Shown here piece by piece: positions 1 to 64,000 of a DNA stretch of 64,000 nt. The stretch's first letter is position 1. Every line of letters starts with the position of its first letter. This DNA is from an uncultured Bacteroidota bacterium (GTDB lineage Bacteria > CLD3 > SB21), in NCBI GenBank assembly GCA_964602985.1, contig CAZRTJ010000005.1, positions 73,198 to 137,197 of the forward strand. The letters are read 5' to 3'. A program made the translations under genes and the position numbers. The notes beneath the pieces were generated by a model. That model did no database searches. It was not told the DNA's origin and was given only the letters and a program-made list of their open reading frames with translations.

Positions 1-301
1 GAGCATACAAATTATACACGCGATAGTCGGGATTTTCCCCTGCTTCCGCTCCCAAATCGACCATCCCGCGGACATAGCCATGGACGGACAGCGACGGCAT
101 GACCACTTCACGTGCATCAAATACAATCGACTGAAATGCCCGCAGGCTCCTGGCGGATTCGTACGTCGAGTCTACGAATTGGTTTTCCCAGGCGTAGAAC
201 GACGTCGACGTGCGAAGCGACAGCGATTGCGCAGAGAGATCATGAACGACCAGCAAGATCAAGGAGCAGCAGATGATCCATGGAAAGGTTCGGTTCTGCA
301 T
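1..301 (-). CDS. N-terminal ~100 aa of a secreted hypothetical protein that continues beyond the window edge
   Basis: Reverse strand reads ATG (plus 299-301) then MQNRTFPWIICCSLILLVVHDLSAQS..., a signal-peptide-like start with no stop before position 1. It is not in the ORF track because it runs off the edge. Confidence 0.35.
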   Translation of the reverse strand, partial: MQNRTFPWIICCSLILLVVHDLSAQSLSLRTSTSFYAWENQFVDSTYESARSLRAFQSIVFDAREVVMPSLSVHGYVRGMVDLGAEAGENPDYRVYNLYA

Positions 302-321
302 AGTGTTACCTGTAGTAAGAA

Positions 322-344
322 GGGCGCCTCAGCATAAGGCGCCC
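322..344 (-). terminator. GC hairpin (GGGCGCC-loop-GGCGCCC) just downstream of the multihaem cytochrome gene
   Basis: 7-bp perfect inverted repeat with a 9-nt loop, 20 nt past the stop at 364. A modest U-rich tail follows on the minus-strand transcript. Confidence 0.45.
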
Positions 345-363
345 CATGACAAAAAGCAAGCCT

Positions 364-1725
364 CTACAAAGGACGGGCACCGGTCGGTGTCACTCCAAAC
401 GCCTCAATCGAATCGAAAATCAACTGAGCCGCATATTTGTAGTTGTGGTATCCGTACCCCTTGGATCGAACGACCAGGAAATAATTATACAGCGCACCAG
501 CCCGGTCTTTGGACAATTGAACCGAGATGCTGGAACTCGTCCACTTACCGGTCGTCGAATTGAAGGTAGCTGTTCGCTGCACACGGACCGCGTCGTGATA
601 GATATTTGCAAAACGGGTGGTCGCGTTCGAACTCAAGACCGGATCTGATGATGAGGCCAGCGAATCCAGCACATATTCCGTCGGTGCGTCCACCTGGCTC
701 AGCAGACCGGCGGTCGCAGGACCCGTGCTGTCGGGATCAAACGTGTTCAGAATATCCTGCAACTGCTTCAACAGCGTCTCGAGATTGGCCACTGAAGCAG
801 ACTGGATGGAACTGATATCTGTGGCGCCTGTATGGCATCCGGACACGGCACACGACGCGACTTTTGGAGAAAAATCATGGTTCCCGTAATTGCCGTTTTC
901 GGTGATTCCCGGCATATGACAGGTCACACACGCCTTGTTCAGAGCCGCCACGTGCGTCGAATTGGAATAGGTTTCGCCTGTGAACTCATATCCGCCTTCA
1001 CCGGAATACAAGTCCGCGCCCGGGCCTTCATGTGGACCCCAGTGACGCGATGTCAGTGACACGTTCGTCGTCTTGATAAAATCCGTGACATCCTTACGGG
1101 ATTTATGGCACATCATGCAGGTATTACCTGTCCCGTAATTGGGCATTTGAGTCCCCGTCGCCGAGGCCGTCGTCGCGCTCTTTTCAATATAAATGCCCTG
1201 CGTGGTAGACGTGCGAAGTGGATAATTGCCCGGCACATAGATCGAAGTCACGTGCTGGTTTGTCGAATCGGTCTTGGGTTCGTGACAGGTCAGACACTGG
1301 ATTTGTGCAAAGTTGGCATTGCCGTCGTACCCCGCTTCATAGATTTTGTTGTCCCCGGTGTTCTTATACAGGATTTGACCCAGAAGAACATTCGCCACTG
1401 TGCCCCCGGAATTTGAAACCGCTCCATCCAGCCGAGAAGCGAGGGCATCCTTGGCATGACACATTCCACAGGACCGGCCGGTGTTGTTCGTAAATGTCTC
1501 CTGCTCTTCGGTCAGCAGGATCTCCGCAAAATGAGACGAATTGCTGTACTGTTCCCATATGCCGCCGCTGTTATGACAGGGAGCCAAACATGCATTGGCA
1601 TTGACGCCGTCGATACCGTCTTCGCCATTCGTTCCGGCCGGACCGCGTGGCCCTTCGCAGGACAATAACGACACGGCAAAGAGGGTGACAAACAGATTAA
1701 TGAATTTCAGAAGAGATCTATTCAT
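364..1725 (-). CDS. Multihaem c-type cytochrome lipoprotein; 4 canonical CXXCH plus one CX3CH and one CX4CH; short collagen-like G-X-Y stretch after the lipobox
   Basis: Signal peptide with lipobox LLSC. GPRGPAGTNGEDGIDG is five G-X-Y triplets. Haem motifs in order: CLAPCH, CGMCH, CLTCH, CMMCH, CVTCH, CAVSGCH. Strong RBS AAAGGAGG before the ATG. Confidence 0.85.
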   Translation of the reverse strand: MNRSLLKFINLFVTLFAVSLLSCEGPRGPAGTNGEDGIDGVNANACLAPCHNSGGIWEQYSNSSHFAEILLTEEQETFTNNTGRSCGMCHAKDALASRLDGAVSNSGGTVANVLLGQILYKNTGDNKIYEAGYDGNANFAQIQCLTCHEPKTDSTNQHVTSIYVPGNYPLRTSTTQGIYIEKSATTASATGTQMPNYGTGNTCMMCHKSRKDVTDFIKTTNVSLTSRHWGPHEGPGADLYSGEGGYEFTGETYSNSTHVAALNKACVTCHMPGITENGNYGNHDFSPKVASCAVSGCHTGATDISSIQSASVANLETLLKQLQDILNTFDPDSTGPATAGLLSQVDAPTEYVLDSLASSSDPVLSSNATTRFANIYHDAVRVQRTATFNSTTGKWTSSSISVQLSKDRAGALYNYFLVVRSKGYGYHNYKYAAQLIFDSIEAFGVTPTGARPL

Positions 1726-1977
1726 GACATCCGCCTCCTTTCGGGTGGGTTGATTACGAATTATCTATGACAAGTGTAACCGATTCGATTTTACAAAGAA
1801 ATGACAATCGTCAAGGCCAAATATGATTGAATACCGGGAGGGGTTTGGGACGCTATTTGGTCATACGGACAGCCCTCCCAGACACACCATACCAGTTTCT
1901 GATAACCGGTCCCTGGAAGGACGGTTCGTAAAGAAACCGTCCTCCATCTGGATTCGACTAATTTACCCTATTTTACC

Positions 1978-2538
1978 CTATTTGGGTCGAGGGTGACTGA
2001 TGAGGGAATGCATTTCTGAGTAGGTAAATGGCTTGTAAGTCGGAGATTCCTCATTATGACACGTCTTACAACGCGCTTCATCGGGCTTGATCAGGCCGAC
2101 CGATTCGCCCGGAGTTTTGCCGTCTGTTATGGCTTGCATGACTTCCTTCGTCCAGTAATCACCTCCAGCGCCATGGCAGGACTCGCAGCTGACGCCGTCT
2201 TCCTTGCGGTATTTCTCCGTGTAAAACTTGGCGTCTAGCCCAGCACCGTCGATGTGACACTTCAGACAGGCCAACTCCGTTTGAGGATTGCCCAGTCCCT
2301 TGGCAGTTGCAATTTCCTTTGCCTTGTCGCTTCCAAGCGTCTCGAAGGCTTGCGCATGCTTGCTTTCTTTCCAGGATTTGTATTGTGCACCCTTCTTGGG
2401 AGACATGTGACACGGCTTGCATTTATCGGCTCCGACATAGGCGTGCTCGTTGGGATCGGTCCATTCAAGTTCAGCATAGTCTTTGACGTTCCACGAAACA
2501 AGAAATCCCACGATCATGGCGAGTATCAGCGTTTTCAT
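1978..2538 (-). CDS. Tetrahaem cytochrome c (cytochrome c554-like family), periplasmic
   Basis: I place the start at the internal Met (MKTLILAMIVGFLVSW, signal peptide) with a GGAG RBS. Four CXXCH: CKPCH, CLKCH, CESCH, CKTCH. The ORF-track start at 2712 adds 58 non-signal residues, so I reject it. Confidence 0.8.
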   Translation of the reverse strand: MKTLILAMIVGFLVSWNVKDYAELEWTDPNEHAYVGADKCKPCHMSPKKGAQYKSWKESKHAQAFETLGSDKAKEIATAKGLGNPQTELACLKCHIDGAGLDAKFYTEKYRKEDGVSCESCHGAGGDYWTKEVMQAITDGKTPGESVGLIKPDEARCKTCHNEESPTYKPFTYSEMHSLISHPRPK

Positions 2539-2574
2539 AATGTGACTCCTTTGTTGCAGTCCCAAGCACCGCGG

Positions 2575-2605
2575 CCTCCAACAAACGTACAGCTCCGTTG
2601 GAGGC
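2575..2605. promoter_or_regulatory. 9-bp inverted repeat (GCCTCCAAC...GTTGGAGGC) in the divergent promoter region between the tetrahaem cytochrome and the clpX-like gene
   Basis: Perfect 9-bp stem with a 13-nt spacer, 37-67 nt upstream of the cytochrome start. It could be an operator palindrome or a 5'-UTR stem-loop. Confidence 0.3.
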
Positions 2606-2835
2606 AAAACAATGATGATTTTCCGCCTTCCAATTCCACAATACGGCCAGCCCCTTCGACAAGAAATGACGATCGTCAGTGATAAGAACATCGTCAGAGG
2701 AAGCTTGCCCACGCGAGACCGGAAGCCGCTTCGCGTCCAGGGCCCCTCTCATCCCGTCACGCCACGGAAGTCCTGGGTTGTCTCAAAGGCGGTTGCTATT
2801 CTGCTCCCTCGCGTGTAAGTTATTATCGAAATTTC

Positions 2836-4392
2836 GTGGTTCATCGGACGTTATATTATCGCATTGAACATGAAAGGAATGCAGTGAATATCTCCTCGCA
2901 TACCAATACGGACCAGTTCAAGAAGGAATTTGAAGAATTCCTCAAGCAGAAATACGCCCAGCCGGATCCGGAACAGGATACCAGCGGAAGCAAGGCCGGT
3001 GTGAAGGGAACACAGGACCAGACTCCGGCCGATTTCGATCTGAAGCCGGAAGAACTCGAAGCATATTTGAATCAGTATGTCGAGTGCCAGCAGGAAGCGA
3101 TTGAAATCATCGCCACGAAAATCGCTACGCACTACAACCGGATGAAACTCGAAGACACGCTCACCGACGAGCAAAAACTGGTCGGCAACATCAAGAGCAA
3201 TGTCCTCCTGATCGGACCGACCGGCGTGGGCAAGACGTATATCGTCAAACTGATTGCCAAGAAGATCGGCGTGCCCTTCGTCAAAGGAGACGCGACAAAA
3301 TTCAGCGAGACCGGCTACGTGGGCGGCGATGTCGAGGACCTGATCCGTGAACTCGTCAAGGAAGCCGACGGCGATATCAAACGCGCGGAATACGGCATCG
3401 TCTATCTGGACGAAATTGACAAGATCGCCTCCTCGACAAACAATCGCGGGCTCGATGTGTCCCGATCCGGCGTCCAGCGAAACCTCCTCAAACTGATGGA
3501 GGAGTCGGAAGTCGATCTGCGTGTCCCTCACGACATGGCCTCGCAGATGGAAGCCGCGATGGAAGCACAACGTACTGGAAAAGTCCAGCGCAAGAAGGTC
3601 AACACGAAAAACATCCTGTTCGTCGTGAGCGGCGCGTTCTCGGGTCTGGAAGATATTATCTCCCGACGCCTCAATCAAAAGCGGATCGGCTTCGGTGCGC
3701 AGCATGTCTCCGCATCGAAAGTTTCCAAGGCCGAGGTATTCAAATCCGTCACGACCGAAGATCTCGTCGAATACGGATTCGAATCCGAGTTCGTCGGTCG
3801 ATTACCGGTCGTCGCCAACCTCAATGAATTGACCATCGACGCCCTGTTCAACATTCTGAAAAACCCGAACAGTTCCGTAACCCTCAGCAAGAAACGCGAC
3901 TTCGAGGCGTACGGAATTCAAATCGAATTTGACGACGACGCTCTGCAACTGCTGGCCGAGCGTGCCTACCAACAGAAAACGGGAGCGCGCGGCCTGGTCA
4001 ACATCCTGGAAAACGTTCTCATCAAGTTTGAAAAGAAATTGCCGTCTACATCGATTCGGACGTTCCGCGTCACGCGGGCCGTGGTCGAGAATCCGGAATC
4101 AGAACTGCGCGTCGTACTGGCCGAAGGAGCCATCCGAGCCTTCCAGCGTACGTTTCTGGAACAGCATGGGATCGTTCTGGAATTTCCGGATACCGCGCTG
4201 ACACGCCTGACGCAGCAGGCTGAGCGCGAACACCGCGCGGTCGATCAACTGCTTCACCAGCTGTTCAAAGACTATGAATATGGCCTCAAACTGGCGGGTG
4301 TTTCGACCTTCCGCGTGTCCGAAGAAGTTGTGGAAGATCCGAGGAAATACCTCGATGCACTCGTCAAGAACTCGTACGCAAACAAATCCTGA
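2836..4392 (+). CDS. ClpX-family AAA+ unfoldase paralogue lacking the N-terminal C4 zinc-binding domain
   Basis: Walker A LLIGPTGVGKT, GYVG pore-1 loop, Walker B IVYLDEIDK, sensor SRSGVQRNLLKLMEES, and an IGF loop (KRIGFGA) that suggests ClpP docking. No Cys-rich zinc finger. The start is GTG. Confidence 0.8.
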   Translation: MVHRTLYYRIEHERNAVNISSHTNTDQFKKEFEEFLKQKYAQPDPEQDTSGSKAGVKGTQDQTPADFDLKPEELEAYLNQYVECQQEAIEIIATKIATHYNRMKLEDTLTDEQKLVGNIKSNVLLIGPTGVGKTYIVKLIAKKIGVPFVKGDATKFSETGYVGGDVEDLIRELVKEADGDIKRAEYGIVYLDEIDKIASSTNNRGLDVSRSGVQRNLLKLMEESEVDLRVPHDMASQMEAAMEAQRTGKVQRKKVNTKNILFVVSGAFSGLEDIISRRLNQKRIGFGAQHVSASKVSKAEVFKSVTTEDLVEYGFESEFVGRLPVVANLNELTIDALFNILKNPNSSVTLSKKRDFEAYGIQIEFDDDALQLLAERAYQQKTGARGLVNILENVLIKFEKKLPSTSIRTFRVTRAVVENPESELRVVLAEGAIRAFQRTFLEQHGIVLEFPDTALTRLTQQAEREHRAVDQLLHQLFKDYEYGLKLAGVSTFRVSEEVVEDPRKYLDALVKNSYANKS

Positions 4393-4394
4393 CC

Positions 4395-5681
4395 ATGAAA
4401 AAAGTAGTTATCGTAGACGGAGTGCGAACACCTTACGTGAAAGCCGGCACGCTGTTTCAAAAACTGACGGCGATCGATCTCGGCAACCTGGCGATGAGAG
4501 AACTCCTCAGCCGCACGGAACAACGGAGTGACGTAGTCGACGAAATCATCGTCGGCAATATCGCCCAGCCGCCCGAAGCGACCAATATCGCGCGGATTGT
4601 GGCGTTGGAGGCGGGCATCCCGAAAGACGTTCCTGCTTTTACCGTGCAACGCAATTGCGCATCCGGTATGCAGGCGATCGTCGATGCGTATCTGCGCATT
4701 CAAGCCGGACTCGCCGATACCATCATTGCGGGCGGCGTGGAATCGATGAGCAACATTCCCCTGCTGTTTCAACAAGCCTTCACCGACAAGTTCGCGGAGG
4801 TGTACAAAGCCCGATCGTTTGGACAGAAATTGGGCGCCTTGAGTAAGATCAAACTGCGCGACCTCAAACCCGTCATTGGTCTCCAGGTCGGGCTGACCGA
4901 CGGATTTTGCGGTCTCAACATGGGTGAAACGGCAGAGGTGCTTGCCAAAGAATTCAGCGTCACGCGCGCAGAGCAGGATGAACTAGCGTTGATGAGCCAC
5001 CAGCGCGCCGCCACGGCCACGGACAACGGCATTCTCAAACAGGAAATCGTCCCCGTTCAGCTCGGTGCGGACTTCAAAACCCTTGTGGACGAGGACAACG
5101 GCATTCGAAAGAATCAGACCATGGAGGCCCTTGGAAAACTTCGTCCGGTCTTTGATCGACGATACGGCACAGTCACAGCCGGCAATTCGTCCCAGATCAC
5201 GGACGGCGCGGCGTTTGTACTGGTGATGTCTGAGGAAAAAGCAAAATCTCTCGGGCTTCAGCCGCTGGGCGTGATCCGCGGATTCGGTTTTGCCGGTCTC
5301 GATCCGGAGCGAATGGGGCTGGGTCCGGTTTTCAGTACGCCGATCGCGCTGAAGCAGGCCGGCCTGACGATGAAGGACATCCAGCGTATCGAGATGAATG
5401 AGGCGTTCGCCGCACAAGTGATCGCCAACGAACGGTGTTTCGCGTCCAAACAATTTGCAAACGAACAACTCGACCTGCCGGACGCCCTGGGCGAAATCGA
5501 TCGGGGCATCCTGAATGTCAATGGCGGCGCGATTGCGCTGGGACATCCGGTCGGATCGTCCGCAACGCGTCTCGTCATTACACTACTGAAGGAATTGAAA
5601 CGTCAGCAACTGCAGTTTGGTCTCGCGACGTTGTGCATCGGCGGTGGTCAGGGCGGCGCGATGGTTCTCGAACAAGCCTGA
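4395..5681 (+). CDS. 3-ketoacyl-CoA thiolase / acetyl-CoA acyltransferase
   Basis: Thiolase signatures NCASGMQAI and NVNGGAIALGHPVGSSATR, and C-terminal CIGGGQG. It begins 3 nt after the clpX-like stop. Confidence 0.9.
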   Translation: MKKVVIVDGVRTPYVKAGTLFQKLTAIDLGNLAMRELLSRTEQRSDVVDEIIVGNIAQPPEATNIARIVALEAGIPKDVPAFTVQRNCASGMQAIVDAYLRIQAGLADTIIAGGVESMSNIPLLFQQAFTDKFAEVYKARSFGQKLGALSKIKLRDLKPVIGLQVGLTDGFCGLNMGETAEVLAKEFSVTRAEQDELALMSHQRAATATDNGILKQEIVPVQLGADFKTLVDEDNGIRKNQTMEALGKLRPVFDRRYGTVTAGNSSQITDGAAFVLVMSEEKAKSLGLQPLGVIRGFGFAGLDPERMGLGPVFSTPIALKQAGLTMKDIQRIEMNEAFAAQVIANERCFASKQFANEQLDLPDALGEIDRGILNVNGGAIALGHPVGSSATRLVITLLKELKRQQLQFGLATLCIGGGQGGAMVLEQA

Positions 5682-5693
5682 TCCCTTGCCACG

Positions 5694-6833
5694 ATGGCCG
5701 CTCTAACAACCGACGAACTCCGTCGGTATTCGCGTCACCTCATTCTCCCGCACTTTGGAAGAGAAGGACAGGAAAAGCTTAAGTCCGCTCGTGTCTTGGT
5801 GATCGGCGCCGGTGGACTGGGCAGTCCGCTGCTTCTGTATCTCGCCAGCGCGGGAGTCGGTCACATCGGCGTCGTCGATGAAGATGTTGTCGATGTGTCC
5901 AATCTGCAACGACAGGTTCTCTACGCCACTCACGATGTCGGCCGCGCCAAGGCCGAGGTTGCCGCGGAGCGCATCCGCGCCCTGAATCCACACGTATCGG
6001 TTGAGACCTATCCAGTGCGATTGAATTCCGACAATGCCATGTCCATTATCGGATCGTACGACGTGGTCGCCGACGGAACCGATAATTTTCCCACGCGATA
6101 CCTAACTAACGATGCCTGCGTGCTATTGGGAAAACCGCTGGCGTATGCTTCGATCTTCCGTTTTGACGGGCAAGCGTCCATTTTCAATGTACCACGTGCG
6201 GATGGAAGCCGCGGGCCGAACTACCGGGACTTATTTCCGTCCCCGCCGCCGCCCTCCTCCGTCCCCAGTTGCGCCGAGGGAGGCGTTTTGGGCGTGCTTC
6301 CCGGAATGATGGGATGCATCCAAGCCAATGAAGTAATCAAGGTGATCACGGGAATCGGCCGTCCGCTCAGCGGTCGACTCCTGCTGTTTGACGCACTCCG
6401 GTTCGAAACCCGTATGATCGAATTTGCTTGCGATCCCAAGAATCCGCTAAGCGGCGACCACCCGACGATCACTGAATTGATCGACTACGAAGGCTTCTGC
6501 GGACTCCGCGGCCAGACGACTCGAGGAATTGCTGTAGAAGAGCTTCAGATCATGATTCAGGAAGGGCGTCCTTTTCAACTCATCGACGTGAGAACAAAAG
6601 AGGAATACGATCTGGCCAATCTCGGCGGCATCCTCATTCCACTCGCCGCGCTACAGGAGCATTTGTCCAAGATCCGACGGGATTGTCCGGTGGTCGTTCA
6701 TTGCAAGACCGGAATACGAAGCGCGCAAGCCGTGTCGCTCCTGCAGCAACAGGGCTTTCACAACGTGAGCAATCTGGAAGGCGGGATTGTCGCATTTGCA
6801 AAATCCTTCCGCCCGGACTTGATCGTCTACTAA
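5694..6833 (+). CDS. moeB: MoeZ/MoeB-type adenylyltransferase (ThiF/E1-like) with a C-terminal rhodanese domain
   Basis: VLVIGAGGLGSP nucleotide loop, two CxxC pairs, and a rhodanese catalytic loop CKTGIRS near the C-terminus. Confidence 0.85.
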   Translation: MAALTTDELRRYSRHLILPHFGREGQEKLKSARVLVIGAGGLGSPLLLYLASAGVGHIGVVDEDVVDVSNLQRQVLYATHDVGRAKAEVAAERIRALNPHVSVETYPVRLNSDNAMSIIGSYDVVADGTDNFPTRYLTNDACVLLGKPLAYASIFRFDGQASIFNVPRADGSRGPNYRDLFPSPPPPSSVPSCAEGGVLGVLPGMMGCIQANEVIKVITGIGRPLSGRLLLFDALRFETRMIEFACDPKNPLSGDHPTITELIDYEGFCGLRGQTTRGIAVEELQIMIQEGRPFQLIDVRTKEEYDLANLGGILIPLAALQEHLSKIRRDCPVVVHCKTGIRSAQAVSLLQQQGFHNVSNLEGGIVAFAKSFRPDLIVY

Positions 6834-6835
6834 AG

Positions 6836-6863
6836 CAAAAAGCCGCCCCGAAGGCGGCTTTTC
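6836..6863. terminator. Bidirectional intrinsic terminator (AAAAAGCCGCC-CCGAA-GGCGGCTTTT) between convergent genes
   Basis: A perfect GC-rich stem flanked by A-run and T-run, sitting exactly between the moeB stop and the convergent lipoprotein stop. Confidence 0.7.
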
Positions 6864-6881
6864 TTGTCGTATCCAAATGTC

Positions 6882-7424
6882 TTAACGAAAACTCTGATAG
6901 AGTCCTTCCAAAGCTGCGAGTAACGTCGCCGGCTGACTGTCCGCAACGGACACGCCGAGGGTAGTGAGAATTTGCACCACACGGGTGTAATTGCCCTGGT
7001 GAAACTGCCCGTACCCTTCATGAACCAGCAAGTCACTCGCAGTGACAGTACGGTCATGCGTAAAAACATATGAAGCGTTGCGTCTCACGACAAACTGTGC
7101 GCGTGCCACGGTTTGTGCGTGTTGCGTTTTCGCGAAGGCAATCGCAGTCCATCCGGCGTACGCATCCGTGAGAGAATCGCCGGCCACGACCGCAAAGTAC
7201 GCATCCGACGCATCCAGCGAATCCACCGACATGCGCATCGTTGTCCAACCCAGACCCACGTATGCCTCTCGCTCGTCCGGAATCAGTTCCGTAAACGCCG
7301 CGTGGGCGTCAGCGTATTCTCCTGCACGAAATTTCTGCCAGGCGACATCCAGTGGATCATCCTCACCGCACGCACTGAATAGCAGTCCGAGCGCAACCAC
7401 ACACACTGCCCATTTCTTCATCAT
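6882..7424 (-). CDS. Hypothetical lipoprotein
   Basis: GAGGAG RBS 6 nt before MMKKWAVCVVALGLLFSAC (lipobox). I recognise no domain. Confidence 0.55.
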   Translation of the reverse strand: MMKKWAVCVVALGLLFSACGEDDPLDVAWQKFRAGEYADAHAAFTELIPDEREAYVGLGWTTMRMSVDSLDASDAYFAVVAGDSLTDAYAGWTAIAFAKTQHAQTVARAQFVVRRNASYVFTHDRTVTASDLLVHEGYGQFHQGNYTRVVQILTTLGVSVADSQPATLLAALEGLYQSFR

Positions 7425-7466
7425 TTGCCGCTCCTCACTTTTCATTTTCAATATATTCTTCTTCCT

Positions 7467-10400
7467 TTACTTCAGCAACAGCATCTTCCGCGAGACCACT
7501 CCCTGGGAGGACTCGAGGCGATACAGATAGACGCCGCTGGCCACCTGCCGGCCCAGATCGTTTCGGCCATTCCACACCACCGTGTGATAACCCGCCCGGC
7601 GGCTGCCGTTGAACAATTCGGCGACTTTCTGACCGAGAATATTGTATACGACCAGACGCACTCGACTCTCATCCGGCAGACCAAACTGAATAGTCGTTGT
7701 CGGGTTGAAAGGATTCGGGTAATTTTGCGACAGCTCGAGTTTCTTCGGCAAGAACGCATGGTCCGGATTGTAGAAAACGGCGAACGTTCCGCCTCGTCCT
7801 GTCTTGAACTGCACTGCACCCGACTGTCCTTCCCCACCCAAATATTCCCACGTGTCCCCGACGCGTTCGTACACTCCGACTTTGCGTTCGTCATAGGACG
7901 CATCCGTTGCGCGGTTCGCAGCAAGCGCCTTGGCATCGTACGGGACGGTCACCGTCAGGCGATCGCCCCTGTTCATATCGGTCGTCAGCAGGAGGTCCAG
8001 ATCACCCAAAGACAACCAATTGGCAGTCGCGGCCTTCTGCATGCCCAAAGTCAGTTCATCCGCACGATACGACCCGAGGAGGAAGCCGTCGGAGGACACG
8101 CCGCCTTTCGGTATGCCGACTCTTACTCCATCAAATTCGCCTGTCAACGCCTTGCTGGTCAGCGAAAGGACAGAGTACGTCTTCGAGGCTGTGGCCGGAT
8201 TGCCGACCGAATCCTGCGCGGAAACATCCAGCACCAGCGAACCCGTCGAGCGGATCGCGTAGGAAGTCGAGAATACCCGTGAATTGGAGCCCGTCATAGT
8301 CAGATTCGTGGTACCACCCAACGTCGCCGTACCGGTGATGCCGGCCAGACCTTCATTGGAGACCACGACTAATTGCACGCTGCTCTTGGCAATCGTACTG
8401 CGCAGGACTCCCAGCGTCAGAACGGGCGGCACGTTTTCCAGGCCCGTACCTCGCAACACCACACGAAGTGGCGTGCCGCCGGTCGAATTGGAAGTCACCT
8501 TCAGCGTATCGATCCGCGATCCGGTTTGCTGAGGTCGGAACCACACGGTCAACTGGAGCGAGTCATTCGACGTACCAATCGTATCAGGCAGAACGACTGC
8601 GTCTGATCGGTAGTCTGTGGTTGCATTCTGGATCTGACTCACGATCACGTTGCCAATCGTTGCCGTCAGTTTAACGACCGCCGAAATACTGTCGCCCACA
8701 CGCGTGGGAATATAATCGATCGCTGTGACTCCGGAACCCAGCAAACCGGCGGCTACGATGCCGTTCCCATGAAGAATGATCACCAGAGGATTCGTGGCCG
8801 ATGAATTGGAGAACTCTATGGTGTCCGCATACGAACCCAGAGCGGTCGGCGCAAAGCGGACGACAGCGCGCATGGTGTCGCCGGGCGCTACAGTGTCGGG
8901 CGTCGAGAAATTCGACGAGACTGCCGAGAATGGAACTTGCGGAGGTGCACCGGCGCTGGGAAAGATGACAATGCCGTTCTGCGGAATAATCATCAGGGTT
9001 TGGAAGGCGCTGTCGCCAAGCACTACGTTGCCGAAATCAAAATCGGTTCCGTTGGGCGTCGACAGGACCCCCAGCAGAGGTATGAACATGGCCAGTTCGG
9101 AAGAATGGCCGGCGCTGTCCTGCATCGCGGTAATGATGTCGCCCGACCCAAACGAGACCGTGGCCGTCCAATCCCCGGACCCATTGGCCGTTGTGGTTGC
9201 CAGGATCGTGCGCCCCTGGTTACCGTGCAGCCGGTCCGCATAAACCTGAACGAATGCATTCGGGGCCGACTTTCCGGTCACAGTCGTCGCAGTCACACTG
9301 GTGATCCGCGGCGGCGCGACACCTTTCTGAACTCCATCGCCGGGCTTGAACAGAATACCGCCCCATTGATTTTCAAGAATCAGGTTCTGCCAAAACACAT
9401 TGCTGTCCGTCAGAGCGCCCGCGACGCCAATTCCCGCCTGGCCATTAAAGGCAATGATGTTGCCCTGGACCGTATCCGCGGTCGATCCGCTGTGGAGATC
9501 GACGCCCATCCCCAGATTGGGGATCGGCAACACGCCCGTCACGTCCGTCCCGATGTAGTTACCCGCGATCCTCGTGCGGTAGGTGCTGTCCATCGAGATT
9601 CCACTTCGGATATTACCCGAAATAACATTGCGCATGCCGGCAGTGCCGTCACCAATCCAGTGATCTTGAGAGGTTGAACCGAAATAATCGCCCAAGATGA
9701 GAATGCCCGATCCATTGCCGATCGGCGCTGTCCCTGCCGCGTTGGTGCCAATGTTGTTCCTGAACATGCGAACATATTCAGCGCTCTGAATCAGTATGCC
9801 AGCGCCCGCTGTGTCGCCGCCGGCATCCACGTAAAAGTGTCCCGAAATGACATTCTCATATACAAGGCTGGAATCGGCGCCTCCGAAGATCGTCACACCG
9901 TCCATGCCGTTCTTGCGATTCTGATTGCCCGTTATGTCAACACCTACATAATTACCGGCGATAATGGAGTGGGGCGCATCAAAACCTTCGATGACGACTC
10001 CGCTGAGTCCATTACTGCTGATCAGGTTACGACCCGTACCAGAAGCGTCACCAATCTCATTGTATCGCGCCGGTCCCCAGATGCCGAATTCTTCCGTGAC
10101 ATAGTACCCGGAAATTCGGACACCGTGACCGCCATTTCCAAGAGAGGTTGAGCCACTCTGGTCGAGACCGACGATATTGGCCTTCACCTTGTTGAAATTC
10201 GAGGAGTCTCCGGGACTGTCTCCACCGCGAATCCAGATGCCATCCAATGCATTGGCAGAAATGACATTTCCAGTGTTGGCAGCATTACTACCAATCCAGT
10301 TCCTGCTTCCACCATGCATGATGATGCCGGCACCGGCATTTCCGAGGGGCGTGACGCCATCGGCTCCGAGACCGACCAGATTGTTGAACACCTTGCAGTC

Positions 10401-13400
10401 ATTTGAGAATTCTATTTCAATCCCCGGCGAATCGTTTTCGTTATTGCCGGACACGACATTTCTGCCTTGTCCGGTGGCGTCTCCGATGTCCGTCTGATTG
10501 GACAAATTGACATGGATACCGCCCCCACCGTTGGACAGAGCCGCCAATCCGTTGGCGGTGGTACCGATGAAATTGCCCAAGATGTCGTTGTAGTCGGCTG
10601 CGTAAATCTCCACGCCTTCCTCAAAGTTGCCGGAGATCAGATTGCCGGTGATTTTATTATTCTCCGCCCCGTTCTTGATTTCAACGCCCTTCTTATTCTC
10701 GGTGGGGAACTGACCTGTGATGTCCGGGCCGATGTAGTTGCCGGAAATATCGTTGTAGTCCGTGCCGATACCCTCCACCAGAACTCCGAACCTCTCATGG
10801 CCTGCAAATACATTTCGCCCGAATGACGTGTTGTCGCCGATCATGTTGTATTGGGCGCCGTCTGCGATTTTGATTCCACCTGTCGCGGACCGGAGTTCGA
10901 CGCCATCCGTTCCAAAGTAACAGGATGTAATTCGGTTATTTTGAGCGTTACTGCCGCTGATCACGACGGATGTGTCGAAGCCCAGAAACCGGAAGCCTGA
11001 TAGATGATTGTCAGACATGGTGATTCGGAAAGCGTTGGTCAGTATGGATCCCAGCAAAGTCACATCCGGAACACCGTCGTTGTTGAGGTCGCCATTGATG
11101 CGGGTGTTGTCGCCATTGACGGCGATCGGCCCGTAGGCGTCGTTCACCTCCAATTTTTCTCCGGCTAACGAGGCGTGGATTTTGATGGAATCGGGGCCCG
11201 CGTGGAAGACCGCCGCATACCAGGTCGCAAATCGAAGCGTTCCAGGTTCAGTTGCGCTGTCGTGCGTTTTTGTCACGACCAGGGAGTCAGAAATCACAAT
11301 ATTCATCGCATTGGAGAATGGACCGGTGCGTCCGTTCAAGTCCTGTAAGGCCGTCACAAACAGCCCTTGGGGCACGGTCACGCTCAATGACCAGCTCCCT
11401 CCACCATCTGACGTGGTTTCGCCGAGATAGAACTTGCCTTCATCGCCAATATCCGCATACACATGGATCTTCGCATTTGCATTGGCTGTCCCCAGCACTG
11501 TATTGGGCAGAAGGCTGGTTACTGCCGGGGCAATCGGATCCCCCTGCTGTCCCGCGTAGACCTTGATGCCGGATGCAGGATGATCGAAGATGGCATTGCG
11601 GTACATGATCACGCTGTCCACGTGGCCCGAGCCGCTGGACTGAATCACAATACCCGTATCATTGTCCGCGATCCGGTTGAACGCGATGGAATCGCCGATA
11701 ATGTTGTCATTGAAGGCGCTCAGATGAATTCCATGTCCGGTATTGCCGACACCGACCGCGAATCCGTCTTTGTTCGTGCCGATGTAATTGCCCAGAATTT
11801 TGTTGCCGATAACACGAAAGCTCTGAGTCGAAATACGAATCCCCGCGCCATTATTGCCGCTGATCAGATTCCGGCCGTCAGGGAATCCGGTACCGATCCA
11901 GTTACTGTCCGAGTCCTCGATCTCGACGCCCTCGTCATTCCCTATGCTGGAAGTGCCGCCGATATTTAGACCAATCGTGTTTTGATACAGACGGTGGTGG
12001 GCGCCTCCGAGGATAGCCACACCGGTCGCATTGCCGCTGATGACGTTGCCGCTCCCCGGAGTCGTTCCGCCGACAAAGATATCAAACGAATACTCCAGCC
12101 GAATTCCCGCGCCGTCATTTCCCGCATCGTTATTTCCGGACTGGTCCGTTCCGATCCGGTTCGACTCGATCCAGCTGTCATACGAATCCTGGAAGTAGAC
12201 GCCCTCCGAACTGTTGAAGGAAATCGTGTTCCCTTCGGCCACGGTCGGTCCGCCGATTCGATTGAATTTAGAATTATTGACAAAAACACCGTGACGCGAA
12301 TTTCCAATGGTTCCGCCTGCCGGGTCGACGCCGATGAGGTTCCCGACAATCACGTTCGAGTCGGAGCCGTCTATCGTTATCCCATCTACATAATTCCGGC
12401 CGATGTAATTTCTTTCCTGGACATCGGATGAACCGATCTGATTGGCGTTGGAACTGTCGAGCAGAATTCCGCTCCCTGCGTTCGAATGCGCTAGCATGTA
12501 AATATCGACGCCGATGTAGTTGCCGCGAATGCCGGTGCCGCGTGCGCCGTTCTCAAGAAGAATTCCTTCGGCTCCGTTTGCGCCGATCACATTGCCGAGA
12601 TTGGAAGGACCTCCGATGAGCGTTCCGATAGCCTGATCGACACGAATCCCAACACTAAAATTACCCATGTCGCTATTCCCGCCCGGATCCAGGCCGATCT
12701 TATTGCCTCTCACGCTGTTGGAATCCGTCCCCACGCCGGAGATGACTATACCTTCTTGAAGATTGTTGGAAATCGTATTGCTCTGAGTGGAATAGTCGTC
12801 GCCAATCACATTGTGATGAGCGCCTCCATCCACAAGAATTCCGATATAGTTCGGCTGAGGCGTGCCGGTAAAGTCCAGGCCAAACCAGCAACGTCGGATG
12901 ATGTTGTTATGAGCGCCCGTACCTGAGATCCTCAGACCTGCATTGCCGGCTGCGGAATTCCCGCCGATTCGAAGTTCTTCGAGGACATTGGAGTGAGACA
13001 AAATCGTCAGCCCGTGTTCTCCGGCCGACAGAGAGGACGCATTGATGCTTGTCGAGCTATTAGAGATAATCGTGGTGAAGGGGTCCGTCAGCGCCGGTAG
13101 CTCGCTGACCAGATCGATTTCACCGACGTTATCGAACTCAATACGATCCGCGCCGGGCCGAGTGTTGGCGGTGTCCAGAGCCGCGCGGAAACTCCCGGCT
13201 CCGGCGTCATTAAGATTCATCACCCGGATCGGTTCATTCAGGTTGCCTGATGAGACGGATGCAACCGTGATGTATGCGCCATTCGGCACAGAGACATCAT
13301 TCTTGTCAACCTTGGTCGGGTCCCAGTAGTTGTCATTGGTCAGGACGCTCGCATTGCTGAAGTCGCCGTCCGTGTCGATCAGAATCCGCATCGAGGAAGG

Positions 13401-14426
13401 ATCCGAGACCACCAGTGGGGTGACGTCAAACGACAGATTCACCTGATGAGGCGGTCCCTCCGTCTCCACTCGCCACACCCGCGAGAGTCGACGGGCGACC
13501 CCAAACGGCAATCCCGTAGTCACCGGGGCATACGGTCCATCGTCATGCCCGAAGAGAACATGTTCGCCGGGATTTAAGGACTGCGCATTCCACTCGGTGA
13601 GGGCCAGGAGATCGGACTTCGCCGATTCCGTCTCGCCGTACGGCCATGCGTCCTCTCTGACCCCTGCCCATATGGCGCGAAGATCAGACAGAGTGAGTGA
13701 TGGCATCGGAATCGTGGATGACGGACGAAGAAAATTGCCTTTCAGCACGCCCGTCCTGGCCGCAGGGGAGCCGTCCGTCAAAGTACCGCCACCGACTTCA
13801 TCCATCTTGTAATACAGAAGTAGATTCGCATAATTCGGATGTCCTGCATTCAGCGGACGATGCACCCATTCACGGATGTCGTCCGGACCAACCACGCTAC
13901 CGAAGACTCTCAACTCATCGATCGTACCGATGAGTGAATCGGAGGGGGCCGCCAAGCGCCGTCCCACAAGTGCGGAATCCGTGCTGAGGGGGAATGTCAC
14001 GATCGCGATGTTGCCTCCGTCGTCAAGACCGTTCACGTAGATTTCCGACTGCCCGGATGACGCATCATACGTAGCGGCAACATGGTACCATGTGTTGCTG
14101 GCCATGACTATGTTCGTCCCTGCAGCAGTATGGGTTCCTGATCCACCGTCCACCTGCAGGTAAACATAGCCGCCTTGCGCCAGCGTCTGAATTCCAAAGG
14201 AGATTCCATTCAGGTCCCCGCTCCGAGGCTGACTAAAGATGATATGGTTGTTTGGCGTCGTCGCATCCGGAAGCAGGACCCAGGATTCGATGGTGAAGTT
14301 GGAACCGTTCAGCGGCAACGCAGAGACCCTTGCGTGTCCTCCATCCAAGTCGAGAGCCCGGACGGCGGTTTGGGACCACAGATTGGAAACGGACAGGAAA
14401 CTCGAAAGCAGTAACAGTATCCTCAT
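7467..14426 (-). CDS. Giant (2319 aa) secreted protein with N-terminal LamG/concanavalin-like domain, a long right-handed parallel beta-helix (PbH1/NosD-like) repeat array, Ig-like region and C-terminal T9SS sorting domain
   Basis: Signal peptide; LamG_3-like block (FTIESWVLLPD...ASNTWYHVAATYD); dozens of G-N-x-I-G beta-helix rungs. The last ~80 aa (LSQNYPNPFNPTTTIQF...GVYLYRLES...KMLLLK) match the Por/T9SS C-terminal domain. Confidence 0.9.
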   Translation of the reverse strand: MRILLLLSSFLSVSNLWSQTAVRALDLDGGHARVSALPLNGSNFTIESWVLLPDATTPNNHIIFSQPRSGDLNGISFGIQTLAQGGYVYLQVDGGSGTHTAAGTNIVMASNTWYHVAATYDASSGQSEIYVNGLDDGGNIAIVTFPLSTDSALVGRRLAAPSDSLIGTIDELRVFGSVVGPDDIREWVHRPLNAGHPNYANLLLYYKMDEVGGGTLTDGSPAARTGVLKGNFLRPSSTIPMPSLTLSDLRAIWAGVREDAWPYGETESAKSDLLALTEWNAQSLNPGEHVLFGHDDGPYAPVTTGLPFGVARRLSRVWRVETEGPPHQVNLSFDVTPLVVSDPSSMRILIDTDGDFSNASVLTNDNYWDPTKVDKNDVSVPNGAYITVASVSSGNLNEPIRVMNLNDAGAGSFRAALDTANTRPGADRIEFDNVGEIDLVSELPALTDPFTTIISNSSTSINASSLSAGEHGLTILSHSNVLEELRIGGNSAAGNAGLRISGTGAHNNIIRRCWFGLDFTGTPQPNYIGILVDGGAHHNVIGDDYSTQSNTISNNLQEGIVISGVGTDSNSVRGNKIGLDPGGNSDMGNFSVGIRVDQAIGTLIGGPSNLGNVIGANGAEGILLENGARGTGIRGNYIGVDIYMLAHSNAGSGILLDSSNANQIGSSDVQERNYIGRNYVDGITIDGSDSNVIVGNLIGVDPAGGTIGNSRHGVFVNNSKFNRIGGPTVAEGNTISFNSSEGVYFQDSYDSWIESNRIGTDQSGNNDAGNDGAGIRLEYSFDIFVGGTTPGSGNVISGNATGVAILGGAHHRLYQNTIGLNIGGTSSIGNDEGVEIEDSDSNWIGTGFPDGRNLISGNNGAGIRISTQSFRVIGNKILGNYIGTNKDGFAVGVGNTGHGIHLSAFNDNIIGDSIAFNRIADNDTGIVIQSSGSGHVDSVIMYRNAIFDHPASGIKVYAGQQGDPIAPAVTSLLPNTVLGTANANAKIHVYADIGDEGKFYLGETTSDGGGSWSLSVTVPQGLFVTALQDLNGRTGPFSNAMNIVISDSLVVTKTHDSATEPGTLRFATWYAAVFHAGPDSIKIHASLAGEKLEVNDAYGPIAVNGDNTRINGDLNNDGVPDVTLLGSILTNAFRITMSDNHLSGFRFLGFDTSVVISGSNAQNNRITSCYFGTDGVELRSATGGIKIADGAQYNMIGDNTSFGRNVFAGHERFGVLVEGIGTDYNDISGNYIGPDITGQFPTENKKGVEIKNGAENNKITGNLISGNFEEGVEIYAADYNDILGNFIGTTANGLAALSNGGGGIHVNLSNQTDIGDATGQGRNVVSGNNENDSPGIEIEFSNDCKVFNNLVGLGADGVTPLGNAGAGIIMHGGSRNWIGSNAANTGNVISANALDGIWIRGGDSPGDSSNFNKVKANIVGLDQSGSTSLGNGGHGVRISGYYVTEEFGIWGPARYNEIGDASGTGRNLISSNGLSGVVIEGFDAPHSIIAGNYVGVDITGNQNRKNGMDGVTIFGGADSSLVYENVISGHFYVDAGGDTAGAGILIQSAEYVRMFRNNIGTNAAGTAPIGNGSGILILGDYFGSTSQDHWIGDGTAGMRNVISGNIRSGISMDSTYRTRIAGNYIGTDVTGVLPIPNLGMGVDLHSGSTADTVQGNIIAFNGQAGIGVAGALTDSNVFWQNLILENQWGGILFKPGDGVQKGVAPPRITSVTATTVTGKSAPNAFVQVYADRLHGNQGRTILATTTANGSGDWTATVSFGSGDIITAMQDSAGHSSELAMFIPLLGVLSTPNGTDFDFGNVVLGDSAFQTLMIIPQNGIVIFPSAGAPPQVPFSAVSSNFSTPDTVAPGDTMRAVVRFAPTALGSYADTIEFSNSSATNPLVIILHGNGIVAAGLLGSGVTAIDYIPTRVGDSISAVVKLTATIGNVIVSQIQNATTDYRSDAVVLPDTIGTSNDSLQLTVWFRPQQTGSRIDTLKVTSNSTGGTPLRVVLRGTGLENVPPVLTLGVLRSTIAKSSVQLVVVSNEGLAGITGTATLGGTTNLTMTGSNSRVFSTSYAIRSTGSLVLDVSAQDSVGNPATASKTYSVLSLTSKALTGEFDGVRVGIPKGGVSSDGFLLGSYRADELTLGMQKAATANWLSLGDLDLLLTTDMNRGDRLTVTVPYDAKALAANRATDASYDERKVGVYERVGDTWEYLGGEGQSGAVQFKTGRGGTFAVFYNPDHAFLPKKLELSQNYPNPFNPTTTIQFGLPDESRVRLVVYNILGQKVAELFNGSRRAGYHTVVWNGRNDLGRQVASGVYLYRLESSQGVVSRKMLLLK
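9750..13230 (-). repeat. Highly repetitive coding DNA for the parallel beta-helix rungs of the giant protein
   Basis: The recurring peptide motifs (GNxIGxD, NxIxGN) produce many imperfect ~66-75-nt DNA repeats. Boundaries are approximate. Confidence 0.55.
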
Positions 14427-14640
14427 GACTTCTCCTCGCGATTAGTCAATTACGATTGAAATTTCTTTTTGCGGTGCAGACTCTTAACATCCACTAGTCG
14501 GATGACCCATTCGATCATTTTTTCGGTGAAAATGCATGAAAACCATAGCCAGAATATGCTAAAGCACGCGGGCTAGCGGTGACCGGAATCACTTTCTGTC
14601 ACGGTATTGTACAGAAATGTATACGGCTCGACCCCGAGCA

Positions 14641-15072
14641 TCATCGACTTTGCTCAACTGAGTCTAACCTCTGACGAATGTCATCTGGAAGTGGGGTTTT
14701 TAAGTTGGTCCTGTAGTCATAGATCACGATCACTCCCTCACCTTCCGCGACGATCCCACCCAGATTCTCACTGGCGATTGCATAATTCATGATAAATCGG
14801 TCGTTTAGGATATTGCTCGTTCTCGCACCGACCTTCACACGGTCAGGATATCGAAGAGGCTTGCGGAATTTACAGCTGGTGAAACCCAGAATCGGTCCGA
14901 TCCCCGTTTCCTGCATGTATTCCCAAAATCCCATTTTCTGGAAGTACAACATCCGGGCGCTTTCGAAATAACGAAAGTAGACGATGTTGTTCACGTGACC
15001 AAGGGCGTCCATTTCGCCCCACGCGACGGGCGTCTCCAGTACGACTGGAAATTCCGACAGCATATTTCCCAT
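14641..15072 (-). CDS. Acyl-CoA thioesterase, hotdog fold (4HBT/YbgC-like)
   Basis: GHVNNIVYFRYFESARMLYF motif. The start ATG overlaps the upstream gene's TGA (ATGA coupling). The ORF-track N-terminal extension is basic junk. Confidence 0.7.
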   Translation of the reverse strand: MGNMLSEFPVVLETPVAWGEMDALGHVNNIVYFRYFESARMLYFQKMGFWEYMQETGIGPILGFTSCKFRKPLRYPDRVKVGARTSNILNDRFIMNYAIASENLGGIVAEGEGVIVIYDYRTNLKTPLPDDIRQRLDSVEQSR

Positions 15073-16844
15073 CAGGCTCCGCCGAGTTTCGATTTCTTGC
15101 GGCCTTTGTTTTGTTCCACAAGCCAATCCATCAGCGGCTGATAGTACTCCAGCATCGCCTTCGCGGACATGTCTTCTCCGGTTTTTTCTTTCAGGACGAT
15201 CCTCCAATCGCGGCTGGCTCCCGGGGTCATGATGCCCTTGAGGAAGTCCCCGACTTCCTTATTGCCGTAGTAATTACAATTTCGCGGATCTTGTTTCAGT
15301 ATCTTCGTTGCGATGTGCCGATGCAACTGAAATTTCAATATGCAAGACATCGCATAATCGTAATACTGCGCGGGGTCGTCGATGATATGCGTCTTCGTGG
15401 CCGCATCGGCAAACTCCTCGCCTCGATCGGCAGGCGGAACGACGCCCTGGTACATTCGGACGTGTTCCCACCAGCGGCGGTTCAGTTCGTCGACGGGGAG
15501 ATTCTTTTCGTACAGATCATACTCGTACTGCGTCATCGTTCCCGCGGACCAGGGAATGAAGACCACAGAGGAATTGGACAAGGCATCATTCAATAAAACC
15601 TGGATGTCATCGGTTTTGTCCTGATCCGAGGCGAGGCCCATCTGAATGAGATAGGGTCGTTGCGCGGCAGCCATAGCCATCAGGTCGCCGATTCCCTCAT
15701 GGTATCCCCGGTTGGCGCCCGCCCGTAGCATCAGGGGAACTTCGGGATTGGTGTAACAGATATAGTAGTAGATGTGACCCAATTCATGATGGGTGGTTTT
15801 GAACCACTGCATGTTGGGTTCCACGCTCATTAGGGAGCGATAGTCCTGGTCGAGGTCCAGGTGCCAGGCGGACGCGTGGGTGTTTTTCTTTCGCCCTGTG
15901 GCAGGATCTGCGGGGTACAGATCGGATTCTTTCCAGAAACGGTCATTCAGCTCTTCAAAGCCCAAACTCACGTAAAAATTCTCCGCCTGTTCGACCACCC
16001 ACTCCCGCGTCCGATTGGGAAATTCGCCTTCTGATGCAACGTTGACGACGCCGGGCCAGTTCTGCGCCCACTTGTTCGTCAGCCAATGAGCGGGGATCTC
16101 GTCCGGAACCGGCTGCTTGTACTTTTTCGCCAACTCGTATCGGATGTACGTGTGCAGTTCCTCATACAGCGGCCGCAATTCATCGACGAATCGCGCCATA
16201 ATGTCGCGCATGTCATCCGACGTCATGCCGTAATCGGCAGTCTCCAGTCCAAAGAACGACGAATAACCCATCTCGCGGGCGATCTCGTTACGCAGGTCGC
16301 GCAGTTTGATCAAATCTCCGCGAAGTCCCGTCCCGACTGCTTTGGCGGACTCCCACACCTGCAGGCGTTCCCGCAGGTCGCCAGACTTCATCAGGACGCG
16401 GTCGATGTCGTTCGGCGTCAGCGTTTTGTCGCCGACTTTAAATTCGTGGCTGTACATCGTGTTCACGGCGGCGGCCTGCACGCGAAACAACTCCTCGACG
16501 GCGTCGGAGATGTGTCCGGGCTGGTGCGAGGCATCCAGCCAGATCTTGTCCAACTGGCGCGCCTGCAGATCGTCGAGCCGGTCTCGCTTTTTCAGAAACT
16601 CCCGCACGCGTTCGATGTTTTCCTTACTGCCGACAAACCGGGCGTAGTCCTTCTGACGCTCCACCGCGAGGCTGTCGTGTTCCTTCCGAATATCCGTGGA
16701 CGCGAGCCACTGGGCTTTGGCCGCTTCGTAATAGACATCCTTTAATTTCTGACCGTAGGAATCCAGGAATTCCTGGGCGTCTTTCTTGGGATTCGAGCAT
16801 CCGAGGATGACAAGGACGCCGAAAATTGCACTTCGTCGTTTCAT
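15072..16844 (-). CDS. Peptidyl-dipeptidase of the M2 (angiotensin-converting-enzyme-like) family, lipoprotein
   Basis: HHELGHIYYY (ACE HHEMGH zinc motif) and downstream HEGIGDLMAMA (ACE HEAIGD glutamate ligand). Lipoprotein signal MKRRSAIFGVLVILGCS; GGAGAC RBS. Confidence 0.85.
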   Translation of the reverse strand: MKRRSAIFGVLVILGCSNPKKDAQEFLDSYGQKLKDVYYEAAKAQWLASTDIRKEHDSLAVERQKDYARFVGSKENIERVREFLKKRDRLDDLQARQLDKIWLDASHQPGHISDAVEELFRVQAAAVNTMYSHEFKVGDKTLTPNDIDRVLMKSGDLRERLQVWESAKAVGTGLRGDLIKLRDLRNEIAREMGYSSFFGLETADYGMTSDDMRDIMARFVDELRPLYEELHTYIRYELAKKYKQPVPDEIPAHWLTNKWAQNWPGVVNVASEGEFPNRTREWVVEQAENFYVSLGFEELNDRFWKESDLYPADPATGRKKNTHASAWHLDLDQDYRSLMSVEPNMQWFKTTHHELGHIYYYICYTNPEVPLMLRAGANRGYHEGIGDLMAMAAAQRPYLIQMGLASDQDKTDDIQVLLNDALSNSSVVFIPWSAGTMTQYEYDLYEKNLPVDELNRRWWEHVRMYQGVVPPADRGEEFADAATKTHIIDDPAQYYDYAMSCILKFQLHRHIATKILKQDPRNCNYYGNKEVGDFLKGIMTPGASRDWRIVLKEKTGEDMSAKAMLEYYQPLMDWLVEQNKGRKKSKLGGA

Positions 16845-16977
16845 GAGGTCTCCGGGGTTGGAAAATTCGGTGCTAATGTACATCCTGCGTACGGAAATAC
16901 AACAAAAAATCCCTTTGCCCCGTGGAAGGGAATTTGTTACCGTCCCTTAGCGCGGAAATCATGGAACGAAAAACCTT

Positions 16978-17469
16978 ATGAAAAAGAAAATCCTCCTCAT
17001 TCTGGTCGTGATTCTCGCTGGAATCCAGCTCATCCAACCCGAGCGATCCAATCCGCCCATCGATCCTCAACGAACAATTCAATCGAGGATGACCGTCCCG
17101 GCGGACATCGACGATGTATTGAAACGCGCCTGCAATGATTGCCACTCACACGAAACGGTCTGGCCCTGGTACAGCTACGTGGCGCCCGTGTCGTGGCTCG
17201 TCGCCCATGACGTGAACGAAGGTCGTCGGGAGCTGAATTTTTCAGATTGGGCGAAATACAAACCGGATCGTCTCGTTGATAAGCTGGAAGAAGTATCGGA
17301 ATTGGTTTCCGAAAGAGACATGCCGATGAAGATCTATCTCCCCCTTCATCCGGAGGCAAGACTGACCGACGATGAAATCCGGCGATTGTCAGAATGGGCG
17401 AAAGACGCGGCCGCCCAGATTCCCAGACCAGGCTCCCAGGATCATCAGAAAAGCCAGAAAAAAGATTGA
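16978..17469 (+). CDS. Small haem-binding-domain protein (single CXXCH; PF14376-like)
   Basis: N-terminal TM/signal, then CNDCHSHETVWPWYSYVAPVSWLVAHDVNEGR, typical of the 'haem-binding domain' family. Confidence 0.7.
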   Translation: MKKKILLILVVILAGIQLIQPERSNPPIDPQRTIQSRMTVPADIDDVLKRACNDCHSHETVWPWYSYVAPVSWLVAHDVNEGRRELNFSDWAKYKPDRLVDKLEEVSELVSERDMPMKIYLPLHPEARLTDDEIRRLSEWAKDAAAQIPRPGSQDHQKSQKKD

Positions 17470-17573
17470 TTTTGCGATGTCCGGACGATACATTGCACGC
17501 CCATGAATGTCTGTAAGACTTATGTTTTTAATGTACTTAAGTTCATACAATAAGTTAATGTGAAGGACAAACA

Positions 17574-18893
17574 ATGACGGTCGCAGAAAAGACGACGTAT
17601 CTCCCCTACAAGGTCAAAGACTTGTCCCTTGCCGAATGGGGTCGCAAGGAGATCAAGTTGGCGGAGGCCGAAATGCCCGGCTTGATGGCATTGCGCGCAG
17701 AGTATGGCAAGCAGAAGCCGCTCAAGGGCGCGCGGATCGCAGGATGTCTGCACATGACGATCCAAACTGCAGTATTGATTGAAACATTGGTTGAACTGGG
17801 CGCCGAGGTGACGTGGTCGTCATGCAACATCTTCTCGACGCAGGACCATGCGGCCGCGGCTATTGCTGCGGCGGGTATCCCCGTCTATGCCTGGAAGGGA
17901 CAGAATGAAGAGGAATTTAACTGGTGCATTGAGCAGACTCTTTTCTTCGGAAAGGATCGCAGACCGCTGAATATGATCCTCGACGATGGCGGCGACCTGA
18001 CCAACATGGTCCTAGACAAATATCCTGAACTCGTCAAGGACATCCGGGGCATCAGCGAAGAAACGACGACGGGCGTGCATCGTCTGTATGATCGGATGCG
18101 CAACGGCACTCTTCCCGTACCGGCGATCAATGTGAACGACTCCGTGACCAAATCGAAATTTGACAACAAGTACGGATGCCGGGAGTCGCTCGTCGACGCC
18201 ATCCGGCGCGCGACGGACCTGATGCTGGCCGGCAAGGTGGCGGTCGTCGCGGGATACGGAGACGTTGGCAAGGGATCGGCCGACTCGCTGAAGCACGCGG
18301 GCGTGCGGGTGATCGTCACCGAGATCGACCCCATTTGTGCCCTGCAGGCGGCGATGGAGGGGTACGAAGTGAAGAAAATGGAGGATGCGGTCAAGGAAGC
18401 CGACATTGTCGTCACCGCGACCGGCAATTGCGATATCGTCACCGAAAAGCATTTCCGCGCGATGAAGCACAACGCCGTCGTATGCAACATCGGTCACTTT
18501 GATATCGAGATTGACATGGCCTGGCTGAATGGGAAGTACGGGCACACCAAAGACGTCATCAAGCCGCAGGTGGACAAGTACACCATCGATGGCAAAGACA
18601 TCATTGTCCTGGCGGAAGGCCGTCTGGTCAATCTCGGCTGTGCGATGGGTCATCCTTCGTTTGTCATGTCCAATAGCTTCACCAACCAGGTTTTGGCGCA
18701 GATCGAGCTCTGGACACGTTCGGAAAATTACGAAGCCAAGGTGTACACACTCCCCAAACATTTGGACGAGATGGTCGCGAGACTGCATCTGGCGAAACTC
18801 GGCGTGGAACTGGAAGCGCTTTCCAAAAAGCAGGCCGACTATATCGGGGTCGACGTCAAAGGACCGTACAAACCGGAGTGGTATCGTTACTGA
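17574..18893 (+). CDS. ahcY: Adenosylhomocysteinase (S-adenosyl-L-homocysteine hydrolase)
   Basis: Full-length match to AhcY hallmarks (NAD-binding GYGDVGKG; C-terminal [11 protein letters not shown]). Confidence 0.95.
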
Positions 18894-18918
18894 AGACGTC
18901 ATGAGCATCCAACAGTTT

Positions 18919-18960
18919 CGGGCTGGTTTCCGCTTCCGTGGACAATCAGCCCTTTTTTTT
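18919..18960 (+). terminator. Intrinsic terminator/attenuator after ahcY, abutting the metH RBS
   Basis: CGGGCTG...CAGCCC hairpin followed by T9. The metH ATG is only 12 nt downstream. Confidence 0.6.
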
Positions 18961-18971
18961 GCAGAGGCGGC

Positions 18972-20789
18972 ATGAAATCGTTTCTCGATGTGCTCAATGA
19001 AAAAATCGTGGTGTTCGACGGCGCCACCGGAACGAATCTCCAGACGCAGAATCTGACGGCAGATGATTTCGGAGGTGAGGAATACAACGGCTGCAACGAA
19101 TACCTCCTGATCTCCAAACCGGCCGCGATGGAAAAAGTCCATGTCGATTTTCTCCAAGCCGGAGCCGATGTGATCGAGACGAATACGTTTGGCAGTACTT
19201 CGATTGTTCTGGCGGAATACGACTTGCAGACCCGCGCGTACGAGATGAACCGGCTGGGCGCCGCGCTGGCCAGGAATTGCGCGCAGATGTTTTCCACCCC
19301 GGACAAGCCTCGCTTTGTCGCGGGCTCGATTGGTCCTACAACCAAATTGCCGTCGCTGGGACACATCGACTTCGAGACCTTACGGGCGTCCTTTTATGAG
19401 CAGATGGCGGGCCTGCTCGATGGAGGCGCGGACTTGTTCAGTATCGAAACGTGTCAGGACATTCTTCAAACCAAAATCGCGTTGTGTGCGGCCCAGGACC
19501 TCTTTCGCGACCGCAGGACGCGCATTCCGATCATCACCTCCGTGACGGTCGAAACGACCGGCACCATGCTCATGGGAACGGAGATCGCCTCCGCGCTCAC
19601 CACCCTCGAACCGTACGACATTGTCGACGTGGTCGGCATGAACTGCGCCACGGGCCCGCAGGAGATGTCGGAAAACATCCGGTATTTGTGCCACAATTCC
19701 CCGAAACCCGTTTTCTGCATGCCGAACGCCGGCATTCCGGAAAACAGAGGCGGCAAAGCTCATTATCATCTTTCACCGGACGACTTGGTCAAATGGATGT
19801 CTCATTTTGTGCAGGATCTCGGCGTGCGAGTCGTCGGCGGCTGTTGTGGCACAACGCCTTCCCACATCGCCCGCCTCGCAGATGCCGCCACGAGGCTGAC
19901 GCCTGCCCAACGCACATGGGATTTTGTCCCGTCGGCATCCTCGATGTATTCGTCCGTTCCGTTGCACCTGGATCCGCCTCCGATCATCATCGGCGAACGC
20001 ACGAACGCCAACGGCTCCAGGAAGTTCCGCGATCTCCTGCTTCAGGAAAACTGGGAGGAAATGGTTTCCCTCGCCAAAGAGCAGGTGCGGGAAGGCGCGC
20101 ATGTGTTGGATGTCTGCGTCGCGTATGTCGGACGAAATGAAGTTCGGGATATGGAAGAGACCATTCGCCGTTTCAACACGCAGGTTTCGATCCCGATCAT
20201 GGTCGACTCGACGGAGACTCCCGTCATGGAGCGTGCCTTGCAACTCCTGGGCGGACGCGCAATTGTCAACTCGATCAATCTCGAGGATGGTGAGGAACGC
20301 ATGAGGCACATTCTGCCTTTGTGCAAGCGCTATGGGGCCGCGGTCGTCGCGTTGACCATTGACGAAGATGGTATGGCCAAAACCGCTCAGAAAAAGTTCG
20401 AGATTGCCACGCGCATCCGGAACCTGGCAACAGGCAAATACGGGATGCGGGAACAGGACTTGATCTTTGACACGCTGACGTTCACACTGGGATCCGGTGA
20501 GGAAGAATTCCGAAAAGCCGGCATGGAGACCCTTGAGGCCATCCGACTCATCAAGTCCCACTATCCGAATGTCAAGACACTCCTCGGGGTGAGCAATATT
20601 TCATTTGGACTCAACCCCGACGCCCGGCACGTGATCAATTCCGTCTTTCTTCATTACGCCATCGAAGCGGGATTGGATATGGCCATTGTCAACGCGCAGA
20701 AGATCCGGCCGCTGTATAAAATTGACGACCAGGAGCGGGAGCTGGCGCGGCAGTTGATTTTCGACGAACGCCGTTGGGAAGCGGCCTAA
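18972..20789 (+). CDS. metH: Methionine synthase core (homocysteine S-methyltransferase domain plus pterin-binding domain); cobalamin-binding and reactivation domains absent from this ORF
   Basis: 605 aa with homocysteine-binding and pterin-binding motifs and a GCCGTTP-type Zn motif. The ORF stops cleanly where the B12-binding domain would begin. Confidence 0.8.
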   Translation: MKSFLDVLNEKIVVFDGATGTNLQTQNLTADDFGGEEYNGCNEYLLISKPAAMEKVHVDFLQAGADVIETNTFGSTSIVLAEYDLQTRAYEMNRLGAALARNCAQMFSTPDKPRFVAGSIGPTTKLPSLGHIDFETLRASFYEQMAGLLDGGADLFSIETCQDILQTKIALCAAQDLFRDRRTRIPIITSVTVETTGTMLMGTEIASALTTLEPYDIVDVVGMNCATGPQEMSENIRYLCHNSPKPVFCMPNAGIPENRGGKAHYHLSPDDLVKWMSHFVQDLGVRVVGGCCGTTPSHIARLADAATRLTPAQRTWDFVPSASSMYSSVPLHLDPPPIIIGERTNANGSRKFRDLLLQENWEEMVSLAKEQVREGAHVLDVCVAYVGRNEVRDMEETIRRFNTQVSIPIMVDSTETPVMERALQLLGGRAIVNSINLEDGEERMRHILPLCKRYGAAVVALTIDEDGMAKTAQKKFEIATRIRNLATGKYGMREQDLIFDTLTFTLGSGEEEFRKAGMETLEAIRLIKSHYPNVKTLLGVSNISFGLNPDARHVINSVFLHYAIEAGLDMAIVNAQKIRPLYKIDDQERELARQLIFDERRWEAA

Positions 20790-22375
20790 CGCCATAGCCA
20801 GAATTTGTCTATTTCCCCCAGAGGTGAGGTTTGGGTATTCCCGACGCGACCGCGGAACGCAATGATTTCATGCCTCCAATACAGAAAGGTAGCCGGTTGA
20901 TCTTCGTGCAGAATTTCCTGGAAACGTCTCCAAATCGGCGCCGCATCCTGTGCGTTTCGGACTCTTTTTCCTTCCGCCAGTAACCGATCCACCTCTGCAT
21001 TCTGATACGACACGTCGTTATATGGATAGCGTGCAAGGTCCGAGTGCCACTCGCTTGTGGGGTCGATTTGAAGCGGGACACCAATCCCGGAAATGAAGGC
21101 GTCGTACTTCTTGTTCATTTCATCGTCATAGAAAACATTCGTCTCCACGGTCCGGACCGCGACACGGATGCCGACGGCTCGCAATCCTTTTTCAATGACC
21201 GACGCCGCAAACGCGCGCCGTTCATTTCCCGCATCATACACCAGGTCAAATGCAAACGGGACGCCATCCCGGTCGAGTACGCCGTCGCCGTCATGATCCT
21301 GCCAGCCTTCCTGTGCCAGCCACTCCCTCGCTCGCGTCGGATCATAAGGCCACGGCTGCAACGAGTCGTGCAACGCCCAGCGAAACATCGGCGAGATCGG
21401 AGACACAGCCACTTCCGCGAACGTGCCGTCAAAATATCCGTCGATGATCTCCTGCCTGGGAATCGCCATCGTAAGGGCCTGGCGAACTCGCCTGGAACCA
21501 AAGAGCCGGTGTGGACGGATATGCTTTGACGTTCGATAGAGTTCGGCGTCGATATTCTGCCATCCGACATAGTCGTAATACCGGTACCGCATCAATTCGA
21601 TCCGGCAATCCGGCACCGCCGCACGCAAACGATCCACATCCTGTGGTGACACCGGGTACATGACGTCGATTTCACCTGTCTGAAAGCTCGACAACCGAGT
21701 GGTATACTCAGGAATCACGCGAAAGATCACAGTCTGGAATCCCTCACCGGAATTTCTTTCCAACACGATCTGTTCCTGACGTTTCCACTCCACCAGGCGG
21801 AAGGGACCTCCAGACAGCGGTTTCGAATTGATCCAATGCCGTCGCACATCGCTTACCGAATCGACAATATGGGAAGGCAAGAAGCCGGGCTGAAGATTGG
21901 TGTCAAACACAGCGAGCGGATAGGCTTCGCGAAAGTGAAAGGCGATCGTAGAATCGTCGACGATCTCGACGGCTTGTGAAATGTCCGCGCCCTCCGGCAG
22001 GTCCAACATCAGCAGATGTTCTTTCTTCGTGCTGGCGACGGAAGAATCACGGATCTTTCGAAACGTGGATTGGACGTCGTGAGCGGACAGAGGATGCCCG
22101 TCGCTCCATCTCCAGTCGCCGCGAAGGTGGTACGTCAGTGTCTTGCCATCGTCCGAAAACTCCCAGCGCGTGGCCCACGACGGCGAATAATGAATGACCC
22201 CTGCACTATCCCACTCCGACTCCAGCAGTCTCGGCAGAATTCCGCTGCATAAGATCCGTTCGAACGCCGTTACATGCGTGACCGGATTGATCTGCTGGGC
22301 ATCGGCCTTCACGCCAATCACGACGATCTGCGGCCTCTCGTGACGACAGGCGCCACACAGAAACAGCAAGACCAT
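20786..22375 (-). CDS. ABC transporter substrate-binding protein, family 5 (peptide/nickel type)
   Basis: SBP_bac_5-like sequence. Start chosen at internal Met (MVLLFLCGAC lipoprotein-like signal). The longer ORF-track start would add 64 non-signal residues. Confidence 0.75.
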   Translation of the reverse strand: MVLLFLCGACRHERPQIVVIGVKADAQQINPVTHVTAFERILCSGILPRLLESEWDSAGVIHYSPSWATRWEFSDDGKTLTYHLRGDWRWSDGHPLSAHDVQSTFRKIRDSSVASTKKEHLLMLDLPEGADISQAVEIVDDSTIAFHFREAYPLAVFDTNLQPGFLPSHIVDSVSDVRRHWINSKPLSGGPFRLVEWKRQEQIVLERNSGEGFQTVIFRVIPEYTTRLSSFQTGEIDVMYPVSPQDVDRLRAAVPDCRIELMRYRYYDYVGWQNIDAELYRTSKHIRPHRLFGSRRVRQALTMAIPRQEIIDGYFDGTFAEVAVSPISPMFRWALHDSLQPWPYDPTRAREWLAQEGWQDHDGDGVLDRDGVPFAFDLVYDAGNERRAFAASVIEKGLRAVGIRVAVRTVETNVFYDDEMNKKYDAFISGIGVPLQIDPTSEWHSDLARYPYNDVSYQNAEVDRLLAEGKRVRNAQDAAPIWRRFQEILHEDQPATFLYWRHEIIAFRGRVGNTQTSPLGEIDKFWLWR

Positions 22376-22445
22376 GAATCGCACCGATCCTGCTCGAATG
22401 GATGTACGGAATTCGGTCACAGAAAAGAAAGACGGTTGGGTCGGT

Positions 22446-23786
22446 TCAATGAAGGACGTTCCACATTTCGCTGACGGTTGTAAATTTGACGCGAGGTCGA
22501 TTCTGTGACGCACCGCGGCTCTGCTCGATCTGGTCGATCTTCTGCCAGTCGGAATAGCTGAAGACACGGGTGCCCCTTGTCTTCAGCAAAACAGTGATGT
22601 CCGTGTCGGTCGGCGCAGGGAGCGTCGGTGCATCCTCCAACACCGCATTTGCCGTTTCAATGCCATCGGGCTTGTTCGTGCCGATCACTCCGGAAGGTCC
22701 GCGTTTGATCCACCCTGCGACGTAGGCGCCTTTCATCGTCACGCCGCCGCTCATCACGCGACCCCGGACGTTCGGAATAATCCCCGCCTTTTCGTCGAAT
22801 GGCAAGTCCGGTACCGGCACACCTTTGTATCCGATGGATCGAAAAACCAGTCCGACGGGAATGGTCACCGTACGGTCCGTGGCTTTTGGACGTAGACTTC
22901 CGTCTTCTGTTTTTATCAGAATGTTCTGTCGCAATACCATGGACTCGACACGCTCTGTGCCCGCAAGGGCGTCGGGGGAAACGAGAAACTTCGCAATGAT
23001 TCTCTTGGGTCTGCCGGATGGAGCGCGCCAGGCAAACTCCTTCATGATCTCCAGATTGCGCGCCACGCTTGTGTCCGGGTGGACTGCGAGAAACTCCTGC
23101 GTCAACGGATCCAACTCCAGTTCGTCGGGAGCGATCAGAATATCGGCCTCAGCCATCTCTCCCAGTTCCTTGATTTCCGTATTCGTGAAGGCCGCTTGTG
23201 CCGGTCCCCGTCGCCCGAGCAGGTAAATTTCGCGAACCTGAGAATGACGCAAGGCCTCCAAAGCGTAGTCCGCGATATCAGTCCGCGCCAGTTCCTCGTG
23301 CGAGCTTGCGAGGATACGTACGACATCCATCGCCACGTTCCCATTGCCGACGACAGCCACCTGTTTCTGACTCAGGTCGAAGCGGCACTGAACAAAGTCC
23401 GGGTGTCCGTTGTACCAGGCGACGAACTCCGTGGCGGCATGACTGCCCGCCAGATCTTCTCCGGGAATGCCCATCTGGCGGTCACTTTGGGCGCCGACCG
23501 CATAGACGATCGCGTGATACACGCGCTGCAATTCCGCATGCCGGATGTCTTTCCCGATTTCGACATTTCCAAAGAAACGAAATCCTTTTTGGAGCGCGAT
23601 TTTGTCATACACCTTTGTGACCGACTTGATCTTCTGGTGATCCGGCGCCACGCCGCCGCGAACCAAACCGAACGGCGTCGGCAGTTTTTCAAACATGTCC
23701 ACCGCACAGGACTGCTTCAACAAATGATCCGCGGCATAGAAGGCCGCGGGACCGGAACCGACAACGGCTACACGGATTGCCGACAT
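22446..23786 (-). CDS. FprA/adrenodoxin-reductase-like NADPH:ferredoxin oxidoreductase
   Basis: N-terminal VAVVGSGPAAFYAA FAD fold plus a second NAD(P) fold (VAVVGNGNVAMDV). Length and architecture fit FprA. Confidence 0.75.
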   Translation of the reverse strand: MSAIRVAVVGSGPAAFYAADHLLKQSCAVDMFEKLPTPFGLVRGGVAPDHQKIKSVTKVYDKIALQKGFRFFGNVEIGKDIRHAELQRVYHAIVYAVGAQSDRQMGIPGEDLAGSHAATEFVAWYNGHPDFVQCRFDLSQKQVAVVGNGNVAMDVVRILASSHEELARTDIADYALEALRHSQVREIYLLGRRGPAQAAFTNTEIKELGEMAEADILIAPDELELDPLTQEFLAVHPDTSVARNLEIMKEFAWRAPSGRPKRIIAKFLVSPDALAGTERVESMVLRQNILIKTEDGSLRPKATDRTVTIPVGLVFRSIGYKGVPVPDLPFDEKAGIIPNVRGRVMSGGVTMKGAYVAGWIKRGPSGVIGTNKPDGIETANAVLEDAPTLPAPTDTDITVLLKTRGTRVFSYSDWQKIDQIEQSRGASQNRPRVKFTTVSEMWNVLH

Positions 23787-23875
23787 ACTCTTCCTTAAAC
23801 TTCGGTATGAAATACTCTGCGAGAGTGTACAGAAATCGCCCCCGCCAGGAAAGAACTTTTGTCATCTGCGGAGAT

Positions 23876-23903
23876 CAGAAAAAACGCCGGGGTTTCCGGC
23901 GTT
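23876..23903 (-). terminator. Intrinsic terminator for the thiolase II gene
   Basis: On the minus strand: AACGCCGG-AAAC-CCGGCGUU followed by UUUUUUC, 25 nt after the stop. Confidence 0.65.
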
Positions 23904-23928
23904 ACGTGGACTGCGCCAATTTGTTTGA

Positions 23929-25104
23929 TCAGATGCTTTCGACGATGACCGCGCTGGCCTCTCCGCCGCCGATGCAGATCGCCGCCATGCCCGTCTTCTT
24001 CTGATGACGCCTCATCGCATGGATGAGCGTGGTCAGAATCCGGGCTCCGGAGGCTCCGATCGGATGACCCAGCGCGATCGCGCCGCCGTGCACGTTCAGT
24101 TTTTCCGCCGGGATCTTCAGCTCATGGGCCGCCGCGAGGCTGACGACCGCAAACGCTTCGTTGATTTCGAACAGATCGATACTGTCGATCGATCGACCGG
24201 CTTTCCTCAGGACTTTGTGAATGGCATCGATCGGCGCGGTCGTGAACCATTCCGGTTTTCGCGCGGAGGACGCCTGTGCGACGATTCGGGCGAGAGGCCT
24301 GATGCCCAGCGAGGATGCGCGATCCGCGCTCATGACGACGAGGGCGGCCGCCCCATCGTTGATGCTGGATGCATTGGCCGCGGTGATGGTTCCGTCCTTC
24401 TGAAAGGCAGGTTTCAAGGTCGGCATTTTTTCAAAGTTGGCTTTCTTGGGGCCCTCGTCTTCCGCGACGGAAATTTCCCCCTTCTTGTCGTGGATCTTCA
24501 CCGCGACGATTTCGTTGCCAAATGCGCCGTCTTTTTGTGCTTTTAACGCCCGTTCAAAACTCTGCCTGGCGAAAGCATCCTGGGCTTCCCGCGGCACGTT
24601 GCACTCCTTGGCGCATAATTCCGCTGCACTGCCCATATGAAAATTGTTGTACACATCCCAGAGACCATCCTTGATCATGCCATCGATCAATTGTCCGTGT
24701 CCCATCCGGTATCCCGTGCGTGCCTTCTCCAATAGATACGGCACATTGGACATGCTTTCCATTCCCCCGGCAACCACGATATCGGCATCGTCGCACTGAA
24801 CGGCTTGGGCCGCGAGCATCACGGCTTTCAGACCGGAACCGCACACTTTGTTCACCGTCAGGCAGGTCACACCTTCCGGAAGACCCGCGAATAGAGCGGC
24901 CTGGCGTGCAGGGGCTTGTCCGAGGCCGGCCGTGAGTACATTCCCCATAATGACTTCGTCGACCAGATCGTTCGCGATGCCGGCCCGCTGGATGGCCTCT
25001 CGCACGGCAATCGCTCCCAGTTGGGTCGCCGTCAAGCTGCTGAGCGAGCCCTGAAGGACACCAATGGGTGTTCGCACGGCGCTGACAATGACAACTTCTT
25101 TCAT
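23929..25104 (-). CDS. Acetyl-CoA C-acetyltransferase (thiolase II)
   Basis: Classic thiolase II N-terminus MKEVVIVSAVRTPIG, catalytic Cys region VNKVCGSGLKAV, C-terminal CIGGGEA. Confidence 0.9.
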   Translation of the reverse strand: MKEVVIVSAVRTPIGVLQGSLSSLTATQLGAIAVREAIQRAGIANDLVDEVIMGNVLTAGLGQAPARQAALFAGLPEGVTCLTVNKVCGSGLKAVMLAAQAVQCDDADIVVAGGMESMSNVPYLLEKARTGYRMGHGQLIDGMIKDGLWDVYNNFHMGSAAELCAKECNVPREAQDAFARQSFERALKAQKDGAFGNEIVAVKIHDKKGEISVAEDEGPKKANFEKMPTLKPAFQKDGTITAANASSINDGAAALVVMSADRASSLGIRPLARIVAQASSARKPEWFTTAPIDAIHKVLRKAGRSIDSIDLFEINEAFAVVSLAAAHELKIPAEKLNVHGGAIALGHPIGASGARILTTLIHAMRRHQKKTGMAAICIGGGEASAVIVESI

Positions 25105-25127
25105 ATCGGTTTCCTTTCTTTCATCGA

Positions 25128-26138
25128 TTATTCGCCGCCGCGTTTCAGCGAAAGCGAAGACGGCGGTTGACCGTGCTGATCGTACGCGTCGATAATGTCG
25201 CGCACCAGGCGATGACGCACGACGTCCTTTTTATCAAAAGTTACAAAGGCAATCCCGTCGATGCCCTTCAGAATCATCTGGACCTCACGCAAACCCGACG
25301 TCATGCCGCGTGGCAGATCGCTCTGGGTCGTATCGCCTGTGACGATCGCCCGGGAGTTTGCCCCCAGGCGGGTCAGAAACATCTTCATCTGTGTCGGCGT
25401 CGTGTTTTGCGCTTCGTCCAGGATCACAAATGCGTTATTGAGCGTGCGTCCGCGCATGTAGGCGAGGGGGACGATCTCGATCGCGCCTTGTTGCAGGTAT
25501 TTTTCCAAACGACTCGGCGGCAACATGTCGTGCAGTGCATCGTAGAGCGGGCGCAGGTAAGGATCGATCTTATCCCGAAGATCTCCCGGCAGGTACCCCA
25601 GACTCTCGCCGGTCTCGACGGCCGGCCGACTCAGGACGATTCGATCGATCTCCTTGTTCTTCAGCGCCGACACGGCCAGGGCGACCGCCAGATAAGTCTT
25701 GCCGGTCCCGGCCGGTCCGGTCGCAAAGACAATGTCGTTTTGCCGTGCCTGACGAACGTATTCCCGTTGTCCGTCGGTCTTGACTTCAATGACCTCACGA
25801 TCGGTGAACAGGACAACCGAATCCAGATCTTTGTGATGGACCGGTTCTGTTTCTTCCTCCGGCTCCGCCTGACCCATTTTCACCAAACGGATCATCGTCT
25901 CCACATCCACCCGATCCAAATAGCGCTTCTTGTGGCACAGGAAGATGAGTTCCGTGAACAATTCGTTGATCTTGTCGGCGTCCTCCTGGCGACCGCGAAT
26001 GTGGATGGTATCGCCGCGCACAATGATCCGCGCATCAAATTGATTCTCGATCAGTCGCAGATACGAATCATTGGGACCAAGCAGAACAACCGGACTCACC
26101 CCTTTGATTTTGAGGGTTCGATCTGACTTTTCTTCCAA
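25128..26138 (-). CDS. phoH: PhoH-family ATPase
   Basis: GPAGTGKTYLAVALA Walker A and the conserved PhoH core. Confidence 0.9.
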   Translation of the reverse strand: MEEKSDRTLKIKGVSPVVLLGPNDSYLRLIENQFDARIIVRGDTIHIRGRQEDADKINELFTELIFLCHKKRYLDRVDVETMIRLVKMGQAEPEEETEPVHHKDLDSVVLFTDREVIEVKTDGQREYVRQARQNDIVFATGPAGTGKTYLAVALAVSALKNKEIDRIVLSRPAVETGESLGYLPGDLRDKIDPYLRPLYDALHDMLPPSRLEKYLQQGAIEIVPLAYMRGRTLNNAFVILDEAQNTTPTQMKMFLTRLGANSRAIVTGDTTQSDLPRGMTSGLREVQMILKGIDGIAFVTFDKKDVVRHRLVRDIIDAYDQHGQPPSSLSLKRGGE

Positions 26139-26154
26139 TCCGACCTCCTTACAA

Positions 26155-26194
26155 ACAAAAAGCTCTCAAATGCACGGCATTTGAGAGCTTTTTA
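26155..26194 (-). terminator. Strong intrinsic terminator (13-bp perfect stem AAGCTCTCAAATG/CATTTGAGAGCTT) after the LysM gene
   Basis: Perfect 13-bp stem with a 5-nt loop and U-runs on both strands. It lies between the LysM gene stop and the phoH start. Confidence 0.75.
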
Positions 26195-26233
26195 TAGTTT
26201 CGAAATCGCAAACGCGAATCACACGACAATAGG

Positions 26234-27091
26234 CTAATCCCTCGGGATAATCAGGATCGTATGCGGGAAGATACGAGAAGCATCTTCACCGATAATGCTC
26301 TTGTTCGCGTTATAGATCTTGACCCAGTTGGAGGGCGAGCCGAAGACCGACGTCGAGATGGACTTCAAATTGTCCCCTCGCTGTACCCAGTATTCGTTGG
26401 ACTCCTGCGCCCGTGGGATCACGAATGTCTGATTCGGGAAGATCAAGTCCGGATTCCGAATCTGATCGCGGTTGGCGCTGTAGATCTTCATCCACTGGAA
26501 CGGATCCGCATAAATATCTTTTTTACCCGAAATTCTCCACAAGTAATCTCCGAGCGCCACGGAGTACGAGTCGTGACGAGGCTTGGGCGGAACATAGTTC
26601 TTCCCGCGCTGAATCAACTGCTCGCATCGATTGGAGAGATCGTTGACCTTGTTGAAAATCTCCGTCAACGCATACCGGCGATCCTTCTTGTTGGCATCGA
26701 CTTCACCTTTCAGGGCCTCCAATTCGCTCACAATCTTGCTCAGCGATTCGTCGCTCTGACGCGCATAGTCCCCAATGCGCTGTTCCAAAGCGGACAGTTT
26801 GGATTTCATCTCATCCACGCCGGCCTTGTCAGTTCCGACGGCTGCGTAGATTTCATTCCACAAATCCTCTGCTTCTTTGTCGAGTTTCGTTCCCTCGTCT
26901 TTCAGACCGGTGATATCCTTGTTCAAGCTATCGACGGTCTTCTGGAGACCGCCCAGTTGCTGGTCGAGACCGTTCATCTCATTTTGCCAGTCCTCTTTCT
27001 TCATCTTGACCTCTTCCTGAGCGAAGGAAGCGCCCGTAAAGATCACCAGCATCAATCCCGCGATAATCCAATTGAGTTTCATATCATTCAT
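26234..27091 (-). CDS. Secreted coiled-coil protein with two C-terminal LysM peptidoglycan-binding domains
   Basis: Signal peptide, ~150 aa heptad-rich region, then two LysM-like blocks (YSVALGDYLWRISGKK...; YWVQRGDNLKSIS...). Confidence 0.75.
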   Translation of the reverse strand: MNDMKLNWIIAGLMLVIFTGASFAQEEVKMKKEDWQNEMNGLDQQLGGLQKTVDSLNKDITGLKDEGTKLDKEAEDLWNEIYAAVGTDKAGVDEMKSKLSALEQRIGDYARQSDESLSKIVSELEALKGEVDANKKDRRYALTEIFNKVNDLSNRCEQLIQRGKNYVPPKPRHDSYSVALGDYLWRISGKKDIYADPFQWMKIYSANRDQIRNPDLIFPNQTFVIPRAQESNEYWVQRGDNLKSISTSVFGSPSNWVKIYNANKSIIGEDASRIFPHTILIIPRD

Positions 27092-27103
27092 TCTCCGTAT
27101 GCG

Positions 27104-27388
27104 TTACTGACCTTGGTTGGACTTTTCGATTTCTTGCAAGCGCTGCAGGACCAATTCCTTTTCCTTCTTGGCCTGATCGAGTTTTTGGCGCTTCTGCTGG
27201 ACATCTTGTTCAGCCTTCTTGCGGTCGTTGGTCAGCGTTGTGATCTGGTTTTCCATCGACTTCACCTTCGCACGCCGCTCATCCAGCTGGGTCAACTCCT
27301 CTTTCGAGGCGTACGAGGTGCAACTCGCGACCAGCGCCATGCTCATGAATCCACATGTCATCAGCATGCGTCGGAATGTTAAGTTCAT
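27104..27388 (-). CDS. Small coiled-coil lipoprotein (Lpp-like)
   Basis: Lipobox LVASC, then ~70 aa of charged heptad repeats. Confidence 0.55.
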   Translation of the reverse strand: MNLTFRRMLMTCGFMSMALVASCTSYASKEELTQLDERRAKVKSMENQITTLTNDRKKAEQDVQQKRQKLDQAKKEKELVLQRLQEIEKSNQGQ

Positions 27389-27736
27389 AGTTCCTCCTTA
27401 TGTGGTATTATATCTGTATGACGCAAGGATAGATTAATACTAACTTTAGCCTAAGTTAATGGCGAATGCCGTATTTGTCAATCAAAATTTTGAAAAATAA
27501 CAGGTTACCTGTCCAGTACCGGATGTGCGAACCGCGGACCTATCTGTACTTGAAGTCCAGGACATTCTTGCTTCCACATCCAACACAGTAGAATTGCGGA
27601 TACTCAGAAAGATAATCGACGCTCACATCGTTGACCCGCTGACACTTGATGCACCAATACCGCAGGGCCAGACGTTTCCCCCACACAGTCACGACGGATC
27701 TCCAGAATCTCACACGAAAAGGAGTCCTGGCCAACA

Positions 27737-30682
27737 TCAGCGGTTTCCTTCCAAACCCACGACCCATCGCAATTTCCAATGCGATTCGCCCGGGCCATTC
27801 CGATCCGGATGGGACACCCAGAAGGGAAATTCTGCGCGTACTCGATATGTACCGACCCACGCCGGCACGAGGGGAATTCGATAGGTCAATCCCACTCCCG
27901 CATCCTGCAGAAAGGAACGACGAAAAATGGCGGCATCGGCAAACAGAAAGGGTTGCGACTCCGTGAGCAGTAGAACGGAAGTCTTGAGGATGGACTTGAA
28001 TGGGTTGGACGTTGCGATCTCTCCGTTCACCGCGCCAAGCCACGTCGTTTGGAGGTTCGCTGTGTGATATCCGCTCAGACTTCCCTGCCCGTCCATGTAC
28101 CAATGACGCTGGCCTCGGTTCAACCACAACCGATCCGGTACTGTGCCGCGTGACCGGTAGAACGGACTTGCGAATTGTTCGCGCGGAGAGGCGCCGCTGA
28201 CGTAGAAGCGATCTTGGATGGGAATTTCTCCAAACGCAGCTCCCCCAAAAGCCCGAAGGGACGATTTGATGTGCCGGCCGCCCCCCGGGAGCGGGATCCT
28301 TGCCTCCCCTGTCATTTTCCAAAAAACCGACCGCGTGGATGGCAAGGGCAATTCCGCAGAGACCGACCATCTCGACCGGGCCGATCGTTTCCACGTCACT
28401 ACCAGACGTGAGGTGCGCTCCGAATTCCAGTTTGAGCCGATTGGCAAATACCCGGGCTCATCGAGGTCGTCAAACTGGATCTCCGCGGACAAATCATGAA
28501 TGGGAGAACTACGGAAGGTCGAGCCGTAGATTGTCTTCGAAACTCCGGTCCCGACATGTCGGCGGCCCTCCAGGCGGTATGCGTTTCCATATACCATCGT
28601 CTGCCTACCCCACGAATACACCGGTGTCGAATAGTGAAGTTCAAAGTCTGGTTTTTGAGAAGAAACTCCGTAGTACACACCAGCCCGCAAAGCATGATCC
28701 TTTTCGTCATAGCGGCCGCGCGACTTCCAACCGATGCGAAGCCGATCGAGTCGATTGTACCAAATGGACGGACGATGTTCGATGATATAACTCTCGATCG
28801 TCGCGGGGTATCGCACGGGCATCTGCCAATGGACGTCGAAGGGAACGTATGATGAATTGTTCAGCCGGTTCGTCTCGGGCAGTCGCTGGGTCGTGTCGAT
28901 GCGAACCTCCGAGACCGGTTCGTCCACAGGGATGAGAAACGCTCTGGAAGATTCATTTTGATCCCACTCATCGAGGACACGCAATCCGGAAGGGACCGGA
29001 TGCGTGCGGTGCAGAGGGACACGGAATCCGTACGTCAGGCCGGAACGACCACGAACATACACATCGACGGGCATTCGCAAATCCCCTCGCCGCGCGACCT
29101 GTACACGCACGTTCGGACCGGACGTGGATACGGAGGACAACTCGTAATCGCACGTCTGGGTCGTACGAAGCCACGACTCGAACATCCATTCCAGATTCGA
29201 ATTCAACCGACGTTCAAAAAAACTCCGCATCGTTTTGAGCGACACGTGACGACATCTGTACTCTGCAAAAAACTCTCTCATGCACTGATCCAGCGTGTCC
29301 CGTCCGAGCAAGTACTCCATCGCATTCATGAAGATCTGGCCTTTGTAATACGCACCGTACGAATACGACTCATCCGTCGCAAAGCTGTCGGCATGCGTCG
29401 TCGCGGGCTCTTCAAATCCTCCTTTGGCCCACTGCCGGTATCCGGTTATGGTTTTCACAAAAGCATCCTCTTTCGGAAAATGCTTCTTCTGGAAATCGCC
29501 CTCGTATTCCGACATGGCATAATTCCCAAACACGTGCTCCATGATCCGGGTCGTGTAGTACGAGGTAATGCCTTCATCAAACCAGGCGTCTTTCAGTTCG
29601 TTATTCGCCAGCATGCCTTGAAACCAGTTATGCACGATCTCGTGAGCCATGACACTGGCAAGCGAGAATTCGCCACGATTACCCGTGATGAACGTGAGCG
29701 TTGGATATTCCATGCCCCCGTCGCCGCCCTGGGCCACCGTCAGAATCGGATACGGGTAAGCTCCGACGTGATCTCTCATGTAGTGGAGAATCTTCGTTGC
29801 AAATTCACCGGCGCGTGACCACTTCCCGGCCACCTCGGCGGTATGCAGGAGCCGGACCGTCGTGCCGTCCACGTCGATCTCACGGACGAGGTACTGAGGG
29901 TCGGATCCCCACGCGAAGTCATGAACCGGGCTGGCCGTGTAAGTGTACGTCCGCGTCTGCACGGAATCCTGAATCTTCAACTGATCGGACCAGAAGCCCA
30001 AAATCCGATTCAGTCTGTCCAGCGCATCCGATCCACCGGACGGCCAGCCGGTCGCGCCGACCACGTACGGGGCAGGAACGGTGATCGACACGTCAAACGA
30101 TCCAAATTCTCCGTAAAATTCCCTCGCCAGATACGGTTCGCGGTGCCAACCCTCCTCGTCGTACGCGCAAATCCTGGGATACCATTGCGCCATGGTGTAT
30201 TCAATCCCCTCCCGGCTAACCCATCCCATCCTGCGAATCAGCGCCGGAACCTGAACCGCAAAATCCAGTTCGACGGTGACCGAATCGTCCGGTAACAGAT
30301 TGTGAGTCAATGGCACTGTGAGAATCGTTCCGGAAGTCCGGAAGGGAAGGGATTGTCCATCTGCGAGGCGCGCGGAAGTGACAATGTTCTTTCCATGAAG
30401 CGCCTCGGGGAGGGCATCGATCACGCTCCGGCCGTATCGACGGATTTGGTAGCGGTGCATGTCGCTGTTCCGTTGGAAGGCGTTGACGTAGAGGTGGAAA
30501 TGCAGTTCGCGCAATGTGTCCGGTGAATGATTGATGTAGGTCAGTCGCTCAATTCCCAGGACGAGGCGATGCGCCGGAAAAAGCCGACAGGCAATGGTCG
30601 TTCGAACTTCCTGCTGCCAGTCCGACTGTGCCACAAGATAATTTCCCGTAAACACGAGAAGCGACAACACCCCGCGCGTCAT
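27737..30682 (-). CDS. M1-family zinc metallopeptidase with a ~450-aa C-terminal beta-rich extension (possible outer-membrane barrel)
   Basis: Signal peptide; GGMEY (GAMEN variant); HEIVHNWFQGM...(18)...E gluzincin motif. The C-terminal half has alternating aromatic/hydrophilic beta-strand-like segments. Confidence 0.8.
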   Translation of the reverse strand: MTRGVLSLLVFTGNYLVAQSDWQQEVRTTIACRLFPAHRLVLGIERLTYINHSPDTLRELHFHLYVNAFQRNSDMHRYQIRRYGRSVIDALPEALHGKNIVTSARLADGQSLPFRTSGTILTVPLTHNLLPDDSVTVELDFAVQVPALIRRMGWVSREGIEYTMAQWYPRICAYDEEGWHREPYLAREFYGEFGSFDVSITVPAPYVVGATGWPSGGSDALDRLNRILGFWSDQLKIQDSVQTRTYTYTASPVHDFAWGSDPQYLVREIDVDGTTVRLLHTAEVAGKWSRAGEFATKILHYMRDHVGAYPYPILTVAQGGDGGMEYPTLTFITGNRGEFSLASVMAHEIVHNWFQGMLANNELKDAWFDEGITSYYTTRIMEHVFGNYAMSEYEGDFQKKHFPKEDAFVKTITGYRQWAKGGFEEPATTHADSFATDESYSYGAYYKGQIFMNAMEYLLGRDTLDQCMREFFAEYRCRHVSLKTMRSFFERRLNSNLEWMFESWLRTTQTCDYELSSVSTSGPNVRVQVARRGDLRMPVDVYVRGRSGLTYGFRVPLHRTHPVPSGLRVLDEWDQNESSRAFLIPVDEPVSEVRIDTTQRLPETNRLNNSSYVPFDVHWQMPVRYPATIESYIIEHRPSIWYNRLDRLRIGWKSRGRYDEKDHALRAGVYYGVSSQKPDFELHYSTPVYSWGRQTMVYGNAYRLEGRRHVGTGVSKTIYGSTFRSSPIHDLSAEIQFDDLDEPGYLPIGSNWNSERTSRLVVTWKRSARSRWSVSAELPLPSTRSVFWKMTGEARIPLPGGGRHIKSSLRAFGGAAFGEIPIQDRFYVSGASPREQFASPFYRSRGTVPDRLWLNRGQRHWYMDGQGSLSGYHTANLQTTWLGAVNGEIATSNPFKSILKTSVLLLTESQPFLFADAAIFRRSFLQDAGVGLTYRIPLVPAWVGTYRVRAEFPFWVSHPDRNGPGESHWKLRWVVGLEGNR

Positions 30683-30728
30683 CAGGCCAAGCGCAGATTG
30701 TCTGTAAAACCGTTCTGAATGCGGCGCT

Positions 30729-32801
30729 TCATCGAAGCTTCAGCGCTCCGGACTCCACGGCCGCATCCAGCAAACGGGTCACGTCATCCAGGGTAACGGA
30801 TCCATAATACCATTCTCCCTCACTGATCGACTCCGCACGGACGGCTTTGTAAATTTCGTAATACGATCGTTTTCCGTCGACAAAATTAAAGACCTCCTGC
30901 CTCATGATCGGATGCAACTTGGTTTCGACCGCGAGACGCTGACGAGCGGCGAAGTAGTCTTTCAAGGAGCTCGAATTCGACGGGATCTTGCGCGCGGCTA
31001 GCTCCTCCTCTTTCGTCGGTTTCCAGGGCTGATTGCTCGCACGACGGATAAAGACCAGCGCATCGTCATGTTGCTTTTGGAGATGCGCACGCACATCCGC
31101 GATTCGCTTATTGAAATCGCGGTCATTGACCGAAAATACCTGCGTGGACTCGATGGCCCGGAGACCGCGTTGCAGTGCCTGTTCCACGAGTAACTCCGCG
31201 TCCCGGATCGAGGCGGGATTTCGCACGATCATCTGAAGCGCGGTCTGCACGTCTCGACTGAAATGACGCGTGGCCTGTCCGTGGGTCACGGCCAGGATCA
31301 TGGGAGCCTGTGTCCCATCCGCGCGTCCGAGGACGTACGCGAGCGAGGCGATGATAAATGCGTTTCGCTCCAACTGCGTCGCGTCGATCTGCCACAGATC
31401 GTCGTCCGACGAATGAATGTACGAGTCATCCCAGTTGATCAAAGCCACAGCCGGCACCCCGATAATACCCTCGACGAAACACATGTTATCGGATGATCCA
31501 AAGTACGGAACGAAGGCGGCCGTGTATCCTTCCCGCGTACCCCGCGTCGCATAGATCGGCCTAGTGAACGGGCGCGGAAAGCCTCCCGAACGACTGGCGG
31601 CCAGAAAGGCCGTGTTCGTTTGGATCACATACATCCCGATGTCTTCGAAAAGCGCATCCAGATAGGAGCGTCGGCTGTGCGGCGCGTAAATCAGATGCTG
31701 CACACGACTCCCGGCGGACAGACGAGCGCCCACCATATCCTGGTGGAGATTGACGAGGAATTTCTTCGGTTCATCCGGATGCTCTTTGAACCACTCGTAT
31801 TCCGAATAGATTTCGTCGGTCCACCAAAATCGGATGTCGCGCAACGGGCGCTGCATTTTGCCCTCCTCGATCAGTTTCTTCATCGTGCGGCCGATCTCGA
31901 GGATATTTCCGCAGCCGCTGCCGTCGTCATTGGCGGAACCTTGTTCCTCCTGGAGGTGCGCGGTCAGGACAATCTGTTGGTCATGGTATTTTGTGCCACG
32001 GATCCACGCTTCGACAAATCCCGTTCGTCCGGGAGTGGCCGAAACTTCTGTTTCGATTCTGGCGCGCACGACCACTCGCCCCCCGCGGACCTTTTTCCCC
32101 ATGGCAAAAAAGTCTTTCGTTTCGTCGCTGTGCAGAAATTCCCGAAGGGTGTTCCCAAGTCGCGGGGAAATAGAAAAGGCAAACGTGGGTCGAGTGGAGT
32201 CGTACGGGATGCGTGTCCACGCTATCTGGTCCGGAAAATCCAACGGGGAGCGACCCTCGCTGGTTTCATACGAGATGACGCCGATGGCCCCTTGTTTCCA
32301 TACCGCCCGCCGAACCGCGCCGAATGCGCTCCGGCTGGTCAGTACGATCTTGCCGCGGAGGTCTGTGTCCATCCGGTTCCCGGCCTCTTCATCTCCGATC
32401 CACACCACTTCCGCCGTGGTATCGGCGCTGGAACTGCCATCTGCGAGGATCGTCGCATGATCGCCCAGGTCGGCGAGCTTCACCTCCATCGGTTCGACCA
32501 TCCACAATTCGGCTCGGCGCGCCGTGTAGTTGGGATGATTGAGTCTTTGTTCGATGAACTGTACGTCTTCGAGTCCGGCGGATTTGGCGGACTCCATGAT
32601 GTAGTCGGCGGCCTTGAAATATCCGTCCATGCCGGAATCTCGATGCCAACGGGACAGCACGCGAATGTGTTCAAACGAACGATCGCCGGAGAGTTCATTC
32701 ACCAGCATGTTGATTTCGTCGTTGTTGAGAAGTGCGGTCGACTGGGCCCACAGTCCCGCCGACAAGGACAGCCACAAACAAAGGCATGAGAGGAAGCGCA
32801 T
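30729..32801 (-). CDS. M28-family zinc peptidase with PA domain
   Basis: Signal peptide; AHLQEEQGSANDDGSGCG zinc-ligand region typical of M28; PA-domain-like insert. Confidence 0.8.
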   Translation of the reverse strand: MRFLSCLCLWLSLSAGLWAQSTALLNNDEINMLVNELSGDRSFEHIRVLSRWHRDSGMDGYFKAADYIMESAKSAGLEDVQFIEQRLNHPNYTARRAELWMVEPMEVKLADLGDHATILADGSSSADTTAEVVWIGDEEAGNRMDTDLRGKIVLTSRSAFGAVRRAVWKQGAIGVISYETSEGRSPLDFPDQIAWTRIPYDSTRPTFAFSISPRLGNTLREFLHSDETKDFFAMGKKVRGGRVVVRARIETEVSATPGRTGFVEAWIRGTKYHDQQIVLTAHLQEEQGSANDDGSGCGNILEIGRTMKKLIEEGKMQRPLRDIRFWWTDEIYSEYEWFKEHPDEPKKFLVNLHQDMVGARLSAGSRVQHLIYAPHSRRSYLDALFEDIGMYVIQTNTAFLAASRSGGFPRPFTRPIYATRGTREGYTAAFVPYFGSSDNMCFVEGIIGVPAVALINWDDSYIHSSDDDLWQIDATQLERNAFIIASLAYVLGRADGTQAPMILAVTHGQATRHFSRDVQTALQMIVRNPASIRDAELLVEQALQRGLRAIESTQVFSVNDRDFNKRIADVRAHLQKQHDDALVFIRRASNQPWKPTKEEELAARKIPSNSSSLKDYFAARQRLAVETKLHPIMRQEVFNFVDGKRSYYEIYKAVRAESISEGEWYYGSVTLDDVTRLLDAAVESGALKLR

Positions 32802-32811
32802 ACGATCTCCT

Positions 32812-33552
32812 TTATTTTTCCGTCAATTTGGAATGCAATTGAACCGGCGATTGAACCCTTTTCATTCGCAGATTGAGCATCTCCACCAGGATCGAAAACG
32901 CCATGGCAAAGTAGATGTATCCTTTGGAGATGTGCTGGTCCAGCCCTTCAGCGATGAGCGTGACGCCGATCAATAGCAGGAAGGCCAGGGCGAGCATCTT
33001 CACCGTCGGATGACCTTCGACAAAACGACTGATGGCGCCCGCAAAGATCATCATGAAGATCACTGCGATGACCACCGCCAGGATCATCACCATGATTTCA
33101 TTGGCCATTCCGACAGCCGTGATCACGGAATCGAGCGAGAAGACAATGTCCAGAAGGAGAATCTGGATGATCGTTCCGGCAAAAGACGCCGCGCCCTTTG
33201 CGGAATCCGATCCGTGAGGACCTTCCAATTTCGCGTGAATCTCGTGGGTGCTCTTTGCAAGGAGGAACAGACCGCCGATCAGTAGAATGAGATCACGACC
33301 GGAAATCTCCTGAGCGAGGACGGTGAATAAAGGATCGATGAGGCGCATGATCCAGGTCAAGGACATGAGCAAACCCACTCGGGTGACCATCGCCAGGGCC
33401 AGACCCAGCATTCGAGCGCGAGCCTGCTGTTCCGACGGCAGTTTGCCGCTGAGAATGGAGATGAAAATGATATTGTCGATGCCCAGTACGATTTCGAGCA
33501 CCGTCAACGTCAGCAGGGCGATCCACGATTCGGGTTGAGCGATCCATTCCAT
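32812..33552 (-). CDS. TerC-family integral membrane protein
   Basis: VLEIVLGIDNIIFISIL and the repeated TerC membrane motifs. Confidence 0.85.
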   Translation of the reverse strand: MEWIAQPESWIALLTLTVLEIVLGIDNIIFISILSGKLPSEQQARARMLGLALAMVTRVGLLMSLTWIMRLIDPLFTVLAQEISGRDLILLIGGLFLLAKSTHEIHAKLEGPHGSDSAKGAASFAGTIIQILLLDIVFSLDSVITAVGMANEIMVMILAVVIAVIFMMIFAGAISRFVEGHPTVKMLALAFLLLIGVTLIAEGLDQHISKGYIYFAMAFSILVEMLNLRMKRVQSPVQLHSKLTEK

Positions 33553-33614
33553 ACTTGACCTCGAGGGTTAGGATTTCGTCGATATGATGAAAATTGGGTT
33601 ATGACATTCTTGTT

Positions 33615-35327
33615 TCATCCGGCCACTTTTTTTACACGATATACGGCGATCGGCTGGTTGTATGTTTTCTCCAAAAAGTCCTCAGAGATCTTTTCGAATC
33701 GCAGGGACAGCCCGTAAAATTCAAGGCAGTATCGCTGCAGCAGGTCATTGTAATCGGGAGAGGACGCCAAGAGAAGTCTGGATTCGCTCCGTGCGGCGGC
33801 ACGCATGACATCCCCCAACGACGCACGACCCGAGAGGCGTTCTAGTCGGTCGCGAACGTAAGAATACCGTGTAGTCCAGCCCGAGCAAACGGTCACAGAG
33901 GTCTCGGGAGAATCCCAAAGAGACTTTCCGAAGACAGGGAACCCTGTCCACAGGTGCATCGCGTGGCCAATGAAAAGCAGATCAGCGCCTGGGTATTCGT
34001 TCTGCAAGAGCTGTAGCGTTTGCATGTTCACCTGGGCGCGTGATTTCAGGAAGGTCCGCTGCTGCGTCTGTCGCCAAGACGCGACCAGCAGAGTCGATCC
34101 CAGGATTGCCATGGCGAGTGCTCGCCCCAGGCGAGGAAAACGGGTGTGAGCCCGCGGACGGATCATGAAGAAGTGTCCCAATGTGTAAAGGACGATGGCG
34201 GGCTCCGCGACCCGATTTCGCATGCGAAGAAACACTTCGACTGTGCAAAGCAATATCCAGAATCCAACGTGATACGATGCATAAACCCCCGAGTGTTTCC
34301 AACGCCCTGTCTCGCCGCGAATACGGATCCAAAACATCCCCAGGAAAAGCACATTCAACCCAAGCACCAACATGTTGTTCTTGACCAACAGGCGAATCTG
34401 GCGAAAGAGAGAGTGCCCAATCGACTGCCACGCAATCGTCGGAACGCTCTCATCGATCCTCTGCTGCCATCCAGATAAGATTTCAGCCGTCAGAACATCG
34501 CGATCCCACATCACACCCTTAACCACCGACTCCTCGATCAGTTTGCTCCTCAGATCCTTTCCGATGGGATCTCTCGGTTGTACCGCATAATCGTTGATCG
34601 CGACAAGTGTCCGGTGATCCGTGGTGGAAATGGCGCGATCCAGCGGGAGCCATTGCAGGCTGAGGGACAGGACGTATAGGACGACTCCTGCCGGAATCAC
34701 CCGCCACGATGTGCGCACCCAATTACCCAAAATGACACTTCTGCAGACGGTCGCAAGAGCGATGATGAGGTATGCAAGCAGGACCGATTCCGGTCGGACC
34801 AGGAGAACGACGAAGACCAACCCCCATTGGGCGTATACACCAGGACCCCGGGCCTTCCACAAGAAGAGAATGGCGAATGCACTACCTGCGGTCAGGATGC
34901 AGACTCGTGTAAAGTTTAACAACACGACCGAGTTACCTGAAGCCAAGGTAGCCAGCACCAGCAGACCGAGCGCTTGCTGCCAGAAGGGAAATCGACTCTT
35001 GGTGGACATCAGAAAGACGTACGCGACATTTGCCAATCCGGAGGCTAGCATGGCATAGCAAAAAAGACCATACCAGGGAATTCCGGGAAGCATCTGATAC
35101 AGCCTGGCCATCACCTCGCCGACACCGTAAAACCAAAAACCGGTGCTTCCGACGGGTCGATCTAGAATGGCCCCACGCATCATGAGCTCAAACAGCGGAT
35201 CGTCCTGTGTTTCGAAATACAATCCGACCAGTGCACGGATCAGAACGATAACGACTACGGCCAGCGCAAACATCTGCACCCATGGCAGGCGAACGCCCAG
35301 AAACACTCCTTGCTCCGAACGCTTCAC
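33615..35327 (-). CDS. Large polytopic membrane protein of unknown function; last gene of the glycosylation-like operon
   Basis: More than 10 predicted TM segments. Its start overlaps the stop of the upstream gene by 4 nt. No recognisable family. Confidence 0.55.
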   Translation of the reverse strand: MKRSEQGVFLGVRLPWVQMFALAVVVIVLIRALVGLYFETQDDPLFELMMRGAILDRPVGSTGFWFYGVGEVMARLYQMLPGIPWYGLFCYAMLASGLANVAYVFLMSTKSRFPFWQQALGLLVLATLASGNSVVLLNFTRVCILTAGSAFAILFLWKARGPGVYAQWGLVFVVLLVRPESVLLAYLIIALATVCRSVILGNWVRTSWRVIPAGVVLYVLSLSLQWLPLDRAISTTDHRTLVAINDYAVQPRDPIGKDLRSKLIEESVVKGVMWDRDVLTAEILSGWQQRIDESVPTIAWQSIGHSLFRQIRLLVKNNMLVLGLNVLFLGMFWIRIRGETGRWKHSGVYASYHVGFWILLCTVEVFLRMRNRVAEPAIVLYTLGHFFMIRPRAHTRFPRLGRALAMAILGSTLLVASWRQTQQRTFLKSRAQVNMQTLQLLQNEYPGADLLFIGHAMHLWTGFPVFGKSLWDSPETSVTVCSGWTTRYSYVRDRLERLSGRASLGDVMRAAARSESRLLLASSPDYNDLLQRYCLEFYGLSLRFEKISEDFLEKTYNQPIAVYRVKKVAG

Positions 35328-37348
35328 TTCCGCCTCAGGATTTGAATGCCGCTGTCCAAAAAGGCGGGCTCCAGCATGGTCTGCCAGTCAAAATGCAGTG
35401 AATCGGTCGATCTCAGGTAGATATACTCGATGTCGTAATTCACGAGGATGGCCTGGGCGCTGTCCAAAGAGCGCGTGTCGTAAAACGTGTGAACATCGCG
35501 GCGCACTCGCGACAGGCGCTCCATGTAGGGTTTGTCCTTTTCAGCGAAAGCAAAAACATAGGCCACGCCTTCGGTGACAACGGGTTTTCTCGAAAAGACT
35601 TGCACAGCCATATACGATTCGTCACCCGGCTCAGAGAGATCGTAGTATTTCGTGAGAATGCGCCCCTGCCCCGGAGCGGTGCGAAGAAATTCAAAGCTCT
35701 TCATCGTCGCGCGGTCCAGGATCAGGCGGGTGCCCGATGCACCGTTGAGTCCGACGACTGCAAACGACCAGACGCCGGATAACATCAAGAGCAGGGAGAC
35801 ACCGGCCCAACAACGAGGCACCCATCCCTTCCGAGAAAAAAACGAAGAGAGTCGCTCGACGGAGTAGATATTCAAGATGAAGATGATTAAAAGAAAAAAC
35901 CACATCGAATCGTGTTTACGCAATTCGTTGGCCGTGAGAACGAATGCTCCCATACCGCCAAGAATGCTGAAAAGAAGAAATGTGTGGCCATCCGGTTGAT
36001 GAGCGATATTGCGCAATCTCATCCGGGAAATGAAATAGGACAGACCCAGCCAGCGGAAGTGAAGCAGGCCGAGGTAGTAAACAAGGAGGGTCAGAACAAA
36101 CCATCCGACGCCCTTCATCGACTGGGGAAATCCATGTTGAACCACTTCGGCACGGAGACTTTCACTGATCAAATGAGAGCGAACGCCAAAGTTTAGTGGA
36201 AAGAACCATTCGGAAAAGCGAACACCGTTGCGAGCCTCTGATGCAGAGTCCCAGAAGATAGGTATGCTGAGAATCACGACCCATCCGGCAAGCAACAGCA
36301 TGTGACGGCGCCGGAATCGAACTACTTGCAGAACCGCGACCACGCATAACGCCGACACACCGACAAGAAAGGCCGTAATCTTTGCCTTGATCATGAAAAC
36401 CCAGCCGATCAAGCACAGGAAGAACCAGAGTTTGGCGGGCTGTCGATCATAGAGAATCGTGGTTCCGCACAGCCCGCAGAATAGTCCCGTAGAAAAAAGA
36501 TAAGAGGGATTGTGAAAGAGCTGAAACTGCGTGATGATCGGGGTCCACACCGACAGAAAAGTCGGATACCCGGATCCGAACCACGCTTCGCCTTCCACCA
36601 CCACTCCACGAACCCACAAAATCAGCGCCGAAGGATCGAAACAGAACAATGTCACAAAAACGGCACCGAGCGCAATGCGGTGGCGGTTCCAAAGTAGTCG
36701 GGTCAAACCGTACACATGAATCGCCAGCATCATCATGCAAAGCGGAACAAAAAAATAAACGTACAGAACAAAATGGTTGGTCACACCAGCGGACGATGAA
36801 AACAAGTGAATAAAGAGATTGGCAAAATAGTGGTAATGACTCCGATCCGCAGGAACGGCATGAATCGTCTGAGGAAGCACGTCATAGTCCAAGTCCGCGA
36901 CGATTGTCAGATGGTGCATCACCTCGGTTGCAAACAGGTCGTAGGCCTCCAGCCGGTCTCCTGTTAAGCCGTTCCGGAATAGATAAGGCGTGATTCCCAC
37001 AAAGAACGCAAGAATCAACACGCCAAAGACTGCGGACCGGAAATGTACCAGCTTCCAGAAGAAGCCTCCAAAAATCGCAAACGTTCTGTTCGTGCGACAT
37101 TGAATGAGAACAATCGTCAGAACGACACCCGGCACACCCACCACGCACAACAGCGCCGCCACCGGCGACGGCAAGAAAAACCGGAGGATCCAATACAGTG
37201 TGGTGGAACCCACGACGGCAATCGTGAGTGACACGGACAAGATCGTGCCGGCCGGAACATCCAGATTTCTGGTCAGGTACACACATGCAGCCAGGCAACA
37301 AGCCGTCAGGAACAGAAAGAAGACATAAGGTAGGATGGACTCAGCCAT
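35324..37348 (-). CDS. Polytopic membrane protein with ~200-aa C-terminal soluble domain; paralogue of 38620-40560; putative GT-C-type glycosyltransferase
   Basis: Shares with its paralogue EVMHHL, Y(H/Y)FFANxFI, YVYFFxP, QFQxxNNPSYL and KAKITxFL. Start chosen at MAESILPYVFF, which couples to the small upstream ORF. Confidence 0.6.
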   Translation of the reverse strand: MAESILPYVFFLFLTACCLAACVYLTRNLDVPAGTILSVSLTIAVVGSTTLYWILRFFLPSPVAALLCVVGVPGVVLTIVLIQCRTNRTFAIFGGFFWKLVHFRSAVFGVLILAFFVGITPYLFRNGLTGDRLEAYDLFATEVMHHLTIVADLDYDVLPQTIHAVPADRSHYHYFANLFIHLFSSSAGVTNHFVLYVYFFVPLCMMMLAIHVYGLTRLLWNRHRIALGAVFVTLFCFDPSALILWVRGVVVEGEAWFGSGYPTFLSVWTPIITQFQLFHNPSYLFSTGLFCGLCGTTILYDRQPAKLWFFLCLIGWVFMIKAKITAFLVGVSALCVVAVLQVVRFRRRHMLLLAGWVVILSIPIFWDSASEARNGVRFSEWFFPLNFGVRSHLISESLRAEVVQHGFPQSMKGVGWFVLTLLVYYLGLLHFRWLGLSYFISRMRLRNIAHQPDGHTFLLFSILGGMGAFVLTANELRKHDSMWFFLLIIFILNIYSVERLSSFFSRKGWVPRCWAGVSLLLMLSGVWSFAVVGLNGASGTRLILDRATMKSFEFLRTAPGQGRILTKYYDLSEPGDESYMAVQVFSRKPVVTEGVAYVFAFAEKDKPYMERLSRVRRDVHTFYDTRSLDSAQAILVNYDIEYIYLRSTDSLHFDWQTMLEPAFLDSGIQILRRK

Positions 37349-37637
37349 GAAGGTTGGATCTTGTGATATGTCCGGCTTGTCGCAATCCCGTAAGACCAAT
37401 CGCGGAGACGATGCCCGCACCGGCAATGCCGGCGAGTAGGCCTGTCAGGGATCCCGCCAGAGACCCGGCCAACGCACCAGCCACCAGCCAGCACAAAGCG
37501 CCGAGCGTTAACATGTGAAGTGTCCGGCGTGAGGGCGAAACAACGAGCAGGACCACTCCCACCATGCAGTACAAAACGACACCCAGGACAACACAAGTCA
37601 CCCATACCCCATCCGCCGTCAGATACTTTCCAATCAC
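37341..37637 (-). CDS. Small two-TM glycine-zipper membrane protein
   Basis: GTG start overlapping the upstream stop. AGALAGSLAGSLTGLLAGIAGAGIVSAIGLTG is a GxxxG zipper. Weak; could be a frame artefact. Confidence 0.4.
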   Translation of the reverse strand: MIGKYLTADGVWVTCVVLGVVLYCMVGVVLLVVSPSRRTLHMLTLGALCWLVAGALAGSLAGSLTGLLAGIAGAGIVSAIGLTGLRQAGHITRSNLHG

Positions 37638-38623
37638 TTCGACACCGACAGTATTTTCCTGATCAGGTCCGCATCGTTGGGCAGCAGGCCCGCCTCAGTC
37701 AGCCGTGATACCAGGATCGCCCAATTTTTGTCTTTGGAAAAAATCTCCTTGAAAATCGGAAGAGATTCATCCAGACGCTTCATGTTCACCAACGAAACGG
37801 CGTACCAAAATTTCATTTCCAGATTGTCCGGAAACATCTTCTGTGCGGCCAGGTATTCTGCGAGCGCCTGTTCTTCGTTGTGATTTTCCACGGCCAGATC
37901 TCCGGCGTTCATGTGCTCGTAGGCTTCGTGTACTCGGAGGAGTCGGCGCAATTCCCGCAGCGGTTCGGCATGATCCTCAACGCGAAGTTCCATCACGCGA
38001 TCGGCCCACGGCCGGCCCGTCGAGCGACTCTTGACAATCAGGATCGCCGCGGATTGTTTTCCGCGGATATCTCCTCCTGCTCCCTCTGCGGCCTCCAAGG
38101 CTCGCATCAGGCGTTCGGCCAGCGGACCGTTTGCGGATTCGTACGCCTGCGACATCGCGCCCCAAATTCTGTCATTGAGCATCAGATTTGCTTGGACCGC
38201 GTACCCGCGTCCAACGATATGCCCGGCCGATGCAATGCAATTCCTCCCCGTGTGTACGGCCACATTCCCCTGTGCATCCACCATCGCGACCTGCCGAACG
38301 TCGCGCCCCGGATCCCCCGCCACCAGCGATTCCAGCGCCTGATTTGCGGTTTTGCCTGCTCGCATCAACTCCAATCCCAGCTTGCCGTACGAAGGATCGA
38401 CAAACGACTGAGTCGCGACGGCGCCCACTCCCGCTTCCGCCCAGGTGACCAGCGATCCCACAGAGAACCAGTGCGACTGGACGGCCACTCCCATTTCCCC
38501 GGTCACGGAGTCCCTGGCAACGATCGAGTATGTGTGAATGGGACGGAGGGAACTTTGAGCGAGCAAGTCGCAGGTGAGAGCGATCGTCAAACAGAACACA
38601 CGCATAGGAAGTCCTTTCGTCAT
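37634..38623 (-). CDS. Secreted DUF1028-family (Ntn-hydrolase-like) protein
   Basis: Signal peptide, then TYSIVARD..., the characteristic start of DUF1028 proteins. ATGA overlap with the upstream gene. Confidence 0.7.
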   Translation of the reverse strand: MTKGLPMRVFCLTIALTCDLLAQSSLRPIHTYSIVARDSVTGEMGVAVQSHWFSVGSLVTWAEAGVGAVATQSFVDPSYGKLGLELMRAGKTANQALESLVAGDPGRDVRQVAMVDAQGNVAVHTGRNCIASAGHIVGRGYAVQANLMLNDRIWGAMSQAYESANGPLAERLMRALEAAEGAGGDIRGKQSAAILIVKSRSTGRPWADRVMELRVEDHAEPLRELRRLLRVHEAYEHMNAGDLAVENHNEEQALAEYLAAQKMFPDNLEMKFWYAVSLVNMKRLDESLPIFKEIFSKDKNWAILVSRLTEAGLLPNDADLIRKILSVSK

Positions 38624-40560
38624 GGTCTAATCTCATACAGTCGAACGGTCGGACCGGCATACCTCATCGACCACGTCGACAGCGGTTGAAAATGCAGCGG
38701 AGCATCCGCCGTTTCCATCACAAGTGAAACGTCGTATTTTTTCAAAATAGCTGCTGCGCCGGCGCTGTCCTGCGTTGCAAAAAAATAATCTGCGTCTTCA
38801 CGGGCCTCCTTCAGCACACGAATTTGGTCGCCAGACAAGAGCGGCTCATAGTACGTGGATTGTTCGGCCACCAGCCGTTTTTCCGAATACACCCCGTTCA
38901 GAATGTTCGGCATGGTAGAGTCTGTGTGAAAAAGGAATCGTCCGGTGGACTCGTATGTGCGCGCCGCACCCAGGGCCTGCATATGGTCTGCGGAATACGT
39001 GTACGAGCCGCGTCTGACGCTCTTGCGCAGAACCGGCACCGCAAAGGTCAGCATCGACGATATCATGAGCAGCGCCCCACCCGCAAGCACCCATCTGCGA
39101 CCGCTGAGTTGCCGCCACCGCCGCACGGCATACGCCGACAGAATGGGCATGAGGCCCAAATAGAACCACATAGAATCGAACACCACAAGCTGATTAACAA
39201 TCAGTACAAACGCGCCCAGACCCGCCAAAATAGAGACCAGGCTGAGTCGATGCGGCGAATCGGAAAATAGCATACGCAGGATGAATCGCCAATCCGTCCG
39301 AAGGAACGCCAATGCGCGAAATCCGAGCAATCCTGCGTGCCACAGCGGAAATAGAATCACAAATTTCGTCATCTGCATGGCGTCGGTGATCACGCCGCGT
39401 TGGCGTAACTCCTGAATGGCCGCCGCAGACAACAACCCGAATTTCTGTGCAAATTCAGCCACGAAGAATCCGTTTGAGAATTGAACCTCATGATGTCCGT
39501 ACGATCCGGTCAGTTGAAGAATTCCAAAAAAAAGTGTGACGAGTCCGGCCAGGGTCATCGTGACTACCTGCCTTCTTCTCCACATGTCCACGCCCGCCAC
39601 CCACAACAATCCGGCAAATGCAGGAAGAAACGTAGTGATCTTTGCCTTCAACAAGACCAACCAGAGAATGAGCGTGACCGCAAAGACAAATGCGGAACGG
39701 TTCCTTTGCATCTGCCAGGTTGACAAGAACACGGCTGGAAGCAACGCGATGGAAGTAAGGTAAGAAGGATTGTTGTACTGCTGAAAAAACGTAATCACAG
39801 GATACCAAATCGACCAAGCCATCATCTTGTAGGAATTCATCCACACGAACAGACTTGAAACATCATACACCAGCCAGACAACCAGTACGGTCCAAAATGC
39901 CACCCTCATGTCTCTCCACAACGCCACACAAAACGCTGCTGAATTGACACCGAGAAGGAGCAGGAAGACAGGAGTGAAAAAGTACACGTACGCATACACC
40001 TTGTCCAGGGCAGGAAGCGAGTAACTGAACGCGCTGATAAAGTAGTTCGCGAAGAAGTGATACTCCGATCGATCATACTGCGTGACATCCATGGTCACAG
40101 GCCACGATTGCACGTTGATCTGGGTCACCAGGGCCAAATGATGCATGACCTCTTTCGCCACAATGTCCACCAGCCGCAGGTTGCCAGAGTCGTCATAACC
40201 ATTTTGTCCGATGTAAAAGCCGGCGATGAGGAAGAATGTCAGGGCAGCCAGGACGAATGGCAAACACTGCCGAAGAAATCTCCCCGCAAACACTTCCAAC
40301 AGTGCGCGTCGTTTGCGGAAAGCGCTCGCCGCAGAAATGACTGTCAGCAAACCCAACATCCCCACTACGATCCAGCGCGGACAATAGGTAATTCGAAGAA
40401 CAAAATAGACCACGACAATTGCGACTGTCGCAAGCGTCAGGCTGAGCGCCAGGTGTTCAGCGCGGCCTCCCTTCCATCGACCTCGCAGAAATGCGACGAT
40501 TCCAAGAAACCAAAGACCCAGCACCAGATAACAAACGCCTACCCAGAACCACACCGACAT
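38620..40560 (-). CDS. Polytopic membrane protein with C-terminal soluble domain; paralogue of 35324-37348; putative GT-C-type glycosyltransferase
   Basis: Start at MSVWFWVGV, overlapping the GT2 stop (TGATG). Conserved blocks are shared with its paralogue. The ORF-track N-terminus (46 aa, Ala/Gly/Asp-rich) is rejected. Confidence 0.6.
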   Translation of the reverse strand: MSVWFWVGVCYLVLGLWFLGIVAFLRGRWKGGRAEHLALSLTLATVAIVVVYFVLRITYCPRWIVVGMLGLLTVISAASAFRKRRALLEVFAGRFLRQCLPFVLAALTFFLIAGFYIGQNGYDDSGNLRLVDIVAKEVMHHLALVTQINVQSWPVTMDVTQYDRSEYHFFANYFISAFSYSLPALDKVYAYVYFFTPVFLLLLGVNSAAFCVALWRDMRVAFWTVLVVWLVYDVSSLFVWMNSYKMMAWSIWYPVITFFQQYNNPSYLTSIALLPAVFLSTWQMQRNRSAFVFAVTLILWLVLLKAKITTFLPAFAGLLWVAGVDMWRRRQVVTMTLAGLVTLFFGILQLTGSYGHHEVQFSNGFFVAEFAQKFGLLSAAAIQELRQRGVITDAMQMTKFVILFPLWHAGLLGFRALAFLRTDWRFILRMLFSDSPHRLSLVSILAGLGAFVLIVNQLVVFDSMWFYLGLMPILSAYAVRRWRQLSGRRWVLAGGALLMISSMLTFAVPVLRKSVRRGSYTYSADHMQALGAARTYESTGRFLFHTDSTMPNILNGVYSEKRLVAEQSTYYEPLLSGDQIRVLKEAREDADYFFATQDSAGAAAILKKYDVSLVMETADAPLHFQPLSTWSMRYAGPTVRLYEIRP

Positions 40561-41495
40561 CACCGGACTTCGTCGATGATGTACGGGGGTCGGCGACGCA
40601 CCTGATCCAGGGCACGCCACAGATACTCTCCAATCACGCCAAGCATCAGCATCTGAAGCCCCGACAAGAGCAGGATCAACACCATCAGCGGCGCCCACCC
40701 TTCAAAAGGCACGTTGCCAAACAACCGGTTGTACACGATCACCAAGGCATAGACAAATCCACACACGGCGGTGATCAATCCCGTCACCGACATAACCCGC
40801 AATGGCACATACGAATACCCCATCACACCGTCCAGCAGGTACTTCACCTTCATGCCAAACCTCCAGCGGGACTTGCCGTACGGTCGATCCAGCCGCTTAT
40901 ACGGAATCATCTTTCTCTTGAATCCGCTCCAAAGAATCTGGCCCTGAAAAAAGGGATTGGACTCGGGATTATCCAGCATCATGCGCACGACACGCTCTCC
41001 CAGAAGCATATAATCAAAACCGCCCGCGGGCATGTCCGGAAAGCTCAGCCTTCGCATCAGCATATAGAATACTCTTGATGTCCACCGCCGAAACACCGTC
41101 TCCTCCCGATCCGCGCGCGAACAAATCACCACGTCGTATCCCTCTTCGAAGTGACACTGCAGCATTTGCACAATCAACTCCGGCGGATCCTGCAAATCCG
41201 CCGAAATAGTCACGACGCATTTGCCCCTCGCATGCGCAAATCCGGCCATCAGCGCCGAGACCTGTCCGAAATTCCTCGTGAAGCGAATCACCGTGACCCA
41301 ATCCGGATGCTCGTTCTTAATCTCCAGAATCCTGGAATACGACTGATCCCCCGACCCGTCATCGATCAGTACAATCTGACAGGACCGCGAGGGCTGGAGG
41401 GAAATCACCTCACGGACGATCTTGTCGAAGGTTAACCGAATCGACTCTTCGTTATAATAGACGGGAATGATGATGGAGTAATCGACTTTTTCCAC
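40560..41495 (-). CDS. Family-2 glycosyltransferase of the polyprenyl-phosphate sugar transferase type (ArnC/GtrB/DPM1-like) with C-terminal TM helices
   Basis: YSIIIPVYNEE, DDGSGD, SADLQDPPE, and two C-terminal TM helices, which is the typical undecaprenyl-phosphate GT2 layout. Confidence 0.85.
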   Translation of the reverse strand: MEKVDYSIIIPVYYNEESIRLTFDKIVREVISLQPSRSCQIVLIDDGSGDQSYSRILEIKNEHPDWVTVIRFTRNFGQVSALMAGFAHARGKCVVTISADLQDPPELIVQMLQCHFEEGYDVVICSRADREETVFRRWTSRVFYMLMRRLSFPDMPAGGFDYMLLGERVVRMMLDNPESNPFFQGQILWSGFKRKMIPYKRLDRPYGKSRWRFGMKVKYLLDGVMGYSYVPLRVMSVTGLITAVCGFVYALVIVYNRLFGNVPFEGWAPLMVLILLLSGLQMLMLGVIGEYLWRALDQVRRRPPYIIDEVR

Positions 41496-41500
41496 GGCTC

Positions 41501-42637
41501 TCAGGCGTTCTTGCGATTCTTCATCGACCCGATCATTTCGCAGATCGCATCGACGTGAGGGAGCGAAAGATTGCCGTACATGGGAAGACAGAGAACTTGC
41601 TTCGCCACGCGCTCCGCCACCGGTAATCGACCGGGCGCGGCAGACGGCAATTCCCGATACGGTGGAAAGTGACTGATCAACGGATAAAAGTAGCGGCGTG
41701 AATACACGTTGTTCGTTTTGAGTCGATCGTACACGGCGTCCCGATCGGCTCCAAAGATCGCGGGATCGATGAGAATCGGAAAGTAGGAATGATTGTGCGA
41801 CACCTTGGGGAGATCGCCGAGGACGCGCACACCATCCAGTCCGGACAGATTCTCCCGGTACCGGGCCGCCACAGCTCGTCGACGATCCACTTCGCCGCGA
41901 AATCTCTCCATCTGCAAGAGACCCATGATCGCCTGAAATTCGTTCATCTTGGCATTAATGCCCACACTGACAACCGACGTCTCACCTGCGAATCCAAAGT
42001 TTTTCAGATAATCGATCCGTTGCTTGAGTTTTTCGTCCCCATGTACAATCGCCCCGCCCTCAAATGTCTGGAACACTTTCGTCGCATGGAAACTCAGAAT
42101 GCTCATATCGCCGTGGCGGAGTATGGACTTCCCGTCCACTGTCACCCCGAACGCGTGCGCGGCATCGTACAGGACTCGCAGTCCATAGATGTCGGCGATC
42201 CTTTGAATCTCTTCCACCCGGCACGGATTTCCGTACACATGCACCGGCAGGATTCCCGTCGTTTGATTGGTGATCAGGGATTCCACCTTCGTGGCGTCCA
42301 GGTTAAACGTCTGCTCTTCAATATCGCAGAATACCGGAGTGATCCCGTTCCAATGAAGGGAATGCGTGGTGGCCACGAAGCTGAACGGCGTGGTAATCAC
42401 CTCCCCCGTCATCCGCAACGCCTTCAGGCCAAGAAGGAGCGCCAACGTCCCATTGCTGAACAGATTCAGATACGGTACGCCGAGAAATTCAAGGAGTTTC
42501 TCCTCCAGTTGAACGTGATACGCGCCGTTGTTGGTGAGGATCTTGGACTTCCACAGTGTCTCCAGATGCGGAAGGACGGACTCCAACGGCGGAAGATCCG
42601 GTTCCGTGACATAAATCGGATGGTCGAACTTTGGCAT
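41501..42637 (-). CDS. DegT/DnrJ/EryC1/StrS-family PLP-dependent sugar aminotransferase
   Basis: Family hallmarks including the SFHATK lysine region. Start at MPKFDHPIYVTEP; the upstream 20 aa in the ORF track are unlikely to be translated. Confidence 0.8.
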   Translation of the reverse strand: MPKFDHPIYVTEPDLPPLESVLPHLETLWKSKILTNNGAYHVQLEEKLLEFLGVPYLNLFSNGTLALLLGLKALRMTGEVITTPFSFVATTHSLHWNGITPVFCDIEEQTFNLDATKVESLITNQTTGILPVHVYGNPCRVEEIQRIADIYGLRVLYDAAHAFGVTVDGKSILRHGDMSILSFHATKVFQTFEGGAIVHGDEKLKQRIDYLKNFGFAGETSVVSVGINAKMNEFQAIMGLLQMERFRGEVDRRRAVAARYRENLSGLDGVRVLGDLPKVSHNHSYFPILIDPAIFGADRDAVYDRLKTNNVYSRRYFYPLISHFPPYRELPSAAPGRLPVAERVAKQVLCLPMYGNLSLPHVDAICEMIGSMKNRKNA

Positions 42638-42814
42638 GCGTGATTGAACAGCGATTGAAACTTGCGTAGAGTAGGAAATTTTTCCGCCGAGTTCCAATGA
42701 AAAGTGCCGACCCGGTCTGCGACGAGATTGCTGGAAGCGGTGTACACGGTCTGACCTGAAGCGGCTGGTCTTCAGCGAACAGGGCCCACACCGCCAGCCT
42801 GAACGATGGAACTG

Positions 42815-45800
42815 CTAAAAATCCGCGCCAAACCAGAATTGAAAGAAGATTCCCTTCGACCAGCGCCGGTATTCACGCAACGTCTCCTCGTCCAGCCGGC
42901 CGCCAAAACCCAGGTCCCCGGTTTCCTTCAACTTCGTCGCGATAAATCGATCCCGATTGCCCGGCAGTCTAATGCCGAACACCTCTGCGTCGCGTGCGTC
43001 AAACATTTTTCCGAAATCAAATCGCAGGACAATAAATCCCAGCATGTTCACTCGAAACCCCGTCCCCACGCTCCCGATCAATCCGTCGAAATTGACATGA
43101 TCGACCACAACCGCTCCATCCGTAATCTGCGACCCCCACGCACTGCCGATATCCATGAACGCCGCGCCACGGATTCCGCGAAAGCCCAGTCCGCCAAACG
43201 GCAATTTCAAACTGATCACATCGACGAGTGGAAATCGAAGTTCCTGATTCACGACAAAGAACCGAGAGCCCGGCAGATTCCATCGTGGATATCCGCGCAG
43301 GTCCCAACTGCCGCCGAGAATGAAATTCTGCGGGTTCTTCCCCTCGTTCCACTGCACCATCGACCGCATCGCATACGTCGAACGGCTCGTGAGCCGAACA
43401 TACTTTCGATAATCCAGGATGACCGTGTAGTAATTCTGCTGCGATCGTTGAACGTCGCTCGTATATCCGCCGGAAACGGTGAAGCGATTCCCATCGATCG
43501 GCCCGGTGATCCCCCACAGCGCGTTGTCGTACGTGTAGCCGCCGAAGTTGCTCAGGATCAAGCCGTCCACGGGCAACACCTGACCGAACACGCTTTCCCG
43601 CCGATACTTGCTGAAATTCAACGACGACTCCAGCCGCTGGAAACGCGAGATCGGATAGACCACCTGGAGAAATCCGCCGAATCGATTTTGATCGACTTGT
43701 GCGATGTCGCCCACGTCGTCGATCTCGATAAAATCACCGCGGAAACGATAAAATCCGTACGCGAAATTGACCCGCTTCCCCAAATCCACTTTTGTCAGGA
43801 CAAGATTCCAATTGGTCAGCAGTTGAGACGTCGTTCGGGAGGTGTTAAAGACTAGGAGATAGTACTGCTGATCACCGAGCACGTCGGTCACTCCGACGAG
43901 ACCGCCGCCGCCATTCCCAAAAACCGGATCGACGTGAAAGGAACCCTGCACAAAGTCGAGGCCGTAGCGCTTGGAGTAGGGCCGTGCGGCTACACCTTCC
44001 GCCGCCACACGGGGCGTGGACCACAAGGTTTTCGCGGCAAGGGTCTCTACGTTCGCCGGTTGCGTGGCTTCGGCCTTGGCGCGGGCATTCGGCAACCGCC
44101 GAATTTGAAATCCGAATTTTTCAAACGTCGTCAGGATGATGTCCCCGTTGCGCGTCCACACCGGATCGAATCCAGCCGCCGTCAGTCGGACCAGTTCGCG
44201 CCCACGAAACGCGCTCAGCGAATCTCCCGCCTCGGCCGCATCGACAAAGTTCTTGTCGCCAGTGACAAACGGCAACACCCACAGGTCCGTCGGCTCCCCC
44301 GGTCGGTTCGACGTATACGCCAGCCATCGCCCGTCGCGCGACCAGGAGGGCGCGTCATCCCGCGTCCGACCCGCCGTCAAAGCAAACATCTTCATCGTGC
44401 CGACATCGCATAGATAGAGATTGTACGCACCCATCAGACCTTCTTCTGTACGATCCGACGAAAAGGCGATCCATCGACCGTCCGGACTCCACGCGGGCTC
44501 CTTGTCGTCGTACATATCGTTGGTTAGGCGGGTGAGACGCCCGTCTTCGGAATCGCCGGTCACTTCGAGAATATACAGGTCCGAATTGCCGCTCATCGCC
44601 AGCCCCGAGAACACAATCCTCTTGCAGTCCGGCGACCAGTTGGGCGAGGACAATCCGACCAGATCCTTATAGGAGTACCGATGCGTGACGGTCTTGCGGT
44701 TCACGTCGTACACATGCAGGACATCCTTCTCGCCGCTCTTGGTCACAAAGGCCAATTCACCCCTGGCATTGATGTCAATCTTGCTCTTGAAGAAATGAAA
44801 CGTTTCAAAATCTTCGGAGCGCTCGCCTTTGATGACGATTTCCTCCTTCTTCGTGTCCAGTCGATTGCGATAGATGTTCGTATATCCGTCGCGATTGGCA
44901 ACATAGAAGACCTCCTCGATGCCGTCGTGTTCCCAGTACGCCGGCTTCACGTGAAAACCTGCCGGACTGATTTTTTCCGTGATCGCCCCGGGTTCTTCGC
45001 GATTGGCCAGCGTCGGGAAGTATTTCTTTTTCAACCACTGCATCCAGCGTTCCGTCAATTCCTCATACGACACGCCGAGCGACAGGGCGACGACTTTTTC
45101 AAACGACTCGGTCTTCCACAGGTTGTCCAGGATCAACATAACTTTTTCGGAACCGAACGATTCGGAGACAAACTGGAGGAGATTCTCGCTCAACTTGTAC
45201 ATGTAGTACGTCCCCTGCACCGTCCAGAAATTCTGCACGGGCACGACGGTCCCATTGATCGTTGCATCGCGCATGACCATTTCCGCCTGGAAGTCCGGTT
45301 GTCCGCTCCAGTGTTCGGCGATTCCCTCGGTAAACCACAGGGGCGCGCCGGGATGGTTCAGCTTTCGATGCTCGGAGAGTATGCGCTCCATTTTGTACGT
45401 GGCAAATACGTGCACCAGTTCGTGCCGAAGCACGCGTCGAAACGCGTGAATCGATCCATCGCTTGGCAGTACGACGCGCCCTTTGAAGAACTCGAAGAAT
45501 CCGCCGACGCCCTCCGGAATCTCAAACGGCGACACATTCGTCTGCTGAAAATGCAGGTGCGAGCTGTAGACGATCATGGGCACCTTGCTCTTGAGCGAGT
45601 AGTTGAACAGATTTTGTAACTCCGCGTACTGCTCCTCGGCGAATCCCGCCGCCCGCTCCGCCAGTTCCTTCATTTCCGGATAATAATAGATCTCGAAATG
45701 CTCCGTCTCGAGCACCTGCCAGTGGAATCGCGTGTAATTGACCTTGTTCGTACCGAAGTAGTTGTCGTAATACTGCCCGTGCAACGCTGTGGTCAGCCAG

Positions 45801-45823
45801 ATCGCCCACATCCACACTCTCAT
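42815..45823 (-). CDS. Outer-membrane protein: N-terminal HExxH zinc-peptidase-like domain, TolB-like (PD40) beta-propeller repeats, C-terminal Omp85/D15-like beta-barrel
   Basis: Signal peptide; HELVHVF...EGIAEHW gluzincin-like motif; PD40 repeats (KEPAWSPDGRWIAFSSDR; DDAPSWSRDGRWLAYTSNR); C-terminal region with VLRFDFG and a terminal F. Confidence 0.75.
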   Translation of the reverse strand: MRVWMWAIWLTTALHGQYYDNYFGTNKVNYTRFHWQVLETEHFEIYYYPEMKELAERAAGFAEEQYAELQNLFNYSLKSKVPMIVYSSHLHFQQTNVSPFEIPEGVGGFFEFFKGRVVLPSDGSIHAFRRVLRHELVHVFATYKMERILSEHRKLNHPGAPLWFTEGIAEHWSGQPDFQAEMVMRDATINGTVVPVQNFWTVQGTYYMYKLSENLLQFVSESFGSEKVMLILDNLWKTESFEKVVALSLGVSYEELTERWMQWLKKKYFPTLANREEPGAITEKISPAGFHVKPAYWEHDGIEEVFYVANRDGYTNIYRNRLDTKKEEIVIKGERSEDFETFHFFKSKIDINARGELAFVTKSGEKDVLHVYDVNRKTVTHRYSYKDLVGLSSPNWSPDCKRIVFSGLAMSGNSDLYILEVTGDSEDGRLTRLTNDMYDDKEPAWSPDGRWIAFSSDRTEEGLMGAYNLYLCDVGTMKMFALTAGRTRDDAPSWSRDGRWLAYTSNRPGEPTDLWVLPFVTGDKNFVDAAEAGDSLSAFRGRELVRLTAAGFDPVWTRNGDIILTTFEKFGFQIRRLPNARAKAEATQPANVETLAAKTLWSTPRVAAEGVAARPYSKRYGLDFVQGSFHVDPVFGNGGGGLVGVTDVLGDQQYYLLVFNTSRTTSQLLTNWNLVLTKVDLGKRVNFAYGFYRFRGDFIEIDDVGDIAQVDQNRFGGFLQVVYPISRFQRLESSLNFSKYRRESVFGQVLPVDGLILSNFGGYTYDNALWGITGPIDGNRFTVSGGYTSDVQRSQQNYYTVILDYRKYVRLTSRSTYAMRSMVQWNEGKNPQNFILGGSWDLRGYPRWNLPGSRFFVVNQELRFPLVDVISLKLPFGGLGFRGIRGAAFMDIGSAWGSQITDGAVVVDHVNFDGLIGSVGTGFRVNMLGFIVLRFDFGKMFDARDAEVFGIRLPGNRDRFIATKLKETGDLGFGGRLDEETLREYRRWSKGIFFQFWFGADF

Positions 45824-46620
45824 GCCAGAATCCTCTTTTGCAGAAACGCGACGTGATTTCGAATGTAGCCGCTTGCGCGCGCCGTGCGTGTGCCGTACCA
45901 GCAGAAGTAGGAACCTTGGACGAATTCGATTTCAGCATCCGCGGCCCATGACTGACTTTGAATTTCGTCCCGATGCCGATCCTGAAACAGAAAAGGTTCA
46001 TCTGGAAGCAAGATCAGTTCCGGGCGAGACTCATGGAGAAACTCCGTGGTCAGGATCGGATAGCGATCCGCGAGATCTGCGCAGACATTTTTCATGCCGT
46101 GCGATTCCAGTACGTCATGAATGTACGTGTCGCGGTTGATCGACATCCACGGCTGCCGCCAGATCAGATACAACGTGCGGATCGACGCGCGAACCGGACG
46201 CAGGGCGCGAATCGCACGGACGAACGGAAACGCCCGTTCTTCCACGCCGAATATCTTTCCCATCGACTCCACGGTGTCCGCCGAATCGCTCAGCGTCCGC
46301 GGAAAGGTAACCCACGTGCGATAGCGGTCGTTGAGAAATTCCACATCTTCATTGCGATTTTCCTCCGTGTTCAGGATGACCAGATCGGGACAGAGTTCGG
46401 CGATCGCCGACAGGTCCGGATTTTTTGGTCCGCCGACTTTGGCTTTGTGAATGACTTGTTCTGCGGGTTCCGTGCAGAATTTCGTCACACCGACCACGCG
46501 ATCTCCGAGACCGAGTTCGAAAAGACTTTCTGTCAAACTGGGGATGAGGCACACCACACGCTGCGGCGGCGAAGTGAATCGGATTTTTCGTTGGAGAGCG
46601 TCTGATAGGACCGTGTCCAT
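45820..46620 (-). CDS. Periplasmic-binding-protein family 2 (BtuF/FhuD-like, cobalamin/iron-siderophore type) substrate-binding protein
   Basis: RVVCLIPSLTESLFELGLGDRVVGVT and PDLVIL motifs. Start ambiguous (46620 or 46674); no clear signal peptide. Confidence 0.65.
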   Translation of the reverse strand: MDTVLSDALQRKIRFTSPPQRVVCLIPSLTESLFELGLGDRVVGVTKFCTEPAEQVIHKAKVGGPKNPDLSAIAELCPDLVILNTEENRNEDVEFLNDRYRTWVTFPRTLSDSADTVESMGKIFGVEERAFPFVRAIRALRPVRASIRTLYLIWRQPWMSINRDTYIHDVLESHGMKNVCADLADRYPILTTEFLHESRPELILLPDEPFLFQDRHRDEIQSQSWAADAEIEFVQGSYFCWYGTRTARASGYIRNHVAFLQKRILA

Positions 46621-46721
46621 GCGGCTAAGATAGCACCGACCTTTCTCCCAAGTCAAGATACGGATGCAAATCAACCCGTTTAGGGTATGCGTGGGTCAGC
46701 CGGTAGCAACCCCTGCATGTG

Positions 46722-46743
46722 GGTGTGCCGCGCGGCTTTTTTT
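46722..46743 (+). terminator. Orphan intrinsic terminator (GCCGCGCGGC plus T7) with no upstream plus-strand gene
   Basis: A self-complementary GC decamer preceded by GTGGGTGT and followed by 7 T, ~75 nt upstream of the M64 peptidase ATG. Confidence 0.45.
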
Positions 46744-46819
46744 ATTGTCTCCTGAGACAGCGACCTTGCAAATCTTCCTGTGTGAAACTAAGTTGCGATA
46801 CCATCTGAAAGGGGTTCCT

Positions 46820-48103
46820 ATGATTCGGTTTGCAATACTCGTATGGGCCGGCACCGCTCTGTGGGCGCAAGATGCGCCGAGATTTGATGACCATTTCATC
46901 AACGGCGTGCTGAGATTTGATTTCTATCACGGATTTGACAAGTCGTCGCACACGATCGTACCGTATCGCTGGCGCGAGGAGCCATTCTACGCAGGAAGCA
47001 AGACGGTTCTTGTCCCGCCGATGGATATGGGAAATTTCCGATACGACGTCATGGATTCCGCCAGCGGCCAGTTGATCTATTCCGAAGGCTATTCGGACCT
47101 GTTTGAGGAGTGGAAGAGTACACGGGAGGCGCTGGAGGGCGGCCGGCAAGTATTTCTGGAATCCGTCCGATTCCCCTATCCGAGGGCAACGGTCGTCCTC
47201 AAACTATTCGCGCGGGATCGGAGCGGCGCGTACTTCGAAATGTATTCCGAAACCCTCAATCCCCGATCCCTTCGCATCGACCGGTCCCGGCCTTCGCGCG
47301 CGTTTGAAACGGGAGATATTTCCCTGAGCGGTCTGCCGGAAGACAAGATCGATGTGCTGTTTCTGGCGGAGGGATACACCTCCGGACAAACCGCGAAATT
47401 CAAAGCGGACGCGAGGAAGCTCGCCGATTATCTGGTGAGCAAGGAGCCGTTTCGGACGTACCGGGACCGATTCAATTTCCGCTATGTCGCTGCCGTATCG
47501 GAAGAAGGAGGAACGGACGAACCCGACCGAGGCATTTTCAAACGAACCATCCTCAGCAGTTCGTTCAACACATTCAACATCGAACGGTACATCACCACGA
47601 TGGATCACCACACCCTGCGCGAACTCGCCTCGGCGGTACCGTACGATCACGTGGTGGTCCTGACAAATCACGAGCGATACGGCGGCGCGGGTTTTTATAA
47701 CTTCTATTCGATCTTCTGTTCCGACATGCCCGAACTCGGCGACGTATTCGTTCACGAGTTCGGTCACCAGTTCGCGGGACTGGCCGACGAGTACGACGGA
47801 GATTTCACGCAGGGCGAACCGTTTTATAATTTGAAAATCGAGCCGTGGGAAGCGAACATCACGACGTCGCGCAAGCGTCAAAACATCAAGTGGAACTCCG
47901 TGATCTCCAAGGACACGCCCATCCCGACACCAAACGACGCGAAGTACGCAAACGTCGTCGGGTGTTTCGAAGGCGGCGGATATTCCACGAAAGGAATTTT
48001 CCGTTCGCAACTGTATTGCCTGATGCGCGGCTGGGAGGTTCGCGAGTTTTGCCATGCCTGCCGCGAACAGTGCGTGAAGATGCTGAAGCTGTATACGAGG
48101 TAG
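46820..48103 (+). CDS. M64-family (IgA-peptidase-like) zinc metallopeptidase, secreted
   Basis: Signal peptide MIRFAILVWAGTALWAQ and HEFGHQFAGLADEY. Start at the internal Met with an AAAGGGG RBS. Confidence 0.8.
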   Translation: MIRFAILVWAGTALWAQDAPRFDDHFINGVLRFDFYHGFDKSSHTIVPYRWREEPFYAGSKTVLVPPMDMGNFRYDVMDSASGQLIYSEGYSDLFEEWKSTREALEGGRQVFLESVRFPYPRATVVLKLFARDRSGAYFEMYSETLNPRSLRIDRSRPSRAFETGDISLSGLPEDKIDVLFLAEGYTSGQTAKFKADARKLADYLVSKEPFRTYRDRFNFRYVAAVSEEGGTDEPDRGIFKRTILSSSFNTFNIERYITTMDHHTLRELASAVPYDHVVVLTNHERYGGAGFYNFYSIFCSDMPELGDVFVHEFGHQFAGLADEYDGDFTQGEPFYNLKIEPWEANITTSRKRQNIKWNSVISKDTPIPTPNDAKYANVVGCFEGGGYSTKGIFRSQLYCLMRGWEVREFCHACREQCVKMLKLYTR

Positions 48104-48217
48104 GGGGTGTGGGGTCCGAGCACATCACGGGTCTCCTGGCGGTTTGTCAAGAAATGAGAAGGAAGCAAGAGGCCCTACCCGACGACACGATTTGGGCTAA
48201 TCTGAAGTACATCGGGT

Positions 48218-48985
48218 ATGGCTCATAAGAAACAACCCAGTCGTGCCGCTGCTTGGACCATCCGTACACTTGTTGATGCCATGTGCAGAACGGACAAGTT
48301 TATCACTGCGCGAGTCGGCATGGCTGTCAACGTTGGTATTACGATTCGAAACTGGATCACTGGATTCTACATTTATGAGTACGAACAACGAGGAACCGAT
48401 CGCGCCAGATACGGAGAGCGCCTCCTTGACGTTCTCTCTGAAAAACTCTCCAGCGCAGGCATTCAGGGAACAGCTTCTCGGACATTGCGGTTGTGCCGAC
48501 AGTTCTACACTGCCTACCAACAAATTCAGCAGACGCTGACTGCCAAATCGGAATGGTTGGCTTCTTCCGATAGAATTTGGCAGACGCTGTCTGCCAAATC
48601 AGACAATACGTCGAACAAAACGATTGGGTGGACGGCATCCACCCAATTCAAAATACCCGAAGCGAAACTCCTTGAGCGACTTTCCTTTTCCCATTTTGCC
48701 GAGCTTATCGAAATTGACGATCCTCTCAAACGCTGCTTCTACGAAATCGAATGTACCCGCGACAACTGGTCGGTGCGTGAACTGAAACGCCAGATCGGAA
48801 CTCTCTACTACGAGCGCCCCGGATTGTCAAAGAACAAGAGGAAACTTGCGGAGCTCGTGCGAAAAGGAGACCGCCGAGCCGAAGCTCCGCTGCAACAACA
48901 AAACCTTTTGATTTCGACCGGGCCTCTGACTATCTTGTCCGGTCGCGCTAACGCGACCTGTCCGTTGAATTCTCACTTTCTTTGA
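48218..48985 (+). pseudogene. Truncated DUF1016 (YhcG-like PDDEXK nuclease) remnant; N-terminal region only, with an internal 21-bp duplication
   Basis: GFYIYEYEQRG, RTLRLCRQFY and WSVRELKRQ match the YhcG N-terminal half. The nuclease domain is missing. Local GC is clearly lower than the flanks. Confidence 0.5.
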
Positions 48986-49027
48986 CTGTCTGCAATCGGT
49001 GTAACTCCGTAACACGAGCGTTTAACC

Positions 49028-49270
49028 ATGCCGGTCAAAAGTTATCTTCTTCAACCCGTCCGTGGAATGGACGATGAACTCAAATCAGCGCTAAGCCCCT
49101 TGGGCGGGTGCGAACTGATCGAGACCACCCGTCCAGACCTTTACGTTTTGCTCACCGACACTTCCTCCCGCGAAGAAGAAAAAAAACTGGAAACTGCGTT
49201 GGAGACGCTCCCGGGAGTCGCGTGTCTGAGCCTGGTGTCCGCCTACGATGACAGGGAGATTGAAATATGA
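49028..49270 (+). CDS. napD: NapD-like chaperone for periplasmic nitrate reductase
   Basis: 80-aa protein directly upstream of, and overlapping by 4 nt, napA. NapD-like pattern (hydrophobic core, acidic tail, conserved V..L.L). Confidence 0.65.
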   Translation: MPVKSYLLQPVRGMDDELKSALSPLGGCELIETTRPDLYVLLTDTSSREEEKKLETALETLPGVACLSLVSAYDDREIEI

Positions 49271-51570
49271 ATCGTCGGGAATTGATCAAAAAGATGGCCA
49301 CGCTGGCCGCCATGACCGCCGCCGCGTCCGTGATTCCGGGCGTCACCTTCGCCCGCAACGTGGACGAATGGACGGAAGATCCCATCGAGTGGAAGAAATC
49401 TCCGTGCCGATTTTGCGGCGTCGGATGCGGCATCCTCATCGGTCTGTCCAATGGCAAAGCCGTCGCCGTCAAAGGCGATCCCAACAGTCCGGTGAATAAA
49501 GGTCTCTGCTGTGTGAAGGGCTATCACTCCGTCATGGCGTTGTACGGCAAGGATCGCCTGACCAAACCCTACATCCGCAAGAACGGACGGCTCGTGCCGG
49601 CCACCATGAAGGAAGCGCTCGACCTGATCGCGGAAAAAATGAAGGAGACGATTTCCAAACACGGCAAGGATTCCGTCGCCGTCTACGGCAGTGGACAGTG
49701 GACGATCCCCGACGGCTATGTCGCGTCAAAGTTCTTCAAAGCCGGCATCGGAACCAACAACGTGGAAGGCAACGCGCGACTGTGCATGGCCAGCGCCGTC
49801 ACGGGCTTCCTCACATCCTTCGGACAGGACGAGCCGATGGGTTGCTATGACGACATCGATCACGCCGACGTATTTGTCCTCTGGGGCAATAACATGGCGG
49901 AAATGCATCCGGTGCTCTTCTCCCGACTGCTGGATCAACGCATGCGGCGCGGCGCCAAAATCATCGACTTTGCCACCCGGACGACCCGCACGAGTATGGC
50001 CGCCGACAAATCGATTCTCTTTCGCCCGCAAACCGATCTTGCCGTCGCGAACGCCATCGCATACGAATGCATCCATAACGGCTGGATCAACGAGCGGTTC
50101 ATCCGTCAGCACACGGTATTCAAGAAAGGCAAGACGAACATCGGATACGGCCTCGAAGATCATTCTAATTTTCAGGACGAACCCAAAGACGCGACGTTCG
50201 ACGAGTACAAGAAATTTCTCGAAGATTACACGCCCGAAAAAGTGGAAAAGATCTCCGGCGTTTCCGCCAACGACATTCGCTACATTGCCCAGATGTACGG
50301 CGACCCGAATAAGAAAATCATGAGCCTGTGGTGCATGGGAATGAACCAGCACACGCGCGGTACGTGGATCAATAACCTCGTGTACAATATTCATCTGCTT
50401 CTCGGAAAAATTTCCACTCCCGGCAACAGTCCCTTCTCTCTGACGGGACAGCCCAGCGCGTGCGGGACCGTGCGCGAAGTCGGCACGCTGACCAATCGCC
50501 TCCCCCACGGTTTTGTGACCAATGAGAAGGATCGCAAACTGGCTTCGGAAATATGGAACGTCCCCGTCGAGAAAATTCCCGACAAGCCGACGTATCACAC
50601 GATGGAGATGTTCCGGGCGCTCGACCGGGGCGACATTCGTTTCATTTGGATCCAGGTGACCAATCCCATGGTCACGTTGCCCAAGCTCACGCGGTATCGC
50701 GAGGGCGCGTTGAAGGAAGATCGGTTCGTGGTCGTCTCCGATGTGTATCCTACGCCGACGACGGATGTGGCCGACGTGATTCTGCCGTCCGCCATGTGGA
50801 TCGAACGCGAAGGCATGTTTGGCAACTCCGAACGGCGCACCCAGCACTTCGAGAAAATGCTCACGCCGCCGGGTGAGGCGATGAGCGACACTTGGCAGTT
50901 GATCGAGGTCGCCCGGCGAATGGGATATGAAAAACTCTTCCCGTGGAAGGAAGAAAACCACATTGAAGAAATTTGGAAAGAATACACACGTTTCCACCAC
51001 GGGCCGGATCATGAAATGGCGACCTATGAAAATCTCAAAGCCAATCCCGGAGTGATGTGGCCTTGTCCGGACGGCAAAGAAACCAAGTGGCGCTACCACG
51101 CCAAAACGGATCCCGCCGCCAAAGGCGACTCGTTCGACTTCTACGGCAAGCCCGATGGCAAAGCGTGGATATGGATCCGCCCGTACGAACCGGTGCCGGA
51201 AGCGCCCGACGACGAATACCCGTTCTGGCTCAATACGGGACGTGTGCTGGAACATTGGCATACGGGCTCTCTGACACGCCGCGTGTCGGTATTGCACAAA
51301 GCAGTCCCGTCATCGTACGTCGAACTGCATCCGGAGGATGCACGCGAACTCGGAATCAAGAACGGCGATCGGGTGCGTCTGATCTCGCGACGCGGAAAGA
51401 TCGTGATGTCCGCCTCCATCAATGAGCGCGGCGTGCCGCCACGCGGACAGGTCTTTGTACCATTCTTTGACGAAGGCTATCTGATCAATGAACTGACGCT
51501 GGACGCATTCTGCCCGATCTCGGGACAGCCGGATTACAAAAAATGCGCGGTGAGAGTCGAACGCGCATGA
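49267..51570 (+). CDS. napA: Periplasmic nitrate reductase catalytic subunit NapA (monomeric short type)
   Basis: Tat signal NRRELIKK; CRFCGVGCG [4Fe-4S] motif; NARLCMASAVTGF Mo-ligand cysteine region; 767 aa. Confidence 0.92.
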   Translation: MNRRELIKKMATLAAMTAAASVIPGVTFARNVDEWTEDPIEWKKSPCRFCGVGCGILIGLSNGKAVAVKGDPNSPVNKGLCCVKGYHSVMALYGKDRLTKPYIRKNGRLVPATMKEALDLIAEKMKETISKHGKDSVAVYGSGQWTIPDGYVASKFFKAGIGTNNVEGNARLCMASAVTGFLTSFGQDEPMGCYDDIDHADVFVLWGNNMAEMHPVLFSRLLDQRMRRGAKIIDFATRTTRTSMAADKSILFRPQTDLAVANAIAYECIHNGWINERFIRQHTVFKKGKTNIGYGLEDHSNFQDEPKDATFDEYKKFLEDYTPEKVEKISGVSANDIRYIAQMYGDPNKKIMSLWCMGMNQHTRGTWINNLVYNIHLLLGKISTPGNSPFSLTGQPSACGTVREVGTLTNRLPHGFVTNEKDRKLASEIWNVPVEKIPDKPTYHTMEMFRALDRGDIRFIWIQVTNPMVTLPKLTRYREGALKEDRFVVVSDVYPTPTTDVADVILPSAMWIEREGMFGNSERRTQHFEKMLTPPGEAMSDTWQLIEVARRMGYEKLFPWKEENHIEEIWKEYTRFHHGPDHEMATYENLKANPGVMWPCPDGKETKWRYHAKTDPAAKGDSFDFYGKPDGKAWIWIRPYEPVPEAPDDEYPFWLNTGRVLEHWHTGSLTRRVSVLHKAVPSSYVELHPEDARELGIKNGDRVRLISRRGKIVMSASINERGVPPRGQVFVPFFDEGYLINELTLDAFCPISGQPDYKKCAVRVERA

Positions 51571-52247
51571 AGGACGTACTCAAACATCGCAAGGTTTTCA
51601 TCTTTCTCGTCATCCTGCTGATGGCTTCGGTGATCTACGTGTTCGGCGAAAGTCTGTCCGGCGAAGACATCACGGCTGTCGGGTCCGAAACGAGATGGGT
51701 GTCGGGTCCCACGTTGCCGCGCGAAGCAGGGGTATTCCGACGCGCCGCCGATGCACTGATTTACCTCGGCCTGATTAACGAAAGCGGCAAGCGAACGATG
51801 CGGACGTACTACGAACGCCGCGCCTACGACGGCGCGCCGCCGATGATCCCGCATGTGGTGGACGACGAACGCGCCTTCGGCGGCAAAGTCTGCCTGACCT
51901 GTCATGAAAACGGCGGCTACGTGCCCAAATACCAGGAGTATGCTCCTGTCGTTCCGCATCCGGAATTGATCAACTGCCGCCAATGTCACGTTCCCGCCAA
52001 AACGAATTCGCTCTTCCGCGCGTCCGACTTCAAACCGGCCGGCGTTCCCGCACTCAAACAGCGCGCGTTGTCGACAAGTCCGCTCCTCATTCCGCATCAA
52101 CTTCACATGCGCGAAAATTGTCTCGCCTGTCATGCCGGACCGGGTGCGCCCCAGGAAATTCGCACCACGCATCCCGAGCGTTCGAATTGTCGGCAATGCC
52201 ACATGGTTCAGCAACCCATGGAAACTTTTTCGAGGCCGGTTCAATAA
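51567..52247 (+). CDS. napB: Membrane-anchored tetrahaem cytochrome made of two tandem NapB-like dihaem modules
   Basis: N-terminal TM helix, then two repeats of the NapB signature: APPMIPH...CLTCH...CRQCHVP and SPLLIPH...CLACH...CRQCHMV. ATGA overlap with the napA stop. Confidence 0.75.
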   Translation: MKDVLKHRKVFIFLVILLMASVIYVFGESLSGEDITAVGSETRWVSGPTLPREAGVFRRAADALIYLGLINESGKRTMRTYYERRAYDGAPPMIPHVVDDERAFGGKVCLTCHENGGYVPKYQEYAPVVPHPELINCRQCHVPAKTNSLFRASDFKPAGVPALKQRALSTSPLLIPHQLHMRENCLACHAGPGAPQEIRTTHPERSNCRQCHMVQQPMETFSRPVQ

Positions 52248-52248
52248 T

Positions 52249-52860
52249 ATGCCACGACCCGACCGTATCCGATGGCTATTCGCCGCGATGTTGTGCGTCT
52301 GGATCAGCGCGTGTTCCAAGCATGAAACGCATGGCCTGGCCGCGATGCTGGACGAGGCGCCGCCGCCCGATTCCGCAACCTCCGCCGCCCAGCCCTCCCT
52401 GGGAGAATGGCCCGCACTGACGGCAGTTCAGGCCGATCTGGAAACGTACGTGGTCTCGCGCACTCCGCGCCTAACGAAATATCCGTGTACGAACTGCCAC
52501 ACGAAGCCGCTGAAGGAGATGAAATCCGTGGAAGTCCGCAAAGCGCATTGGGACATTACTTTACAGCACGCCGCCGAAAACATCATGACCTGTCTCACCT
52601 GTCATACGGAAACGAACCTGGACACCCTGCACAACCTGACGAATCAAACGCTGTCGTTTAACACCAGCCACGAGGTGTGTGGGCAATGTCATTTCACGCA
52701 GCTGCGTGATTGGAAAGGCGGCGCGCATGGCAAACGCGCCGGCGGCTGGGTTCTACCGCGCGTGCTGACGTTGTGCGTGGAGTGCCACAACCCGCATCGT
52801 CCGGCCTTCGACAGCCGGTGGCCCGCCATCCGCAGTAATCTGATGGAGAGGCTCCGATGA
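52249..52860 (+). CDS. Tetrahaem c-type cytochrome lipoprotein (NapM/c3-like)
   Basis: Lipobox WISAC; CTNCH, CLTCH, CGQCH, CVECH. It begins 2 nt after the previous stop. Confidence 0.75.
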   Translation: MPRPDRIRWLFAAMLCVWISACSKHETHGLAAMLDEAPPPDSATSAAQPSLGEWPALTAVQADLETYVVSRTPRLTKYPCTNCHTKPLKEMKSVEVRKAHWDITLQHAAENIMTCLTCHTETNLDTLHNLTNQTLSFNTSHEVCGQCHFTQLRDWKGGAHGKRAGGWVLPRVLTLCVECHNPHRPAFDSRWPAIRSNLMERLR

Positions 52861-53960
52861 AACGCCCTGCGGACAATTCCGGACTGCAATCCATGCTTGC
52901 GGAAAATGCACTCGGCTGGTTTCTCCAGAGAGACGTCGAAGATCGCTATCTGCAGGATTCGTGGCAGCAGGTTCGATTTTGGAATCAGACGCACGATACG
53001 ACCCCCCGTGCTCCCGCCGTCACCGTCGCCGAACTGTCCATGCAGGAAGGCATGTCTCGTCGCGACGCGATGAAAGCGATGACGGGCACTCTGCTCGCGG
53101 GCATGGCGCTGTTTCAGACGGCGTGCAATCCGTTCGCCGATCCGCTCGAACGCGAAAAGGCCAGCCTCGCGTGGGACGAATATTTCCAAAAGAACTTTCG
53201 CAAAATGTCCGAAGGCGAAAGAGAAGAAACCGTCCGACGGCTGGAACGCCAATACGAATTGCAATCCGGTCAACGTGTGCGGATTTCCCGAAGAGAGGCC
53301 ATTCCGGGCGTCCTGTTCGGATATGCGTTTAACATCTCCAAGTGCCGCGGATATCTCGAGTGCATTCGCGGCTGTCTGAAAGAAAACAATCAGGACCGTA
53401 AATCCGGGATGCAGTACATCTCCATTCACGAACACAAAAGAGGTCAAATCAATTTTTCCAACGCACCCGACGACTGGTTCCACGAGGTTCCCTCCGAAGA
53501 TCACTTCTACATAGGCACGCAGTGTTTTCATTGTGAAAATCCGCCTTGTACGGATGTGTGCCCCGTCCAGGCCACGTGGAAAGAACGAGACGGCATTGTC
53601 GTCGTGGACTACAACTGGTGCATTGGATGTCGCTATTGCGAAGCGGCGTGTCCGTACGACGCCCGGCGATTCAACTGGGCCGACCCGGTCGTCCCAGACT
53701 CGGAACTCAACCGCGAGCAGCATTATCTCGGCAATCGCCTGCGCAAGAAAGGCGTGATGGAAAAATGCACATTCTGCATTCAGCGCACGCGCGCGGGCAA
53801 GAATCCGGCCTGCGTCGAAGCCTGTCCGACCGGCGCGAGGATTTTCGGCAATCTGCTCGACCCGGATTCCGAAATTCGATGGGTCCTGAAGAATAAAAAA
53901 GTCTTCCGTCTCAAAGAAGAACTGGGCACCGAGCCCAAGTTTTGGTACTTCATGGATTGA
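52857..53960 (+). CDS. Tat-exported four-cluster [4Fe-4S] ferredoxin subunit (NrfC/PsrB/DmsB family)
   Basis: SRRDAMKAMTGTLLAG Tat motif at residues ~66-80, and four Cys clusters including CxxCxxCxxxCP. ATGA-coupled to the upstream gene. The alternative start at 53040 gives a normal-length Tat peptide. Confidence 0.8.
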   Translation: MKRPADNSGLQSMLAENALGWFLQRDVEDRYLQDSWQQVRFWNQTHDTTPRAPAVTVAELSMQEGMSRRDAMKAMTGTLLAGMALFQTACNPFADPLEREKASLAWDEYFQKNFRKMSEGEREETVRRLERQYELQSGQRVRISRREAIPGVLFGYAFNISKCRGYLECIRGCLKENNQDRKSGMQYISIHEHKRGQINFSNAPDDWFHEVPSEDHFYIGTQCFHCENPPCTDVCPVQATWKERDGIVVVDYNWCIGCRYCEAACPYDARRFNWADPVVPDSELNREQHYLGNRLRKKGVMEKCTFCIQRTRAGKNPACVEACPTGARIFGNLLDPDSEIRWVLKNKKVFRLKEELGTEPKFWYFMD

Positions 53961-54056
53961 CATGTTGCGTTACAAAAACACATACAAGATTTCGTACAGT
54001 GATGAGAACGCAGTCAACCCCCGAAGTTTTCAGGTTTGATCTTAAAAAGCGTGGAA

Positions 54057-54070
54057 TTGATTTGAGTCAA
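54057..54070 (+). promoter_or_regulatory. FNR/CRP-family-like box TTGAT-N4-GTCAA in the intergenic gap inside the nap locus
   Basis: TTGATTTGAGTCAA matches TTGAT-N4-(A/G)TCAA in 9 of 10 positions, ~340 nt upstream of the NrfD-like gene. Confidence 0.25.
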
Positions 54071-54105
54071 TGACAGTTGGTCGAATGAAAGAGATTTCCT
54101 TTCTG

Positions 54106-54132
54106 TTCTTTCTTTTGACGCAAAAGAAAGAA
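54106..54132 (+). other. Perfect 12-bp AT-rich palindrome (TTCTTTCTTTTG-acg-CAAAAGAAAGAA)
   Basis: Seen directly. No U-tract follows, so it is not a canonical terminator. It sits in a 450-nt lower-GC gap. Confidence 0.4.
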
Positions 54133-54412
54133 CCAAAGAAAACAGCGGCTGTGGAAAAAACGCCGGAATCGGAGTTCGCTTATGGAGGCGGAAAACAAGT
54201 TCCTAATGTGGACGTGACGAGTTGCTTTCATACCTGTTCCACGTTTTCCGCATCATGGAGCGCGAACTCCGGTTCTGTTTCGGCGTTTTTTCCAAGGCCG
54301 CCAAGTAGGCTGCGTCCTGCGAGAAAGTTTGATAACAAATGGACGGCGGTTGCCGGGATGAGATCCAAGGCAGACATTCGAAACAGGAACAACGTAGGGA
54401 GAACGGAACTTC

Positions 54413-55699
54413 ATGGCTGATCTCTTTCCCAACGGCGAAGCGGGCAAATTGCGCGAGGAACTGCGGTGGTCCCTCATTCGCTCCTTTCTGCGGGACGGTC
54501 TGGATTCCGTGACGCGCGGTACGCGGCCCTATCATATTTGGATGGGCACGCTGACGTTCTTGATGCTGCTCGGTGCGTACTCGTATTCGATTCAGTTGCA
54601 GGAAGGACTGGTCGTGACCGGGTTGCACGATCGGGTGAGCTGGGGTTTCTATATTTCCAATTTTACTTTTCTCGTCGGCGTCGCGGCCGCCGCGGTCATG
54701 CTGGTGTTACCGACGTACGTGTTGAAGGACATTGATTTCAGCAAAGCCGTGCTGATCGGAGAAGGCGTCGCGGTATCGGCGCTGTTCATGTGTCTGGCGT
54801 TTGTCACCGTCGACATGGGCGGACCGGCTCGCATCTGGCACATGATCCCATTGATCGGCGTGTTTAACTGGCCAAGTTCGATGCTCACATGGGACGTCCT
54901 GGTGCTGAATGGCTACCTGTTTATGAATCTGACGATTCCGTTTTACATTTTACTCTGTCATTATCAGGGGAAGAAACCAAACAAGAAGATCTACGTGCCC
55001 GGCGTTCTCATATCGGTATTCTGGGCATTTGGCATTCACCTGGTCACGGCGTTTTTGTATGCCGGTCTGCCCGCGCGGCCGTTTTGGAATTCGTCCCTGC
55101 TCGGCCCTCGATTCCTTGCTTCCGCCTTTGCCGGCGGTCCGGCATTGATCATTATCGCACTGATGGCGATCCGCCGATTCACGAAATACGCGATCGACAA
55201 CGTCACGCTCGACAAGATCGCCATGGTCGTGACCGTCGCGGCGCAAATCAATCTGATCATGCTGGGATCGGAGTTGTTCAAAGAATTCTACAGGCCGACG
55301 CACCACAGCGAGAGCGCCGTGTATTTGTTCTTCGGCATCGGAGAATTCAACTCGCTGGTCCCATGGATTTGGACGGCCATTTCACTGAATGTCCTGGCCT
55401 CACTCACGCTCACCTATCATCCGTTCCGTCGGAATCACCGCATCCTGAAATACGCATGCGGCGGATTATTTCTCAGCATCTGGATCGAAAAGGGCCTTGG
55501 TTTGATCATTCCGGGATTCATTCCCAATCCCTGGGGCAAGATAACCGAATACACACCGACCCTGGTTGAGATCGGCGTCGCCGTCGGTATCTGGGCGATG
55601 GGATTGTTCATCTTTTCGACGCTCGTCAAGATCGCGCTCCCAATCGAAGAGGGCAGTGTGCGATTTTCCCCTCCCTCCGTACCGCAGAGGAACAGCTAG
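54413..55699 (+). CDS. NrfD/PsrC-family integral membrane quinol-interacting subunit
   Basis: 8-10 TM helices with NrfD-like motifs (WGFYISNFTFLVG); no Cys clusters, so not NapH. Confidence 0.8.
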   Translation: MADLFPNGEAGKLREELRWSLIRSFLRDGLDSVTRGTRPYHIWMGTLTFLMLLGAYSYSIQLQEGLVVTGLHDRVSWGFYISNFTFLVGVAAAAVMLVLPTYVLKDIDFSKAVLIGEGVAVSALFMCLAFVTVDMGGPARIWHMIPLIGVFNWPSSMLTWDVLVLNGYLFMNLTIPFYILLCHYQGKKPNKKIYVPGVLISVFWAFGIHLVTAFLYAGLPARPFWNSSLLGPRFLASAFAGGPALIIIALMAIRRFTKYAIDNVTLDKIAMVVTVAAQINLIMLGSELFKEFYRPTHHSESAVYLFFGIGEFNSLVPWIWTAISLNVLASLTLTYHPFRRNHRILKYACGGLFLSIWIEKGLGLIIPGFIPNPWGKITEYTPTLVEIGVAVGIWAMGLFIFSTLVKIALPIEEGSVRFSPPSVPQRNS

Positions 55700-55797
55700 G
55701 ACGATTTCTTTCACCCGCTGTTGACAGAAAAAACGACAGTCATAGCTAGGAATAGGGGCCCGGAAAGGGCATGGACGTGATGAAAGTCTACCGATTC

Positions 55798-55924
55798 CTC
55801 AAGGCTTTAGCCTTGAGATAGACAAGAGAAACGGACGCCCCACTCGGCGGAATAAATCGATTTGGGCTAAAGCCCGAATTGCATTACCTCCGACAAGGCA
55901 TTCCTCAGGCTGAAGCCTGAGGAA
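55798..55924. other. Three hairpins in a convergent intergenic region sharing a GGCTnnAGCC-like core
   Basis: CTCAAGGCTTTAGCCTTGAG (55798-55817), TTTGGGCTAAAGCCCGAA (55861-55878), TTCCTCAGGCTGAAGCCTGAGGAA (55901-55924). Probably terminators for the NrfD-like gene (+) and the HD-GYP gene (-). Confidence 0.45.
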
Positions 55925-55952
55925 ATGATGCGGAACAAGAATGACGAAAAAA

Positions 55953-57005
55953 TTAGTTCGCGGCTACCAGAGCGGCCTTATCGGAATACCGTTTGTAAAT
56001 TTTCAGAATGTCGGGAATTGCCTCGCGGAAAGCGCCCACAATTGTGGGATCGAAGTCCACACCGGTTCGCTGTTCAATTTCCCTCACCGCCTCCTCCAAA
56101 GTCCATGCATGTTTGTACACCCGCTCCGTCGTGAGCGCGTCGAAAACGTCGCTGACGGAGCAAATCCGCGCAAACAACGGAATTTCCTCCCCGGAGAGTC
56201 CGTTCGGATAACCCGTGCCGTCGTATTTCTCATGATGCGAGAGGGCAATTTCGGCCGCCACCTGGATCAGGCGGGAATTGCTGCCCTGCAGAATCTCGTA
56301 CCCCATGATGGTGTGTTCTTTCATTTCATCATATTCTGATTCCGTAAGGCCGCTTTCCTTCAGCAGGATCTGATCAGGAACGCCGACTTTGCCGATGTCG
56401 TGCATCGGAGCGGCCATCAGAAGCAGTTCCTGTTCCTCTTCGGACAAGGCGAGTTTCGCACCGATGGCCTTGCAGTACAGCGCCATCCGGATGATGTGAG
56501 CGCCGGTTTCCGGACTGCGATATTCCGTCGCTTTGGTCAGACGAAAGATCAATTCCCGCTCGCGCGCGACGAGTTCCCGAGTGGCTTTGCGAACTTCCTC
56601 CGCCAGCCATTCCGCATGATTGGCCAGCGCTTTCTGACTCTTGCGTAATTCCAACAAATTACGAACTCGCGCCATGAGTTCGACATTGTCAATCGGCTTC
56701 GTGAGAAAATCCGTCGCGCCCACCTCCAGCGCTTTGTATCGTACGTCCTTCTCCCCGGCAGCCGTCACCATGACGACGGGGATGTCTTTATAACCGGGCA
56801 GGGTCCGAAAAGCGGTGATGAACTCGATTCCGTCCGGAGTCGGCATCATGTAATCCACCAGCACCAGATCGGGCGGCGTACTCTGGCACCACTCCAGCGC
56901 TTTGGACGAATCGGTATAACAGACGGGCTCGGCCGACACTTTGAGAATCAAGTTACGCAAAATCGTAACGTTGATTTCATTGTCGTCGATGATGAGTACT
57001 TTCAT
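55953..57005 (-). CDS. Response regulator with receiver domain fused to an HD-GYP phosphodiesterase domain
   Basis: MKVLIIDD...DYMMPTPDG receiver, then an HD motif and GYP-type residues (HHEKYDGTGYP). The ORF-track start at 57827 adds 274 aa of GC-rich read-through overlapping the MFS gene, which I reject. Confidence 0.85.
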   Translation of the reverse strand: MKVLIIDDNEINVTILRNLILKVSAEPVCYTDSSKALEWCQSTPPDLVLVDYMMPTPDGIEFITAFRTLPGYKDIPVVMVTAAGEKDVRYKALEVGATDFLTKPIDNVELMARVRNLLELRKSQKALANHAEWLAEEVRKATRELVARERELIFRLTKATEYRSPETGAHIIRMALYCKAIGAKLALSEEEQELLLMAAPMHDIGKVGVPDQILLKESGLTESEYDEMKEHTIMGYEILQGSNSRLIQVAAEIALSHHEKYDGTGYPNGLSGEEIPLFARICSVSDVFDALTTERVYKHAWTLEEAVREIEQRTGVDFDPTIVGAFREAIPDILKIYKRYSDKAALVAAN

Positions 57006-57079
57006 GACATGCGTTCGTGTAGGGACGAGGCAATATACAAATTTTGCCGGGCTTGCAAAACAAAATCTTGGGTGCGGGA

Positions 57080-58303
57080 TTACGCGGCGGTACGTTCCGC
57101 GATGCGATCGGTCGCCGAGAGCGCAGGTTCGGGCACGGCACGCCACACCAGCACGCCCATCAGAAGCACGAAGAAACTGCCCAGTACGGTATTCCCGAAA
57201 AATCCGAGATTGGAATAGACGAGTCCGGCGAATGCACCGCCCAATCCCATTCCAACCTGGCCGAGAGCGATGGTCAGGCTCAGGAAGGCGCCGCGTTGTT
57301 TGGCCGGTACGATTTCTGAAACCAGTGACTGCAATGGACTGATACGCATGGCCACCATCGACATCATCCCGACGAACAGGATGTATGCCTCCCAGAAATG
57401 TGTCAGCACAAACGTGGTGGCAATCATGAGCATTGCCAGACCCAGACAGGAAATCACGATCATCTTGCGTCGCCCGATCCGGTCCGATAACGAACCGGCA
57501 TTCGGCCCGGTGATCACGGAGGCGATTCCGCCGATAAGAAATAGCGATGCGATCTCCGTGCCCCTGAGTTGAAATGTCTCCGTCAGCCACGTCGGCAGGT
57601 AGACGACATACATGGAAAAGCTTAGAAACATCAAACCGTAGACCGCGGCGGTCGCCGCCGTGGTGCGGTTTCGGATCAACTCGACAAAGGACTTGCCGAC
57701 GTGCGCAAGGGTCCATCGGCCGTCGTGGCGTGGGACATTCGGCTGTGGCACGCATCGCCAGATCAGCATGAAGGCCGCCGCCATGGTCACGGCAAAGAAT
57801 GAAAATGGCCCCCTCACTCCGAGCCATCCGGCGAGAATCGTGCCCGTGGGGATTCCCAGAATCTGACCCGCAGAAATTCCCGTTGCGATCCAGCCGTTGG
57901 CCCAGCCTCTTCGTTCGTACGGGAAATAGTCTCCCACGTAGGAGACCGACGCGCCGCTGAGCATCCCGCCGGCCATGCCTGCCGCCGCACGTACGACCAG
58001 CATGGAATAGTAGTCGACGGCCAGATTATGCAGAGCGAGCGACAACGCCATCGAGCCTGTACCCAACAGAAGCACTCTCCTCCGCCCGATGCGATCGCTG
58101 ATCGGCCCCATGATCACCGCAAAAACCGCTAAGGCCACCGCGTATGCGGTCACCAGGGTGCCTTGGAGATTTTCCGGTATGTGTAATTGCCGCCCGATCT
58201 GCGGCAAAATCGGCGCGAGAATCATCAACTGACTGCTGGCGGAGAACATGAGCAGCCAGAGCGAGAGAAGAATCCAGATATCGTGTTTGCGGATGTTTTT
58301 CAA
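57080..58303 (-). CDS. MFS transporter (12 TM)
   Basis: Two 6-TM halves with the GPISDRIGRRRVLL and LSDRIGRRKMIV MFS loop motifs. Confidence 0.85.
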   Translation of the reverse strand: MKNIRKHDIWILLSLWLLMFSASSQLMILAPILPQIGRQLHIPENLQGTLVTAYAVALAVFAVIMGPISDRIGRRRVLLLGTGSMALSLALHNLAVDYYSMLVVRAAAGMAGGMLSGASVSYVGDYFPYERRGWANGWIATGISAGQILGIPTGTILAGWLGVRGPFSFFAVTMAAAFMLIWRCVPQPNVPRHDGRWTLAHVGKSFVELIRNRTTAATAAVYGLMFLSFSMYVVYLPTWLTETFQLRGTEIASLFLIGGIASVITGPNAGSLSDRIGRRKMIVISCLGLAMLMIATTFVLTHFWEAYILFVGMMSMVAMRISPLQSLVSEIVPAKQRGAFLSLTIALGQVGMGLGGAFAGLVYSNLGFFGNTVLGSFFVLLMGVLVWRAVPEPALSATDRIAERTAA

Positions 58304-58431
58304 ATGGGTTTTACTACGGGATTGCGTTCAATCAGTTTCACAAAAAACTCTGGCGAGGACAAATCCAGGACGAAAATGACACTTTCGGGTAAGCGGGACT
58401 CCTGGAACACCGCCCGAAACTCCGAACCCTG

Positions 58432-58498
58432 CCCTTACGCAGTTAGGTTCCTCAAAACAGCAATGGCTCTGTGAGCGTAAGGGAAGGGAAGGGAGGGG
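58432..58498 (+). other. 9-bp inverted repeat (CCCTTACGC...GCGTAAGGG) overlapping a canonical G-quadruplex motif GGGAAGGGAAGGGAGGGG in the purF/MFS divergent region
   Basis: Seen directly. Four G3+ tracts with 1-2-nt loops on the plus strand at 58481-58498, ~130 nt upstream of the purF ATG. Confidence 0.35.
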
Positions 58499-58625
58499 TT
58501 GCAGATGGAATTGCGTCTATCGACAATGGACTTGTGTGCGTGGGGACGGAGTTGCCCAAAACAAACAACTGCATTTGCACTCCCTGACTTTTTTTTATAG
58601 ATTCGGCGCAACTTGAAAGGACCTC

Positions 58626-60017
58626 ATGATCGACGAGATTCGCGAAGAGTGCGGTGTCTTTGGCATTTACGGCCATCCGGACGCCGCGAAATTGACCTAC
58701 CTGGGTTTGTATTCCCTTCAGCACCGCGGTCAAGAATCCACGGGTATCGTCTCCGCGGATGGCGAACATCTGCGACGGCATGTCGGTATGGGACTGGTCG
58801 GTGATGTGTACCGCGACCCGGCCATTTTGGAAAGTCTGACCGGTCCGATCGCGATCGGACACAATCGTTATTCCACGACAGGCGGGAGTTTCTTGCAGAA
58901 CGCTCAACCTCTTCACGCGATCATCAATACGGGAGAAATCGCCGCCGCGCACAACGGCAACCTCATCAATTATCCCGCGCTCCGCGATCGCCTTCAGAAG
59001 GAGGGCGCCATTCTGCAATCCACAAGCGACACGGAGGTGATTCTGCATCTGGCCGCACGCAGCGGCAAGACGGATGTGCGCGAGCAGATCGTGGCCGCCC
59101 TTCAACAAATCCGCGGCGCGTATTCTCTCGTCCTGATCACCAAGGACCGTCTTTTTGCGGCGCGCGATCCTCATGGAATTCGACCGCTTTGCATCGGGAC
59201 GCTGAATGGATCGTTTGTGATCGCCAGTGAGTCGTGTGCGCTCGATATCATCGGGGCGGAGTATGTGCGGGATCTCAAGCCTGGGGAATTGGTGACGGTC
59301 ACCCGGTCGGGCCTGCAGGCGGAGATGCTCTTTGCGGAAATGCCCAAACCGGCGCATTGTATTTTTGAATTTGTCTATTTTTCGCGACCCGACAGCAAAA
59401 TCTTCGGCGACAACGTGGACAAAGCGCGCAGGAAATTGGGCAAGAATCTCGCAGAGGAATTTCCCGTCGATGCCGACATCGTGATCGCGGTTCCCGACTC
59501 CAGCAACACTGCCGCCGTCGGGTATTCAAGGCGGACTGGAATCAAATTCGAACTCGGTCTGATCCGAAATCACTACGTAGGCAGGACCTTTATTAATCCC
59601 GTCCAGTCCTCACGCGATCACAAGGTGAAGTTGAAATTCAACGCCGTGGAAGGCGTCTTGCGGGATCGCAAAGTCGTTGTGATCGACGACTCGATCGTCC
59701 GCGGGACCACCCTGAAACCGCTCATTGCCATGATTCGAAAAGCCGGCGCCAAAGAGGTGCACGTACGAATCAGTTCGCCACCCGTGATCGCACCGTGTTA
59801 CTACGGGATGGACTTCCCGACGCGCGAGGAACTGATTGCCAATCGCATGGACAAGTACGCACTGTGCAAAGAAGTCGGAGCCGACAGTCTCGAATATCTC
59901 TCCATGGAGGGTATGCTGGCATCTGTCCCTCACGAACATCACGGATATTGCACCGCCTGCTTCAGCGGCCAATATCCTGTTGCCGTCGATGAAGAAAAGG
60001 ACAAATTGAAGTGCTGA
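58626..60017 (+). CDS. purF: Amidophosphoribosyltransferase
   Basis: N-terminal catalytic Cys (CGVFGI); PRPP-binding VVVIDDSIVRGTT; C-terminal Cys ligands for the [4Fe-4S] cluster. Confidence 0.95.
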   Translation: MIDEIREECGVFGIYGHPDAAKLTYLGLYSLQHRGQESTGIVSADGEHLRRHVGMGLVGDVYRDPAILESLTGPIAIGHNRYSTTGGSFLQNAQPLHAIINTGEIAAAHNGNLINYPALRDRLQKEGAILQSTSDTEVILHLAARSGKTDVREQIVAALQQIRGAYSLVLITKDRLFAARDPHGIRPLCIGTLNGSFVIASESCALDIIGAEYVRDLKPGELVTVTRSGLQAEMLFAEMPKPAHCIFEFVYFSRPDSKIFGDNVDKARRKLGKNLAEEFPVDADIVIAVPDSSNTAAVGYSRRTGIKFELGLIRNHYVGRTFINPVQSSRDHKVKLKFNAVEGVLRDRKVVVIDDSIVRGTTLKPLIAMIRKAGAKEVHVRISSPPVIAPCYYGMDFPTREELIANRMDKYALCKEVGADSLEYLSMEGMLASVPHEHHGYCTACFSGQYPVAVDEEKDKLKC

Positions 60018-60026
60018 GACACGAAG

Positions 60027-60050
60027 GACCCCGCCGGTAAGGGCGGGGTC
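60027..60050. terminator. GC-rich hairpin (GACCCCGCC-ggtaag-GGCGGGGTC) between convergent purF and lipoprotein genes
   Basis: Perfect 9-bp stem. There is no strong U-tract on either side, so termination efficiency is uncertain. Confidence 0.45.
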
Positions 60051-60071
60051 GTTGCGTGTGTCTGTCGTCCT

Positions 60072-60803
60072 CTAGGGTGTCACCGCGACAAGGTCCTCAA
60101 ATCCCTTTTCCCCTTTGGTTGCAATCGCCCGCACTAGTCCGACTCCCGGCGCGTAGATTTTGTGCTCTTCTATCCCAGGCTCGAGCGGATTGTATTCCAG
60201 CGTCATGAGACAGTTATTGAATGTACCGTATGGCACAGTGATGGTTTCCTGGAGGCTCAATACCTGAGCGACGTCTTCGGCCTCGCCTTCATAGTATTCC
60301 TGACGATACCACATACCGACCAGTGGCTGAGACAGAATGAGAATCCCCGGCAATGCGCCATCGATCCCCGATTCCCATGAGCCGGACGTGTTTGCCACCT
60401 CTCCATTCTTCATCTCGCGTGAATCTTCTCCAAAGTACCAGACGTTGCCGGACCGATCTTGTGCGTACCAGTCGAACGTGTCCTCGACCAGACTGCCCTC
60501 TTCGAATTCGCGGGCCTGGACCACCCGACACTGGACTCCCATGACGACACGAATGCTGTCGGTTACGCGTTCATGCACCTCGACGGCCCTTCCGCGTTCA
60601 TCCTCTCCGACATAGTTCCAACTTCGCCCGATAAGGATCGGAAAATAAGTCGTCCCGGTGATGGAATCCGCCGGCAAGAAATCGGCGGGGTCAATCGATA
60701 CAACGTAAGGCGAATTCCCGGGATTGGTCGGATTGGGATCATCTTCGCAGCCAGATACCACGAAGATCCCCCAAAGCGCCACTACGTGATGGATTCGAAA
60801 CAT
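60072..60803 (-). CDS. Hypothetical lipoprotein
   Basis: Lipobox VVSGC. I recognise no domain. Confidence 0.55.
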   Translation of the reverse strand: MFRIHHVVALWGIFVVSGCEDDPNPTNPGNSPYVVSIDPADFLPADSITGTTYFPILIGRSWNYVGEDERGRAVEVHERVTDSIRVVMGVQCRVVQAREFEEGSLVEDTFDWYAQDRSGNVWYFGEDSREMKNGEVANTSGSWESGIDGALPGILILSQPLVGMWYRQEYYEGEAEDVAQVLSLQETITVPYGTFNNCLMTLEYNPLEPGIEEHKIYAPGVGLVRAIATKGEKGFEDLVAVTP

Positions 60804-60853
60804 GATGTCCTCCTTTCGAAAATTGGGTTATCTGACTTCAACATAGCAGGAGA

Positions 60854-60873
60854 ACCTTAAACCTACCTTAAAC
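60854..60873 (+). promoter_or_regulatory. Tandem direct repeat ACCTTAAAC-nn-ACCTTAAAC with 11-bp periodicity upstream of the OmpR-family regulator
   Basis: Seen directly, ~100 nt upstream of the regulator ATG. OmpR/PhoB-type regulators bind direct repeats with ~11-bp spacing, so this could be an autoregulatory site. Confidence 0.25.
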
Positions 60874-60970
60874 GTCTGTTAATAGTCTTCAGGGTTGGAT
60901 TTACGCGTTGCCATTACCAGGATGGCTGAGGTATATTGAATCGTAATCGACATGACACGAGGAAGAACCA

Positions 60971-61651
60971 ATGAGAATTCTCGTCGTTGAAGACGATCAG
61001 CGCCTTGCCCAATTCCTCAAACATGGACTGACGCGGGATGGGTTTGCCGTCGATGTGTGCGGCGACGGCGAATCGGCAATGATTGAATTTGAGGTCAATT
61101 CGTATGACCTGCTGATTGTAGACTGGATTCTCCCGGGAATGGATGGCATTTCGATTTGCCGGGCGATTCGCTCAAGAGGATCCCATGTCCCGATCCTCTT
61201 TCTCACCGCTCAAGACTCCATTCAGGACAAGGTCGCGGGGCTGGAGTCAGGCGCCGATGATTATCTGACCAAACCTTTTTCGTTCATGGAACTGTCCGCC
61301 CGCCTTCAAGCCCTCTTGCGAAGACGACATGCGCCGATCGAGACATTGCGAATAGACGATCTTGAAATGAACGTACCGGAACGCAAGGTGACGCGCGGAG
61401 GTCGGAGAGTCGAATTGTCCAACAAAGAGTTTTCGATTTTGGAATTTCTCCTTCGCAATCGAAACCGTCTGATCACCCACGCCTCGCTGGCCAGCCACGT
61501 GTGGGAAGTCGACTTTGACTCCGGAACCAATCTGATCTACGTGTACGTTGCGCAACTTCGAAGCAAATTAGATTGCGGCTCACGACGTCCGTTGATTGTT
61601 ACCATCCGTGGGGCTGGATACATGTTGAAGGAGCCGGAGAACCAGCCATGA
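60971..61651 (+). CDS. OmpR-family winged-helix response regulator (CusR/CopR-like)
   Basis: Receiver domain (D-D...D, K) plus a C-terminal wHTH with YVYVAQLRSKLD and TIRGAGYML, typical of heavy-metal CusR/CopR regulators. Confidence 0.9.
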   Translation: MRILVVEDDQRLAQFLKHGLTRDGFAVDVCGDGESAMIEFEVNSYDLLIVDWILPGMDGISICRAIRSRGSHVPILFLTAQDSIQDKVAGLESGADDYLTKPFSFMELSARLQALLRRRHAPIETLRIDDLEMNVPERKVTRGGRRVELSNKEFSILEFLLRNRNRLITHASLASHVWEVDFDSGTNLIYVYVAQLRSKLDCGSRRPLIVTIRGAGYMLKEPENQP

Positions 61652-63795
61652 CCGATCTGCGCCGCGCCGCCTTCGTTGTCGCCTTCCTGGTCGGGACGGT
61701 TTCGCCCCTGTATTCGCAAGAAGGTCTGTTCAAGCTATCCCTCGAAGATCTGCTCAACGTAAATGTGAAGATTTCGACCGCACTCAAAAGCACGTCCACG
61801 CCGGAGGAAGCCCCCGCCGCCGTGTTCGTTCTGACCCGCGACGATCTGGATAACCTCGGAGTGTGGACCCTCGGGGAGGCGCTGAATTACGTTCCGGGAT
61901 TCACCGTCGGAAAATCAATTCAGAGCGGTCAACAAAAAAATATTTATGTGCGCGGTGAATTCGGCTCACTATCCGAGGGGATCCTGCTTCTGTACAATGG
62001 CCAGCGACTCAATGACGGCATCACGGGAGGGCCCATGGCCTTTCGACCCGACATCGCGTTAGACAACATCCGCCAGATCGAAGTCGTCCGCGGTCCGTCC
62101 AGTGGGCTTTACGGCGCCAATGCATTCGTTGCCGTAGTCAATTTGATCCCCTATCGCGGGTCGGACGTTCGATCGTCGGGGGTTTCGGCGCAGGCGGGCA
62201 CGCACGGCTTGGCGAACATTCGCGCCTCCCATCACGTGACCATTGGCCGTCGCGTCTCTGCCGTACTGTTCGGGAGTTTTCATCAACTGGACGAGGAACT
62301 GCGCCAGAACGACGTCGATCAGAACCTCTACGATTCCCTCGCCGCCCGATTCGTTCCCCGCTCGTGGACGGACCGTTTTAATCGTGAGCAGTTTCGCCTC
62401 CACACGTTGGGAACGTCCGTGAGCCTGGGAAGTATGGAAATCGAATCGGCGTACCAGTACTCATCGGCTGCCAATCACTGGGGAATGGGAACGGTGGAAC
62501 GATCCGCTCCGTTAGAAAACCGACACCGCTATTCCTCTTTCCGCGTCGGAGCACGAGGTTCCACGCCTGTATTCTCCCGCCATCGTCTGCATGTAATGGG
62601 TAGTTATGTACAGCATCGGGCAGAAAATGTTTTCAAAGTTGAGAATTTTCGATCCAATTTCGCCGAAGGGTTTGATCCGCCCGGTCGTGCCAGCATTTTT
62701 GAATCGGAACTCGGCACCTCGTCGTTCAACGCAGAAGGATTCGTCGAACTCATTTGGTCGCCCCGTCATGTGACCGTGTCCGGCGTCAACCTGCAGGCCG
62801 ACGTGATCAACAACGTAGACAACTCCACTTCCTTACTCGATGTGAACGGCGATGGGATTTACGACGCCGTGGCTACCGACGACACATTGGATACGCACCT
62901 CGGCCGTGACACCCGGCAGATCTCCGCCGCGTTCTTCCAGCACACGTGGACTCCATGGAAATGGATCACCTTGACGGGCGGAGCCCGGCTCGATCATTAC
63001 AGCGACGTCGGTAATTCGCTCAATCCGAGACTGGGATTCGTTGTCCGGCCGGCCGATCGATGGCGCGTCAAAGGAATGTACGGTCGTGCGTTTCGCGCGC
63101 CCTCGTTCTTTGAGAGAGTACAAAGTGACTTCACTGCGCTCACAGGTCGTCTGATCGAAAACTCCAGTTTGCGTCCCGAAACGATTGAAACGTACGAAAT
63201 TCAGGTTACCTTCTCACCAACCGACGTCCTCTCCTTCAGCGTCAATGGCTTCTACAATGACGTCCAGAACGCCATTCAGCAAGTGAGCATCGAACAGCCC
63301 GGAATTCCGACTCAGACAGGGTGGGAGAATTCCGTCAGTCGGGATTGGAAGGGATTCGAAATCGGGCTGCGATGGTCGCCGGCCCCTCCGCTTTCGATTC
63401 TCGGAAACTATTCGTACACGCAAACCACCGACGAACGCACGGCGGATATAGAATCCCCTGTCGCGGGGATACCCAGTCATGCGCTGAATCTCGCCCTGTG
63501 GGGAAAATGGCGACGCTTTCTTCTGGGAATGAGTATGATTTCCCGCTTTGGATGGAACGACGTTCCACCCCTCACCACGCCGGTTTTGGAGAATCCACGC
63601 ATTGACCTGCCCTCCTATACGCTGCTTCAGGCGCGCCTAGTCGTACGAGAAGTCTGGAACTCGCTCTCCCTCACGCTCGATGGCAGCAATCTGTTGAACC
63701 ACCGCGTCCTTTTCAACGACGGTGGCTCGGTGGTCCCGCAAGGGATCCCCGGGAATGCGCGTCGTTTCACTGTCGGACTGCATTACATGTTCTGA
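61648..63795 (+). CDS. TonB-dependent outer-membrane receptor
   Basis: Signal peptide, plug-domain motifs, 22-strand barrel length, terminal aromatic (YMF). ATGA overlap with the regulator stop. Confidence 0.85.
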   Translation: MTDLRRAAFVVAFLVGTVSPLYSQEGLFKLSLEDLLNVNVKISTALKSTSTPEEAPAAVFVLTRDDLDNLGVWTLGEALNYVPGFTVGKSIQSGQQKNIYVRGEFGSLSEGILLLYNGQRLNDGITGGPMAFRPDIALDNIRQIEVVRGPSSGLYGANAFVAVVNLIPYRGSDVRSSGVSAQAGTHGLANIRASHHVTIGRRVSAVLFGSFHQLDEELRQNDVDQNLYDSLAARFVPRSWTDRFNREQFRLHTLGTSVSLGSMEIESAYQYSSAANHWGMGTVERSAPLENRHRYSSFRVGARGSTPVFSRHRLHVMGSYVQHRAENVFKVENFRSNFAEGFDPPGRASIFESELGTSSFNAEGFVELIWSPRHVTVSGVNLQADVINNVDNSTSLLDVNGDGIYDAVATDDTLDTHLGRDTRQISAAFFQHTWTPWKWITLTGGARLDHYSDVGNSLNPRLGFVVRPADRWRVKGMYGRAFRAPSFFERVQSDFTALTGRLIENSSLRPETIETYEIQVTFSPTDVLSFSVNGFYNDVQNAIQQVSIEQPGIPTQTGWENSVSRDWKGFEIGLRWSPAPPLSILGNYSYTQTTDERTADIESPVAGIPSHALNLALWGKWRRFLLGMSMISRFGWNDVPPLTTPVLENPRIDLPSYTLLQARLVVREVWNSLSLTLDGSNLLNHRVLFNDGGSVVPQGIPGNARRFTVGLHYMF

Positions 63796-63796
63796 T

Positions 63797-64000
63797 ATGC
63801 GAGGCTCCTCGTCACATTCATGGGTTGTTCTGATTTTCTTCGGGTGGATGTTGCCGGATTCCCCGGCCCTCACGCAAAACTCCGATCGCGACTACGAGAT
63901 CTATCACATTCAGGCGGCCTTCATTTATAACTTTATCGACTACGTCACGTGGCCGGAATCGGTTCCGCGCCGACAGCACTTCAGGATCGGCATCCTGGGG
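63797..64000 (+). CDS. YfiR/DUF4154-family protein, N-terminal fragment (continues beyond the window)
   Basis: IQAAFIYNFIDYVTWPE...FRIGILG matches the DUF4154 core (AAFLYNFAKFVEWP...GVLG). It starts 2 nt after the TonB receptor stop. Confidence 0.45.
   Translation, partial: MRGSSSHSWVVLIFFGWMLPDSPALTQNSDRDYEIYHIQAAFIYNFIDYVTWPESVPRRQHFRIGILG

Follow-up and report, generated by a model that had tools for sequence, protein, structure and literature searches.

A nap locus of an uncultured Bacteroidota bacterium with an NrfCD/DsrOP-type module as its probable quinol-oxidising end

The window, a 64,000-nucleotide stretch of DNA from an uncultured Bacteroidota bacterium, carries six ORFs that were confirmed on the plus strand between 49028 and 55699. 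They probably make up a complete periplasmic nitrate reductase system, in which a two-subunit module of the NrfCD/DsrOP type replaces NapC or NapGH as the quinol-oxidising end. The proteins have definite family identities and cofactor-binding motifs, and their genes co-occur strictly with napA across phyla. The features are listed in Table 1.

Table 1. Features of the nap locus in the window.
Feature	Description	Size	Coordinates	Strand	Basis
napD	NapA signal-peptide chaperone	80 aa	49028..49270	+	sub-threshold Pfam NapD and orthologue profile
napA	catalytic Mo-bisPGD/[4Fe-4S] subunit, Tat signal	767 aa	49267..51570	+	NCBIfam NapA equivalogs
tetrahaem 1	membrane-anchored tetrahaem cytochrome c, TM helix and two tandem NapB-like dihaem modules	226 aa	51567..52247	+	motifs, NapB matches
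tetrahaem 2	tetrahaem cytochrome c lipoprotein	203 aa	52249..52860	+	four CxxCH, invariant Cys22
FeS protein	Tat-type four-cluster protein of the DsrO/QrcC/NrfC/PsrB kind, conserved N-terminal extension	367 aa	52857..53960	+	
intergenic spacer	GC 0.46, strongly structured as RNA (predicted)	452 nt	53961..54412	+	
NrfD-like protein	10-helix DsrP/ActC class, proposed menaquinol-binding subunit	428 aa	54413..55699	+	Pfam NrfD, NCBIfam DsrP

The catalytic subunit is NapA, as an earlier reading made from the sequence alone (the sequence-only reading) had stated. It passed the cut-offs of both NCBIfam NapA equivalogs (NF010055, 977 bits against 904; TIGR01706, 944.7 against 930.55), and its translation contains the twin-arginine sequence MNRRELIKK and the motifs CRFCGVGCG...C and GNARLCMASA. 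By comparison with known NapA structures, CRFCGVGCG and NARLCMASA would be the ligand sites of the [4Fe-4S] cluster and of Mo. NapA is nearer to the NapB-partnered class (3ml1_A, 819 bits; 2nya, 810; 1ogy, 762) than to the monomeric NapA of D. desulfuricans (633 bits). The NapD of the window scored 22.2 bits with Pfam NapD, which is under the gathering score of 28. A profile of 36 NapD orthologues, 33 of which match Pfam NapD, has E. coli NapD as its best solved matches (2pq4 and 2jsx, E 3e-4, full length), and through this profile the small ORF directly upstream of napA can be assigned to NapD, again as first read.

The genes from napD to the FeS gene had been described as translationally coupled by ATGA overlaps and 2-nt gaps. 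Read from the sequence, the ATGA overlaps are present at three junctions (napD/napA, napA/tetrahaem 1 and tetrahaem 2/FeS), and the two cytochrome genes are separated by 1 nt, not 2. The lower-GC gap of about 450 nt seen before the NrfD-like gene is real: its GC is 0.46, lower than the roughly 0.55-0.60 of the genes. Its minimum free energy was -156.2 kcal/mol compared with -124.6 +/- 5.7 for shuffled sequences (z -5.5). An AT-rich palindrome lies at about 54105-54133, a weak terminator-like site at 54256-54271, and a GGGAG ribosome-binding site about 12 nt upstream of the NrfD-like ATG. The spacer matched nothing in Rfam, occurs only once in the window and does not resemble the spacers of relatives. 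The FeS/NrfD junction is at least 80 nt long in 29 of 83 relatives, with half of the long ones folding more stably than shuffled sequences; a long spacer is a recurrent trait of this junction and is not peculiar to the source genome.

Because a structured spacer of this length separates the FeS and NrfD-like genes in the window, their co-transcription there is putative. The NrfD-like gene may form a separate transcription unit in the source genome, with the spacer acting as a terminator, a processing site or an internal promoter region, so that the membrane subunit is expressed apart from napDA and the FeS gene. The length, GC and folding of the spacer, the terminator-like and ribosome-binding sites and the recurrence of long, structured junctions are all in favour of this. 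We consider it a real possibility but the less probable course. The NrfD-like gene is intact, with every family-invariant residue in place, gene order and strand are conserved everywhere with a gap of 3-45 nt in most relatives, and the main hairpins lack the T-tract of a canonical intrinsic terminator. Separate transcription would moreover alter the regulation of the system and not its function.

The assignment of the FeS/NrfD pair to nap comes from its genomic context. The order napD-napA-tetrahaem 1-FeS-NrfD was found in all 78 relatives with enough upstream DNA, a recurrence far beyond chance. These relatives are mostly Flavobacteriaceae; others are from Cytophagales, Saprospiraceae, Chitinophagales, Gemmatimonadaceae, Calditrichia, Ardenticatena (Chloroflexota) and Myxococcota. 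The flanking genes are unrelated among the three loci that were read gene by gene, 77 of the 78 loci have no molybdoenzyme other than NapA within 8 kb (one locus has a second), and in the 78 relatives neither the cluster nor the DNA within 8 kb of it contains a NapC, NapG, NapH or NapF; the only NapH-like match in their flanks is CcoG. From the unrelated flanks, the lone molybdoenzyme and the lack of NapC, NapG and NapH nearby, it follows that the FeS/NrfD pair belongs to nap; the sequence-only reading had named service to another reductase as the finding that would overturn it, and the pair follows nap in every one of the 78 relatives.

The NrfD-like gene is present in at least 596 species-level genomes, and the operon with the NrfD module is the prevailing nap layout in Bacteroidota, occurring in hundreds of genomes of Bacteroidota and their relatives. 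The locus had at first been taken for none of the standard nap operon types. We found no paper describing this type, yet it is no rare oddity.

The membrane subunit is a cofactor-less member of the NrfD family (Pfam PF03916, 108.6 bits against a gathering score of 25.8) and its gene adjoins that of an FeS protein. NapH spans the membrane with four helices and has CX3CP motifs and FeS clusters on the cytoplasmic side; neither Pfam nor NCBIfam reported a Fer4 or NapH-type family for the NrfD-like protein. The AlphaFold model (pTM 0.81) has about 10 transmembrane helices, and its best matches are ActC in 6btm, 8k9e, 6lod and 6f0k (TM 0.73 over about 430 columns), at just 18-21% sequence identity; the 8-helix PsrC covers it in part (TMq 0.38). 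The protein is about 65-76% identical among the relatives compared and has many invariant polar or charged residues, which, like the 10-helix class, are indirect evidence for a possible electrogenic mode as in QrcCD, with proton uptake or release across the membrane or proton pumping. The earlier description as an NrfD/PsrC-type subunit without Cys clusters, distinct from NapH, was thus right about the family and about NapH, but the predicted fold places the protein in the 10-helix DsrP/ActC class and not in the 8-helix NrfD/PsrC class.

Like Alternative Complex III (ActABCDEF), the nap module combines an ActC-like fold, a relative of the ActB FeS domain, a TM-anchored multihaem cytochrome and a lipoprotein cytochrome, and its architecture resembles a stripped-down version of that complex. 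Unlike Alternative Complex III, its FeS protein has no ActB molybdopterin-like domain, the cluster has no ActD, ActF or second NrfD-like gene, and the acceptor would be NapA instead of an oxidase or a soluble cytochrome. This parallel in fold and subunit set raises the question of whether the tetrahaem lipoprotein, the FeS protein and the NrfD-like protein act together as a general quinol:cytochrome c oxidoreductase, a miniature Alternative Complex III that feeds several periplasmic reductases, with Nap as one client sharing its operon. Related multihaem/FeS/NrfD modules that lack a catalytic subunit have been proposed to be general quinol:acceptor reductases (PMC9386147), and nrfA, each time preceded by a tetrahaem gene, directly follows the cluster in three relatives. 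However, the tetrahaem gene in the one such locus tested (L024) is a bona fide nrfH, so this nrfA has its own NrfH. The module always stands directly after napA and the NapB-type cytochrome, also in the three loci with unrelated flanks, and the top homologues examined are all nap-linked. A general role is therefore improbable, and a module that belongs to Nap is the more probable reading.

Tetrahaem 1 contains four CxxCH motifs in 80 of 82 orthologues and a hydrophobic helix at residues 13-31 (numbering of the longer ORF), which is poorly conserved in sequence. Its first half matches Pfam NapB at 29.3 bits, over the gathering score of 25.1, and its second half at 17.1 bits, under that score. 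The two halves are 33% identical to each other (E 1e-8), profile-profile comparison with hhalign gave 99.4% probability (E 2.7e-21), and the three best solved matches of the family profile are all NapB chains (1ogy_B, 1jni and 3ml1_B). The protein has the NapB signature PPxIPH...CxxCH...CxxCH together with the family match; unlike a soluble two-haem NapB of about 130-160 aa, it is 226 aa long with four haems and carries a hydrophobic anchor at its N terminus. By sequence, then, it is a tandem duplication of the NapB module, and the membrane-anchored tetrahaem of two NapB modules that was first proposed is upheld.

The gross layout of tetrahaem 1, an N-terminal TM helix and four c haems, is also that of NapC. 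If the cytochrome were itself a quinol dehydrogenase of the NapC/NrfH/CymA kind, the FeS/NrfD pair would be accessory or serve another purpose. Among the NapC/NirT/NrfH models none passed: Cytochrom_NNT gave 18.9 bits (gathering score 24.1) and NrfH 23.6 bits (cut-off 134). The haems of NapB have bis-His ligation, and in an alignment of 42 orthologues tetrahaem 1 has four invariant candidate distal His, one per haem, as in NapB. With the duplicated NapB module, the NapB chains as best structures and the poor conservation of the TM helix, this makes a NapC-like role very unlikely.

By tblastn, tetrahaem 2 was detected in 83 of the 88 sequences searched, and all 83 orthologues have four CxxCH motifs. 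The 42-orthologue alignment shows an invariant Cys22 behind a hydrophobic stretch and four invariant His beyond the haem motifs, in agreement with the tetrahaem lipoprotein of the sequence-only reading. Multihaem proteins (MtrA 6r2q_A, c552, octahaem and NrfA-type chains) were matched only weakly; tetrahaem 2 fell under the NCBIfam cut-offs for NrfH (21.3 bits), NapC and DmsE, and no DsrJ family was reported; the predicted structure is of low confidence (pLDDT 37.6). It is a conserved lipoprotein-type tetrahaem cytochrome without a recognisable family.

The FeS protein has a twin-arginine motif (SRRDAMK) with RR at residues 68-69 invariant, and Cys90, past the hydrophobic region, is kept in at least 90% of orthologues. 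Fifteen Cys are invariant among 42 orthologues, arranged as CX5CX3C, CX2CX4CX3CP, CX2CX2CX3CP and CX2CX11CX3CP. This agrees with a Tat-type four-cluster ferredoxin, refined in that the first motif has three Cys only. Solved relatives are PsrB (2vpw_B), ArrB (6cz7_B) and ActB (6f0k_B and 6btm_B). In NCBIfam it scored 192.4 bits with DsrO (cut-off 200), 151 with QrcC and 122.8 with NrfC (cut-off 377.6), and neither NapG nor NapH was among the best 25 of the 42 families matched. With DsrO just under and NrfC far under the cut-off, the protein is assigned here to the DsrO/QrcC/NrfC/PsrB kind as a whole.

The NrfD-like protein passed the NCBIfam cut-off for DsrP (411.6 bits against 350). The module is nearest to DsrOP by HMM and nearest to ActC by fold. 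That the pair is DsrO and DsrP of a DsrMKJOP sulfite-reduction complex, as the NCBI model would name it, with DsrO near its cut-off and public records saying DsrP, is nevertheless next to impossible: in the window region and in three relatives' loci, none of the genes that were read is a dsrM, K, J, A, B or C, the 78 loci have within 8 kb only 10 other ORFs with two or more haem motifs and one other molybdoenzyme-like ORF, the neighbouring cytochromes, one of NapB type and one a tetrahaem without a class, differ from the trihaem DsrJ, and most carriers belong to the Flavobacteriaceae or elsewhere in Bacteroidota. As a functional assignment DsrOP is refuted by gene context. A DsrP model that passes its cut-off on a nap-linked subunit is a mis-annotation hazard. 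Orthologues of the NrfD-like protein are named DsrP in public records, and neighbouring sequence-space clusters likewise score as DsrP.

Compared with the nap module, DsrOP of DsrMKJOP are the closest curated-HMM relatives, but no DsrMKJ/DsrAB context was seen here, the partner cytochromes are tetrahaem and not the trihaem DsrJ, and electrons are predicted to flow from quinol to nitrate. Like the classical nap systems (napFDAGHBC, napEDABC and napAGHBFLD), the locus has NapD, a Tat-exported, NapB-partnered NapA and NapB-type bis-His dihaem modules as the likely immediate donor. It differs from them in having no NapC, NapG, NapH or NapF, in its tandem-duplicated and membrane-anchored NapB, and in the assignment of quinol oxidation to an NrfD-family/FeS pair with an extra tetrahaem lipoprotein. 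In the E. coli Nrf system, electrons pass from the quinol dehydrogenase NrfCD through the pentahaem NrfB to NrfA. The nap locus shares with NrfABCD an NrfD-family subunit, a Tat-type four-cluster FeS protein, a small multihaem shuttle and a periplasmic reductase, but its membrane subunit is DsrP/ActC-like with 10 predicted helices instead of 8, its FeS protein is far from NrfC (123 bits against a cut-off of 378), and its terminal enzyme is NapA.

NrfD-type modules can occur in nap clusters elsewhere. In Lacipirellula parvula, NapA is accompanied by an FeS subunit that is fused to an NrfD-like one (PMC6995999), and in KSB1/Planctomycetota MAGs nap is followed by multihaem, 4Fe4S, NrfD and ActD genes (PMC10732223). 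The former differs in the fusion and the latter in the presence of ActD, and neither is described with a tandem-NapB tetrahaem; both papers give one-line genome observations and define no widespread operon type (PMC6995999, PMC10732223).

Gene content suggests the following route. Menaquinol would be oxidised at the 10-helix NrfD-family subunit, and electrons would pass to the Tat-exported, membrane-tethered FeS protein with four clusters, one of them with three Cys ligands. From there they may go to the tetrahaem lipoprotein, whose place in the chain is a guess, then to the membrane-anchored tetrahaem of two NapB modules, and finally to NapA, which would reduce nitrate to nitrite and whose Tat signal would be chaperoned by NapD. 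We infer the path as a whole, together with the cytochrome order, quinone species, stoichiometry and electroneutral or energy-conserving mode, from the sequences. Since every redox partner but NapA has a predicted membrane tether, a single membrane-bound supercomplex is likely. In Tenacibaculum maritimum, the ability to reduce nitrate has been ascribed to the NapAB genes (PMC5561996), and the six-gene cluster is present in five other Tenacibaculum genomes.

Textbook treatments of Nap usually name two quinol dehydrogenases, NapC and NapGH. The nap locus of the window represents a third Nap input module, which is based on an NrfD-like membrane subunit and an FeS protein. As shown in the table, the locus consists of six ORFs on the plus strand at 49028-55699. 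The napD/napA, napA/cytochrome 1 and cytochrome 2/FeS gene junctions are ATGA overlaps, and the two cytochrome genes are separated by 1 nt. The nearest relatives of NapA and NrfD that carry a name, with 73-77% identity, are from Gemmatimonadetes, Chitinophagales, Fulvivirga, Kapaibacterium and Calditrichia MAGs.

Features of the nap cluster, of its surroundings in the window and of relatives' loci (L-numbers designate fetched loci of relatives; positions without an L-number are those of the window)
Feature	Position	Strand	Characteristics
napD	49028-49270	+	orthologue-profile match to E. coli NapD structures
napA	49267-51570	+	two curated NapA equivalog models passed, 977 and 945 bits
Cytochrome 1	51567-52247	+	N-terminal hydrophobic helix, four CxxCH
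Cytochrome 2	52249-52860	+	four CxxCH, lipoprotein-type signal
FeS protein	52857-53960	+	15 invariant Cys, twin-arginine motif
N-terminal extension of FeS protein	52857-53126	+	residues 1-90
FeS-to-NrfD spacer	53961-54412		452 nt, GC 0.46
AT-rich palindrome in spacer	~54105-54133
Long imperfect hairpin in spacer	~54143-54300
NrfD-like protein	54413-55699	+	Pfam NrfD 108.6 bits
ORF with DUF1016 match	48218-48985	+	directly upstream of napD
HD-domain response regulator	55953-57005	-	convergent to nap cluster
MoeB/MoeZ-type gene	5694-6833	+	rhodanese domain
ORF for 453-aa protein	364-1725	-	four CxxCH
ORF for 244-aa protein	1978-2712	-	four CxxCH, cytochrome c554-like
Tetrahaem and ~500-aa cytochrome pair	L016:9374-11490, L024:9400-11517, L048:10078-12172		directly after nap cluster
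Second molybdoenzyme-like ORF	L085:11594-12886		Calditrichia MAG
Flavo-1-like loci	L013, L016, L031, L032, L034, L035, L036, L044, L055, L058, L065, L067
Flavo-1-bearing spacer, example	L032:7846-7944
Tandem-repeat spacers	L073:7439-7904 and L029:7586-8033		Tamlana and Pseudotamlana

The NapA translation has a Tat motif, the Cys motif for the [4Fe-4S] cluster and, at the Mo-ligand region, the sequence NARLCMASA. It scored 819, 810 and 762 bits against NapB-partnered NapA proteins and 633 bits against the monomeric NapA of D. desulfuricans, and by these comparisons it is nearer to the NapB-partnered enzymes than to the monomeric one. The NapD protein alone reached 22.2 bits with Pfam NapD, against a gathering score of 28. 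The same model was matched by 33 of 36 NapD orthologues, and among solved structures a profile built from the 36 matched E. coli NapD best, over the full length (E 3e-4).

Cytochrome 1 had been read from the sequence alone as a membrane-anchored tetrahaem protein made of two NapB modules. This identification holds, because the protein matches NapB, consists of duplicated halves and has a hydrophobic helix, and because the cut-offs of the NapC/NirT and NrfH models were not reached. The first half alone scored 29.3 bits with Pfam NapB (gathering score 25.1) and the second half 17.1. The two halves share 33% identity (E 1e-8), and their profiles from 79 orthologues align at 99.4% probability (E 2.7e-21). 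The three best solved matches of the family profile were the NapB chains 1ogy_B, 1jni and 3ml1_B. Of the 82 orthologues, 80 have four haem motifs, and the family has four further invariant His.

Cytochrome 2 has four CxxCH motifs in all 83 orthologues, four invariant His outside these motifs and an invariant Cys22 after a hydrophobic stretch, as in a lipoprotein-type signal. It could be placed in no family by sequence and profile searches of solved structures, which gave weak MtrA, NrfA and octahaem-type matches. A word-based search returned only 6 homologues, which reflects the rapid divergence of this family (mean column identity 36%). The AlphaFold model from the 6-sequence alignment (pLDDT 37.6, pTM 0.21) was too poor for fold comparison.

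The invariant Cys of the FeS protein fall into four motifs, CX5CX3C, CX2CX4CX3CP, CX2CX2CX3CP and CX2CX11CX3CP, so that four clusters are expected, one of them with three Cys only. This three-Cys site recalls QrcC, which has a [3Fe-4S] cluster (PMC8076601). With curated models the protein scored highest for DsrO (192 bits, cut-off 200), followed by QrcC (151) and NrfC (123). The twin-arginine is located at residues 68-69, behind an N-terminal extension whose length, about 60-100 aa, is conserved, and a lipobox-like Cys is conserved behind the hydrophobic region. These signals suggest a Tat-dependent lipoprotein with an unusually long leader. In the extension, the close relatives of the window share a MLAENxLxxWL motif, and the Flavobacteriaceae proteins have Cys-rich CGCG...C stretches.

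The membrane subunit is not NapH, in agreement with the sequence-only reading; it matches Pfam NrfD and NCBIfam DsrP (411.6 bits, cut-off 350). Its AlphaFold model (pTM 0.81), with about ten transmembrane helices, superposed best on ActC in four Alternative Complex III structures (TM 0.73), and the 8-helix PsrC matches it only in part. Two public orthologues, from Rhodothermales and Reichenbachiella (P0097 and P0104), are named 'sulfate reduction electron transfer complex DsrMKJOP subunit DsrP'. The DsrP naming of the nap-linked subunit is a systematic mis-annotation: the NCBI DsrP model passes on it, and nitrate reducers can thus be mislabelled with sulfate-reduction genes. Surveys that use napC or napGH as markers, or trust automatic names, will mis-score the carriers.

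Thousands of relatives of the NrfD-like protein were found at about 70% identity, and a scan of one genome per species detected the gene in at least 596 genomes. Most carriers belong to the Flavobacteriaceae (Tenacibaculum, Aquimarina, Zobellia, Maribacter, Flagellimonas and others), with further ones in Cytophagales, Saprospiraceae, Chitinophagales, Gemmatimonadaceae, Calditrichia, Ardenticatena and Myxococcota. Complete genomes with the cluster include NZ_CP170199.1 (Aquimarina sp. SS2-1), OZ245870.1 and NZ_OZ247585.1. Bacteroidota are a dominant phylum on marine particles and in sediments, soils and wastewater, and the NrfD/FeS-input form is their prevailing nap form.

The FeS/NrfD pair might instead serve another reductase, such as an nrfA or psrA product. 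Every one of the 78 fetched loci that reach far enough upstream has the order napD, napA, tandem NapB, FeS protein and NrfD-like protein, and a search of 88 sequences detected the tetrahaem lipoprotein in 83. The flanking genes were unrelated among three loci read gene by gene, and a second molybdoenzyme-like ORF was present within 8 kb of the cluster in one of the 78 loci. An nrfA candidate does adjoin the cluster in three Flavobacteriaceae and Bacteroidia genomes, where a 203-aa tetrahaem gene and a gene of about 500 aa with four CxxCH follow it directly. The pair in L024 reached 156.6 bits for nrfH and 673 bits for nrfA; they are bona fide nrfH and nrfA genes, so that nrfA there owns a separate quinol dehydrogenase. 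The conserved nap linkage and the flank survey therefore do not bear out service to another reductase, and we assign the FeS/NrfD pair to Nap. In L024, the nap cluster and nrfHA would form a contiguous nitrate-to-ammonium gene island.

NapC, NapG and NapH genes were not found within 8 kb of the cluster in the 78 loci. An FeS-rich flank ORF of one relative (L038) was considered as NapH-like and proved to be CcoG when tested; seven other loci carry a similar ORF. The second molybdoenzyme-like ORF is molybdopterin-oxidoreductase-like, with 23% identity to NapA.

Protein identities, cofactor motifs and co-occurrence are observed, and the cytochrome order, the quinone species and the energetics are inferred. 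In the best-supported path, menaquinol would be oxidised by the NrfD-like subunit, and the electrons would cross the four clusters of the FeS protein to the tetrahaem lipoprotein, pass from there to the tandem NapB and reduce nitrate at NapA, whose maturation would depend on NapD. Predicted membrane tethers on all NapA partners suggest that the NrfD-like subunit, FeS protein, tetrahaem lipoprotein, tandem NapB and NapA form a membrane-bound supercomplex. With its tandem NapB, additional tetrahaem lipoprotein and tethered FeS protein, the system looks like a defined supercomplex that would suit structural work.

Electrogenic operation has been proposed for ActC. For QrcD it has been demonstrated (PMC6303296). 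The NrfD-like subunit belongs to the same 10-helix group as these two proteins, which makes an energy-conserving Nap conceivable. By this analogy, the large potential drop from menaquinol to nitrate might drive proton translocation in Bacteroidota and relatives, with the tethered chain as a previously unrecognised respiratory supercomplex, a proposal that we regard as rather unlikely. If it were true, the carriers, widespread heterotrophs of sea and soil, would have in Nap a genuine energy-conserving branch of respiration and not a redox-balancing sink.

Nap and nitrate reductase partners are absent from the texts of two surveys that cover 13 and 15 NrfD-type systems (PMC6303296; PMC8076601). 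The genes of Tenacibaculum maritimum were called simply NapAB in its genome paper (PMC5561996). The nearest published cases are these: a planctomycete has NapA with an FeS subunit fused to an NrfD-like subunit (PMC6995999), and in two MAGs nap is followed by multihaem, 4Fe4S, NrfD and ActD genes (PMC10732223). A full-text literature search found no description of this operon type, though one in a subscription journal is possible; 'quinol dehydrogenase', 'NapA' and 'Bacteroidet*' were not co-mentioned in any full text searched. The sequence-only observation of a non-canonical nap locus is thus confirmed, and comparative genomics supports its interpretation. The nap variant, of which no description was found, is widespread and not a one-off. 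It is not categorically new. It offers an annotation correction for the DsrP mis-naming and a concrete, testable question on Nap energetics.

The lower-GC gap noted before the NrfD-like gene is real. Its RNA folds far more stably than shuffled sequences (MFE -156.2 kcal/mol, z -5.5), with a long imperfect hairpin, and separate Logan assemblies of this organism are interrupted at its AT-rich palindrome. Neither the spacer nor the region before napD matched Rfam or a known riboswitch. The window as a whole gave no rRNA, tRNA or other Rfam match, and it holds no second copy of the spacer, which has no similarity to the spacers of relatives. Among 83 relatives the FeS-to-NrfD gap had a median of 28 nt and a maximum of 466 nt, and it was 80 nt or longer in 29. 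Gaps of this length never occurred at the napD/napA and cytochrome/cytochrome junctions, and occurred in 2 loci at cytochrome/FeS and in 6 at napA/cytochrome. Half of the long spacers were significantly structured. No conserved small gene was found in the expanded spacers, and their common blocks were a Flavo-1-like RNA element and tandem repeats. Since long gaps of varied contents are concentrated here, the FeS-to-NrfD junction is a recurrent site of insertion or expansion.

The Flavo-1-like element (Rfam RF01705, an orphan motif) lies on the sense strand in the spacer of 12 Flavobacteriaceae and Bacteroidia loci, 3 of which reached the Rfam gathering score. Its 3' end is mostly 40-55 nt before the NrfD-like start (overall 3 to 138 nt), and compensatory changes occur in its outer stem, GCGUU/AACGC. 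The relatives' loci, 1.33 Mb in total, contain 12 two-box matches, and all of them fall at this junction. As a nap-specific element it was rejected, for none of 120 two-box loci in a metagenome scan had nap genes. The expanded spacer of Tamlana contains about 3.5 copies of a 123-nt tandem unit, and that of Pseudotamlana repeated GGTTAAACGAATAA-type units.

The ORF that precedes napD may be a truncated gene remnant; its match to DUF1016 (YhcG-like nuclease family) is confined to the N-terminal domain. The response regulator downstream has an HD (HD-GYP-type) domain; the 624-aa ORF listed for it is over-extended, its receiver domain beginning at residue 277. The three relatives read gene by gene lack it in their flanks, and a link to nap is thus not evident. 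A reading of the adjoining minus-strand ORFs at 364-2712 as NrfHA was rejected on curated models; they encode two unclassified tetrahaem cytochromes. The MoeB/MoeZ-type molybdopterin-synthase adenylyltransferase gene is a possible source of molybdenum-cofactor supply in the same 64-kb window as napA.

Follow-up and report, generated by a model that had tools for sequence, protein, structure and literature searches.

The window, a stretch of 64,000 nucleotides, carries directly behind napA a gene for a tetrahaem cytochrome with two NapB-like modules, here called double NapB, which is probably tethered to the membrane by an N-terminal helix and probably feeds electrons from an NrfD-type module to NapA. 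An earlier note on this DNA had described the 226-residue product as one N-terminal hydrophobic helix followed by two copies of the NapB dihaem signature, and both were recovered in our analysis, with four CXXCH motifs read in the sequence. The start codon (ATG 51567) shares bases with the stop codon of napA (ATGA), the reading frame closes with TAA (52245-52247), and the next gene, encoding a further tetrahaem cytochrome, begins 1 nt past it. As read from these junctions, napA, double napB and the cytochrome gene are translationally coupled. An in-frame ATG upstream, at 51543, would add eight residues to double NapB; more distant homologues begin at the equivalent of 51567. An Rfam scan of the 64-kb window found no RNA genes. 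Judging from PurF homologues, the DNA comes from an uncultured member of the FCB group. The window also holds two further multihaem genes.

Table 1. Genes and protein segments of the nap cluster in the window (residue numbers refer to double NapB).
Feature	Position	Strand	Description
napD-like chaperone gene	49028..49270	+	80 aa; stop overlaps napA start
napA, periplasmic nitrate reductase catalytic subunit	49267..51570	+	767 aa, short form; twin-arginine signal MNRRELIKK...
double napB	51567..52247	+	226-aa tetrahaem cytochrome; ORF confirmed
N-terminal hydrophobic helix	51594..51647	+	residues 10-27, after basic N-tail (K2, K6, R8, K9)
linker	51660..51791	+	residues 32-75; variable at 35-42, then conserved P-x-E-x-G-V-F-x-R motif and short helix
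NapB-like module 1	51792..52022	+	residues 76-152; APPMIPH (90-96), CLTCH (109-113), PVVPH (127-131), CRQCHVP (137-143)
NapB-like module 2	52038..52220	+	residues 158-218; SPLLIPH (171-177), CLACH (185-189), RTTH (199-202), CRQCHMV (208-214)
tetrahaem c-type cytochrome	52249..52860	+	203 aa; 4 CXXCH; lipoprotein-type signal (...WISAC)
periplasmic FeS subunit (NrfC/PsrB/DsrO-like)	52857..53960	+	twin-arginine motif SRRDAM; Pfam Fer4_11 E 1.8e-23
NrfD-family integral membrane subunit	54413..55699	+	428 aa; Pfam NrfD E 6.2e-31

The order PPxIPH, CXXCH, His, CXXCH, which is the layout of a single NapB domain, occurs twice in double NapB. The consensus given in the earlier note, (A/S)PP(M/L)IPH with the first CXXCH 12-20 residues later, fits module 1, where the spacing is 12; module 2 departs from it in both respects, with P-L rather than P-P in the first motif and a spacing of 7. 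All four CXXCH motifs and the additional histidines H96, H131, H177 and H202 were invariant in 116 homologues. These histidines align with those of PPxIPH and (S/I)xTH in canonical NapB, which we take to be the distal haem ligands, and four bis-His haems are thus expected in double NapB.

Profile alignments support the reading of double NapB as a tandem NapB-NapB protein, as the earlier note had proposed. The two modules aligned with each other (hhalign 99.3%, E 1.1e-20), and each aligned with a canonical NapB profile across both haem sites, at 97.5% (E 5e-12) for module 1 and 97.3% (E 2.1e-11) for module 2. The canonical profile was built from four sequences, E. coli NapB (b2203) and those of PDB entries 1jni, 1ogy_B and 3ml1_B. 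The controls were far weaker, the same profile giving 65% (E 6e-5) with E. coli NapC and 7.6% with the adjacent tetrahaem cytochrome. In the Pfam NapB family (PF03892; gathering cut-off 25.1 bits), the whole protein scored 32.7 bits and module 1 alone 28.3 bits, and module 2 alone remained under the cut-off at 16.2 bits (E 0.012). Among 30 homologues, the Pfam model matched all of the first halves (best E 8.2e-10) and 29 of the second halves (best 2.6e-5) at E <= 1. Given these matches and the weak controls, the second half is more than the generic CXXCH pair that the earlier note had named as the alternative. A haem-motif artefact as the source of its NapB-likeness was likewise rejected on the basis of three controls (NapC, NapM and the adjacent cytochrome).

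Compared with canonical NapB, double NapB shares the layout of each module (PPxIPH, CXXCH, a second His, and a CXXCH followed by V-P/Q) and the position of its gene directly 3' of napA. However, it has two modules per chain, or three in the variants P0008-P0010, and therefore four or six haems, and relative to the four canonical proteins its loop between the haem sites lacks 13-20 residues. In place of a short cleaved signal it carries a long N-terminal hydrophobic helix and a 45-residue linker. Canonical NapB is a single-domain soluble protein of ~15 kDa, whereas double NapB consists of 226 residues in two domains, preceded by a hydrophobic segment of at least 18 residues and then the linker. 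Furthermore, the NapA accompanying it is of the short form, and an NrfD-type module takes the place of NapC or NapGH.

The same fusion, which the earlier note had suggested looking for in other genomes, is widespread. More than 1200 homologues, forming 1093 clusters at 50% identity, were found in Bacteroidota, Gemmatimonadota, Rokubacteria and relatives. Maribacter, Tenacibaculum and Cyclobacteriaceae provide cultured carriers. Where the surroundings were examined, the operon was conserved in the order napD, napA, double napB, lipoprotein tetrahaem cytochrome, FeS protein and NrfD-like membrane protein. The six genes keep this order in Cyclobacteriaceae CP075525 (L007), in a 9-Mb genome (L008), in a Gemmatimonadota MAG (L009), in a locus with the six-haem variant (L010), in L012 and L013, and in a cultured Maribacter (L005), the last being the single locus returned when genome contigs were searched with double NapB alone. 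Double napB directly follows napA in seven other loci, with overlapping or near-touching codons in every locus examined. In L012, nor and NnrS genes adjoin the nap cluster.

The NapA of the window matched the NCBIfam equivalog models at 977 bits (cut-off 904) and 944.7 bits (cut-off 930.55). Its best PDB matches were 3ml1_A (819 bits), 2nya_A (810 bits) and 1ogy_A (762 bits), with 633 bits, by comparison, for 2jio, the monomeric enzyme of D. desulfuricans. The window's NapA retains the Tyr of CVKGY (Tyr58 in the chain numbering of 3ml1 and 1ogy), where the D. desulfuricans enzyme has Ser; this Tyr is described as conserved in all heterodimeric Naps in a 2026 review (PMC13223375). At the positions of E47 and S772, two residues reported to be critical for tight NapAB dimers, it has Pro and Gly, respectively, and any complex between NapA and double NapB may thus be weak. 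The product of the small gene upstream of napA reached 22.2 bits (E 1.5e-4) with Pfam NapD, under the 28-bit cut-off; L005 and L007-L010 likewise carry a small gene in this place.

The three genes downstream of double napB are likely to encode a complete candidate quinol dehydrogenase, judging from their sequences, with an NrfD-family membrane subunit and a Tat-signal periplasmic FeS subunit both present. In each of the five loci compared, a Cys comes after the hydrophobic signal stretch of the cytochrome and the FeS subunit carries an RR motif. The cytochrome is probably a relay between the FeS subunit and double NapB, and in one homologue (P0152) it is fused to double NapB. The best NCBIfam match of the FeS subunit was DsrO (192 bits, below the cut-off of 200), followed by QrcC, ArrB, TtrB and NrfC, and its PDB matches were PsrB (2vpw_B, 5.5e-32), ArrB (6cz7_B) and ActB of alternative complex III. 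The membrane subunit exceeded the cut-off of NCBIfam DsrP (411.6 bits against 350) outside any dsr context, and the closest solved chains were those of ActC of alternative complex III (6f0k_C, 1.2e-8, and 6lod_C); it probably provides the quinol-oxidising site. The composition of cytochrome c, FeS protein and NrfD-like protein is that of PsrBC, NrfBCD, DsrJOP, QrcBCD and ActABC, with the difference that the module here is tied to NapA via double NapB. The FeS and NrfD-like genes are separated by 452 nt in the window versus 4-155 nt in relatives, which makes co-transcription of the NrfD gene less certain here. No match to NapC, NapG or NapH was found anywhere in the 64-kb window.

We propose that tandem duplication of a dihaem NapB module gave rise to the tetrahaem c-type cytochrome, which would be the subunit that delivers electrons in a periplasmic nitrate reductase with the short NapA. 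Double NapB would be exported with the N-terminus inside and the C-terminus outside and would most likely be tethered by the signal-anchor helix and its linker of ~45 residues. The NrfD/DsrP-like membrane subunit may oxidise quinol and pass the electrons to the Tat-exported FeS subunit, which would hand them to the lipoprotein tetrahaem cytochrome and this in turn to the four haems of double NapB. From there, through a putative NapA-docking module, they would reach the [4Fe-4S] cluster and the Mo cofactor of NapA, where nitrate would be reduced to nitrite.

Heuristics favour an uncleaved signal-anchor with a cytoplasmic N-terminus as the probable nature of the double-NapB helix, although an ordinary Sec signal peptide has to be weighed, whose cleavage would leave a soluble tetrahaem protein shuttling electrons in the periplasm from the membrane module to NapA. 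Canonical NapB is indeed soluble, candidate signal-peptidase sites lie just past the hydrophobic stretch of the window protein (after G27, S29 and S31; VFG/E, GES/L and SLS/G fit the (-3,-1) rule), and classical signal peptides occur in distant family members such as P0223, P0233, P0269 and P0271. However, the uncharged N-terminal stretch in 120 homologues is 17-33 residues long (median 24), with a median of 2.58 for the best 19-residue Kyte-Doolittle hydropathy mean. A (-3,-1) site is missing in 41 of these 120 close homologues, and the candidate sites lie at no conserved position. Each of I12, L18 and S29 is kept in 90% or more of the 116 homologues, across phyla. The AF2 model shows a helix over residues 4-34 (pLDDT 90-95). 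In a rough regex sort of the best 150 of the 1093 cluster representatives, 19 were lipobox-like, suggesting that membrane attachment is under selection. About 38 of the 150 were short and signal-peptide-like, so a helical tether is not a feature of all family members. Taken together, we consider a soluble shuttle unlikely for the window protein. Behind the helix, the variable part of the linker (residues 35-42) was modelled with pLDDT <50, and in its conserved motif E53 is invariant in the 116 homologues, with V56 and F57 each kept in 90% or more.

A membrane-anchored double NapB could also be the quinol dehydrogenase itself, replacing NapC by means of a haem close to the membrane, and the earlier note had suggested that the protein stands in for NapC. 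The absence of napC and napGH from the window agrees with this suggestion, as does the parts list, since one N-terminal helix and four CXXCH motifs are also found in proteins of the NapC/NirT/NrfH type, which provide the link to the quinol pool in nap clusters. Weak matches to NCBIfam NrfH (TIGR03153; 23.7 bits) and Pfam Cytochrom_NNT (19 bits) point the same way, yet both are far below the cut-offs of 134.2 and 24.1 bits, and alignment with E. coli NapC (hhalign 7-69%) revealed no significant homology. The first CXXCH of double NapB begins at residue 109, ~80 residues past the helix and beyond the low-confidence segment of the AF2 model, whereas that of E. coli NapC follows the hydrophobic segment closely; the haem domain is thus held far from the helix, in contrast to the NapC-type arrangement of a helix directly followed by haem 1. 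Moreover, signal-peptide and lipoprotein versions of double NapB exist, and relatives with a plain signal peptide occur in the same operon type, as does P0231. Both the distance of the haem and these relatives make the helix unlikely as a quinol site of the NapC/NrfH type. On profile scores and haem position, NapC/NrfH identity was rejected, and a role as quinol dehydrogenase appears highly improbable for double NapB; the complete NrfD/FeS/cytochrome module conserved immediately downstream is the likelier candidate. Just as little probability can be given to the view that double NapB acts as an all-purpose electron hub in the periplasm or membrane, merely located beside napA and serving other reductases too. 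Multihaem cytochromes are often promiscuous, and the nor and NnrS genes of L012 and the two further multihaem genes of the window could be read in this sense, but the strict position of double napB 3' of napA in every locus examined argues for a dedicated function, and both modules are of the type of NapB, the known partner of NapA. A very remote chance is what we assign to the hub.

NapM, proposed to donate electrons to NapA, is another tetrahaem cytochrome c whose gene lies beside that of a short NapA in clusters lacking canonical napB. A napCMADGH locus of D. desulfuricans was found via the PDB NapA sequence, and its NapM (L014:4443-4889, 148 aa) proved to be unrelated, so that double NapB was rejected as a NapM. 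NapM lacks the PPxIPH motif and gave hhalign values of 19% with the full double-NapB family, 20% with module 1, 42% with module 2 and 9% with canonical NapB. In addition, its gene is located upstream of napA, as opposed to double napB, which is downstream. The name NapM has been used for Caldithrix abyssi as well (PMC5317091).

The 2026 Nap review (PMC13223375) lists only the operon types napEDABC, napDAGHB, napCMADGH as well as napAGHBFLD; a review of the NrfD family (PMC8076601) makes no mention of Nap or nitrate reductase. The openly searchable literature yielded neither a description of the double-NapB architecture or its nap operon nor experimental work on family members. The proteins are already auto-annotated as NapB, and it is the architecture and the operon type that are apparently undescribed. 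Nap is usually described via proteobacterial models, in which NapAB is combined with NapC or NapGH. We tentatively raise the possibility that double NapB marks a fifth, unlisted Nap class, distributed widely among Bacteroidota, Gemmatimonadota and phyla related to them, in which eight haems would connect a short 'monomeric-type' NapA to an NrfD/DsrP-type quinol dehydrogenase that would be energy-conserving if electrogenic. Other NrfD-family complexes have been argued to be electrogenic, whereas NapC-dependent Nap is thought not to conserve energy. The phyla with double NapB are major contributors to nitrate reduction in soils, in sediments and in the sea. If the NrfD-type module is electrogenic, these abundant environmental bacteria would conserve energy when they respire nitrate through Nap. 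If the proposed electron route is correct, how much energy they gain from Nap-based nitrate reduction may need re-evaluation. Pipelines that score 'napAB present, napC absent' would in that case overlook a complete, different chain from quinol to nitrate, and short NapA forms would not all be partnerless 'monomeric' enzymes. The database name given to double-NapB proteins is 'Diheme cytochrome c NapB', despite their four haems.

The double napB ORF overlaps the upstream napA at ATGA, where its ATG shares bases with the napA stop codon, and 1 nt separates its TAA stop codon from the next start codon. An alternative in-frame ATG at 51543 would add 8 residues to the product; this start is used in some close homologue calls, whereas farther homologues start at the equivalent of 51567. 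The layout described in the earlier note was right except for two details of the second copy: the window sequence reads SPLLIPH instead of (A/S)PP(M/L)IPH, and the distance from this motif to the first CXXCH is 7 residues, not 12 to 20.

Double NapB, its operon and other features of the window
Feature	Position	Strand	Remarks
Multihaem cytochrome	364-1725	-	453 aa, lipoprotein-like
Cytochrome c554-like tetrahaem protein	1978-2712	-	244 aa; PF13435, E 1.1e-17
DUF1016_N gene	48218-48985		directly 5' of napD
NapD-like gene	49028-49270	+	operon gene 1
napA	49267-51570	+	operon gene 2; twin-arginine signal
Double napB	51567-52247	+	operon gene 3; 226 codons
Tetrahaem cytochrome	52249-52860	+	operon gene 4; 203 aa, lipoprotein-type signal
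FeS protein	52857-53960	+	operon gene 5; Tat signal
Intergenic interval	53961-54412		452 nt
NrfD-family membrane protein	54413-55699	+	operon gene 6
Double NapB, basic tail	N-terminus
Double NapB, uncharged hydrophobic stretch	residues 10-27
Double NapB, segment of ~45 residues	between hydrophobic stretch and module 1
Double NapB, module 1	motifs within residues 90-143		APPMIPH 90-96; CLTCH 109-113; PVVPH 127-131; CRQCHVP 137-143
Double NapB, module 2	motifs within residues 171-214		SPLLIPH 171-177; CLACH 185-189; RTTH 199-202; CRQCHMV 208-214

Full-length homologues (38 first, then 116) were aligned, and the four CXXCH motifs and H96, H131, H177 and H202 were invariant in the alignment of 116. 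When the alignment was split into module 1 and module 2, the two halves matched each other in hhalign (99.3%, E 1.1e-20), with 36% identity across 56 aligned columns. A canonical NapB profile, comprising E. coli NapB (from NC_000913) and the solved NapBs 1jni, 1ogy_B and 3ml1_B, matched both modules (module 1: 97.5%, E 5e-12; module 2: 97.3%, E 2.1e-11), each time spanning PPxIPH, the two haem sites and residues past the second CXXCH. The NapB profile scored far lower against E. coli NapC (65%, E 5.9e-5), the adjacent tetrahaem cytochrome (7.6%, E 4.6e-3) and Desulfovibrio NapM (9%), so that a generic haem-motif effect was rejected as the cause of the likeness and the proposed NapB-NapB tandem was borne out for each half. 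The whole protein also passed the Pfam NapB cut-off (32.7 versus 25.1 bits). Among homologues, this model matched 30 of 30 module 1 segments (best E 8.2e-10) and, at E <= 1, 29 of 30 module 2 segments (best E 2.6e-5); the window's own module 2 scored 16.2 bits (E 0.012).

Judged by its sequence, double NapB is a member of the NapB family and an architectural variant of it, duplicated and with shortened loops: in both modules the loop from the second histidine to the second CXXCH is 13 to 20 residues shorter than in canonical NapB. Module 1 is closer than module 2 to canonical NapB, including the flanks RAYPGAPPxIPH and CHVPxxTxxLF, and because of this closer likeness it may, speculatively, be the module that docks to NapA. 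Identity with the "unique tetrahaem NapM" of Desulfovibrio was ruled out on a D. desulfuricans napCMADGH locus, which was recovered via the PDB NapA sequence.

The fusion is widespread. At E <= 1e-3, a word-indexed search returned 1223 proteins, of which the best 120 were 213 to 299 aa long and 47 to 60% identical to the query, and 116 of them had exactly four CXXCH. The named carriers were Tenacibaculum, Cyclobacteriaceae, Reichenbachiella, Fulvivirgaceae, Flavobacteriaceae, Gemmatimonadota, Rokuibacteriota and Kapaibacterium. When 1.84 billion cluster representatives were searched with a profile, 1093 matched at E <= 1e-3 (740 at <= 1e-10, 179 at <= 1e-30), and the best 150 carried four CXXCH in 130 cases and two PPxIPH-like motifs in 123. 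Three homologues of 299 aa (P0008-P0010) have six CXXCH haem sites, owing to a third, module-2-like copy between modules 1 and 2; these three-module versions lie within the same six-gene operon (P0010, L010 4451-5350). In many farther members (158 to 200 aa), the two-module core follows a conventional signal peptide or a lipoprotein box. P0152 (313 aa), from the search of cluster representatives, looks like a fusion of the two neighbouring genes: it aligns with double NapB over residues 7-190 (47% identity) and with the downstream cytochrome over residues 212-295 (38% identity, E 8e-23). In P0275 (614 aa), from the same search, the core lies at the C-terminus of a far larger protein. Both architectures are putative and may be assembly or gene-calling artefacts.

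Double NapB is probably anchored, unlike canonical NapB. Among the 120 close homologues, the uncharged N-terminal stretch spans 17 to 33 residues (median 24), with a median best 19-residue Kyte-Doolittle mean of 2.58; the (-3,-1) signal-peptidase rule is satisfied nowhere in 41, and the candidate sites found in the others are not aligned. Conservation of I12, L18 and S29 reaches 90% or more across phyla, which is unusual for a disposable signal peptide. AF2 modelled residues 4-34 as a helix (pLDDT 90-95), with low confidence for residues 35-42 behind it. These heuristics favour an uncleaved signal-anchor. Cleavage of the window protein after G27, S29 or S31 is formally possible. A rough regex sort of the best 150 representatives gave 73 with a long helix and linker, 19 lipobox-like and 38 short signal-like N-termini.

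The earlier note had further suggested that the protein may stand in for NapC. The cluster indeed has no napC: tblastn with E. coli NapC, NapG, NapH and NapF over the 64 kb gave no convincing match. However, we think that double NapB itself does not do NapC's job, because it is not a member of NapC/NrfH (neither profile matched it), ~80 residues separate its first haem from the helix, variants that lack the helix occur in the same operon, and a complete NrfD-type module always lies downstream. The module is the more likely candidate for that job. In the best-supported model, a modular quinol-to-nitrate chain, electrons would pass from quinol to the NrfD-like subunit, the FeS subunit, the lipoprotein tetrahaem cytochrome and the tethered double NapB, and then via the NapA [4Fe-4S] cluster to the Mo cofactor and nitrate.

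The six-gene order is kept in a complete Cyclobacteriaceae genome (L007), a 9-Mb genome (L008), a Gemmatimonadota MAG (L009), the six-haem variant locus (L010), cultured Maribacter sp. 2307ULW6-5 (L005), and L012 and L013 (signal-peptide variant), beside nor, NnrS and Crp genes. The NrfD-like protein passed NCBIfam NF045798 "DsrP", an equivalog model (411.6 bits, cut-off 350), and among solved chains it is closest to ActC of alternative complex III. The FeS protein best matched the DsrO, QrcC, ArrB and NrfC models, and PsrB, ArrB and ActB in the PDB, with "DsrO" at 192.4 bits, below the cut-off of 200. Given such scores in a nap rather than a dsr context, automatic annotation would probably assign a sulfate-reduction subunit here.

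NapA passed both NCBIfam NapA equivalog models (977 versus 904 bits; 944.7 versus 930.55). It is the short form (767 aa), without the ~50-residue insertion at chain positions 550-603; this form is probably ancestral and generally monomeric (2026 Nap review, PMC13223375). However, its scores against the heterodimeric NapAs (3ml1_A 819, 2nya_A 810, 1ogy_A 762 bits) exceeded the 633 bits obtained with the monomeric enzyme of D. desulfuricans. It retains the Tyr of CVKGY (Tyr58), conserved in all heterodimeric Naps (PMC13223375) and a serine in D. desulfuricans NapA. At E47 and S772, reported as critical for tight NapAB dimerisation, it carries Pro and Gly instead; the corresponding residues of E. 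coli NapA, whose complex is weak, are Pro and Ala. The retained Tyr58 and these replacements fit a weakly binding NapB-type partner, and tethering would presumably keep such a partner near both NapA and the membrane module.

Database pipelines already label these proteins NapB; source labels were "nitrate reductase cytochrome c-type subunit", "Diheme cytochrome c NapB", "cytochrome C" and "multiheme c-type cytochrome". In the open-access literature we came across neither a NapB described as tetrahaem, fused or membrane-bound nor a nap operon that includes an NrfD-type module. Neither Nap nor nitrate reductase is mentioned in the NrfD-family review (PMC8076601), and the double-napB operon is not among the four operon types of PMC13223375.

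Several minor features were also noted. GC content varies little over the window (0.525-0.563). By its PurF relatives, the source belongs among uncultured FCB-group bacteria: the nearest were "Bacteroidetes bacterium" MAGs (76% and 65% identity), followed by Calditrichaeota and KSB1 (60-63%). The interval between the FeS and NrfD-like genes, which is 4 to 155 nt in L007-L010 and L012, contained no convincing gene in the window, and weak terminator-like hairpins only. A long N-terminal extension precedes the RR motif of the FeS subunit (window 52857-53100 and the L007-L010 equivalents), with "MLAENxL" common to the window and L009. A Cys after the Tat hydrophobic region in 5/5 loci (window, L007-L010) hints at a Tat-exported lipoprotein. 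An Alginate_exp (PF13372) outer-membrane porin-like gene lies directly 5' of napD in L007 (5006-6331), L008 (5098-6381) and L012 (2694-3983), with none at this position in the window; it might encode a nitrate or nitrite porin. Calls of the DUF1016_N gene differ in length (221, 194 and 234 aa) between contigs of different samples that are otherwise nearly identical (window; L001-L003), and these differences suggest a variable or decaying gene. In the 453-aa cytochrome, four CXXCH are accompanied by a Gly-X-Y stretch and by what look like CX3CH and CX4CH sites.
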